A DNA stretch of 58,898 nt, counting the filler, from Squatina squatina (Eukaryota): the NCBI GenBank assembly GCA_031763465.1. It is 3 parts of 3 records of this genome, joined end to end, with 100 filler letters (N's around TTAATTAATTAA, not from the genome) between each part and the next. Parts side by side here need not be neighbours in the genome. Positions count along the whole stretch, not along the records: positions 1 to 12,477 come from JARFOE010000189.1; 2 more parts are not named here. One strand, 5' to 3'. Below the pieces are notes generated by a model. That model ran no database searches, was not told the DNA's origin, and saw nothing but the letters and a program-made list of their open reading frames with translations. A program made the translations under genes and the position numbers. Below are positions 1 to 58,898 of this stretch, piece by piece (positions within the stretch are counted from its first letter, which is position 1; each line of letters opens with the position of its first letter).

Positions 1-965
1 CAGTGCATCCTCTGTTTAATATAATTGATATGAACCATCACACCTGCTAGGACATTGGCAGAGTAGAGTCAATGGCTGTTTGCGGTCTTAGCTTCTATTT
101 TCCACCTCTGTCTGGCTTGAGGCAATGTTCCGTCTCCAAATATTACATCTGCTGTGAGGGTTTCATGAAATCACCATTCTGATTTATAATTGCACATATA
201 GTAAATGCCACGGAAATTGCTGCTGTTAATGACTGATAATGTATAATATTGTGGACAAAGGTTTAAATGAAACTTTAGTTTGAAGTTTATTTCCAAGGGC
301 TTTGCCAAACGGCAAAGAAAAAAAAACTACTGAGTTTTAAGCAGTGTAAATATTACATTAGTTTCCTAATGAGGGTATGTTGTGAGTTACTGGCATCTTT
401 TGTTTCTGATGTGTGATTAATGCGACAGATGACAAACCCAAATGAACAATCATCATTTAAGTGTAATAAAGGAAAGTAATGTTGCCTATGTGAAGAAATC
501 TAGAAATAAGCTACTTAAATATGTTTTCTCTCTGTGCTTACTTTGATTAGGCACTCTATTTCACTGCCATTTCACATTAATAGAGAACAAACACTCGATG
601 CAACCTTTTAGAAATTAATTCTGTATGTGAGTTGTCTGATTCTGTTGCAAGTGAAGGGTAAAAACCTGGTAGGTTGTCTCTTTAAATAAGATCTGCAGTG
701 TTGATGTAACCCTCTAGCATGGATGGTAGGAACCATTCTCACCTCTGCAGCAGGGAGCTTGACCAGAAAGGCTCTCTCAGGCAATGGAAATGTGCTGTTT
801 GTTAAAATGCACTGAATTACAGCAATTCCCCTGGTTATGACTCCTTTTTTTGGTAGCTTCCAATCTGTCGGTAAAAGAGACAGTTCATATGCCTTGCTGT
901 GAAGGAAAATATTGAAAACAACAATGTTGTGACTCACGTCTTTTCTTCTTTCTTTAATTCCACAG

Positions 966-1173
966 AACACCGTAGCAGTGGCATCAGTTCAGTTGCCACC
1001 AGCAATTTTCACTCATTTCCTAGCCTTGCACACTGTTGACAACTCATCTTGCAAGCTGCAATTTATTGTATTCCGGAATGGAAAACTCTTTCCCAGTACA
1101 GGTAACTCATCAAACCTTGCTGATGATGGGAAACGCAAGTGTGTTTCGACTCCAGTTGTCTTCATCAAAATAG
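966..1173 (+). CDS. ADGRA1: Internal exon of an ADGRA-family adhesion GPCR encoding part of the GAIN domain; probably belongs to the ADGRA1 gene downstream
   Basis: Pyrimidine-rich acceptor ttaattccacag| and donor |gtaaga. Translates NTVAVASVQLPPAIFTHFLALHTVDNSSCKLQFIVFRNGKLFPSTGNSSNLADDGKRKCVSTPVVFIKI, matching the recalled ADGRA3 GAIN segment (ASIQLPP...KLQLIAFRNGKLFPATGNSTNLADDGKRR.V.TPVI). Family assignment is strong; assignment to ADGRA1 rests on scaffold linkage across gaps. Confidence 0.75.
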
Positions 1174-1689
1174 GTAAGATTTTATTTAAATTTGAAAATG
1201 TAAATATTCCTGATATTTTAAATGATATGCACAAGATTGCAAAATTGCATGTCTATTTAACACCTGATGTGGGTTTTAATTTTACTTTGAGGGACAATGA
1301 AAATGAGCAGTTTCTCTGTTTGCAGTAGATTGCTTTTCAGACCATTTAAAAAATGTAGCATTTGACTAAAATAATACTGGTTGCGTTGCTGACCTTCAAT
1401 TTGTTGCTACATATGGATGTAAAAGGGAGATTTGTGTCCAATAGCTGCATCATAATCTCTAATGTCAGTTTCTATAGTTCTCCGTAATTACTATATCCAA
1501 TTATGGAACTTATTCAAACAAGTCTACCCGTTCTGAAAATGTGTCCCTTTTATGCCCATCATTCAGGCAGCATTCCAATATAGAATGTAATGTATGGCAT
1601 GTAATCAGGCATAAACAGCATGCATTGCTAAAAATGATTTTTGCTCTGCTTTCTATTTTTAAACATCATCTATAAGCGTAAAGATTTTG

Positions 1690-2170
1690 CTAAGGATACC
1701 TTTGTCTAACCCACTAATATATGCATTAAAAATACCAAGGATCCCAAGTCTAACCCCTGTCATATCCTCTTTGCAAATTGAAACATTTTCATTTATAACT
1801 ACCCTCAGTTTCTTGTTATTAAGTGCATCACTTGTTCATTATCAAACCCCTTATTTTATGATACCTCCATAGCCATTAATTGTCAATGCAGAACGTTGCC
1901 AGAAGCTTTCTGAAAATCCAAGTATACAATATTAACCGCCTTACCAACTATTATCAAATTAGTTGAACATAATCTCTTCCTCCTAAAACCCTGCTGACTG
2001 CCCTATAACAAGCTATGCTCTACCAACTGTTCATTTTGAAGATTTTCCCTACAACTGATGTTAAACTTACTATGTAATTCCCATGAATATCTCTGACACT
2101 TTTTTTAAATAATGGAGGTACCTTGGCCACTTTTTAATCTTTGGACATCTCTTTCAGACTTACAAATATA
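1690..2170 (-). mobile_element. Decayed CR1-type LINE reverse transcriptase fragment
   Basis: Minus strand carries remnants of the CR1 RT motifs PLFKK, VSLTSVVGK, QQGFR..R.CSTNL and VYLDFQKA, with stops and indels; boundaries approximate. Confidence 0.7.
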
Positions 2171-2408
2171 TCAGATATTCACTAATTTCAGGATCTCATC
2201 TCCTTTAAATCTTGTGGGTGCATGTTAATTTAACCATGGCTATTATTATTTGCATAATCTCTCGCTCCTCTGCTTTTTTGGGGGCATTTGATTTCTGACT
2301 TGGGCTTCATTCCTTCTTCTAACCTCAGTAAAGTTGCTGGTGAAATAGTTATACTGAGCACAAATTCCCTCGATCATTTTAAGCCCCAAACAAAATGCTA
2401 TCCAATGC

Positions 2409-2537
2409 AACAACAACTAGCATTTATATCGCACCTTTAACATAATAAAACATCCCAAGGTGCTTCATAAGTGCGTAATAAGACGGGGAGAAAATGACAC
2501 CGTGCCAAAGAAAGTGACCAAAAGCTTGGTCAAAGAG
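2409..2537 (-). mobile_element. L2-type LINE 3' end
   Basis: caacaacaactagcatttatatcgcacctttaac...catcccaaggtgcttca is the reverse complement of an L2-type 3' tail with (TTG)n; a homologous copy lies at 26360-26610. Confidence 0.6.
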
Positions 2538-4457
2538 NNNNNNNNNNNNNNNNNNNNNNNNNNNNNNNNNNNNNNNNNNNNNNNNNNNNNNNNNNNNNNN
2601 NNNNNNNNNNNNNNNNNNNNNNNNNNNNNNNNNNNNNNNNNNNNNNNNNNNNNNNNNNNNNNNNNNNNNNNNNNNTTCTAATCGGGCATAAGACAGATGA
2701 AGAGTTAAATAAAATATATTATTTTTAAAGAGCACAGAAGAAACAAGGGCATTAAGTCCTAATTTTCCACAGCAGTAGTTGCCATGTTATTGTAACACCC
2801 ATGCATGGGCTTATAATTTGTTACTGATGTCACTGCCTGTAATATATATTTGACATTCTTTCCCACAATAAACCCTGCATGGTGTTCAAGATGAAATCAT
2901 TAGCTACTGTAGAGTGCTACGAGATATGTCTTACAATGTTGTCAAAATGTCACCAGCATATTCCAATTCATTTCAGTGGCTTTGTATCTCCAGTGGCATT
3001 CTCTTTCATTTCCGTTCAGACTTGTATTCCACATCACAAGCAATATACAATATGCATATAAATTGAGCATTAACCCTGTCAGAGAAAGAATGGGTGTGAC
3101 AAATCTGTGTACATGGTGAGATCATCAACATCAAAACATACTTAACATCCCTTTCCAATAGCAACAATTTGGAAATATTGGGTTTAAAAGTGCTTTATCA
3201 TTTTGAACAGGAATTTTCTGATAGGTGAATTGAAGCATTAAATCCAACTCTCGCATGCCGAAATCAAATGTATTGAATTTATAAATTCCTTATTTCAGCA
3301 GAATTACACCTAGATAAATAGGTTCAGCTTGTTTACATTTTGAAAGGTTTGTAATTGTGTAAATGCCAAGGTATTGGTATGTATTTGTAAAAGCCAGCTG
3401 TACTGACGACTGTGGAACAGAGGATAAGTGTGTGCAGAATACTAATCTGCTGTCAGATGGAGCACAGATGTTGGCCAATCATAGCATGGGTCTGTGACGG
3501 TCTGTAATGTAATGTNNNNNNNNNNNNNNNNNNNNNNNNNNNNNNNNNNNNNNNNNNNNNNNNNNNNNNNNNNNNNNNNNNNNNNNNNNNNNNNNNNNNN
3601 NNNNNNNNNNNNNNNCAATGCTCAGTCACAGAGGTTATCAGCACTTGGAGGGACTTGTCATCACAATGGGATTTTCTCACTTGACATTCAGCCATTTTCA
3701 ACAAAAAATGCCCTTTTCACAGCTGGATTTGTGAACTTTTCGTTATTTAAGTTGGTTATGTGAGTTATTCGATGCTAGAGAGACATTAAAGGATCATTAT
3801 TGCAGCTGTGTCATGATCGGGTGCTAATGTTTCATTGGCGCTAATGAAGCTGCAATCTCGGAAATTGCCCTTNNNNNNNNNNTTTCAAAACTGAGATTTC
3901 ATTAGGAGTTTAATAATTATGTTGAAAATAGGCATTTCTCCCAATTTTCGTTAAATGAAGAATACTGGGCTCGAGATTCCATAAAGATAAGGGATCAAAA
4001 TAGCCACTAAGCCACTTGTCTGTGCTAAGCAGATGTACTCAGGTCCAAATCATTAATCTCTGTATAAATGCTCCTTCACTCCTTCCTTCCTTCTCTCTCC
4101 CATTCCTTCTTTCTCAAAATGGCTACAAAAGACTTACAAAGACGATTGCAGCGATCATCTAAATCTTTTAATAATGATTTAGCTGGAAGTAAATCTCTCT
4201 GTGGTGAAACAGTTGTAGCTTGTATCATGCCAGGTAGATTGAAGTGAAATACAAAAATAGCTGCTAACTTGTCATGGGATTGCATTAATGTTTTCTGAGA
4301 GACAAGTATGTTTTTCAAATTAGTTCTTCTCGAGAAAGTGAATTTCTAAGCCTTTTTAGTTATAAGATATATATAAAGCTCAATTAAATATGTTCACTTT
4401 TCTATTATGTGAGAAAGAAGCAGTGAATATTAATGATTATGTTGAATTGTTTTCCAG

Positions 4458-4585
4458 GATTTGAAGACCGTGCTTTCCTTCAATCAGTACCCAGGGGAGT
4501 TCCTGCACCCTGTGGTATATGCATGCACTGCAGTCCTTTTGCTGTGCCTTTTCGCATCCATTATCACCTACATTGTGCATCACAG
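4458..4585 (+). CDS. ADGRA1: ADGRA1 (GPR123) exon, stalk and TM1
   Basis: tttccag| ... |gtagga. Translates [42 protein letters not shown], versus recalled human ADGRA1 N-terminus [43 protein letters not shown]. Ends in phase 2, compatible with the next exon. Confidence 0.95.
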
Positions 4586-4611
4586 GTAGGAACTGCAAAT
4601 AACATATAATT

Positions 4612-7021
4612 ATTGATTTGTTTCTCTGTGATTGACAGATTGCTGTTTTTCTGGAATTGACGGGATTGCTGTGTTAACCTGGGATTGGCAAGGTTGCTGT
4701 ATTTCCCGGAGATTGACAGTATTGTTCCGTTTCCCTGGGACTGATGGAATTGCTGTGTTTCCGTGGGATGGACGAGATAGTTGTGTATCTTTGGGATTGA
4801 CGAGATTGATGTGTTGCTTGTATTGATGGGATTGCTGTGTTTCTGTGAGTGGTGGGAGTACTGTGTTTCCATGGGATTGATCGGATTGTTGTGATTTCCT
4901 GGGTTTAATAGGATTGATATGTTTCACTGGGATTGACCGGATCACCATGTTTCTCTGGGATTTATGCAATTGCCGTGTTTCTGGAATTGTTAGGATACTG
5001 TGTTTCTGGAATTGACAGGATTGCCATGTTTCACGGGGATTGATAGTGTAGCTGTGTTTCTGGGATTGAAGGGATTATTGTGTTTCCCGTGGATTGACAA
5101 AATTGTTGTTTATCCATGGGATTGATGGGAAGATTGTGTTTCTTTTGGTTTGATGGGATTGCTGTGTTTCTGTGATTGATGGGATCGCTGTGTTTCTGTG
5201 ATTGCTGGATTAGTTGTGTTTCTGGGATTGACAGGATTGCTGAGTTTCCCTGAGATTGACGGGAGTACTGTGTTTCTGGGACAGACGGCATTGATGCATT
5301 TTGCTTAGATAGATGGGATTGCTCTGTTTCTGTGATCGACAGGATTGCTGTGTTTCTGGGATTGAAGGATTTGCTGTGTTTAACCGGAATTGATAGGATA
5401 GCTGTGTTTCTGGGATTGATGGGATTGTTGTGTTTCCCTGGGATTGACAGAATTGTTGTGTTTCCCTGGGATTGACGTGGTAGTTGTGTTTCCTGGATTG
5501 ATGCAATTGTAGTGTTTCTCGGATTGACAGGATTGTTGCGTTTCCCTGGGATTGATGCGATTGATATGTTTCACTGGGATTGACGGAATTGATGTGTTGC
5601 TTGGTTTGACGGGATTGCTGTTTTTCTGGGATTGACGACATTGTTGTGATTCCCTGGGATTGAGGGGATTGCTGTGTTTCTCAAATAGACAAGATTGCTG
5701 TGTTTCTGTGAATGATGGAATTGCTGTGTTTCCATGGGATTGACGTGATTGATGTGTTTCTGCGAGTGGTGGGAGAACTGTGTTTCCATGGGATTGACGG
5801 GATTGTCATGTTTCCATGGGTTTGACTGTCTTGCTTTGTTTCTCTGTGATTGACAGGTTGCTGTTTTTCTGGAATGACGGGATTGTTGTGTTTCCCTGGG
5901 ATTGGCAGGGTTGCTGTATTTCCCGGAGATTGACGGGATTGTTCTGTTTCCCTGGGACTGATGGAATTGCTGTATTTCTACGATGGGCGGGATTGCTGGG
6001 TTTCAGGGATTGACAGGATTGCCAGATTGTCTAGGATTGTCGCAATTGCTGTGTTCCTGGGATTGACAGGATTGATCTGTTTCCCTGGGATTGACAGAAT
6101 TGCTGTGTGTCCATGGGATTGACAGGATTACTGCGTTTCTGGGATTGCCGGGATTGTTGTGTTTCTCTGGGATTGACAGAATTATTGTGTTTCCCGGGGA
6201 TTGACGTGCTAGTTGTCTTTCATGGATTTATAGAATTGTTGTGTTTCTCTGGGATTGATGGGCTTGATATGTTTCACTGGGATTGACGGAATTGCTGTGT
6301 TTCTGGGATTGACGGGATTGCTCTGTTTCTGGGATTGATGACATTGTTGTGATTCCCTGGGATTGACGGGATTGCTGTGTTTCTCAGATTGACAGGATTG
6401 CTGTGTTTCTGTGAATGATGGAATTGCTGTGTTTCCATGGGGTTGATGAGATTTTTGCCTATCCCTGGGATTGACGAGATTGATATGTTGCTGGGATTGA
6501 TGGGATTGCTGTGTTTCTGTGAATGGTGGGAGTACTGTGTTTCCATGGGATTGACGGGATTGTTGTGATGCCCTGGGATTAACGGGATTCATATGTTTCA
6601 CTGTGAATGACGGGATCGCCATGTTTCTCTGGGATTGAAAGAATTGTCGTGTTTCTGGAATTGTAAGGATGCTGTGTTTCTGGGATTGAAAGGATTCTGT
6701 GTTTCACTGGGATTGATGGGGTAGCTCTGTTTCTGGGATTGAAAGGATTATTGTGTTTCCCTTGGATTGACAGAATTGTTGTTTATCCATGGGAATGATG
6801 TGATTGTTCTGTTTCCTTGTGTTTGATGGGATTGCTGTGTTTCTGTAATTGATGGGATTGCTGTGTTTCTGTGATTGCTGGATTTCTTGTGTTTCTGGGA
6901 TTGACAGGATTTCTGAGTTTCTGGGATTGACATGATTACTGTGTTTCCCTGGGATTGATAGGGTTGTTGTGTTTCCCTTGGATTGATGGGGTTGATATGT
7001 TTCACTGGGATTGACGGAAAT
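4612..7021. repeat. Intronic minisatellite, 26-28 bp unit (about GGGATTGACGGGATTGCTGTGTTTCT), with higher-order blocks; truncated by a gap
   Basis: Tandem degenerate units are directly visible; strongly G/T-rich on the + strand; roughly 90 units by length/unit estimate. Confidence 0.95.
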
Positions 7022-7121
7022 NNNNNNNNNNNNNNNNNNNNNNNNNNNNNNNNNNNNNNNNNNNNNNNNNNNNNNNNNNNNNNNNNNNNNNNNNNNNNNN
7101 NNNNNNNNNNNNNNNNNNNNN

Positions 7122-7410
7122 TGTCTGGAAGGCAGAAGAGATTAAGAGATGATGCAAGGCAATCAGAGGTGGTAATGGCAACATAACGAAGCACATTATA
7201 TCTAGATGGGGTGTAAACAGGGGGAAAAGACAACAGCAGCCATGAGAGGGAAATGAAAAATAGACCTGATTTTAAATGACGAAAAGAAAAAAAATGAAAA
7301 AATGATAGAGCAGAGGTTATGCTTGAAATTGTTGAACTCAATGTTAAGTCCAGAAGGCTGAAAAGTGCCAAATCGAAAGATGAGGTGCTGTTCCTCGAGC
7401 TTGCGTTCTA
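7122..7410 (-). mobile_element. Penelope-like element remnant (C-terminus of the GIY-YIG endonuclease region and 3' flank)
   Basis: Minus-strand peptide RKLEEQHLIFRFGTFQPSGLNIEFNNF resembles the C-terminal E...I..L.T..P.GLN motif of Penelope GIY-YIG domains. Confidence 0.75.
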
Positions 7411-7496
7411 TCATAGCCTCTATCATAATTCTTTCTGTTTGTGAACAAAGAAAAGGTATAAATAAAGCTGTGTTACAAATGTTTCTTTTCTGACAG

Positions 7497-7620
7497 CACC
7501 ATCCGCATTAGCAGGAAAGGCTGGCATATGCTGCTGAACTTCTGTTTCCATACTGCCCTCACTTGTGCTGTATTTGCTGGAGGCATCAATCGTACAAAAT
7601 ACCCAATCATCTGTCAAGCT
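7497..7620 (+). CDS. ADGRA1: ADGRA1 exon, ICL1-TM2-ECL1
   Basis: tttcttttctgacag| ... |gtgagt. Translates (S)[41 protein letters not shown]; [10 protein letters not shown] is ADGRA1-specific. In frame with both flanking exons. Not in the ORF track. Confidence 0.95.
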
Positions 7621-8059
7621 GTGAGTATCAAATTAACTTAGTAGTTTGGGGAGTCACTAAATGGGAGAATTAATGATATAACCTACTGAAGTAACTGATT
7701 ATTGTACATTCAAAACTTCAGATGAAAAATAAGATGGCAAAGGAGGCTCGATTTTACTGTTCCACAGTTTCTGCTTTAAATAAAATGTTTCATCATATAT
7801 TCTGCACAGAATAGCATAAGGGGCGCATTAACCTTATTTCTAAACCTAATGTCACTTTATTGTGTTTTTTTGCTTGAGATTGCTGGATGATTTTTCAGAA
7901 TCTGCTCACTGGTTTCTGTCATGTAGCTGCAGTTTTGTGCAAGATTGTATGGCAATGAATCATTAATGAATACGTAGAACCCAAATTATTTCCTGTTCAG
8001 AATTCTCTAGATAAAGCGAAATAAATGGTCATTTTTAAATTTTTTTATACAAAAGTGGA

Positions 8060-8595
8060 ACAATTGCAGAGGTACTGGCCATAATCTTCCAATCCTCCTT
8101 GGGTGGTGCTAGAGGACTGGAGAATTGCAAATGTTACCCTTGTTCAAAAATGGGTGTAAGGATAAACCCAACAACTACAGGCCAGTCAATTTAACCTTGG
8201 TAGTGGGGAAGCTTTTAGAAATGNNNNNNNNNNNNNNNNNNNNNNNNNNNNNNNNNNNNNNNNNNNNNNNNNNNNNNNNNNNNNNNNNNNNNNNNNNNNN
8301 NNNNNNNNNNNNNNNNNNNNNNNAAACAGATTTTCGGTTATTGGCAGAAGATCTAAAGGTGACATGAGGACATTTTTATGCAGCGAGTGATTATGATCTG
8401 GAATGAACTGCCTGAAAGGATGGTGAAGGCCAATTAAATCGTGGCTTTCAAAAGGGAATTGGATAAGTACCTGAAGGAGAAACAATTGCAGGGCTGCGGG
8501 GAAAGAGTGGGGGATGGGACTAGCTGAAGTACTCTTGCAGAGAGCCAACACGGGCTCGATGGGCCAAATGGCCTCCTACTGTGCTGTAAAGACTC
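8060..8595 (+). mobile_element. CR1 LINE fragments (RT region, gap, 3' end)
   Basis: EDWRIANV/PLFKNGCKDKPNNYRPVNLTLVVGKLLE before the gap; CR1 ORF2 C-terminal and 3' UTR motif gggccaaatggcctcctactgtgctg after it. Confidence 0.85.
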
Positions 8596-9879
8596 TAACT
8601 TAAAGAGTTAAAATGAATTCGAAGAAACTAATGTTTAATGAATCACAGGTCACACAATAACATCATTATATAATTTTAGTTCCAATCTAAATTAACACAG
8701 TACAATGATTTCATTTAATTAAAATTGGCATTTCCCTGTATTATCCAGGGGCTTTATTGATAACTACAAAGAGTAAGTTGACAGCAATTTGCATATTTAA
8801 TCATCAACTAGTCACACGTCCTTACTACAGCTGCGTTGACCTGATAAGGACAAGCAGAACTGCATCCAAGCAGGGAATGTGGTTTGGAACCTGAAGGATT
8901 CAAACCTGCTGTTTTAGGAAATCAAAAATGGGCCAATGAATTTGGGGCACAATCGTTGGTAGAGGCTTGTGGAGGGGACAGGCATATGTATTGTTCCAGT
9001 TTTAGGAATGGGTCATCTTCTAGATAATGGAGAATAGCTGTCATCTATGGTCATCCAGGCTATGGTTATACATCACACTCGTTTGATCCAGCCTTCTTAT
9101 GGGCTTATGTATCCCAACAGAAATGTCTGCAATAATTGATCTCAAACATCCAGAAACACTAATTTTATGATTGATCAGTTTAGCTTATTGGTCCTTTCTT
9201 GGAACTAGTTCTTCAAACCAGATTTTTAATACCATATTTAATTGTATTGCAAGCTGAAATTATGTTTATTAATCAATGCCTTGGGGCATTCTAATATATA
9301 AAGGAAGCCATATTGCAGTGCTCATATTAAACCTTGCAAGCAAAGACTAAACATTGTGATATTTATTATGAATATATATAAAAGCTGTTAATTATATGTG
9401 AGAGTTCTTCACAGACTTGATTGCCAATAAGCCTATGGTATATTGTGGTCATTATATCTTCATTAAAATGTCTTTTTTTTTACAGGTCACTTTGCATTTT
9501 TTTCAGGCATTTATCATAAATATATAAATTTAGATTAACTGGATGTACTAATAACAACCGTCTTGTTTAAAATCCCATATCTCCCTCTACTTTACTCCTA
9601 TGAGACTGAATCTGTCTGGCAAAAAGACACAAAGAAAATTGATTTGAGTCATGAAGCAAAGTGTTCCCTCAAGACCGTTATTGCAAAAGATGAACCATAT
9701 CTGTTAAGTCAAATGATTGGCACATATGTAACTGGAGTAAAATCAAATATTATACCCAGATGGCACTATCCCAGCAGTTTGAAAAGTTTTAACCCCAATG
9801 GTATTAAACTTGTTTTTTTTCCAAAAGCTGTTTGAGAATGGGAAACAATATTTAAAAGGGAGATTATTAAAAGAGGGTT

Positions 9880-10110
9880 TCAGTGCTGCAGTGAACTAGC
9901 ATATTGCTCTTTCAGTTCTGGAACCTGGTTTCAAACCCAAATCAAACTGAGATGACAGTATCCTTTTTTATGCCGACTGTAAGAATACGATATGAAATTC
10001 GTTTAGCCAGTTGCAGCCCAATTCTTGGAAAGTACAAATGTGTGGCACAAAATTATTCATAATTTCGTAGTAAATTGACCATCTCACTCCAAGAGACCCC
10101 GAGCGTGGTT
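9880..10110 (+). mobile_element. Old tRNA-derived SINE (MER131-like)
   Basis: B-box-like ctggtttcaaaccca followed by a body resembling my recollection of MER131 (gttt...cagttgcagcccaattctt...cacaaaa); highly diverged. Confidence 0.4.
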
Positions 10111-10245
10111 GCTTTGGGAAGTGGAAAAAAATAATACTGCTGTAGTGGTGACACTGTTTTGAGTTTGAGTTAAAGGACATTGTAAGGTAATTATGGAAAA
10201 GGAAGGCCATTCAGTCCATCTTAGTTCATCCATTCAGAGAGATTA

Positions 10246-10912
10246 AGGGCGGCCAATTCGATTGCCCTGAGTTACTGGTGCTAAGGGATGAATTGGTGAG
10301 CGCAAAGTTCCAGTCTCGAAATGCTCCCTTTAAGGCCTGCAATTTGACAAATAGAAAAAAAAATTCTGACAGCTTTAAAAAACTTGCTAATTTCAGTGCT
10401 AAAGGGCACTTTTAATCTTAGTTTATTTCAGCNNNNNNNNNNNNNNNNNNNNNNNNNNNNNNNNNNNNNNNNNNNNNNNNNNNNNNNNNNNNNNNNNNNN
10501 NNNNNNNNNNNNNNNNNNNNNNNNNNNNNNNNCACTGCAGCACAGTCATGGTGCACTGATGTCATTAGCATGGCGCTGACATTGTAAGTGCGCTCGCGAT
10601 ATCCAGGGCCAGATGTCCCAATACCGCCCCAGGAACGCGGCGGACATCACTACGCCTCACTCCCGCCACGGTAAATGGAATTCCGTGGCGGGCGCAGAAT
10701 TTCGGGAGCCGCCAGGAAAATTACCAACTACCGCTGATACCACCCCGGGGGTATTTTGCCTCCTCTGACTCTTTAAAAAGCTGAGTGGGAAATCCCACGT
10801 TTGAGCAGGACCTGGAGTATCCGGATCCCAGCCTCCTTCTGTGCTGCTCCACCAGACTCCCGCCCACAATACGGCAGCTGTATGGAGGAACAACCTTGTA
10901 AATTTGGCTCCT
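10246..10912. mobile_element. GC-rich non-autonomous DNA transposon (MITE-like) sequence spanning a gap
   Basis: CpG-rich island in AT-rich intron; ends gggcggccaatt ... aatttggctcc resemble other GGG(N)nAATT termini in the window; contains ccctttaagg motif. Confidence 0.45.
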
Positions 10913-11387
10913 ATTATGTTAAATATCTGCTGTGAATTTTTCATGAATATGAAAGAAACCATACAAAATTGTATTCCAGAGTGGATTTACCTTTGTCATT
11001 CTTGAGGGATCAGAATCATGCATGGCAGAGGTGGGGAGAAGCTGATATATTCAAGATATGATTCTTATGAATTATAAGACGATCTTAAAAACAGATTCCA
11101 ATATTTGCTCATTTGAATTATACGTGGAGATTCATTCACATTGTGCCCTCTGACCAATGTTCAAATATTCATCGCTTCTCATGAGAGTTCTTAAAAATAA
11201 AAGCCAGCAAAAACAGCTTCTCATACCCTCGAATTACTAAGAGAACAAGAATTTTATAATATGCAATGAAGCCACAGTTTGTTTTTTACATGACAAAATC
11301 ATTTGTATTCATTACACGACACCCATAAATACTTATATTGACTTTCTCTCTTCCTGCTTGTATAACGTAGATATCTTTGTGTTTTAG

Positions 11388-11489
11388 GTTGGGATCGTTT
11401 TACACTATTCCACTCTATCTACAATCTTCTGGATTTGTGTCACCGCCAGGAATATTTACAAGCAAGTGACAAGAAAGGTCCCTCAGTGC
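11388..11489 (+). CDS. ADGRA1: ADGRA1 exon, TM3-ICL2 (truncated by gap)
   Basis: ctttgtgttttag| then [34 protein letters not shown], versus recalled ADGRA1 [34 protein letters not shown]. Confidence 0.93.
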
Positions 11490-12477
11490 NNNNNNNNNNN
11501 NNNNNNNNNNNNNNNNNNNNNNNNNNNNNNNNNNNNNNNNNNNNNNNNNNNNNNNNNNNNNNNNNNNNNNNNNNNNNNNNNNNNNNNNNCAACACTTCAT
11601 CAGGACTTCTTCACTAAATTCAGTAGACTTTTGCACAGATGTACTAAATCAACAGTAAAATCACCATTTGGCATCATCCTCATTTGCAGCTGTGCAGAAT
11701 TGACTTGGGCTGCAGCAAGTAGCATCAGGATTGTTGTGGGGAGTGAGCGAATTGATATTTTCACAAGTGTGTATGTAACGACAAGTATAAAAAGATAAAT
11801 TGTTATCCTGTGAGATCCTGCATTCCCAGGGAGAAACTATATTCACAAGGAGCACGGGATGAAAATAGAGCTTCCAACATCAAAGCCCTGATTCTCCGAC
11901 CCACACTTCTGAGAGCACAGCTCCACACTGGGAGCAAAGATTGCAGAATCACCCCTGTTGAATATACTTTAAATTGATGTCTGAAATACAGTGCTAAAGT
12001 ACAAACATAGTTTTCGATATTTACCCATTTTTTATTTTCCATGTGTTAACATGACTAAACTGGAAAATTTTTGTATTCTGTGCTTCAGTTTCCTTATATT
12101 TTGCTTTCAAATATTCTAAAATTCCATCTTCATAAATAGGCAGCTATCTGAAACTGTTATCATTATTACTGGTGACGATAAATAGTGGTTCCCTTTTTAT
12201 GAGAGGGAGAAGGGCATCTTGATGTTAATTGACTTTCAAGTGGTGCTCTTAGATTCTTGGTAATTCAGTTAGATTTGATTCTGTTGTTCACAGCAGCAAG
12301 ACAATTTCAGATCACATTTTAAATTGATTGAATCACATGCCTTGTGAAAGAAATGCATTTAATTGCTTGGGGACCTGCTTGTCCATTTATTCAAAGCCAC
12401 AATTAATTAACATTTTGAAATGAGGATTTTGTAGTATTATGGGGAATTAAAATAAATTCAAATATACCAACCAATCT

Positions 12478-12577
12478 NNNNNNNNNNNNNNNNNNNNNNN
12501 NNNNNNNNNNNNNNNNNNNNNTTAATTAATTAANNNNNNNNNNNNNNNNNNNNNNNNNNNNNNNNNNNNNNNNNNNN
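12478..12577. other. Artificial scaffold linker N44-TTAATTAATTAA-N44
   Basis: 12-mer at 12522-12533 has stops in all six frames, is symmetrically flanked by 44 N, and recurs identically at 30029-30128. Confidence 0.95.
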
Positions 12578-13114
12578 GTTTCTATCATTGCATGCTCGGT
12601 GACCCAAAAGTGATATAACACCCAAAGTTAACCACTGGAATAATTGGACAATGAAAGTTTTAAAAATTAGGACAGAGACAAAGCAAAATACAGTTGGAAC
12701 TTTAGCTACCTTCAAGTCAAGATACCGTGAATAGGCATGGATCTGCATTGCTTTCGAGTCAAAGAAAGATTTTAAGATGTAGGAGTACGTATTTTGCTCG
12801 GTATGCAAAATTAAGTTAATTGTCAGACATATTACTGCATCCAGNNNNNNNNNNTTTCAAATCTGTTATTAAAAGGGATAAATAATTTATCCTCCAACAC
12901 AAATATATTCAAGATGCTGTCCCGCTTTGCAATCTGGACTGGAGTTATGCAGGGTGCCGAGCACCATTCCTGCTTTGGTTAGAATGAATGGACGTCTTCC
13001 AGGGAAGAGCACAGGCAAATATTAAGATAACTTCAGAGAAAGTAGAAGAGGTTCAGAACTCCCACAAGCAAATTAAAGGACAGCATTTGTCGGAATAATT
13101 AGTGCTGCGCCCAA

Positions 13115-13227
13115 ATTGGCTGCCGTGTTTCTCTACAACAGTGACTACAATTCAAAAGTCCTTCATTGGCTGTAAAGCACTTTGGGATGTTCTTAGACTG
13201 TGAAAGGCCCTATATAAATGCAAGTCA
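13115..13227 (+). mobile_element. DeuSINE-type SINE 3' portion
   Basis: ttggctgccgtgtttc...acagtgactaca..tcaaaagt..ttcattggctgtaaagcactttgggatgt...tatataaatgcaagt resembles the Deu-domain end and L2-like tail. Confidence 0.6.
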
Positions 13228-13269
13228 AACTTCAGAAATGACCTGTGAGCTTGTTACAATCTTCCAGCA

Positions 13270-13650
13270 TTTACACAGAATTTACAACACAGAAAAAGGC
13301 CATTTGGCTCAACTAGTCTTTATGCTCGACACCAGCCTTCTCCCACCTTACGACTTCTCACCCTAGCTTGTATTCCTTTCTCACTTACTTATCTAGCTTC
13401 CCCTTAAATCCATCTATGCTATTTGTCTCAACTACTCCCTGTAGTAGCAAGTTCCACATTCTCACCACTTCCTGGGTAAAGAAACTTCGGAATTCCTTCT
13501 TGGATTTATTAGTGACATATTTATGACCCCTAATTTGGTCTCCCCACAAGTTGTAATATCTTCTCTACCTTTATCCAACAAACGCATGCATAATTTTAAA
13601 GACCTCCATCAGGTCACCTCTCCATCTTTTCTAAAGAGTCACAGCCTTGC
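13270..13650 (-). mobile_element. CR1 LINE 3' fragment
   Basis: acagaatttacaacacagaaaaaggccatttgg... tail plus ttatctagcttccccttaaat and ttccacattctcaccact motifs (reverse of CR1 ORF2 end). Confidence 0.65.
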
Positions 13651-14599
13651 CAGTGTTTATCAGACCCGCCCTGGTCTCAATCTCCTTGCTGGAAGCAGGA
13701 TTCAGAGCCAGGGTCCACATCCCACTCAATTCTACACACACTTCAATGTGCACAAAACTCACTTGGCAACTTCACAGTGGCCACTGGCTGTCTGCTTTTG
13801 ATTTGCCACTCTATACATGGCAGCACATTCTAATTAGAAATGCAGGAAAACATGGAGCAAATTATCAACGGTGAGACTGGCATGCTAGATGGCAAAATTT
13901 ATGGTAAGTCACTAATCTTGCCCCTGTAGGAAAATCTGGGTGAGTGTTGACTAAGACCCACATTATAGGCTCCTAATTAAACTAAAAGCCACAGTAATCG
14001 GATCAAACCTGGATTCAAAAAAAGTATCCAAAGTGTACATCTCTCGTAAGTAATGTCAGAAGGAACAGAGAGAATGTGTTGAGTGGATTCCTGCGCAGTT
14101 TACTGGCTCATGTGCTGTTAATTACTTGAGTATTTAAAATAAATAATATTTGCTAAAAACAACAAAGGTTTACATTTCATAGTTTACAGACTACCTGCAT
14201 CAGCAGGGATCATTCTCTCAACTTTTTAACCCCAGGAATAATTTTCTACTAAAAAAATTTCTAAAGTATCCTGTGGTGCAAAGGCCCCAGGCAAATAGCT
14301 AACCAAATAACAGATGGCCAAGTAGATGGTAGAATGCAGGCTGCCAATTGATTAACCTGCAGAGAAGAATCCCAAGGACTTGTGTAAAGGCCCTCATCAA
14401 TGGCTGCTTTCTGGGCTTTTCTCAGTCAGATTCAGATTAGTGTGCATAAGGCAGGTCTGATCAAGATTAGTGTCTTGATTTGATATCTTTGACAGTTCTG
14501 TCTTTTAGCTGATATTTTGTTCTGTAGGGCCCTTCACACTAGCATTTCTCGCCCCCCCCCTACCCAAGCTGGGCAGTGACTACAACTAGAGGGGATAGA

Positions 14600-14810
14600 A
14601 GGAATGAAGGGGAAAATTAGAATTTTTTTATGCAGAGAATTGTTGGTACACAAAATATCTGAACATTGGGGAATCTATAGAGAGAGAGAAATGTTTGGTG
14701 AAAAAATGGACCATGGGAAAGGGAATGGAACTAAATGAATAGCTCTTTCAGAGCATTTGCACAGATGCAATGAGCCAAACTGCCTCATTTTCTGCTATGA
14801 GTCTATGATG
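14600..14810 (+). mobile_element. Decayed CR1 3' end
   Basis: tttttatgcagagaattgtt...gggaatggaactaa...agctctttcagagc...gagccaaactgcctc...ctatgagtctatga. Confidence 0.55.
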
Positions 14811-14947
14811 CTAAACAATCAAACTCTAGATTTTATTCCAACAGTGTGGAAGATTCATATCGTTCAAAGAATCAAAAGGACCCTACAAGATAAATGTGCT
14901 GTAATTTTTTGGTTGCTGATGGTTTCTTTTGTTTTTTCCCCCTATAG

Positions 14948-15237
14948 GTGCTGAGGGTTCGGAAGAAGGGTCAAGTGGAGATTCTCTTCTGGAGTGGTTG
15001 AATGCTTTTAGACAGACGGGGAACACGACAAGAAGTGGGCAAAGTGGGAATCGGTCATGGAGAGCAGTCAGTCGTACAAACCCACCGAGTGGCGATTTTA
15101 GATTCAGCCTGGAAATTAACGTCAGTCGCAGTAGAATTGATCAAAGTGCCGAGATGGAAAGTGAGCAACCCATGGACACTTCAAACGCAGCAGCAACAGT
15201 GCCACCAGCAGAAGAAGCAGCAGCAGCAGCTACATGA
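14948..15237 (+). CDS. RLIM: RLIM (RNF12) large last coding exon, 5' part
   Basis: Acceptor ttttttccccctatag|. Translates [48 protein letters not shown], matching recalled RLIM. Ends in TGA just after a (GCA)n run, probably a mis-join. Confidence 0.88.
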
Positions 15238-15687
15238 TCTGCCTGGGATAGGGGATGCTCAAAAAGGGGGCTGTCTCATCTTTTCCCCAAAACATCCCCT
15301 CCTTCAAGTGATAAATGTTACAGTATTAAGAGTGTAGTTTAAAAATAGGTATTCATGGGAAAAAAATCAAAGCCACAAATAGCCCTGAAACACCAATTTC
15401 TTGCACCTGTGTCCTTCAGTTCCTAAAGGACCTGGATATTGTGATTTAAAATTAGTGATGAAGGATATCCTGTACCCCTCACTACACAACTGTGATATGC
15501 CATATTCTGTCACAACGACGCATTTGAAATGGTTCCCCATTGTTGAGGGACCAAATAAAATAATCGCATTCTTTATAGGTCTCCTAANNNNNNNNNNNNN
15601 NNNNNNNNNNNNNNNNNNNNNNNNNNNNNNNNNNNNNNNNNNNNNNNNNNNNNNNNNNNNNNNNNNNNNNNNNNNNNNNNNNNNNNN

Positions 15688-16920
15688 CACCAATAACCGC
15701 AGAAGAAAATATCCAGAGTGAACCCGAGAGGTCTGAATCCACTGCAACAAGGCAGAGTAGAAGGCCAAGTGGGGAACTGTCATATGAAAACAGATACGAA
15801 CTTTTGAGACGAGAGCTTGAAACCCAGGCCCATCAAGGTCGTCCAAGAAGTGGTAGAAGCAGAAGCCCAGAACGCCGAAGGTCATCTAGAACAAGAAATA
15901 ATCGAAGTCGGTCACCCTTGCATCCAATTGTTGAGGGGACGAGTAGATCCCGACGTCAGGGGTCTTCTCACAGGCCTGATAGATCCATTTCACAAAGTGG
16001 GACAGAAGGAAGTTCCAGAACTAGACAGCATGTGGTGTCCAGGCAGAGCCGGGTTGGAGACGAGGTGCAGGCTGAAGTAACTAATCCTATTTCTGTGCCT
16101 GAGCCAAGTGAACCCAGAGAGCCTTCCCAAGAAGCTGCTGATTCTTCAGAAGCTGTTGTCAATGATCCCTCTGTAGCCGGGCGCCGACCACCTACTATTA
16201 TGTTGGATCTGCAAGTGAGAAGGGTGAGACCTGGTGAAAATGCAGATAGAGATAGTATAGCCAACAGGACCCGCTCACGATCCCAAACATCTGACAACAC
16301 AGTTGTATACGAAAGTGAGCGGGGTGGGCTTAGGCGCACATTCTCCCGCTCTGAGCGAGCAGGAGTGCGAACTTACGTGAGCACCATTCGAATTCCTTTT
16401 CGCAGGATTTCTGATTCGGGTCTTGGAGAGGCTGCCTCAGTTGCTCTCCAAACCATACTACGCCGGATAATGATGGGTGGGGAACTGAGTTCCTTTGTGG
16501 ATAGTGACAGCGATTCTGAATCGAGCAACAGGGGCCAAAATCAAGTGCAGGAAGTCTCTGAATCACAGAACAGCACAAGTGAATCCCCAAGCATGACCTC
16601 TGAAGGCAGAACAGGGGAGCAACAGGCAGGGGAACAACGGAACGGCAGTGAAACAGATAGCACAACTGGTGCGAGGAGAAGAGAAGGTCAGCAAACTCGT
16701 GGCTTGTTTGGCCTTGAAGAAAGTGGTACTTTGCCTATACTTAGGCTTGCCCATTTCTTCCTGCTAAATGATGAAGATGAGGATGATCAGCCCAGGGGAC
16801 TGACTAAAGAGCAGATTGACAACTTGTCCACAAGAAATTTTGGGGAAAGTGATGCAATTAAAACCTGCAGTGTGTGCATTAGTGAGTACACTTCTGGAAA
16901 CAAGCTGCGCAATCTTCCCT
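15688..16920 (+). CDS. RLIM: RLIM (RNF12) E3 ubiquitin ligase, large last exon, 3' part up to the start of the RING-H2 domain (gap-bounded)
   Basis: Frame is open from the gap (first full codon 15690). Contains RSRSP motifs, RPPTIMLDLQVRRVRPGE, RRTFSRSERAGVRTYVSTIRIP, DDQPRGLTKEQIDNL and KTCSVCISEYTSGNKLRNLP. TEGSSRTR and ESERGG favour RLIM over RNF6, as does tail-to-tail position with SLC16A2. Confidence 0.93.
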
Positions 16921-19266
16921 NNNNNNNNNNNNNNNNNNNNNNNNNNNNNNNNNNNNNNNNNNNNNNNNNNNNNNNNNNNNNNNNNNNNNNNNNNNNNNNN
17001 NNNNNNNNNNNNNNNNNNNNNNNNNNNNNNNNNNNNNNNNNNNNNNNNNNNNNNNNNNNNNNNNNNNNNNNNNNNNNNNNNNNNNNNNNNNNNNNNNNNN
17101 NNNNATATAAAATTGTACTTCAGAATGTAGTGGGGAAATTCAAAATAGCCATACCTAATACTTCTACGTGACTGCTTCCTATCCTCTGTTCAAGGAAAGG
17201 CTTTTTTTTTTGCTAATCTTTAATATGGGTTTGGACATTTCTTTTTATTAATACTTTTGCAAGTGTGCACCGTTGCACTGTTAAAGTGAGAAGATTTTAC
17301 CATGCTCAGAAACAAACTATAGCGATACATACTGTAGTGAGGGCACAGCTTCTGGCATCTGGTTTCTTATGTCTGTTGGCTTAACCCCTTAAGGATTTGT
17401 TCTTAGCTTGGTAAATAAGTTATTTAAACTTTAATGCTTCTTCCACCCATTTTGTAAAAGCTGAATCCTTGCCCTGATTTCTGTCACGTTGTTAGTGCTT
17501 CATCTGGGTTAGCTGTATTGAATTTCAATTTTTTCATTTTTTGTAATTATTTTGTAATCAAAATCATTTCCTTTTCTGATGTATGATTTTGGTTTATGTG
17601 CACACTCACAGTGATGGTGTATTTTAGCAATTCAGAGTATTTGTTCACTTTTCGTTGCAGGGTCTGTGTACTTGGGAAGGGGAAATTGGCCACTGTTTTG
17701 AAAAAAAAAATATGAAATTTGCAATGCAAATTGTCACTGCTGTTTTTAAAAAAAATTTCTAATTTACTGAACATCTTTAATGGACAGATTGCCTTATACT
17801 ACAANNNNNNNNNNNNNNNNNNNNNNNNNNNNNNNNNNNNNNNNNNNNNNNNNNNNNNNNNNNNNNNNNNNNNNNNNNNNNNNNNNNNNNNNNNNNNNNN
17901 NNNNATACTACAACATGTATCAAGTCTATGGGACTAATTGGAGACATCCAGCTGTTAAGTATTGTTTTTTTTCTGTACAGTGGAATTACTATCTCATCCA
18001 TTTTTAGTGATGTCCATTAAAAAAAAATTACCATCAATTTATTTCCTTTTTTTATGGAGTTACTCTGCACCTCCCTTTTTATCAACTCTTTCCTCTCCAC
18101 CTTGCACCGCTGGGTTTTTAAAAATATTTTAAAGTGGGGAATGACCCACCAGTCCAATGACACGGACTCTTGAATAAGAAGCATTTTGCCTTTGGGAAGC
18201 TGGCTGTTTTTTATTTCTCTACAATCGGTTGGAACAGCGGCAATGTGTATGGGTATGCTAGGCACTCGCCACATTTCTGCCGCCCTCCGCCACTGCGCTA
18301 TGTAATCTGTGCCTAATAAAAGACCTGTGACTTCGCAGCTCGCCACTTAAATGGCAGTTGGTTTTGCTGCAACCCTGCAGCAGTATGTCTGTGGGCAGGC
18401 TGTGTAGCAGACTACTCTCTGAAATCCTGATGGAATATTGGGGACTTCTGTGGTAGGTAAGTGTCGACCTGGTTTGCATGGAATATAAGCTCCAGTATTC
18501 AGCCAATTGACAATGTTGCATTTATAGGATGTAGAGGGTAAGGATGCTGCAGTGTAATAAAACACACTGGAATTGCAGTTTGGTTTTTTTTAACCATGAA
18601 ATTAAAATGTTACAATTGTGATATAGCTAATGTAACCGAATTGAAAAATCATAAGAGGTCCTTTTTGAGGCAGAATGGCTGTTTTTGTCTTAGATATATA
18701 TGCACAGGATAATGGAAAGTAATGTCCTCATTTAGTCTGTTGCTTATCCTGATGTATATGGAAAAACCCATTTTTGTACAAAAATGACCAGATATTAATG
18801 GCATCTTGTATAAATTTTAAATGCCAATATTGTAACGTGCACTTGCATTACTGAAATAGTTTAGTTCCACAGAGCAAATATTATTGAAGAATGATGCTAT
18901 GACACAAAATAGGAATCCCACAGACTGTGATCAATCCTGCATAAGGCGAACTGTGTAATAAAGATTCAAAGCAAATTAGGAGACGAGTGCTTTAAGAAGT
19001 CCAGGGAGAGTTCTTCCCTTAGCTGCAGGAGTCTTACCAAAGTGCATGTGCTTTGGTTTACTGTACAGGGCTTGTTTAAAGTGATTTAGTTTATTTATGT
19101 AATCTGTTGTACTAATTTTTGTAAATTAGTAACTGAGTTTTCATGCAAAAAAAAAGTTTGTTTACCCAGTTGTCACATAGCTTTCTGGGGAGAGGAAACA
19201 TCAATTGCAGATAGACGTTATCTTTTGACATTGACCATTTGAAAAGTTGGGTTATCCATAAATGTT

Positions 19267-19272
19267 AATAAA
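19267..19272 (+). terminator. Candidate poly(A) signal ending a long 3' UTR, presumably RLIM
   Basis: AATAAA followed by GT/T-rich downstream element (ccgttgtccgtgaggtttattactttccttttt) at the end of U-rich, UTR-like sequence 17105-19270. Confidence 0.45.
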
Positions 19273-20596
19273 ACAATGCACGAAAAACAACCAGCACCGT
19301 TGTCCGTGAGGTTTATTACTTTCCTTTTTCCTCTTTAGTTAAATCTCCTTTGTTCGTGATCGCATTTATTTTTAGATCACAAATTATCCATGGACTCATG
19401 CAATCACCTTTGATCTGTTAATGTTACCGTTATTTAATATCATCTGTTGCCACCATTCGTCTTCCAGGACATTCTGATCATTTTATCTCTATATTTACTT
19501 ATTGATCGAGGGGCGCAAATAAGATTTTTCTCAAATCAACTTGAAGCATTNNNNNNNNNNNNNNNNNNNNNNNNNNNNNNNNNNNNNNNNNNNNNNNNNN
19601 NNNNNNNNNNNNNNNNNNNNNNNNNNNNNNNNNNNNNNNNNNNNNNNNNNATGAATAGCTGCATGCTGAAATTCCCCATACTAGCTTTTTTTAAGCGGTT
19701 GTTAAATAACATTGGCTTCAGATGCAACAAAGGAAATGAGTCGGAGAGCGGTTAAGATGCACTCAACAAAATGGGGTTCAAGCACGATACGAGTCCCAGC
19801 AGTTTATTTTGTGCAAAGACGCAACTGATCCTCTTTTCCTCTTGAAACGAACAGCCGTTATAGTATGAAATATGCACGTTTAAAATCCTTTAGCCTTGCA
19901 AAAAATACTTCAACGTGATCTCACCCGTGACTAGAGAACAAAACCAGATGTGTTATTTGAGCTCTTAAAGGGAGGATTTTTGCAGCAAGTCTCGTGTTTG
20001 CCGTCAGAAAAAGAATTTGGACGCCTCGCCTGCGAGAGATTCAGAAGGCTCACTACCTACATTTCACTATTGCATCCATGCTGTGTTGCAGTTAAATTAA
20101 CCTCGTGTGGCTCTGATTCGGTATTTTTTTCACCACGATAGAACGTGTATAAACAATTCAGCTTTCATTGCCCTTCATAGCCTTGTATCCCAGGGTTTTT
20201 CCCCCCCTCCTTTTTTAAAAATGGGTTTTGATTTTTATTCCTGTGACCTCCCACCCCAGGATCAAATATCCTCCTGATCACATGGAGGATGTGTTTCTTT
20301 TGTAGCTGCTCTTTACATTTTCTTGACTAGTTTTGCACCAACTTATTTTAAAATCGAAGTGGTGACTTGTGGTGATGTAGCAGCAATAGGTAAAACTTAA
20401 GTCAGCAAGTACATTGTTTTGTATGAATGCAAGTACAAGGAGGCAAAATTCTCATTTAGCCTTTTATTTAAAAAAACCTGAAGGCTGTATAAAAGAGAGG
20501 TGGTTTAGAATACTTCTCCAAATCCATGTGAGGAAATATAATTTATTGAATGTAAACTTGAATCTAAATCTCTGGTTAACTTGATGCTATTCATCA

Positions 20597-20986
<390 letters not shown>

Positions 20987-21683
20987 TCAGCAAAGTATTT
21001 GGACAGCCCGGTCTCCCGACCCAAGCCTGCACCTTTGTCTGAGCGAGGATTTTCAAAAGAGAGGGATTTTAGTGGATAACTCAATCCGCTGCTCCCCTGC
21101 AGCTTCTTGCAGCCAAGTCAATGGTGATAACAGCATGGAAATTAATCATCCTGTCAATTTGCTTAGCCAAGATCATTTTGGATCAAGAGAGAAAGTGAAC
21201 GACGAGCCAGTAGACACCTCAAGAGGCGAAAGAAAATACTTGAGTCCTGCAATTGGTCAACATATCAAATACTCAAAATGTAAAGTCAAGTTAAATCAAA
21301 ATCTAGATCAGAACAAAGCTAAATTTTATTGGCAAACTGCATCGACATGCATTACTAGTCGAGTCCTGCTTCAGCTTGCAACAAAAATAACTTAACATTT
21401 CAAATACAAAGACTGGGAATTCCTTCAAATGATGCATGGGAACAGAGGTGAAAAAAAGGTGTGCGTTCTGTACAATTACAGGATTACAGATAAATCTTAC
21501 CTAAAGATGGTTGGATTCTACTTAGAGTTAAAAAATATAACGAGGACTAAAAACCTTAAAAATACAAGAGCAAATATTAATGTCTTATTCATCCCACCCA
21601 AATACAAGCTCAATATTCCATTATTCTCAGTCTGTCTATTCAGAAATAAATGTTAAAATGAATACCACTTTCATTTGTCACTA

Positions 21684-21914
<231 letters not shown>

Positions 21915-22279
21915 CTACAAATGGAAAGCATAAGGGTATTACAGCCATTATTCATCAGGAACTACAGTACTAAAGTGAGCACCTTAGATTAAAAAATAAT
22001 AGCCAAATTGGTGCATTACCATTAAACAGCTATACAGTTAATAAAACGGCTTCACAGAGGACAAGTGTTGAACAGAAGCTATAAGAAATGGAATTGGGGA
22101 ACAGACCTTTCACTGAGCTACCAACTGAGCTTATAGCTTTTCCTTGGTCTAAATTTTTCCACGTTGCCTATGCACAAATAATTGACAAAGTTAAGATTTT
22201 CTTAAATATTTTTTAAACAGTTTATATCCACAGCAGCTCTGTTCTATCTACTACAGTAGCAACTGGTAAAAAAATGAAT

Positions 22280-22477
22280 GTGGCAAGCCTCTTGACTTTG
22301 TGAGAGCTGATCCTGTGCTAACCCAATGTCCGCACACATGTACTTTCCAGCAGGGTTCACTGGATAGTTTCAGAAGCAAGACAACCTTGCTATGTTTTCC
22401 CTAACCTGAGGGTTGTAGCACTTGCATCTCAGCTCTGGCTAATATCAGCCTGCTAACTCAAAACAGATGAGACACCA
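22280..22477 (-). mobile_element. SINE family copy (LF-SINE-like body), adjoined by a MITE-like element
   Basis: ctgatcctgtgc..acc..atgtcc.cacacatg.actttccagcaggg.tcactgga and tcagc..ctaactca motifs are shared with 26650-26900 and 38450-38710. Confidence 0.5.
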
Positions 22478-22937
22478 AGGGGCCGAAATTGGCCTCTTTT
22501 AACGGCCCATTAGTGTCTCTGAGGGGCGCTAATGGTGCGTTATTAAAAAAAACGGCGTCCGGAAGCAGCCATCTCGCCTCCCCCGAAATTCGGCTGGGGC
22601 GCAAAAACCTTTTGGAATTTCGCAGCGGGTTGGCGCGTGACATCATCAAAACATGTGCCAACCCGCACCACGCAGGCGCAACGCCTTCGCCGCTCGCTTG
22701 TCTCCTGCGGGGAAATTTGCCCGCGGGAGACGGCCACAGCGAGGGGCAACTGCAGCAACAGTAAAACCTGTTGCTGCAACAGGCCCCTTAAAGGTGAGGG
22801 CATCTGCGCCTCCGGCTGCCTTTTTTTATTGGCTGGCTTTCTAGTCAGCCGATAAATGGCCCCTCGGCCGGATCGGGCCACCATTGCCTCGCCTGGCACG
22901 CCGACTGGTCTGCCAGGTTGGTGGCCCAGTCGCTGGC
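22478..22937. mobile_element. GC-rich MITE-like element, probably Harbinger-related
   Basis: Begins aggggccgaaattggcc; 22745-22830 is homologous to the reverse complement of 40306-40392. Confidence 0.65.
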
Positions 22938-23425
22938 NNNNNNNNNNNNNNNNNNNNNNNNNNNNNNNNNNNNNNNNNNNNNNNNNNNNNNNNNNNNNNN
23001 NNNNNNNNNNNNNNNNNNNNNNNNNNNNNNNNNNNNNCATATTTTAATTTCTCCCTTTTAAATCAATTTTTTGGTCATCCTTTGCTGGTTTCTAAAGCTC
23101 TCCCAATCCTCAGGCTTACTACTAATCTTCACAGCATTATAAGGGACAGGCATCAACGTGTAAAACTTTTAAAAGAGTTTGCTTTGACTGTACTGCAGTT
23201 TTACTGCAGTCACTGCAAAGATAAAGAGGTGTCACATCATTTCTGCTAAGGCAAATCCACATTGAGATTGCTGTGTTGTGCTGTAAATTCTTTGAAATTA
23301 AGCCAATTTTCACATTAAAGTATCAAAGCAACTGATCTGTGATGCCAGTCATTAATCTAACTTGGCAGAACAGTAGCAGTCCCTCTGTGCACAGAACCAT
23401 TGAAAACAGGTTTTACAGCTGATTA

Positions 23426-24028
<603 letters not shown>

Positions 24029-26359
24029 CTGTTGAAGACAATGGAAAGGGGCATTACATCAGCTAGCTGTTCTCTTTAAATGGAAGGAACTGCTCCTATT
24101 CTGGGTCAAGAATTCCCTGGAAAGACCTACTGAAACTCCAGAGGATTTCATTTTATAATATCACATGATAGAGAACCATTTCAATTTCAGGGAAAAGGAG
24201 GAGATTGACACCCATCTGTTTTGTTCCCCTTGAACCAGAGATCCGGGATACATGAAATAGGGAATTCATGGGATGTGTCAGCAAAATCCCCAAACTGAAA
24301 ATATCAGTTTTGGTACTTGCTCGTGTAATTAAATTATCGAATACTTTTTCATGGTGTGCCAACTAACTGCACCACTTAATCCTCAGTGACTCCAGCATGG
24401 GATAATGAAACATTCAAATTAGGTTGTCCAGATAATGGACTATTAAAAAAAGGTGAAAACTTTGAGTGAAATCTAAGGTTATAAAATCGGCCACTCTGGA
24501 CTGGAGCATGTACTAGTCACTATTCTATGCAGTATTGTATCTTCTATAGAGGAACAAACCAATTAATATGTGTTCGCTACAGGAGTGTGAGTTAATTGCA
24601 CTGCCTAGAGANNNNNNNNNNNNNNNNNNNNNNNNNNNNNNNNNNNNNNNNNNNNNNNNNNNNNNNNNNNNNNNNNNNNNNNNNNNNNNNNNNNNNNNNN
24701 NNNNNNNNNNNGCATTACCCTCCCTTTAGGCTGGCATGACTTAACTTTTGTACACTTTAAACAGTTAACCTGACTCAGCATTCACATAACTTGTAAGGCA
24801 GTTGACAGCAATAAAAAAAAAGATTTATTTGAAAGAGACAAAGTGAATTTCAAGCCTTCCCAGTAACCAGGAGTTAAAACTGTACAAAGAGCATTACAAA
24901 AACAAGAGTAGGTCAGGGAAGAGGTTTATAGCCTGAAGTACTGTGTATGAAAGAGGCCAGTTTGGGGGAAGAGAAAGGAAAGTATAAATCTCTCGCTGGC
25001 TGCCAAGCCAGGGCATTTTGTTTACAAAGCTAAAGGACTTGTTGCTGCAGCAGCTTGTATTCACAGGACTGTGCCTCACTTGAGGCACTGATAAACCAGA
25101 ATATGTGTGACTTGCATTGCATTGCAAGTTAAAGGAAATCAGGGTCTGCAGTGGTACTAGAATACAATGCAGACCCTTGAGTATGGGGCTATCCTTCTGT
25201 GAGATTAAGTGACGGCCCTGTNNNNNNNNNNNNNNNNNNNNNNNNNNNNNNNNNNNNNNNNNNNNNNNNNNNNNNNNNNNNNNNNNNNNNNNNNNNNNNN
25301 NNNNNNNNNNNNNNNNNNNNNATTCAACTTGGATTCTCGCATGAATTGTTCACTTCAATAATCCAGCGGGGGGCTCAAGCAGAATGCTGTCTACAGCTTT
25401 TCACCAACTAATTGCACAAAGTGCTTCCAAGTTCTTTGAAAAACCCAGTCTCAATAGGAATGTGATTATGTGTTTCCGAAGACCTCGTCAAAAGGCTCTG
25501 GCTGTTTTTACTCTCCTAATGCAATGGCTTTCCTCTTAATGTGGGGAGCAAGTCCATTGTTGTGCAAAAGGTTAAAACTTTCCTTCTAACAGAGTTGCAT
25601 CTGTTTCCACAGGCTTGCATTCTCCAGTTAAGACACCACAGTCTCGAAAATTCTTTGGCTGTAATCCCAGTGGGAATTGTGCCCACCTGTGCCCTCCTGC
25701 GCTCAACCTGACAAATTTTGCTGGGTCAAGGAAGGGCACCTGATTTACATGGGGCTGGCAAGTGCTTTGCTACGACAGGTGCATCTCTATTGTCTATCTG
25801 ACCTTATTCTGGCACTTGCCCATTTTTGTATCTGATGCTCAGTTTTAATTTCTTGCAAAGTGCACTATGCACACCCACTGTACAGAAGACCCCAATCTTC
25901 TCATGCATAATTTGCAGTTTATTTTAAAAGAGCACTGGTTGTATCTGAAGTACATTCCAATCCCAGCTATAGACTGCAAACTGTATTCTGTGCACGTGGT
26001 TTGTTTGTAATTTAAATTGGCTCCCCATATCTTTCTTTACATGAATGTGTGGGGTTGTGGGCTTTTCACATTATCCTGAAATGACCTAAATGGAATGCAG
26101 TGACAGGACAATTATTGATGCAAGAAACAAATTTGTCCAAGTTAAAAGTTAACAGAAAATTAAATGCGCTTTTATCTTTTTAAATGTCAATGTGCAGCTG
26201 AGCAAGAATTTCAGCACTTTGAGAAACAATGGATTTTCTAGGAACACTTTTAAAAGAAAATTAAAAAAAGTTAGCTTTCCATCAGAAACAGTAGCACCTA
26301 GCTAAAGAGCTCTCCAGTACTAGATTTAATATACGGGCTATACACATCTTTTATCAATG

Positions 26360-26610
26360 ACTTGTATTTATATAGCACCTTTAAATAGTAAACCATCCCA
26401 AAGCCACTTTACAGGAGCATTATGAAACAGAATTTGACACCGAGCCATAAAAGGAGATATTAGGGTAGATGAACAAAAGCTAGGTCAAAGAGGTAGGTTT
26501 TAAGGAGCAGCTTAAAGGAGGAAAGAGAGGTAGAGATGCGGAGAGGTTTAGGCAGGGAATTCCAGAGCCTTGCCAGCTGAAGGCACAGCCGCTAATAGTG
26601 GAGCGATTGA
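26360..26610 (-). mobile_element. L2-type LINE 3' fragment
   Basis: acttgtatttatatagcacctttaa...gacaccgagcca...ggtcaaagaggtaggttttaaggag; homologous to 2409-2537. Confidence 0.65.
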
Positions 26611-26649
26611 AGTAGGGGTCAACTCAAGTAGTTCTGAATATTTTTTTTT

Positions 26650-26900
26650 ACCCTTTCCTGAAGGCAGTAGCTTATGCTGGGGTATGGTTCTTCATATGTG
26701 ATCTTTGGCAGTTTGTGTTGGCTGGCCTTTTTACCAAGGGGAGAGAAGAGGCTTCACAGCTGATTCTGTCCTCATCCAAAAGTTCATTGTCTCAACTGAG
26801 ATCAGCAAACTCAAGATAGACCAATGATTTAAAATGGTATCTTTCTAATCTTTATACCTCACTGCCATACATATATTCACTGAATTGGTTCAGTTTTAAA
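26650..26900 (-). mobile_element. SINE family copy (same family as 22280-22477)
   Basis: cagctgattctgtcctcatcc and ctgagatcagcaaactca motifs. Confidence 0.45.
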
Positions 26901-29509
26901 TCCAACAAATACATTGAAAAGGCAATAAGGAACATATGTGATGGCCTAGTTTCACTGTAATTTGCTTCATTAGAACTATTAAACCCTGGAAATCATTTGG
27001 AGATTGTATATGTATTTTTTTTAAATTGAGGAACCAAGGCCAATAGCGTAGGGCATCACCAAGGTTGAAAGAGATGAGGTAGTTAGTAGGTGAGNNNNNN
27101 NNNNNNNNNNNNNNNNNNNNNNNNNNNNNNNNNNNNNNNNNNNNNNNNNNNNNNNNNNNNNNNNNNNNNNNNNNNNNNNNNNNNNNNNNNNNNNATAGTA
27201 TATTAAGGGAATACAAAAAAGGTCAACAATCTGAGTATGATGGATAATCACAACAGTTTCCACAATGACCCATCTCCAGTTGAAGCAGCAACATTTCACA
27301 ACACAAAAAAGACAAGGAAATGCAATGACAGGACGAACGTGCAAGGGTTTAAGAAAACTAATTTTAAAAGACTAGAAACCAGAAATTAATCCAATGCCAT
27401 TTAAAGCCTACGGTTGGAGCCAAGGAACATTTCCCACACACTTCCTTGCACAACATGCAGCTTACTTGTTCCTAGTACATTTTCCCCCCTCAATTCAGTT
27501 TTGCTACATCAGCAGGAATGTTTTAAAACACTGGTTATTGAAGGTGTTACTGAATATGTAATAGTGAACAGTCACTGATAAGCAGTCAGCTAACGATTTG
27601 TCATTTGCCAAAAGGTTGACGCTGTGCGGCAAGACTTAAATAAAGCTTAGATACATTTTGCAGCTAGGTACAACACTTAGCAACTCTACACCAAATTGAA
27701 CATTTGTAACACACCTGATATTTTAACTCCTTTAAAAAGAGGAAAACCCAGATTATTTACTATTCTAGAACTTCTCGTTTTTGGCTGAAAGTGGCCAAGA
27801 TAAAGAAAGTCAAGGGTGTGATGTCACCATAACTAGCAAACACATTGTCTTATGTACATAGAAATTACTTGTTAAAGCTTATAGACAAGCACTTACTGTA
27901 CACCTCCTTGGGTTTAAGGATCTTACAGTTCTACTTTTTCCCCCATTTATAGGGCTCTTTAAAAAAAAAGCAAGTCCTGTATAAAGCCATTCAGTGCATC
28001 ACAGAACAGAGACAATGTGTTGGAACGTTGGTAAGAGAGAGGAAGGGATAACTGGAGCACATGTACTCAAGATCAGTGGATTGGTTTAAGTATATCAAAT
28101 CATCAAGGTAAAAGCTTTAGGAAGAGCTTAGAGTCTTTAGGCAAATTGTTCTCCAGTAGTATTTAAGATAGCAAACATTTGCAGGGCACATAAGCTTTAG
28201 CAGTTTACAATATGAACAATTACAACTTTAAACACCATTTGCATTTGAACCAAGCCATACAAAAAATTAGAAATTCTATTTAACATCCAGAGATCTGCAA
28301 GCTGAACTTGAATGAACTTCTATTTTCCTCCAAGTGAAATCATGGTGGGCTTGGGGTGGAAAAATGTAACAGAAAGAAAACAGTGAGGAAACAGAGAGCC
28401 TGAACACTGATTCAGTAGGCTCAGGTTTTCAGACCAAGACAAATCAAACCAATAGCACAAGTCCTGCTGCTCATTTCTGAACATACAGGCCCCAGGCTGC
28501 CTCTGCAGGAACTTAGTGGGATAGAAGTGTGTTAAAAAGCCACTGATATGGTCATGAAACCAGCAGTTTACTTTTGAACAGTTGAGATTAGAGGCAAGTG
28601 ATAAGAATGAAATATATAATTTAGTGTAANNNNNNNNNNNNNNNNNNNNNNNNNNNNNNNNNNNNNNNNNNNNNNNNNNNNNNNNNNNNNNNNNNNNNNN
28701 NNNNNNNNNNNNNNNNNNNNNNNNNNNNNNNNNNNNNNNNNNNNNNNNNNNNNNNNNNNNNNNNNNNNNNNNNNNNNNNNNNNNNNNNNNNNNNNNNNNN
28801 NNNNNNNNNNNNNNNNNNNNNNNNNNNNNNNNNNNNNNNNNNNNNNNNNNNNNNNNNNNNNNNNNNNNNNNNNNNNNNNNNNNNNNNNNNNNNNNNNNNN
28901 NNNNNNNNNNNNNNNNNNNNNNNNNNNNNNNNNNNNNNNNNNNNNNNNNNNNNNNNNNNNNNNNNNNNNNNNNNNNNNNNNNNNNNNNNNNNNNNNNNNN
29001 NNNNNNNNNNNNNNNNNNNNNNNNNNNNNNNNNNNNNNNNNNNNNNNNNNNNNNNNNNNNNNNNNNNNNNNNNNNNNNNNNNNNNNNNNNNNNNNNNNNN
29101 NNNNNNNNNNNNNNNNNNNNNNNNNNNNNNNNNNNNNNNNNNNNNNNNNNNNNNNNNNNNNNNNNNNNNNNNNNNNNNNNNNNNNNNNNNNNNNNNNNNN
29201 NNNNNNNNNNNNNNNNNNNNNNNNNNNNNNNNNNNNNNNNNNNNNNNNNNNNNNNNNNNNNNNNNNNNNNNNNNNNNNNNNNNNNNNNNNNNNNNNNNNN
29301 NNNNNNNNNNNNNNNNNNNNNNNACTTCAAGAGGTATTTTCCTGCTATTGAAAAATAGGGATGAATGACAGGTCACCTTGAGGCTGCCATACATTCCTGT
29401 ACTGCCATAGGAATGAAGCTTCATGTAACTAGAAACTGCAATTAAAATGAAGATTAAAATTGAGAATCTTCCTAATGGGAAGGATGTGTAGGAGTTACAT
29501 AAAATTTAC

Positions 29510-29634
29510 TTGTTAATAAATTGTTCTAATCCGACTCTTCTTTCTTCAATAAAAGACTCTTCAAAAATTCCTTCATCCATTCTAAATGGAAGCTGTCGTT
29601 TCAAAGCTTTTCCTGGTAATGGTGGCACAACAAT
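29510..29634 (-). CDS. SNX12: Sorting nexin 12 PX-domain exon
   Basis: ctgcag| ... |gtaaat. Translates IVVPPLPGKALKRQLPFRMDEGIFEESFIEERRVGLEQFIN(K); ALKRQ and IFEESFIEERR are SNX12-type (SNX3 has AFLRQ and IFDDNFIEERK). Not in the ORF track. Confidence 0.95.
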
Positions 29635-30028
29635 CTGCAGTGAATTATACAAAAAAAGATTAGATTAAAAACTAATGCATTGAACATTCCCATATCTAGT
29701 TCCCAGAGCATTATAAAAATCAATCTATTCAGGAAAACCAAGTTTCAAAATGGATGCTTCTCCATTTAAGAGCAAACTAAATTGAAGAAATTAATAAAGT
29801 GTACTACACAGTAGCATTGGAATGCTGCAAGATATGTTTTTCTTTTGCTCAGATTGTGGGGGTGGAGGGAATATTGTGTTCATAAAGGTTAAGGATGTTA
29901 TTGTTTGGAACGATATTCATTTTTTTTTGCTATCTAGAGACTGAGGCAGTGAAGATCATTGGTGGAGAGGCAAGGACGTGTTTGCACTTCCACTCTGTGA
30001 TTAGAGATAACATAGAACATAGAACATA

Positions 30029-30128
30029 NNNNNNNNNNNNNNNNNNNNNNNNNNNNNNNNNNNNNNNNNNNNTTAATTAATTAANNNNNNNNNNNNNNNN
30101 NNNNNNNNNNNNNNNNNNNNNNNNNNNN
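30029..30128. other. Artificial scaffold linker N44-TTAATTAATTAA-N44
   Basis: Identical in design to 12478-12577; 12-mer at 30073-30084. Confidence 0.95.
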
Positions 30129-30919
30129 AGTACATAAAGAATAATTGCTGACTGGAATTGGATGATACCTTAAGGGCTTCACTAGTTATGAATGTTCCTT
30201 GAATTCCCAGTTTTTACAAACCATCAAGTTTTCCATTTGAATCAGTTTCACATTGTCTGACAGGAATATTTGTACGTTGGAGCCCAATTATAACAGCACA
30301 AGATGACAGGTACATAACATGGTACTGAAAGATAATACACTCTTTACTAGATATTGCTGCTGAATATATATAAAAACTAGTAAACTTGCATAAATTACAA
30401 AAAAATTCAATATACATAATTTGTTTTCCCTACATGTTTAAGTAGGGCTGTTTAGCTGATTCAATGGTAGACGAAGCATTGAACATTTACAGTAGCACAT
30501 AAAATATACCTAAATGGGTCAAACCTATTAGCTTTCATGTAATGCTTCAGATTTGTGTGACATGACATTTCAAACAGTATAAATAGTAATGTGACTGGTC
30601 AATGAAATGAGGTAGCTCTCAACTGCTGGCTGCCCGTTTCTTACCTGAAAAAACGCTGCAACCAGCAATTGCAAATCTGGTGGGTTGGAAGAGAGTACTC
30701 TGAGTCCTAATCATTATCAGATCCTTGTTCCTCAGCCTATTCTATGCCCAGGCTCACCTCCTCCTGTGATTCTATTCCAATCCTTTCTGAACTGCAAAGT
30801 CGTGAAGGGCACAGCAAGCATCCACTATGTGAGACCTGCTGGGGAGCATATAGGAATGCCCCTCCAGATCAATCAAGGATGCCAAAGCTTCCATTCAGAA
30901 TCATGGTTTCTGAAATATT

Positions 30920-31240
30920 AATTCTCAGGGTGCTGGCATCACTGGCACTGGTTATTTATTGCCCATCTCTAGTTCCCCTGGGAACGTAGTGATTGGGCCT
31001 TCTTCTTGAACTGCTGCAGTTATTCTTTCTAGCAGTTTTTGACACAAGTGAGTGACTTGCTAGGCCACTTCAGTGGGCAGTTAGGAGTTAACAATGTCGG
31101 TGTGGAAGTCGAGTCACAAATAGGCCAGACTGAGTAAGGACAGCAGGTTGCTTTCCCTAAAGGACCTTAGTGAACCAGTTGGGGTTTTGTAGATTTGGTA
31201 GATTCATGGTCACTTTTACTGATACTCACTTTTAAATGTT
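30920..31240 (-). mobile_element. Shark SINE with LINE-derived tail
   Basis: atttattgcccatc..cttcttgaactgctgcagt and gagtcaca.ataggccagac..gtaagga..cagca..ttccctaaaggac.ttagtgaaccag motifs, recognised as a common elasmobranch repeat. Confidence 0.55.
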
Positions 31241-31559
31241 TCAGACGTAGTCCCTTGTTCCCTTTGAACAACAATACTAGTTAATGGTTTGGTGCGATTT
31301 TCTGTTGGTGAGTTTCACAGTCAAAGCAGGATCATAAGCCACTGAAGCAAGGGGTACGCCTTGTCTCCCAGAAGCCTTTGTGACACTTCACTCCCTTACC
31401 TGAATAGAGCTGAGAGACTGGAATTCCTCATGAGGACATCGCGATGACTCCCTGCAAATTTGGCATTGACATGCAGGATTTGCTGTAGCTGCTCACAAAC
31501 AATTAGAACATCGAGGATGTGGAATCCCTTTCTACTCAAGAGAGACTAGTTAAAGTTTC

Positions 31560-31900
31560 TTTCAGTAGAGAATATTAAAAGGTTATGATAAAGTAAATAG
31601 CGACAGATTCTTTCATTGATTTGGACAGATACGAGAGTGCACAAATTTAAGACTATCAGAAAAAGAATGAAATGGGANNNNNNNNNNAGTTTAGGGGATA
31701 TTGTGTTTCTAATGTGCAATTTTCTGCCACAACTGTTGTTGAAGCAGAGTCCTTAAATTCTTTGAAAAGGGAATTAGATAGTAACTTAATAAAGAGGAAT
31801 ACTAAAAGATATGAATTTGGTTGGTGTGGGAGAAAAATACCAGCACAGATTTGATGGACTGAATGGTCTGTTTCTGCACTGTATCACTGTGTGAATCTGT
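31560..31900 (+). mobile_element. Decayed CR1 3' fragment
   Basis: gttgttgaagcagagtcc...aaaagggaattagatag...gatggactgaatggtctgtttctgcactgta. Confidence 0.6.
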
Positions 31901-34175
31901 GGAACTGAGGTTTCCTTTAAGTATTTACAGGCAAACTATGCAGCTATTTTACTAAAACGTGCTTTAGAGGCCATCAATGATTTAGATTTAAAAAATAACA
32001 CCAACCAGTTTGTTCCCTTAGGGTGTANNNNNNNNNNCACTAAATATTATCAAAATCTGTCCAGATGTAAAGAAATTATTTACAGTAGCTATTATAAAAC
32101 ATATATAAGGTAACACTCACCTGGCATGGGTTTCAGTATGCTATACCATAAGCTCACTGCAGTCCCATATCACTGCCAGCATCAAGAAAATAAAACATCA
32201 ACATGTCTAACCATAATAAGTAACACAAAGCCGTGCTTTCCAATGATGTAATCTTGAAACTGCTACATGCTCAGTCACATAAATTACACAAGGAAACGAA
32301 TGTGGCTGTTTGGAAAGCTTCAAATGCTGTTTTAGGAACTTTTTAACCATTCAGAGTGGGGAAAGGTGAAACTACAGTAAATACAGTTGGATTTTTACAA
32401 TTGTTTTGCAGTTTTGATGAGGAACATTCATGGGATATTAAAAGGAAAAGCTCATAATATCGAAACACAAGAAACTGCAATAGCCCCATGTTATAACACA
32501 GCAAAATTATTGTTTAGTTCAGTTCTTTCATGAGAGTTGCAAATTACAATTCTCAGAACAATGCCAAAATACTCCCCTCCATATCCGCCCTCCCTCCCAA
32601 TCCCCACTCTGCTCTGGACCAGAAATTAAAACCATCAACTCCACTCTTTCTTTTTCCTACACAATGAGGTAAGACCTGACAACCTTGAAGTTTCTAGTGG
32701 CACTGTTTCATATGGAAGCTACCCCGGATTAGCTGTAATTAATTCAAATGTTAAGTAACCAATTTATGAATAATTGGGCCTACTTCATTCAGCAGATGTC
32801 CTTGCACTGGTCTCAATACAGTGAACAGGTCACAATTCAGACTTGGAGTGAATATGATATTGCTCAACACATTTCAATGCAGCAAAAACACATTGAACCA
32901 GGCACCAGGCTAAACTACTACTATTTGTATTAGCAATACAGCGTAACATCAGGATAAGAAAAGAGCAGAGGATTGGAAGTTATTCTCGCTGATCAGCAGA
33001 CAAAGGCTTAACACATTGCTATAATGTTCCTCTGTCCACCATTTTAACACATTCCTATCATTTATCTTTTTCCGCCATTTTAACAGAAGTTGTTGTTAAA
33101 ATAAATGAGTTAACCCATTTTTAAACAGTCAACGTGCTACTGTCATATGAATATGTTAAGCATTTGTCCACTAATATTGGCAACAGAATTACCAAACTGA
33201 TTTCAAATAGGAACAGAGGAAGAACATAGGAAAATTCAGGACTCGAACAGACTTTGCTGTTCATCTAGTCGGTATCTAAAACTAATACCTCTCAAATATA
33301 TGGCAATATAAGGAATTACAGGACCGGGACAAATTTTGCAGTTCATCTGGAAGCTTTTTACGGCCCAGAATTTCCTGGAAAACTTCGGCGTAGTTGCACT
33401 ATTTTTTTCTGAGGAAATTGACATGTTTACACTAGTGCCAAGATACATCTGTGAAACCCTCAGTCTCTCATTTACACAGCCCTGCCCCCCTGCAATAGAA
33501 TAATGCACATGGGTTTCCTGGCTTTTTGCAACAATGCACTGGCATAGATTTACGCATAAAAATTTAGGCCAGCACGGCCCGAAGTTGCCTGATATCAGCA
33601 CGACGGATATTCCTGGAGTTTGATCGCGATTTTCATTGTGATTTAAAAAAAAAAGAAACTTCTTATTAGGACTTGCACGATACTTAAGCAAAATGCTGTC
33701 AGTCTCAGTGCATCCAAAATCATTTGGATCCCTGCCTCAGCACCATCCATTCCTAAGGACTAAGCAGTTGTCCAATGGGTACACCTGTGTTCTGCATAAT
33801 AATGGTAGAGGAAGAGAAGCAGCAGCGGCAAGAGGCTCAGAGAGTGAGGTGCCATGGCAGAAGACTACACCCCACTTGCTGTTGCCCTGATTGTAGGGGG
33901 CTGCACTTGNNNNNNNNNNNNNNNNNNNNNNNNNNNNNNNNNNNNNNNNNNNNNNNNNNNNNNNNNNNNNNNNNNNNNNNNNNNNNNNNNNNNNNNNNNN
34001 NNNNNNNNNATCCTTCCTGAGGTGCGGTGTCCAAAATTGAACACAATTTCTTTTGATAGTTTTTTTTCGTTATTATTCTTCGAGTCCTCAAAGATCTTTT
34101 TCTTTAATTTTAATTAGTTTCTAATCCAACCAATATTGAAGAAAATAAACCTTCACATTAAACAATAGTTACAAC

Positions 34176-34310
34176 ACATAGGAACAGGAGTAGGTCATTT
34201 AGCCTCCGAGCCTGGTCTGCCATTCAATGAGATCATGACTGATCTGTAACCAATCGCCATATACCTGCCTTTGCCCCATATCCCTTTAAAAATCTACCAA
34301 TCTCAGACAT
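34176..34310 (-). mobile_element. CR1/HE1-type 3' end
   Basis: cataggaacaggagtaggtcatttagcctccgagcctg...ccattcaatgagatcatgactgatctg; same tail as 48863-48985, 55650-55760 and 58848-58898. Confidence 0.75.
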
Positions 34311-35249
34311 GCCACAGAAAGGTGGTTTTGAGGTTATTGAAAAGTTCATAGAAGCTATTATATCTGCTTATTTGTTTCATGTAACTTTTTCAGGGATCAA
34401 CATTAAATAAACATATCTGTAGCTGGGACTCTCAAACCAACCTTTCACTTTATATTTTTGCACAATAGAGAATGGAAGAAGGCAATGTCGGATAGGTTCC
34501 AGTCTCACCTTCCAAATGATCTAATTGGTTAGTACTGACAACCTCTAAATGCCAATAGAAAATGTTTATTTTGTGAAATGCTGACAAACTAACACATAGA
34601 TTGAAGAGCTGACTGCCAGCTTAAAAAGCTGATAATTGGCATGTATGACAATAGAATCTCTGTTTTCTCCAGAGGACTGCCTAGTTACACAAATTGCACT
34701 AATGATTAAAAAATAAAGGTTAAACTAAACTAAAGAAAAATCAGATTTTCATTCATTTTATTTGAGCTGGATTTAAATACACTGTTTGGGAAGTTAAACT
34801 GCTGTGAGGTGACCTCCCAGATAGAGAGCTGAAGCCTCAAGACTTTCGTGTTTTGGGATAATCTGTTGAGTCACACTGCCACTGTATTGATGTGCATCTA
34901 AAACCACCTCGCACCAATACAAAAGTGGCAACAAAATTGCAGCCTCAGTGAAAAATTTGGGTTGTTTTTTAATGCCCCATGGGCTACAAATGTTGTGAAA
35001 ATCTGGCAACACTACAATCCTATAAAGAGGCTCTCCTCTTGCGAGTTCTGATGAAGAAACATTAACCTGTCAGGGCCCATGACAGCGACAGCATGAGGAC
35101 TGAGCAATTTGTACTCCCGGGTCTCATTTTATAGAATCAATCATAGAATCATAGAACACCGAAGGAAGCCATTTGGCACATTAAACCTGTTCCCTGCTCT
35201 TTCCCAGTAGCACATAGTAGGAGTTCTGACATTGTCTCCCACCCAAAGC

Positions 35250-35645
35250 CAGTTGTGTGATTATGCGGGAAATGGTGCGTCTGCAGGCCGCCGCTAATGT
35301 AAAAAAGAAATGATCTCCAACAAAGTCGGGAATGACGGGGAGTGGGGAAGGCCACAAAGAACCCTTAAAAAACGAAATTTCACTGCCGGCTCTGGGACTG
35401 TGCGTGATTCATGTATTTCACTGTTAACTATGTGTAAGGGTTTAAATTGCATTATTGGACCTCGACATTTAAATATTTAGGAGACCCTGGCCTGCCCATA
35501 GCTGCCGGCTTCAATGCTCCTGAAACCCAGGAGTTAAAATGGCGGAGTGGGGGTGCAGTAATGCTATGGGAACATAGTAGACAGTGCCTGGCCTCCGATT
35601 TAACCTCGTTCTGCACCGTTCCCGCCAGGGTTAAAACAGAGGCTT
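35250..35645. mobile_element. GC-rich MITE-like remnant
   Basis: CpG-rich block ending cccgccagggttaaaacagaggc, distinct from AT-rich flanks. Confidence 0.4.
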
Positions 35646-38449
35646 AGATGTCTCGGTCAGATTTGTTATCCTTTTTATATTTTCATTCATGATTGTCTGC
35701 TCATGAATGATGCTAAGTCAGCAGCTTTTCGTGACATTTAATTAGTGATGCAATATCCTCACATGATTTAATATTTTGAGGTGCAACGACGTGACTGAAC
35801 TAAATCTGTAAAACTGACTGCCTTGCCCTTTCTTTGCACTTTTCTCTTCATTTCATTAAGTGCAATGAATCTGCAATACTTTGCACAGTTCATTATAAAG
35901 GCCAGCGTCTTGGTGTACAATGTAAAATTTACTGCCAGATTCATTGAATCCATTTGTGATATCCAGGCTACAATCCATTGTGAGTGATTTCATGGTCCAG
36001 CTATTGTACATTTGCTTCATGTAACAGAATAGCTACGGCTTATCTAAAAACAATGTACAATGAAAAAGGACTGTGAAGGTTTTGTTTTACAACATGTGCC
36101 TACAATCACGTAGAGGGCGCGTGAATGACTCTTTATTCATCCTTTTTTTTGTTAGGTAATGGGACAGTACATTTCCAGCTATTGATAAACAGAATTGTGA
36201 AAATCTAGGAGTCTTGCCACTCACAAAAGGACTCAATGCATTAGTTGAAGTAACTGTTCCAACAAAACAGTGTTTCTTTCATGAGGTCTGAGTAGAAGGC
36301 TATGTTAAAAATGTGTCTGTCACTTGTCAGATGCTCTACAGATGCCTTTACTTAAACACTTGTTTCAAATTATTGAAATGTTTGGTTAATTGGAGCATGT
36401 CATAAGAGTAACTTATGTTTGAGAATGCAAGAAGTGATGCACTAAATCGTTAAGTCTAAGGTTTGCGTGTTTGTTTAGTTTGACAGGGTGGTAGCAACCA
36501 AGGCAGAAAATTATGAATTTCATACTGGTTTGACTAATGTTTCTCAGAATTAGAAAAAAAAAACACAACCTGATTATAATCTGTTGCTCTACCTGAACTA
36601 ACAGAGGTGATCTTTTGTACTACCAACTCCTATTCACTGTTGCTTCTTGTTTCATTAGAAGCACTTTTTCTCCTGCAAGGGAAAAATCCAATTAACTTTC
36701 TAATGAACTCTTCGCAGCAATTGAGTGACTTCCATGTGTAAGCATGCTGAACTATCTTTTGTGCACTGAAGTAAAACATGAGAGTGGTTCAAACTTATGC
36801 TAAACAATTGATTTTAAGGATTTGGAAACAAATTCAGCTTAGAGAAACAAAATAGAATCATTACATGAAGCTTAGTGTGATAACAATGTGGCCTAGGTCT
36901 TAATCATTTATTTTTAACCTCCGCCTCATAGGATGTTAGTTAACCGGCCAGTCTTGTCACTAAGGAGAGTGTGGGAGTGGCAGAAACTGGGCCTTTTCTG
37001 GTCGATAAAGAACTTTTAAGAACAATAAAACCTTGGCTCTAAGACCGCATAAATCCTTACGTGAAATNNNNNNNNNNNNNNNNNNNNNNNNNNNNNNNNN
37101 NNNNNNNNNNNNNNNNNNNNNNNNNNNNNNNNNNNNNNNNNNNNNNNNNNNNNNNNNNNNNNNNNNNTTGGGGAGCTTGAAATAATAGGCAACAGGCAAA
37201 CCAAATACAAAATGACCTGACGAATGTGGATGAAACAGTTTGCTGATATGATGTAAATGACATATAATGTGGACAACTGTAAGGCAATGAGACTAGGCTG
37301 GGAAAATAAACAATGGGAATATAAATGGCTCTAGGCTAAGGACATAACACAGGAGAGCGATCTTGGGTTGTTGATGGATTGCTCACTGAAATCAACAGTG
37401 CAGTGAGGAAAAGTAACCAGATCTTGGGATGTATAGTGAGAAGGGTTGAGCACAAATGCTGAGCTCTCCAGTTACACCTAGCAGAAGCATTAAAATAGGT
37501 GAAAGAAAGGCATGTTTAGTCACCCTGGGGAAACTTGTGTTAGGAAAGAATAGGTGGACTTTTGTTCATTCTGGGTTTTATGGTAATAAAATAGAATCAG
37601 CACTGATATTACGCTTTGTTATTTATAGAGTTTAGAATCCAAACCTTTCCAGAAGTTGTGCAGGAGACAGCAGGCTACAACTAAGTATGACAGTCATAGC
37701 TCCAGTTGGGTGAAACATTAATAACATGCTAATTCTCTTGCTGCTCCCCATGCATTCCATTCCATTTTATATTTGAAGGTCAATCAGTCAGTACAGCTTT
37801 ATAACGTTCAATCATCATAGAAGTGGGAGATTGAGGTATGCAAGAGCTGAGTTTGATTCAAAATCTAAGTCAGTTTTTATATAGTAGTTGAACAGATGGC
37901 AACAAAACTATCTAAAGCCTGTACTGATAACATGCCCAATTATCTTCTGGCCATAAGCCCTGTAGCAACTAGTCCTCAATTTAGCTTCTGTTCTTGGAAA
38001 CAGAATATTTAAGACTGTCAACCCTTCGAACTTTTGATAATGTACAGTAATACATGCTAAAAGCGCAGCAAAGGGTTATACAGTTTAGGTGGTACCACAG
38101 ATCTTGTTGCCACCTAGAACCTAGCTACAGATTGCATGCAACTATCAATTATCTGGAGAGAATTTTATCTCCGCAGATCTGCGCACTCATGCGATACATT
38201 TTATTTTTTAAGTACTGAATTTGTTTATTTTGCTTACAGTGTCACCTTGGGCCGTAATCTGCGGCTCCTACCGGCACGTATGTGGTGCGCATCGGTACGC
38301 GCAAGTNNNNNNNNNNNNNNNNNNNNNNNNNNNNNNNNNNNNNNNNNNNNNNNNNNNNNNNNNNNNNNNNNNNNNNNNNNNNNNNNNNNNNNNNNNNNNN
38401 NNNNNNGTAATTGAGCATTATTTATTTATTTGTTTTCGTATTAAGTTTC

Positions 38450-38710
38450 CCCCCACCCCCGTCTCTGCTAAAGGCATTGATATTCTTTATAACATGGTCG
38501 TACAGGTGCCAGCAGCTCCATGGTACCCCCAAGTTTACCCCAAGATAGCAAGTGTTAGCAGCAGCTGAGCTTGCTTCTGTTTTCATCCGAGATCCAGACT
38601 TTCCAGCAGGGGTCATTGAACAGTATTCAATAAAAAGAACCCTGCAAGGGGTGAGGAGTTGTCCTGGCTGAAATCAGCTAACTCAATTCTTCTCTGTATC
38701 CATTGCAGTC
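38450..38710 (-). mobile_element. SINE family copy (same family as 22280-22477)
   Basis: actttccagcaggggtcattga and ctggctgaaatcagctaactca motifs. Confidence 0.5.
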
Positions 38711-40305
38711 TATTTAACAGTATTCTGAAAAAAATTCATCTACTTCCAATTTCCATAATTTCAAAGGTTTCATCTTCAGTATATTAATGAAGCACAATTA
38801 CTTTGGGTCATTATCTTCAGGCTCCATTGACTGAAACTACACATGATTAATTGTTTTGGAATCTCTATTTATACTTCATAATTGCATCCATGAGAGTTTC
38901 CAGTGATTGATATATGCAGATATTTGTTCTGTCCTCAGTTAATGTCTTATCCTCATCATAGGCTGTTTGAAGTTTGCTTTGCAAGTTTCCTGTTGTATTG
39001 TGAGTCTAATCAAAGCACAGGAGGTTTTTGAAGCAGGCTGCTTTGATGATAAGTGTCTTGATGTTTTTGATGGTCCATATTTCACTTATGGGTACATAGC
39101 ACAAGTTAGCTTGTAAATAGCAATAAGCCACTTTACAAGCATTAATCAAGTTTGGACATTTTCACTCCGTCAATACTGGATTGAATCTTTACACTAACTG
39201 TGGTTATCTGAACAGGACAATAACATACAATGAAGCTGGCCATACCAATAGAAAAGACCTACAATGTGAAGTGAGAGCTTAATAGGTATTTCACTCGGCT
39301 GCATAAGATGAGATGGCCTGCTTTACTGGTAATATGCTGAATATTCCAAACAGGTAAAATATCCTTTTATCTTCACAAAGTTGAGGCATGGCAGTGCTGG
39401 AAACAGAACCCATATTTTCCACTTGGCCAAAAATGGCAAAGCATGATTTACCGAAGAAGTGGAGTGACCCNNNNNNNNNNNNNNNNNNNNNNNNNNNNNN
39501 NNNNNNNNNNNNNNNNNNNNNNNNNNNNNNNNNNNNNNNNNNNNNNNNNNNNNNNNNNNNNNNNNNNNNNCGAACTGGATTAAAGTACTTGCAATATTTT
39601 TCTGACCCTAAAGGCTTCTCAGCGACTCACGTACATCTCTGATCTCCCATACATTGCACAAGCCTGTCTAGAGCAGATACATGTTAGACAATTGCTCTGG
39701 TGTCTAATTTTTATTGCATACTATAGACAGTAGCCCCAGAGTATCTAATGTATATGGGTCGTTTGTTTCTCACTGCACCAATTATTTTGCTGGTATGTAT
39801 CCTTTTGAGGAAATATGCCGCCCCCCCACCATTTTATCCCCTGGCCACACTGTTCCCACCAGGCAGGGTTTAAAGTAACCCCTAACGTACTAGTTTGAAG
39901 TATAAAACAGGTTCACACTGTTTTTTCTCATCAAAATAAAAATGAGAGATGGTAATACCTTAATGGAGAACAAAAGTGTCTTAATGTTATCAGTGATGGA
40001 TTAAGCATTATGTACACAATAATCCTTTACAGCTACAGTGCTCAGCTAACAAACCTTCTATTTTACACTTAGTTAATAGGTATAAGATTAGGTCATCTAT
40101 AGAGTCTTTTGTTCATGGTTTGAGAAACAACCAAAGTCATGTGCTTCTTGTCACTGAGCTTTAAATCCCCGAGGTACACAAAGGCTGGATGTGCATAAGT
40201 TCAGCNNNNNNNNNNNNNNNNNNNNNNNNNNNNNNNNNNNNNNNNNNNNNNNNNNNNNNNNNNNNNNNNNNNNNNNNNNNNNNNNNNNNNNNNNNNNNNN
40301 NNNNN

Positions 40306-40630
40306 AAATAAAGATGGCGGCCGCAGGCGCATAGGCCCTCCCCTTTCAGAGGGCCATTCCAGCGACAGGTTTTGCTGTCCCTGCAACTGCCTGGCACTGC
40401 AGCCGCGTCCCGCGGGTGAATTCCACCTGCAGGATTCAAACAGGCCGCAAAGGGGACTGCGGCTGCGCAGTGTGGGTCGGCGTGCATCTTTATGACGTCA
40501 CGCACCGACTCGCTGTGGAATTCAGTTGGCCAGGCATAAAGGCCTTTGCACCCAGCTGAATTCCCCGGGAAGCGAGATGGCCACCTCCCAGTGCCATTTT
40601 GTCCTGTTCCGCTCCATTAGCAGCTCTCGG
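40306..40630. mobile_element. GC-rich MITE-like element, inverted relative to 22478-22937
   Basis: Reverse complement ggcagttgcagggacagcaaaacctgtcgctggaatggccctctgaaaggggagggcctatgcgcctgcggccgcc aligns by eye with 22745-22820. Confidence 0.65.
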
Positions 40631-43600
40631 AGGAGATTAATTTCTAACCCTAAGTAATTCCACTTGCCTACCTGACAGTCAGTGTGATGAGAAAATACAA
40701 AATTAAACACAAGAATGATTCTTCAACGAAATGCGATAATGTACCTGTGTACAGGTCCTGGCAGGTATACACCCCCAATCACTTTAAGATGTTGAGATAT
40801 TATCTGTCAGTGATATAAAGCATTGGCTCCATAATGCTTGCAAACTTGCCTCCTGGGGCCTGTGAGAAGGATGATGTAATTCTGGTGACAGTCAGTCTTT
40901 AATTGCTGCAGTGAAAAGGCTTGTTATATTTCTCCAAGCTCAGCAGCTGTGAAGACAGCACAATAGACCTTCACAGAGGAATTCCCTTACACGAAACCTA
41001 ATAATTCCTATTTTGTAGCTCTTAAGTAAAAGTTCTCTCAGTGCAATGTGAACTGAATCGTAAATCAGATATAAACATAGAATCATCTTATTTCATGAAA
41101 CAGCACTTGGGCTACAATGCCTCTGTATAGCCATTGAATATTTTGCTGCATTTTCTGCACTTTTATTGTAAGAGGTTCTGTTTAGCGCCCTAAACATTAG
41201 ATTGTATCCCACAACAGGCATTGGTTTACTGATTGTACTTGGTTTCATTTCCACTGTGCATTGTACAATTTCTGCTGCCCATTTCCCAAGCTACCTCATT
41301 GAACTCTTGTCCCTAATTATGTTAATTTTTCCGTTGTTCAGAAATGAAATCCAGGTGGAGTAACACCATAATCATTAAAATACCTTCAGACCTTCCTGAG
41401 GTGAGAAGCTCTCATCTCTATTTAACTATTTAATATAAAATGTGAATGGATTCACCACATGAATATGTTCTTCAGCTGAATACCACTTCGCCCTTTGAGC
41501 ACTCTATATGCACTTGCACCACCTGGGAACTAAAACAGATTGCTGTCCTTATTTCATATTTGTTAGTTCAGAGAGAGGTCCCCTCAGACACAACTTCCCA
41601 CAAGTATTCACTACCTGGNNNNNNNNNNNNNNNNNNNNNNNNNNNNNNNNNNNNNNNNNNNNNNNNNNNNNNNNNNNNNNNNNNNNNNNNNNNNNNNNNN
41701 NNNNNNNNNNNNNNNNNNTTAAAAAAAAAACTTTAAAAAAAATATTATTTAAAAATAATGCAATTTTTAAATGTTTTTCTGAGTGAATGAGATGCCACAC
41801 TTGTAAAATTAGTTTTTCAGGGCCAGGGAAGTTCTTCAGCAGTAATTGTAATACGGTACACCATTAAAAACTCAGTTACTCCTGATTGAACAAGGCTTAA
41901 CATTATAATTGGTTTTTACAGCGAGAATAGTACGTAAAAAGTTGAAATTCATGTCAAATTAGTGATTATGTGTTGATTGCATCTGCAAAGACTGCGACAG
42001 CGCACCCTGTGGATGAGCAGGGTATCACAGCAACTTCCAGATTTCCTTGTTTGACTGCGCATGTGTGGACGCCAGAAGTTGCTGTCAATTTTACAACTGC
42101 AAATTCCAGGCCTATGTTTTTAGGTATTTCTCTCATGCCCATTTTCAAATGCAAGTCCTCACTCCCTGCAAACCACAGTGTTAGAGAATGGATGTTCTTA
42201 CTTATAAGTTCCTCCTCAAAATAATAGGGTTCACTCATTACAGGTAGACATTCACAAATTTATTAAGCATAAAATTGCCTTGGAGTGGGTGCAATAAAGG
42301 TTCACTAGATTGACTCCTGGGATGAGNNNNNNNNNNNNNNNNNNNNNNNNNNNNNNNNNNNNNNNNNNNNNNNNNNNNNNNNNNNNNNNNNNNNNNNNNN
42401 NNNNNNNNNNNNNNNNNNNNNNNNNNCTGTGCAGCTAAGGCCAGCGGGAACCCAGCAGGCAGGTCGCAGAAGGGGTCAAAAAGCTCAAGGAAAATCAGAG
42501 AGGGGTGGGAGAAACATTTCAAAGGCGCACAAGTAGTGCAAATGGTTTACAATCGATTTTCCGTGCAGAAGAAATCCTATGCTTTATCAGTATTGCTAAT
42601 ATTACAAAATTTCCAAGGAAATGAACTCCCATTGTTTCTTGGTAAGTCACTTATCGGTGTATTTTCCTCAGGCTGTTAATTTTAGCGAAAAAGTAGGCAA
42701 ATCTAAAGTGGCGTTTCTAGCTTTATATTCACATCTACTGTTTCACTAAAATTAGCAAGCAGAGGAAGCACATAGCCCTTAAATACAGCATTAATTAAAT
42801 ATGCTAGCACGGTGATAAAAATTTACAAAACTGTGAGAATGCATGTAAGCAGTGCAATGATTCAAATGTTGTGGGTCAGTAATTAAACTCCAGCGAGGCA
42901 ACCATAAATTATGTTGCAGATTGCATTCTTGTCACAAAACACTGCCCATATCAAGTCCTGAATGAATGCAATGAGTGTAAAAAGTCTACTAGACTGAGCC
43001 TCACTGGTGCCATGATGACATCACTGGCATATGCCACAGACATTCTGGGGACATTCCAGTCAGCAGGAGTCATAGCTCTTGTTGTATAAAACTCAATTAA
43101 TCTGAAGTGATTTCTTTACCACAATAATAATTAAGTCAATTTGGTTGACATGGATATATTGATTTACTGCTTGTGGTTTTAACAGACGCAAGGCGAACAA
43201 AGGCAGTAAATGAATCCAAGCAGTATATTCTAGTAATATGTAATCCTTCAGGGCAACTGGCAAAGAACATTAAGTATTAAGTATGTCAAAATTCAGGTGA
43301 AGAGGGTGAAGTACCATCTAAAAAAAGAAAGATTCTCAAGAATTGTTTGCACAAAGGCTCTTGTCTTTTGTTAAATCTGCTGTCCGACATGACAGCTCCA
43401 AAACTGCGCTCCCACTTGCAGGCTGCAGTAATAATAGGGAGCTGCAGTACTGTGATACAAGCGTCAGAGCACAGATCACCATTACAATCCTAACATTCTG
43501 ACAGTTAAGGTAAAGATGAAAACAAAACCAAAAAAAAAAACAATGGTAAAAATCTGAAATGAAAGAAAAGAAAATATTGGAATTTTTACAGCAGGCCTGA

Positions 43601-44397
43601 CAGTGTTTAAAAAGAGAAAAGAGAAGTTCATATTTGAGTGCAGACTTGTCATACCAACCAGTTCTNNNNNNNNNNNNNNNNNNNNNNNNNNNNNNNNNNN
43701 NNNNNNNNNNNNNNNNNNNNNNNNNNNNNNNNNNNNNNNNNNNNNNNNNNNNNNNNNNNNNNNNNAGTGAGGCTTTTAAAATATTATGGGGTAGCATTTC
43801 CCTGGGGTTTTCCTCAACTCCCATTGTAATTTATGGGGAAACCTCAGAAAAACAGTCTGAACAGCCACACAATTTCTTTGGGACTTCTACCCATCTTTGT
43901 CATAGTTACGGCTGGAGATCCAGAGAGCCCCCATGGAAATTGTATCTCATTGACTTAATTTCAGAAGTAAAACAGAAAATTTGGGAAATACAAATCTGGC
44001 CCATACTTTTTTTTCTTTTTAGAGGTTAACAGCTACCATTTCAAGCATTTGCATTTTTTCTTTTCATTTTACTATGACATTACTGTAATTTTGGAGTCAC
44101 ATCAGTTCGTCCCCATCCCTCCCCTGGAAAAACCCTTCGAGCAACTGTCTCTGTCATATGCTAATCTGACCGCAAAAGGCTGACTACCTTAGACATTATA
44201 TAGTTAGGGAAGCAATGTTCCGGTAATTAGTCATAATTGCAGTCATATGTATCACATAAACAATTATACAAGGACCCATAACCAATTACAGCAACATNNN
44301 NNNNNNNNNNNNNNNNNNNNNNNNNNNNNNNNNNNNNNNNNNNNNNNNNNNNNNNNNNNNNNNNNNNNNNNNNNNNNNNNNNNNNNNNNNNNNNNNN

Positions 44398-45117
44398 ACA
44401 GAAATATGCCACAACTGCAACCTCAGAGCAGGGCGAGGTCTGCTATATCAGTGGCTGTGAAGCTGATTGTGCGATAAACTTTTATGCAGCTGGCTCCTTC
44501 CAGGCTGGAGCTGGAAACATCTCACAGTTTGCCATCCACTGTTGCGTAAGGGAGCTCACTGAGGCTCTCTATTCAAAGAGAGCAGATGGAGCGAGCACAT
44601 GGCTTTGCTAGGATTTTAGGCTTCCCCATGATGCAGGGTGCTATTGACTGCACGCACATCGCTTTGCGGGTGCCGCATGTCAACTCTGCCATGTACTGCA
44701 ACCGAAAGGAATTCCACTCCCTCAACATCAAGCTGGTGAGCGACCAGAAGAAGCAAATCATTCAGGTCAATGACGGTATCCTGCCAGCAATCATGATGCC
44801 TTCATTCTGCACCAGTTCGCTGTGCTATCTGCATTTCAGCCATTATGCAAACCATGGCTACTGGGCTCAAGGGATATTCACTGATATCTTGTCTGATGAC
44901 TCCAGTGCACAAACCACGCACCCATGCACAGCATGCATACAATGAGAGCCATGTTACCACAAGGAATGTGATGGAGCAGACCATTGGCATGCTACAAAAA
45001 TGCTTCCATTACCTGGACCACTCTGGAGGAGTACTGCATTATTCAGCAGAGCGGGTGTCAAGATTTGGGGTAGTCTGTTGCATGCTGCACATCCTCACCA
45101 TGAGGGCACACCCCTGA
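44398..45117 (+). pseudogene. Harbinger (HARBI1-like) DDE transposase, frameshifted
   Basis: NFYAAGSFQ, GFPMMQGAIDCTHIAL, YCNRKEFHSLN, SNHDAFIL, KGY..LMTP, YNESHVTTRNVMEQTIGMLQKCF and VCCMLH are spread over different frames, with a stop at 44475-44477. Confidence 0.9.
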
Positions 45118-45502
45118 CCACCAGCTATATGGCAAGCAGCTGAGGAGCAGGAGGAGGAGGAGGAAGAGAAAGGCAAGAGGCAGCTCCTTTCTATCTCATC
45201 CGACAGTGATACCAGTAAACGCAATCCAAATTCCCCATTCACCAACAGTCCCACACTTTACTTTCCCTCTGTCACTGACCATCACAGCGTCCACTTGACC
45301 ACAATGTAAAAATAAAAACAAACACAAAATAAACATTCCAAACCAAATTTATAAAATAAATCATGCAATATTGCATAGAAATGTAAACTAATCGTACTTG
45401 TGCATCCCCTCAGTGCCTGTCTTCCCTATGCACTTGCTTGTACTCCTGCACAGTGCTATCCAGTTTGGCTGGTTGAAGGCTGCTGACTTTCAGTGGGCAA
45501 GA

Positions 45503-47268
45503 TCACAGATGGCCTTGCAGGACGACCTCAAGTAGCTTTGGGCCTAGACGGCCCAGCTGAAGCCTGTGCCATCTCGGCATGGGCGACAGCAGTCTGTCTG
45601 GCTGGCTGACAGGCAACAGCAAGGGCACTGGCGGAGTGGCAGTGATGAGAGGATGAATGTTGTCACCCTGAGAGAGGGCAGCAGGTTTGTGCTCCACGGA
45701 GCCGTTGTCATTCCAGAAGGACGGCTTCTCAGCAATCCTAATAATCTGTTGGAGGACAGATTGTTGGACTGCTGTGACAGCCTGCAAGCTTGAACATTGG
45801 TATCTGCAGCCATGATGGCAGCAGTCTGAGTTTGCATGAGTGCATTCTTAGATTGAAAGGCAGCAAGCTGACCTTGCATGACAGGAGTCTGAGCTTCCGC
45901 TGCAACATCAAGATGCTGCAATGGAAGCTGAGACATCAGCCATCAGAAGCTGCATCATGATTGGCTCCACAAGTGCTGAAGTAGAGTTGGCCACCACATT
46001 CATCCTGGAAAGGATTGGCTCCAAGCTCTGCACAAAGCCCTGTGCCAAGTTAGTGCTGGACTCATCCATGCTCCTTGACATTGAACGCAGGTTTTCGGCA
46101 GGCTTCCCAAAGCACAAAGCATTTTGTTGTGTATATTCATCAGCCTTCTTCTGTAGTCCGCCTGTCAAACTGCTCATCTGAGTCCTCTGCAGCAGAACTC
46201 ATGTGCGATATCGCACTCCGGCAAGCTGGCATCCGCGCTAACCTTGCCCCTTTTCCTGGCTGCAGACCACTCATGCCCGATGTCTCACCATGTGCAGATG
46301 CCAACTCTATGCTTTCCTATAAATTATGCAGTATCAGTATCTGAGCTGATGGCTGTGTGTATGAAATTAAGTGATGGGGGTGTTTCTTCGTCATCAGTGT
46401 CTTGATGCTCTTCAACCTGTTGCTCTTCCTCCACTGCCTGGCAAGGTTGTAATTCTTGGGTATCTGAAAGGAAAAAAGGCACAAGGGTAAGGTTGTGGTG
46501 AGAGAAGTGGGGGAATAGCAAGAGGTGCATGTTTACACCATCTGCAGCTTGTAAACCAGAAGACATTGTGGGATGAGCGGGAAGTGGGATGTGAGAAGGA
46601 GGATTAGGTATGAGGATACCGTAATTTTCTATGGTTTCAGCCCCACCACTGGCCACGGCCTCAGCAATGGCCGCTCCAGTGATGGTGAACACGGTCTCTT
46701 TCATGGGTGTAAGGATATGCAGGCAAACCTGTTCCTTGCTGGTTAACTCCTGCTGCCTCCGGTTGTGCACCACCTTGTCCTGCAAGAGAGAGAGAAGTGT
46801 GGCAGTGAGTGTGGTGCAATCTGTTTGGGTGATGTGGCTATCATGGTTGTATAGCTGCCAGTGTTGCGAGCTATGAGATATGGGTGTGAGGCTTGCAGCA
46901 TGCAAAGGGTGAGGGTGAGGTGCAGCTATGAATGTTAGGTATGAGTCCTGATTGATAGAGATTGTTGGTAGGTGAGTGATGGGGATGTGGTGCATTGAGC
47001 AGTTGGTGGGATATGGCATTTAAAGATGAATTCACTGACCTTGACCACTCTTGTGGATCACTATACTTTTTGCAGCACTGCATCCAGGTCCTCTTGGCTT
47101 GACTCCTGGCATTGACGGCCAGGGTTATCTGCTCCCACTGCCTTTGTCTGGAGTGCCTCCTGGCCCCCTGTGATACAGCACTTCTCTCCTTCTTTCCACC
47201 TCCTCCAAGAAGGCCTCCAATGCAGCATCTGAGAACCTTGAAGCATGCTCTCTCCATTGTTGTGCCAT
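45503..47268 (-). pseudogene. Harbinger Myb/SANT-like DNA-binding partner gene, three exons, frameshifted
   Basis: ATG at 47268: MAQQWREHASRFSDAALEAFLEEVERRREVLY, shifting to QWEQITLAVNARSQAKRTWMQCCKKY. Donor after 47040; exon 46779-46620 (DKVVHNRRQQE...); acceptor before 46463, then acidic and coiled-coil-like remnants. Confidence 0.8.
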
Positions 47269-48862
47269 TATTCTGTATTTTTCACGTCAGAGTGACTTCC
47301 ACCACCTTCTCCAGTCATAATTCACCTCCCCTTTAAGGAGTGCAGGCTAGCTTTAACAATCATTATTTGTAGTATTTTGTCAAACTGAAACACTAACTTG
47401 TCAATTTTCACACTGGATAATGTTTAATATAAAGACAGTAGTTAATTAGAGTCTATAAACTGACTCACAAACTTGACATTGAAAGGCTGTTGCTCATTTC
47501 CTAACAGCATTACCTACGCATCAATGTTTATGAAACAGTTAATCTCTTCCTGAATCCCACAGTAAATTAGTGCTCAAAAATATTCTCTGAATGTACTTGA
47601 GCAGACTAGAAGGAATGTGTTTCCTGTTTGACCTTGCAGGAATTTAACTAAAGAATTGGCGAAGGTTTCATAATGTCAGGAATTACATCTGTTCATCAGG
47701 ATACAAAAGGACAGGCACATATGTCACTGAGGAGTTTTGGTGTTGTATCTATGAGTCTTTGCCAGCGCTCTTAAATTTCACAGAATAATCAGGATGTGAA
47801 ATGCATACAAACTGGTGTTTCCATTCTTCTGAAGTCATTTCTGACGTAAAAAGGATGTGCTCCTTTCTACCCTGTATACAGNNNNNNNNNNNNNNNNNNN
47901 NNNNNNNNNNNNNNNNNNNNNNNNNNNNNNNNNNNNNNNNNNNNNNNNNNNNNNNNNNNNNNNNNNNNNNNNNNNNNNNNNGTGCAATTTTGCGGGAGCT
48001 GATAGTGCCCCCTGGAGGCGCTAATGGACGTGTCACAAGGGGGTAATTTTGACCGCTGAATTTTGACGGAAAATTTGCAGGAGAAAATTGCACAGGTTTG
48101 AGGTGCTGAGAAAGACTGAGTTAGAATAGGAAGCTGTGCACTTAGTCTTGATTTCAATGCAATGAGGATATAGGAAGGAGGAAGAACACTCAGGATGGCA
48201 GGAATGTCTAACGAAGCACTGATTATTGTACTGATTAAAGAGGGATATTTAAGCTTTAGCAGTTTTAGACCTTTTGCAATTGAAGTTTAACAAAGATTTG
48301 TCCACTGTTGCCAGGCAATGCTGCCATTTGAAGACAGTTGGAAAACCGCGATTGAGGTTTTCTTTGCATTAATTCTGTGCCTCAGCTCCCTGATGGGATA
48401 AACTGGTAAAGGGAGAATTTGATTTATCCAGCAGTCTGGAGAGGTGCTGCCCATTCATTTGTTTTGTCTTCAGACTTTGGTTTGGATCACAAGAATTCCA
48501 GTGGCCTAAATCCAAATTGAATTTATCATCTTAACATTCTCTTTCATGTTCATAGCCATGCACACTTTTCTTTCACTTTCAATCTAAGTGATGGAGTGAG
48601 AGAGGTGGGAGGCTAATGGTGAGAAGAGCTGTTGCTTGTCAGCTGACAGGCTTTTTGTTCAATCTTGTCAAAGAATGCAAGAAAAATGTTATGAAAGCGT
48701 CCCCAGATATGGGCCAGAATTTTCCCAGCCCTGCGAGTGTGGGCTCAGAGGCAGGCCGCTGGNNNNNNNNNNNNNNNNNNNNNNNNNNNNNNNNNNNNNN
48801 NNNNNNNNNNNNNNNNNNNNNNNNNNNNNNNNNNNNNNNNNNNNNNNNNNNNNNNNNNNNNN

Positions 48863-48985
48863 GGGAGGAAGTGGGAACAGGGTACTGAAGTAGATGATCA
48901 GCCATGATCATATTGAATGGCGGAGCAGGCCCAAAGGGCTGAATGGCCTACTCCTGCTCTTATTTTCTGTGTTTCTATGTTTCTA
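48863..48985 (+). mobile_element. CR1/HE1-type 3' end with TTTCTATG-like tail
   Basis: gatcagccatgatcatattgaatggcggagcaggc...gaatggcctactcctgctc...tttctatgtttcta. Confidence 0.8.
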
Positions 48986-51299
48986 AGCCTTGGAGAATGG
49001 TGTTAATATGGAGGCAATGGAGGGGGCATCACCGAGTCAGGGATGCTCATACATGTATTTCTTGAATAAGTTTTATTGAAAGCAGTTGTTGATTCTTTGC
49101 TGCCCCCTCTCTCAAATTGGAGGCAGGGAGTTATATTGAGCCATTTCTTCTCCCTCATGTGTAACCTCCTCATGATCTGGTAATGGAGAGCCTGCTCCTT
49201 CATCTTCGGCATCTGCTTCTGGTCTTTCTGAATTGCAATTTATGCAACGTGCGGTATGCAACAATAATTCCTTTGTATGTGCCTAGTATAGTGTAACTAC
49301 TTAAGTACAAGATTTTACTCATGAGAGTCAAGTGCCACATATTTTACATATTAGCCTCTCACTAAGTGCCACCTGTTGGTTAAATTCATTGTGTGTTGAC
49401 TGATCCTGGAATTCAAAATGACATTAGCAAATCATGTCGGGGCCCCAATTGGTCTGACTTCACGCCCGGGTAGCACCAATTAGCGGCGCTACCTGAGCGT
49501 GAAATCAGCGTAGATTCAAAAATTAACAAAATGAGGCCTGGCGCCCCGCTGCCGGGGGCATAGTTGGTGTCGGCGTCGAACTCGCAACGTCATAACATCG
49601 CACGCCGACCCCTCCGCGCCNNNNNNNNNNNNNNNNNNNNNNNNNNNNNNNNNNNNNNNNNNNNNNNNNNNNNNNNNNNNNNNNNNNNNNNNNNNNNNNN
49701 NNNNNNNNNNNNNNNNNNNNNNNNNNNNNNNNNNNNNNNNNNNNNNNNNNNNNNNNNNNNNNNNNNNNNNNNNNNNNNNNNNNNNNNNNNNNNNNNNNNN
49801 NNNNNNNNNNNNNNNNNNNNNNNNNNNNNNNNNNNNNNNNNNNNNNNNNNNNNNNNNNNNNNNNNNNNNNNNNNNNNNNNNNNNNNNNNNNNNNNNNNNN
49901 NNNNNNNNNNNNNNNNNNNNNNNNNNNNNNNNNNNNNNNNNNNNNNNNNNNNNNNNNNNNNNNNNNNNNNNNNNNNNNNNNNNNNNNNNNTAAGCAAATT
50001 CCTGGTCATTATAAACCCCGGCACAAGCATACCCTTTGTCTCCTGAGTTCACAAGTCCGCAGCTCGCTGGGCCAGCACACAAGGAACAAGTCTTCAGTGT
50101 AACAGAGAACTCGTTGCTTGCAGGAGTAATCAATCAAAAACCTGTTACAACCTTACCATTAAAGGGCAGGACAACAAATCAATCAGACAGACGGGGCTCT
50201 GTGTACATTCAGCAATTCCATTTTTTTTACCATACCACAACCTGAGGGCAGTTTGTGACACATATTACATATCATTTAATGGTAAAATGCTTCCACTGTG
50301 TGTTCCTATTTCCCTACAGANNNNNNNNNNGGCTGTCTAGAATATGCAAAGTTTACCGCTGTCTTTTAACCATATGGGGACCATTTGAAGAATAACAAGG
50401 TCCGAATTTCTCCATTTCATCACATTCGCAGATTAACTCTGAGAATTTTACCACAAAGAAAAGTTGTGTTTTACTTAAGTAGGAATGAGCATTCTGTCTT
50501 TCGGGTTTATGAGATTTGGGCATTTGAAACATCAGGGCCAATTTTAGTTCCCATTTTCGTGTGTGAATAGGATGAAAATTGAGACATAGCACTTTCTGCC
50601 CGAGGCAGGCACCTTGTTAGCCCATGCAAATCAGGGTCCTATGATGTCAGAGGAACCCAATGCAGTTTTCAGATACCAATAGGTAAAGGGTATTGATCTT
50701 CACTTATTGATAGTTGACATTGAGCAGCCTATCCACCAACCTTCGGTGGATCGGTGCAGGCCGCTCAGAAAAAGGTCAGTTCAAAGTTTAAAACTGATAT
50801 TTGTGCGACAGGAGGAGCATTAATGCAGAAAAATTGACCCCCCTTCCCCACCCCTGCAATTCCTGACCCTTTTCAGCCCACCCCCAAATTGCTTCGCCCC
50901 TTCACCTTTAATCTACTTGCACCAGCCTAGATAACAGGAGTAAACTTAGAGCACAATTTGGTAATTCTAATCATCTAATGCATGCACAAGAATGCATTTT
51001 GGTTCAATTTGCCATCTAATGGTTGAGATAAATTGCTTGAAGTTTAAAGATAGCAAGAAATGTAGCAATTCAAAATGTTAACAATTTTTAAGAATCTGGT
51101 AAGTGATGAGCTTGATTGTTATTATAGGCTAATAGTTCTCCTCACAGATGGGATGCTATTAATTACAATAGTATCTTAGTGCATGCAACTGAAGACAAAA
51201 GGGAAAATCTATCTATCTAGCTTGCAGGGGAGGAAAACTTCTCTGAGCCCTTATCGGGCCTAACCTGCCTTCGCCATGCCAAGGAATTGCTCCCGTCAC

Positions 51300-51760
51300 T
51301 GAATGCAAAAGCAAAGAGATGATGATGAATCTGTACAAGACATTGTTAGATCACAGTTAGAGTATCATGTGGAGGCTTGGGCACTCCGTCATAGAAAGGT
51401 TGTTGGAGCCATGGAAATGGTGTAGTGTCGATTCACTAGGAAGATGCAAGGGGTAGGATATAGTTCCAAATAATGAGCCAGTTGAAAAGCTAGGTTAAGG
51501 GCGATCTAATGGAAGTGTTCAAAATTATAAAGTAGTTTGAGAAGGCAAATTGCTAAAGATTATTTCCACTAATTGGCAAATCAGTAACAAGGGGGTATAA
51601 ATTTAGTATCACTACTGGCAGCATGCTGAGAAGATTAGAAGAATTCTTTTCACATGAATAATTATTAGAATAGGGAATACATTACTACAAGTACTTGTTG
51701 AAGCTAAGTCAATCACAATATTTGAGAGGAAATTAGTTAACTAAGAAAAGTACTGGAGTG
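51300..51760 (+). mobile_element. Decayed CR1 ORF2 C-terminal fragment
   Basis: Remnants of LYKTLVR..LEY and RLRGDLMEVFKII. Confidence 0.7.
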
Positions 51761-51940
51761 TAGGCGAAAGAAGAGAAATTGTAAACAGTGCAAATCTTTT
51801 TGATGTGGAGCTAGCACTGGCATGGGTAGGATCATCCTTCTTTGCTGACATTTCTATGATTCTATAATGAAAAATCTTGATGAAACCTCTGAAAATGGCT
51901 TTCCCTGCAAATTTTATTGGTAAGTACAACAGAGGGTAAA

Positions 51941-52115
51941 AAATAAAAACAGAAAATGCTGGAAATACTCAGCAGGTCAGGCAGCATCTGCAGCGAGAGA
52001 AACTGAGTTAACGGCTCAGATCCATGACGCTTCGTCAGAACAGTTCTGTCCTGCTGAGTATTTCCAGCATTTTCTGTTTTTATTTCAGACTCCAGCATCC
52101 GCAGTATTTTGCTTT
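51941..52115. mobile_element. Penelope-derived palindromic element with degenerate hammerhead core
   Basis: Perfect 36 bp inverted repeat 51941-51976 / 52050-52085; minus strand has CTGACGA...GAGCC-GTTAAC; flanking AGAGGGT direct repeats. Confidence 0.75.
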
Positions 52116-54872
52116 TGTTGTAGAGGGTTGGTGTTTTCACTTCATGGAGAACTATTTCAGAAAAGAAACAAAAACATCATAGGTTTGTGTGGATGTTGAA
52201 AGCCGTTTGTCTGATTTGAAGCATTGTGCAGTTTTCTATAGCCTCTGATCTAGGAGTCAGGATAGAGAAGTTGGGTAACCACAAGGGTAAGTTGTGTGTA
52301 AGCATGCAGAAACAAGTTCGAGGATATTTACTTTAGGTGTTGCATGCTATGATAAGGCAATTATCTACCTACTTGCAATATTGCTTAATGCTGCATGTAT
52401 CTAAGGAGGTACCAATAGGGAGGCTGATTTTCTTTCTCCATCGCCCCACCCCCACAGCCCGAGAGCAAGTCAGATAGAGCACACCCAAATGTGCTTCACC
52501 TGAAAGGACCTGACCGTACCTATATTTATGGGTTCATGGCATTGTCGCCCACCTGTAACAGGAAAGCCTCTTGGAAAAGGCTAATATCCAAACATAAGGG
52601 AAGAAAGGGTACCATTGCTGGGAAGCCTGCAGAAGTGGTCATGGATACAGACTTAACGACCTTCTGGCCACTTCCCAAAAATAGCAGCCAGAATGCTCCA
52701 AGTCCCAACAATTCTTCTTGTTGGACCAGCAAAAGAAAATGACTTACTTTTTTGGTGGCGGTCTGAGGTTTATGGCAGTGTCTTTTCATATCGTCCAATC
52801 TGAGGGGCAAGTCACAATCTTGGAGGTCACGTTCAATGAAGACATAGAAACATAGAAACATAGAAAATAGGTGCAGGANNNNNNNNNNNNNNNNNNNNNN
52901 NNNNNNNNNNNNNNNNNNNNNNNNNNNNNNNNNNNNNNNNNNNNNNNNNNNNNNNNNNNNNNNNNNNNNNNNNNNNNNCTGTATTTTACATAAGCTCCTG
53001 CCTGCAGCCTTTGGGAATGACACGGTGGCTAGTGGACTTTGAGATATGGAAAGAGCTGCTTTTAGTATTGTTGTCTAAATCCTAAATCAGAACACCAAGA
53101 TGTGTTTATGTCAGCAACTTCAGAGATAATCTAATTAATCTGATCAGGGATTTAAATTTCATATGCAGTCCATGAGGCTCCATTGGATGCACCAACGTGG
53201 CTCACAAAGATAAATATTTGAACACCCATGACCTACTGGATGAATAAATTGTGACTTTTTTTTCTTGAGCAGGCCAAGGAATCCTGTGACATATAATCTT
53301 GTGTAGTAGCTGCATACATTAAAAAATGGATTATTGCACAGAAATGCCTCTGCAGGAGTTTCCATGACAAATCTGTGGAATGCATCTTGAACCACCATAA
53401 CTGGAATAAGGCCAATGCAGAAATCTCTCTTGAGTTGAATCCATTCACATTTGCACACAGAAGCCATTTACAGATGCGGAACACTTACTTAGCTGCTGCT
53501 ATAAAGGCATATTTGATAACCAAACTGAAATTTCTGGCATTCAGACTTTTCAAACATGATGATATAGTGTTGTTGAATGAGGAGGTGTTCACATTGGGTG
53601 GCCTGTGCCATGGCTGCATTTCAAAATGCCACAAATTCAAATTAGCAAATATCTCAATTACGAGACTTCAGCCTTTTTGTTACCCATTTACTGAGACATT
53701 TTAGAATTGTTTTTACTGTAGTAAAGACTATTTTAATGAATGTAAGGATGAAGCCCAGAAATTATAATATTATCATTAAGAATAAATGCTAAAATCAGAC
53801 TTAAAATTGAAATGGATCAGGATTAGGCTGATTCAGACTCATTCCCGATCAACTGAATTTGGACTAGTTTAGAGTTGGAAAGATAAATTGGACGTGTGTA
53901 TAACTGGCAGATGGTCCAATATTTACCATTTTACATCCGAGTAGATATTGAAAGTTCCTCCCCATATCGCAAGATTGTGCGGGGTGGGGGAGGGTGGGGG
54001 GAAGTCACAGTACTGAACATGGCCTCCATCACTATGTGTAAAAAATTAACAACAATTTGCAACAAGTCGTGAAGCAGCAAAACCATTTTTTTATTCAAGA
54101 AGCCAAAAATAATGACCTATCTTGACAATACCAGTCTGTCCCTTAATACTGATGGCAGCGAAACAGCACCTTAGGACTCAATAACACCAGGGAGCCAAAA
54201 TTCCCTTGTTCTGCGCCTCCCGTTAGCACCCCAGGGGGCGCTAACGAGGCGCAAAACTGTTTTCNNNNNNNNNNNNNNNNNNNNNNNNNNNNNNNNNNNN
54301 NNNNNNNNNNNNNNNNNNNNNNNNNNNNNNNNNNNNNNNNNNNNNNNNNNNNNNNNNNNNNNNNTTCATTCCACAGCTTCCTGAGGGAACAGATGTTTCA
54401 TTTGGGTGCTTAATCCCCATTTTCAACCATTAAGACCTTGGGCTCTGTGGAATTGGTGACTGGATTAGTAAAACGTGCAGCTTTCTAAGCATAACAAATA
54501 GATCGAAGGAGCTGAAAAGCAGGCCCTCGGGCATCCGCTAATGCTTTTCAAACAATTAGACTGTGACAGGTTAAACCAAGGTAGCATATAAATGGGAATA
54601 ATGTAGTGGATGATTTTAAAGTATCTGTCTTCATTTTATCTGTGAGAAAATAACTCCCAATCCTTTTGTTTACAGAATGCTAGGACATCTGTTTGGTTCC
54701 AACAGTTGGTTTTGTTTGGAATTTTGGCAGGAAGCTTATTCTTCAAAACCAAAACTAGAATTAAACTGTTTAGCATTTCTCACTGCAAAGTGAGAAGACA
54801 CGCAGGATTTCACTGGAACACAAATGATATGGAATCAGCAATAGAGATTCACAAACTCACCATTAAGAGTTC

Positions 54873-55589
54873 AGGAGGATGAAATTGCCCCTTTTATCGA
54901 CGGCAGTTGGGGTAGAAAATGGTTTCCGCCTGGGTGTGGCGCAAAAATAGCCACCCACGGAATTGTCGGGGGGTTTTGCGGAGGTGCTACGCCCTGCCGG
55001 GAACGCCCACTGGACGGCGCACGGCGATGATGACATCATCACCATGCGCTTTGCCCCGTCTGCGGCCTGGAACCAGAATTCATCAGCGCCTCCGACGCCT
55101 CCTCCTGTCGCTACCACAAGCCGTCATCGCCGCCGCTATTTAACGGCGGCAGCACGGCAGCCATTTTGCGTCGCAGAAAACAAAAATGGGAGGTGTTTCG
55201 ACATGTTTATCGGTGATTGTTCGCTCTGGAGCCAGGATTTAACTAGTGCAGGGTGGCAGAAGCGCTGGCCATGATGGGCATGCCCTGAACCAGGCATCAC
55301 AATTTTTCCATCTCTGTGCTGCAACCGAGAGCAGCATAGCGATCTGAAGGCAAACTCCACATTGCCTTTAAGGGCCGCATTTCACAGGGAGGTGAGTGAA
55401 ATGTTAGAACAGTTGGCTATAGCGTTGCAAACAGCGCCTCTCCAGTGCCACAGATTATCGCTTATCGAGCTCAGCGCCGCAGCAGTATTTTTTTTTAAAG
55501 AGTCGAACGCCCCAGTTTTTAGCCGGCACTAATGGGACTTATTTTTCGCAGCCACCTCTCCCAATGCCACGCTAATGAATTGGGCCCCT
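54873..55589. mobile_element. GC-rich MITE-like element
   Basis: CpG-rich 0.7 kb block; termini ggatgaaattgcccc ... gaattgggcccc; internal cctttaaggg motif. Confidence 0.55.
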
Positions 55590-55649
55590 TCACATTTTTG
55601 AAGCACAACAATATTTAAATATAATTAGCAGATCTCCCATGGCATTGAT

Positions 55650-55760
55650 CACATAAGAAACATAGGGACTGGAGTAGGCCATTCAGCCCCTCAAACCTGT
55701 TCGGCCATTCAGTTGGAACATACCTCAACTCCATTTCCCTGCCTTTGTTCCATTTCCCTT
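55650..55760 (-). mobile_element. CR1/HE1-type 3' end
   Basis: cataagaaacatagggactggagtaggccattcagcccctc. Confidence 0.7.
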
Positions 55761-57307
55761 GTAATTTCCACCCAATTGTATTTTTGATGGGGATTAAACA
55801 GGAGAAGACATTGCCTATGCTACTGACCCAGCTGAATGAAAGAAAATGAGAATGTAAGAAGCTTGGGACACTTAGGCACTGAAATTTGGCACCTTAGCGC
55901 CTGCAGTTAAAGCCGGTTTGAAGGAAAAAATGGCAGCCATCTTGCTTCTGCACACTTCCAGCATGGCCCACGCTGGTCGTCATCTTGGTGAGGGCGGTAG
56001 TGTGGGCGAGATGTGGATGTGCCGGCAGTATGCCAAATAGGCAGATTGTGCTGTTAGTCAGCTGTTAGCAATGCTGATTTGACACACTACCTACCATTTT
56101 GGACTTCGTCATTCCATACAGCACCCTCTACTAAACACGCACAGCTGAATGTGTGTTCAGCAAATGAAGGCTACCAACAACCCCGCCCTGTGCCACCAGC
56201 ACTATTTAAGTACCCAACTTGCAGGTAAGTTGATTATTTCTCTTGTACTGGCTCCTGCAGAATTTCTATCAACATTGGCTTGCTGAAAGATATTTATAAC
56301 ATTGTTAAAGTGTGCAAGGTGTGCTGCTGGACATTGGGAAAGCTTTGGCAGCCTCTGACTNNNNNNNNNNNNNNNNNNNNNNNNNNNNNNNNNNNNNNNN
56401 NNNNNNNNNNNNNNNNNNNNNNNNNNNNNNNNNNNNNNNNNNNNNNNNNNNNNNNNNNNNATTCATGATACGTGTAATGCCCTTGTATGGTGCATAGGTT
56501 TTCTTAGATCAGAATGCCACTGATAACCAAAGAGTATTTACAAATACAGTTCCCTCAAGATACTGTATAGGGTAGACGCCATGGGAGTGGGTTATAATAT
56601 GTGTAGAGGTTGTTCTTGATTTGCTGAATGACTGCTTGCCTTGTGCAGTTACACCTCTGGGAACCAGCCCATTTAATGCTGCATATATACCGCTGCAATA
56701 ATGCCTTCAGCCAGATAAGACAGTTTACACTGCCTGGCTTAAACTCCAATTCTCCTGCCCCAGAGAGGGCTTTGACATGCACAGTAACAACACAAGGAGA
56801 GCTCCCCTCTCAGCAGTTAAAATTTAGATGCTTAGAGAGTGCGGGCGGCAGAGCTTGGGCACGTTCTAAACATGGCCAGAGACTCCACTAGAGTTGCACT
56901 CTGTGTGGTGTCAAGCAAACTGAGACAACCTCCTTGAGGGATTATCAGACCACTTTAGGTCATGTCCCAACTCTGGCTTCATGCTGCAGCTTTAACATTG
57001 CTGTGAAGTAGAAGCTAAAGCTGCAGTGTAAATGAACACTAAGATTGTGTTACTGTTGATTGTGTAGATTTTAATGTGTCAAGGAGAAGACTAGCTTGGA
57101 TTGAAGTATATGGGAACAAAAGAGAGCCCCTGAAGTGCCAAATGTTTAGTTAAGCTGCAGCTGGTCTTCCAGGAGTCAATAACACATGGATGAAAAGATC
57201 ATCTGTATAGAACTCATAAATCTAAAGCACTGATAAAAATGATTTAATAATAAAGCGATTTATTTTGTGTGACTCACACTGTGAACAAGTGAAAGCAGAA
57301 ACTAAAA

Positions 57308-57322
57308 TTTATTGTATTTATT
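57308..57322 (-). terminator. Tandem candidate poly(A) signals for TNS3
   Basis: TTTATT at 57308-57313 and 57317-57322 (AATAAA on -), at the end of UTR-like sequence downstream of the TNS3 stop; one gap intervenes. Confidence 0.5.
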
Positions 57323-58353
57323 ATAATTTTAACAGATTGTGTTTCAAAGAATGGAAAAGGACTATACAAAGAATTATAGAACATAATTCATTTACATAAT
57401 GGATACAAGATTTTTTACAGAATGCTTATAAGAACACTACAAAATACAGACTAGCCATAGCAGACAGAAATGAGTAAAACAATAATTTTGATAATACAGA
57501 TTATTGGTCAAAGTGAAAATTCAAACTTGTATTTTGGCATTTTCACAATTAGTTAACACTGAAAGCAACACACAGGTAGGATACAGTGGTTTAAAAGGAG
57601 GGAAAGGGTGGAATTCATTCACTGAACTCACGTTTACACGGCAGTTCAAAGTGCTGGTTAAATGGTATGTCTTTGGCAAGAATTTCATACCCAACTGTAT
57701 ATAGTTGTGTAGATTTAATCAGTTGCGAAAAAATTTGCAGTGATATAAAATAGTTCTACATAAACCTTAGTATCTATCCTACTTGTAGTAAAATGCCAGT
57801 GATTCTGGAATGATACAAAAGGTGTTGCACACATATAGAATGGCATACACCCCCAAGAATGTCAAGCAACACAAAATCGACAGCCAAACTGCGATTGAGC
57901 ACATTTACCTAAATGTATGTGCATTATACAATCATCAGATTAGCTGCAATCTATTCAGGATATTGTGTCAAATAAATATAAGATNNNNNNNNNNNNNNNN
58001 NNNNNNNNNNNNNNNNNNNNNNNNNNNNNNNNNNNNNNNNNNNNNNNNNNNNNNNNNNNNNNNNNNNNNNNNNNNNNNNNNNNNNNNNNNNNNNNNNNNN
58101 NNNNNNNNNNNNNNNNNNNNNNNNNNNNNNNNNNNNNNNNNNNNNNNNNNNNNNNNNNNNNNNCAAAGTTCACATCCCTGCTCCCCTCAAAAAGAAAGCA
58201 AACCTGCTCTTACCATCATTCAACATATACAAACCCTCCCAACTTGACTAGTTATTGCTCTAAATTCTGGTTGTCTTACAGTTTATAATTTTTCTATTTT
58301 TTTTTAAAAGGCTTACTCCCCTCAATGTGGGGCTCTGCAGCATCAGAATGTAA

Positions 58354-58495
58354 TTACTTCTTCTGAGATCCTATCATGACCTTTGATACAAAGTTCACAA
58401 TGGCGCTGGCAGGCTGCTCAGGGTCATGTTCAGCAAACAGGTGGCAGACATTATCAGTGGCGCTTCCTTGTTTCCTTGCCACAAATCCAAAGATT
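58354..58495 (-). CDS. TNS3: Tensin-3 last coding exon (PTB domain C-terminus)
   Basis: ttcttttgatag| then [46 protein letters not shown], nearly identical to recalled TNS3 ([18 protein letters not shown]). The + strand ORF 58376-58570 is its antisense shadow. Confidence 0.96.
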
Positions 58496-58593
58496 CTATC
58501 AAAAGAAACCACGTTATTCACGTTTTATATACATAAGTACTGTCAAATTTACTTAAAACTGTTCCGTTAAATTTATAGATTTAAAATGCTTAC

Positions 58594-58620
58594 TTTGCCG
58601 AGGTGACATCTTTTGTCCAC
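58594..58620 (-). CDS. TNS3: TNS3 27-nt microexon
   Basis: aaaag|G TGG ACA AAA GAT GTC ACC TCG GCA AA|gtaagc gives WTKDVTSAK, versus human WIKDGPSSK; phases match both neighbours. Confidence 0.88.
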
Positions 58621-58753
58621 CTTTTTTTTGGGAGGGGGGTGGGGGAGACGGGGAGAAAGGGGAAAAGAAAGGCTCATTAGATTCTCAAAGCCCTCTCACA
58701 CAGTCCAACACTTCATTGCAAAAGAATGTAGATCAAAGTAATCACAAGCTTAC

Positions 58754-58822
58754 TTCCTTTCTTGTGGGTCCAAGGCACAGAAAATCACCGTGCTGACAGC
58801 ATAATGTCTTCTGAAAAACAGT
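58754..58822 (-). CDS. TNS3: TNS3 PTB-domain exon
   Basis: cttttctcttttaatag| LFFRRHYAVSTVIFCALDPQER(K) |gtaagc; VIFCALDPQ is TNS3-type. Confidence 0.95.
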
Positions 58823-58847
58823 CTATTAAAAGAGAAAAGCTATTATT

Positions 58848-58898
58848 AACATAGAAGATAGGATCAGGAGTAGGCCATTCGGCCCTTCGAGCCTGCTC
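58848..58898 (-). mobile_element. CR1/HE1-type 3' end in TNS3 intron
   Basis: catagaagataggatcaggagtaggccattcggcccttcgagcctgctc. Confidence 0.75.

Follow-up and report, generated by a model that had tools for sequence, protein, structure and literature searches.

Reports exist on both long and short forms of the adhesion GPCR ADGRA1. Seufert et al. 2025 (PMC11697300) have described GAIN-bearing ADGRA1 with 84 homologues in 47 species, and their Supplementary Table 1 includes 0 cartilaginous fish. Other papers of 2025-2026 call ADGRA1 the sole adhesion GPCR without a GAIN domain (PMC13178472, PMC12922695). Human and mouse ADGRA1 (GPR123) have in common with the shark form the orthologous 7TM and tail, the DLKTVLS start and the ETTV end, but they lack the Stachel core and the LRR, Ig, HormR and GAIN domains and start at the Met with which the long form's GPS exon ends. 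ADGRA2 (GPR124) and ADGRA3 (GPR125) share the LRR-Ig-HormR-GAIN-7TM-ETTV layout with long ADGRA1, and the published identity between ADGRA1 and ADGRA3 is 44% (PMC13178472). The core point, an ADGRA1 long form with GAIN, is already known, and the shark exon adds little to the databases. An earlier note on this DNA had left open whether long forms are annotated in other fishes; they are, in RefSeq and UniRef, from chimaera to birds across fishes and tetrapods, and PMC11697300 also states that long forms exist. Most shark and ray models are misnamed ADGRA3 or ADGRA3-like, while the chimaera model is named ADGRA1 in UniRef. A literature search found no functional studies on any long ADGRA1.

The window, a stretch of 58,898 nucleotides from Squatina squatina, holds four ADGRA1 exons on the plus strand of a single scaffold, which runs to 12477, bears no neighbouring gene and is followed by an artificial, unstranded linker (12478-12577; 44 N, TTAATTAATTAA, 44 N). 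Exon A (966-1173; 208 nt, phase 0 to 1) encodes a GAIN subdomain-B segment of 69 codons plus 1 nt, equivalent to residues 595-664 of the catshark protein P0001, and is flanked by ...ccacag|AAC and ATAG|gtaaga. Exon B (4458-4585; 128 nt, phase 0 to 2) opens with DLKTVLS and encodes the linker and TM1, exon C (7497-7620; 124 nt, phase 2 to 0) encodes ICL1, TM2 and ECL1, and exon D (11388-11489) encodes TM3 and the start of ICL2 before an N gap truncates it at 11490. AG/GT sites stand at every visible boundary, and exons B-C-D read through without a stop. P0001 (1309 aa) contains all four exons in order, with 68/69 residues identical for exon A (595-663) and 117/118 for exons B-C-D (734-851), where only the final codon ahead of the gap differs; the claim of the earlier note that the exons are intact, on one strand and in the expected order was thereby confirmed. 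Per-exon tblastn gave 42/42 for B (734-775), 41/41 for C (777-817) and 33/33 for D (818-850), with E-values of 1e-36 to 8e-15 for the window exons, and nothing below E 4 for the rest of P0001 in the whole window. Exon A is 88-94% identical to rays and chimaera (Mobula 94%), 74-75% to birds and turtles and 63-71% to shark ADGRA2. The DLKTVLS...HPVVYA signature of linker and TM1 was present when exon B was compared with named ADGRA1 models. Pfam gave 0 meaningful hits on single window exons, which are too short.

P0001, like the other long-form proteins used here a predicted model, carries LRR, HormR, GAIN/GPS, 7TM and a C-terminal ETTV, with 733 residues preceding exon B. Pfam placed LRR_8 above and HRM below the cut-off, GPS at 688-732 with 36.5 bits (cut-off 22.5) and 7tm_2 with 61.3 bits, as expected of a secretin-type 7TM. 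GAIN_ADGRA3 is the precomputed domain annotation on the long form, and Pfam called Ig in the orthologues of possum and platypus but not in P0001. An LRR/HormR/GAIN ectodomain, which the earlier note had raised as a possibility, is present in the catshark model. An AlphaFold2 model of P0001 333-743 (50 rows) had a mean pLDDT of 51.5 and a pTM of 0.50; only its helical part is confident, and the exon-A strands fall in the low-confidence part. With this low-confidence model as query, Foldseek returned 860 matches, of which five reached E<=0.001 (TM-scores about 0.4), all five being aGPCR GAIN-containing ectodomains. A PDB sequence search with P0001 showed LRR proteins and one ADGRL3 GAIN-7TM, and no ADGRA entry, among the 60 matches listed of 200. 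The GAIN and GPS next to the membrane that mark adhesion GPCRs of class B2 are seen on the catshark orthologue, the window's own GPS exon being out of sight; likewise, the LRR, Ig and HormR ectodomain and the ETTV end of the ADGRA subfamily are seen on orthologues and encoded by exons outside the window. The absence of GAIN and very short N-terminus of human and mouse ADGRA1 do not fit this gene, in which part of a GAIN domain is encoded by exon A. In non-placental vertebrates, GAIN-bearing ADGRA1 agrees with it in gene, exon order and domain layout, catshark being 99-100% identical over the visible exons. With a probability of roughly 0.93, the locus is the middle of a shark ADGRA1 orthologue in the ancestral full adhesion-GPCR form, as the earlier note had proposed and as exon matches, P0001 architecture and tree position support. 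The full receptor has a signal peptide, LRR, Ig, HormR, GAIN, 7TM, a long tail and a PDZ-binding ETTV in about 1300 aa.

The remainder of the gene lies outside the window or out of sight: six-frame motif, tblastn and profile searches of the window found no GPS, upstream ectodomain or downstream exons. The plus-strand intron region between exons A and B (1174-4457) contains three N gaps (2538-2675, 3516-3615 and 3873-3882; six gaps separate A from D) and must conceal a 209-nt GPS exon equivalent to P0001 residues 664-733. That this exon would have to sit in a gap had been anticipated, and neither tblastn nor a profile built from 28 orthologues (best score 8.5 bits, E 0.28) detected it in the visible window sequence. 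The unsized 100-N gap at 3516-3615 or the 138-N gap at 2538-2675 most likely holds it, and from there it would connect exon A to exon B, a joining through GPS to DLKTVLS that the predicted P0001 contains in one product. The window's GPS triad and intactness are taken from catshark because the GPS, ectodomain and 3' exons are unseen in the window.

A long gene might still yield, as its main product in this shark, a short or GPS-less isoform, through an internal promoter or skipping of A and the GPS exon, which would make the ectodomain less important. Genes that are long carry annotated short isoforms in a thrush, in marsupials and in teleost adgra1b; those of adgra1b share an alternative first exon, and in Takifugu the C-terminal part matches that of the long form without a difference. 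Exactly these two exons, A and GPS, are skipped in 9/143 long ADGRA1 models, stingray included. The strong constraint on exon A across Mobula, birds and turtles speaks against such a main product, as does a search for GTRAG consensus donors in 1174-4457, which found a single site with stops upstream and so brought no alternative first coding exon into view (the gaps could conceal one). Such a main product is unlikely.

Autoproteolysis requires a Ser/Thr nucleophile at the GPS (PMC13062082). The catshark GPS reads HF|G, without the H-x-S/T triad, and that of rays QF|G; because the catshark site has no Ser/Thr nucleophile, the long shark ADGRA1 is probably not autoproteolysed, the extension to the window being our inference from catshark. 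Among 132 full-length models the canonical H-x-S/T occurs in 15, and 115 lack Ser/Thr at +1, which makes a canonical self-cleaving receptor with tethered-agonist activation quite improbable in the shark, even with a conserved Stachel-like strand xNF/IAVLM, H-F|S in birds, turtles, alligator and one caecilian, and Ser at +1 in chimaera. For ADGRA3, cleavage has been reported although its GPS is non-canonical (PMC12059339), and motif-based prediction of cleavage is therefore fallible. The shark receptor, if not cleaved, would most likely behave like ADGRA2, uncleaved, with an ectodomain that binds a partner or co-receptor and a 7TM and PDZ tail that couple to G proteins and scaffolds.

In quick trees the 7TM and tail group with those of mammalian ADGRA1 and apart from ADGRA2, with SH-aLRT 100 for the ADGRA1 clade (no true ADGRA3 was included). 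Shark ADGRA2 is 59% identical to the P0001 ectodomain, but the two are paralogues: over the C-terminal part P0001 is only 48-49% identical to shark ADGRA2, against 62-65% to placental ADGRA1, and the linker before TM1 differs. Set beside the published 44% between ADGRA1 and ADGRA3, the 62-65% gives indirect support for a place with ADGRA1 and apart from ADGRA3. The RefSeq label of P0001 is 'ADGRA3-like', yet it groups inside the ADGRA1 clade. Three gaps in a fragmented assembly separate exons A and B, and the best match of exon A bears that label in a comparison set that held no shark ADGRA3, but it is scarcely credible that an ADGRA3 or ADGRA2 exon was mis-scaffolded beside a short ADGRA1, as the very protein that matches B-D at 100% matches exon A at 99%, the A-GPS-B order recurs in 132 full models from across the jawed vertebrates, and the SL|S/G at the GPS of most vertebrate ADGRA3 (PMC12059339) is found in 0/132. 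The ectodomain and C-terminal trees each broadly track vertebrate phylogeny, and the long models are therefore not chimeras.

For the ancestral long form, quick trees of the part that starts at exon B make the chondrichthyan long forms the sister group of ADGRA1 from all bony vertebrates and nest placental short forms among long platypus and marsupial forms. The outer domains of ADGRA1 survive in most vertebrates and are lost in placental mammals; the statement that mammalian ADGRA1 lacks GAIN holds for placentals and fails for platypus (one model) and for six marsupial models, all long. The GAIN-less ADGRA1 of human and mouse thus appears to be derived. The GPS exon ends with the codon that serves as its start Met, as had been guessed from the Met of AVLM, and in the short placental form exon B is the first exon to be coding throughout. 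On the placental stem the upstream exons were probably silenced and the Met codon (Stachel position +7) became the start codon, which would also delete the core of the tethered agonist. Decayed GPS-exon sequence directly precedes the start Met in one cat and one smelt model; in the cat (Leopardus) it stands before M-DLKTV at 46.5 bits, the best of 1000 shuffles reaching 7.0. The N-terminal extension of tenrec showed no GPS-end relic (p 0.21), and an ectodomain profile found no relics of exons upstream of the GPS exon in 13 real N-terminal extensions of short models (13/19 targets were informative; 6 are near-whole proteins). Teleost adgra1a is short with the same M-D start, a single origin with the placental short form is rejected (p-AU 1e-6), and it seems to have become short independently at the same exon boundary. 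It is fairly likely that the ectodomain was shed twice, in the placental stem and in teleost adgra1a, each time by conversion of the GPS exon into a 5' leader with its last codon as start Met, after preparatory short or GPS-skipping isoforms. The ectodomain evolved faster on the marsupial stem (0.42 vs 0.14 changes per column), which resembled relaxed selection, but no such claim is made, since Xenopus has the same ratio (0.40 vs 0.11). Within the coverage of our literature search, outside which one key 2007 paper lies, the placental-only loss, the teleost adgra1a loss, the GPS relics, the exon skipping and HF|G were not found in print.

ADGRA1 without GAIN is a placental peculiarity. The shark gene traces the long form back to the base of the jawed vertebrates and reveals that many models listed publicly as 'ADGRA3' or 'ADGRA3-like' are in fact ADGRA1. 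The ectodomains of long orthologues offer bait with which to seek the ancestral ligand of this orphan receptor of the brain, and where adgra1a/adgra1b pairs of the zebrafish type exist, long and short forms can be compared within one animal. If the two losses are true, sharks, birds, marsupials and teleost adgra1b provide natural long/short pairs for a search for the lost ligand, for a test of an adhesion GPCR with and without GAIN, and for the question of whether self-cleavage arose in birds and turtles. Within an intron of the shark gene, a minisatellite with a period of about 27-28 and about 88 copies occupies 4625-7017 (Tandem Repeats Finder score 1417-1493).

The window carries four ADGRA1 exons on the plus strand with canonical splice sites: exon A, encoding a GAIN segment (966-1173), exon B, beginning with DLKTVLS and TM1 (4458-4585), exon C (7497-7620) and exon D (from 11388 into a gap at 11490). 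All four lie on the first of its three scaffolds at the positions of the earlier note, with boundaries slightly refined on re-examination, and B, C and D form a single stop-free reading frame. A 2.4-kb minisatellite with units of about 27-28 bases (4625-7017) lies directly 3' of exon B. A search with exon A matched 222 of 251 candidate proteins (matches listed: the best 120), the best being P0001, a long-form model of 1309 aa from the catshark Scyliorhinus canicula with the database name ADGRA3-like. P0001 is identical to exon A at 68 of 69 residues and to exons B-D at 117 of 118, identities that point to a shark or a close relative of sharks as the source of this DNA. Its residues 664-733 (70 residues, ending AVLM) separate the two parts and, judged by sequence, are the predicted product of the missing phase 1-to-0 GPS exon. 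That this exon is not visible was borne out by tblastn and a 28-sequence profile, neither of which found it in the visible DNA of the window. The 100-N gaps are placeholders of no fixed size, and therefore an exon of 209 nt can hide in the gap at 3516-3615. That their length is arbitrary is shown by another 100-N gap (23544-23643), which is flanked on either side by identical 19 bases. P0001 has LRR, HormR (under cut-off), GPS and 7TM domains and a C-terminal ETTV. The predicted structure of its residues 333-743 is of low confidence (pLDDT 51.5), and the five Foldseek matches of this model at E<=0.001 are all aGPCR ectodomains.

From exon B on, P0001 shares 62-65% identity with three placental ADGRA1 versus 48-49% with shark ADGRA2. 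A quick tree of 55 rows, hand-picked from 300 proteins for lineage coverage and rooted on three shark ADGRA2, placed catshark, rays and chimaera as the sister group of all bony-vertebrate ADGRA1. The main groups agree between 22-row trees of the ectodomain and of the C-terminal part. Exon identity with P0001, architecture and position in the ADGRA1 clade of these ADGRA3-free trees support the proposal that the shark gene is a long-form ADGRA1; the observation is real and its interpretation correct. The core point is already known: Seufert et al. (2025; PMC11697300) describe ADGRA1 with a GAIN domain from 47 species. Among the matches listed, long models called ADGRA1 exist in chimaera, gar, teleosts, Xenopus, caecilians, turtles, lizards and birds, which answers the question whether other fishes have annotated long forms, and many more carry the wrong names A3 or A2. 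In the ESM Atlas, 99% of the 1896 members of a cluster that bears the name ADGRA1 (1291 aa) carry GAIN_ADGRA3. Passages of Tosun et al. (2026; PMC13178472) describe ADGRA1 as the sole GAIN-less member and suggest evolutionary loss. Full-text literature searches, with most hits judged by their entry in the result list, found no publication that dates the loss to placentals or describes the loss in adgra1a, the relic exon or the isoform without exon A and the GPS exon; Lagerstrom et al. (2007), on GPR123 evolution, may cover part.

A marsupial C-terminal query against proteins of at least 1008 residues gave 906 matches (7348 candidates). The mammals among the best 120 were platypus and six marsupial models, each carrying a GAIN family call, plus a single placental protein, the named human isoform 1 (1279 aa), which has only the 7TM family. 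Placental ADGRA1 turned up in a short-protein search (best 120 of 513 matches, 2512 candidates), where 66 of the 120 listed start with M-D. The loss is thus placental: the claim that mammalian ADGRA1 lost its upstream exons holds for placentals and fails for marsupials and platypus, which keep the GAIN call among the matches listed. A Leopardus geoffroyi model has a decayed GPS exon upstream of M-DLKTV (46.5 bits versus 7.0 for the best of 1000 shuffles). In the human isoform-1 reference, the motif NFAALM resembles the end of the GPS exon (0 of 20000 resamples), but it was chosen from a 721-residue stretch and lies away from the junction. No GPS-exon relic was found in the tenrec N-terminal extension. 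The short form would start at what was once the last codon of the GPS exon, the old exon having turned into 5' leader.

Teleosts carry two ADGRA1 copies, as excerpts of PMC4335454 and PMC2571103 also state. The adgra1a sequence signature occurs in 41 short proteins versus 0 of 146 long ones, and an Osmerus model has a GPS-like end exactly at the junction (p 1e-4). In a test on 24 rows under LG+G4, forcing placental and adgra1a short forms together was worse by 125 log-likelihood units, with a p-AU of 1.2e-6; the groups were named after the 55-row tree was known. The ectodomain was probably shed independently in placentals and teleost adgra1a, a convergent truncation; a point against a second loss is the divergence of adgra1a, which could place a long model outside the 120 matches listed. 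The Pleurodeles newt and lungfish (P0123, P0125) have only 570-aa short models among the matches listed, which may be truncated annotations in giant genomes or further losses. Short models also occur in long-form species, namely a thrush, three marsupials and teleost adgra1b, whose short models have an alternative first exon in common. Exon A and the GPS exon are jointly skipped (417 nt, in frame) in 9 of 143 long ADGRA1 models, all gene predictions, from stingray, sturgeon (twice), eel, grouper, darter, two frogs and flycatcher (retrieved proteins P0247, P0254, P0257, P0262, P0264, P0267, P0269, P0279 and P0299). This predicted isoform recurs from stingray to bird and would retain the adhesion domains without GPS and Stachel.

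Self-cleavage requires H-x-S/T, according to a passage of PMC13062082. The GPS residues are HF|G in catshark, QF|G in rays, HH|N in most teleosts and mostly HW|G in marsupials. Of the 132 full models, 15 have the canonical GPS (those of birds, turtles, alligator and one caecilian) and 17 have any GPS nucleophile. As the catshark GPS has no nucleophile, the shark receptor is most likely uncleaved. RECK/Wnt7 are tabulated as ADGRA2 partners in PMC13197933; by analogy with ADGRA2, shark ADGRA1 would probably combine putative ectodomain partners with 7TM and PDZ-tail signalling. Placental ADGRA1 starts at Stachel position +7, consistent with a short N-terminus that basal G-protein activation can do without, as reported for this protein in PMC13178472.

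The three scaffolds are unrelated, joined by linkers 44N-TTAATTAATTAA-44N at 12478-12577 and 30029-30128, and neighbours across linkers are not synteny. Plus-strand exons at 14947-17104, named from translation, presumably belong to an RLIM/RNF12-like RING ligase; they had no Pfam match, and the RING is interrupted by a gap. Convergent with this gene are two minus-strand exons (23644-24027 and 21684-21914) with MFS_1 matches under cut-off, which we take to be an SLC16A2/MCT8-like transporter. About 880 bases downstream of a late exon of the SLC16A2-like gene lies, in the same contig and orientation, an intact YAP1-like exon (20690-20806, minus) with good splice sites, for which an Atlas YAP1 cluster was the lead (score 0.80). 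A motif search within the scaffold found no further YAP exons; candidate explanations for the exon are a gene nested at this site, one more YAP paralogue or a chimeric contig. Past 17200, a domain scan of ORFs (150 of 193, up to 49416) found fragments of a DDE_Tnp_4 transposase (44550-45114, plus) and a Myb/SANT-like protein (46874-47281, minus), which point toward each other like a decayed PIF/Harbinger element, an arrangement we assume to be of that type.
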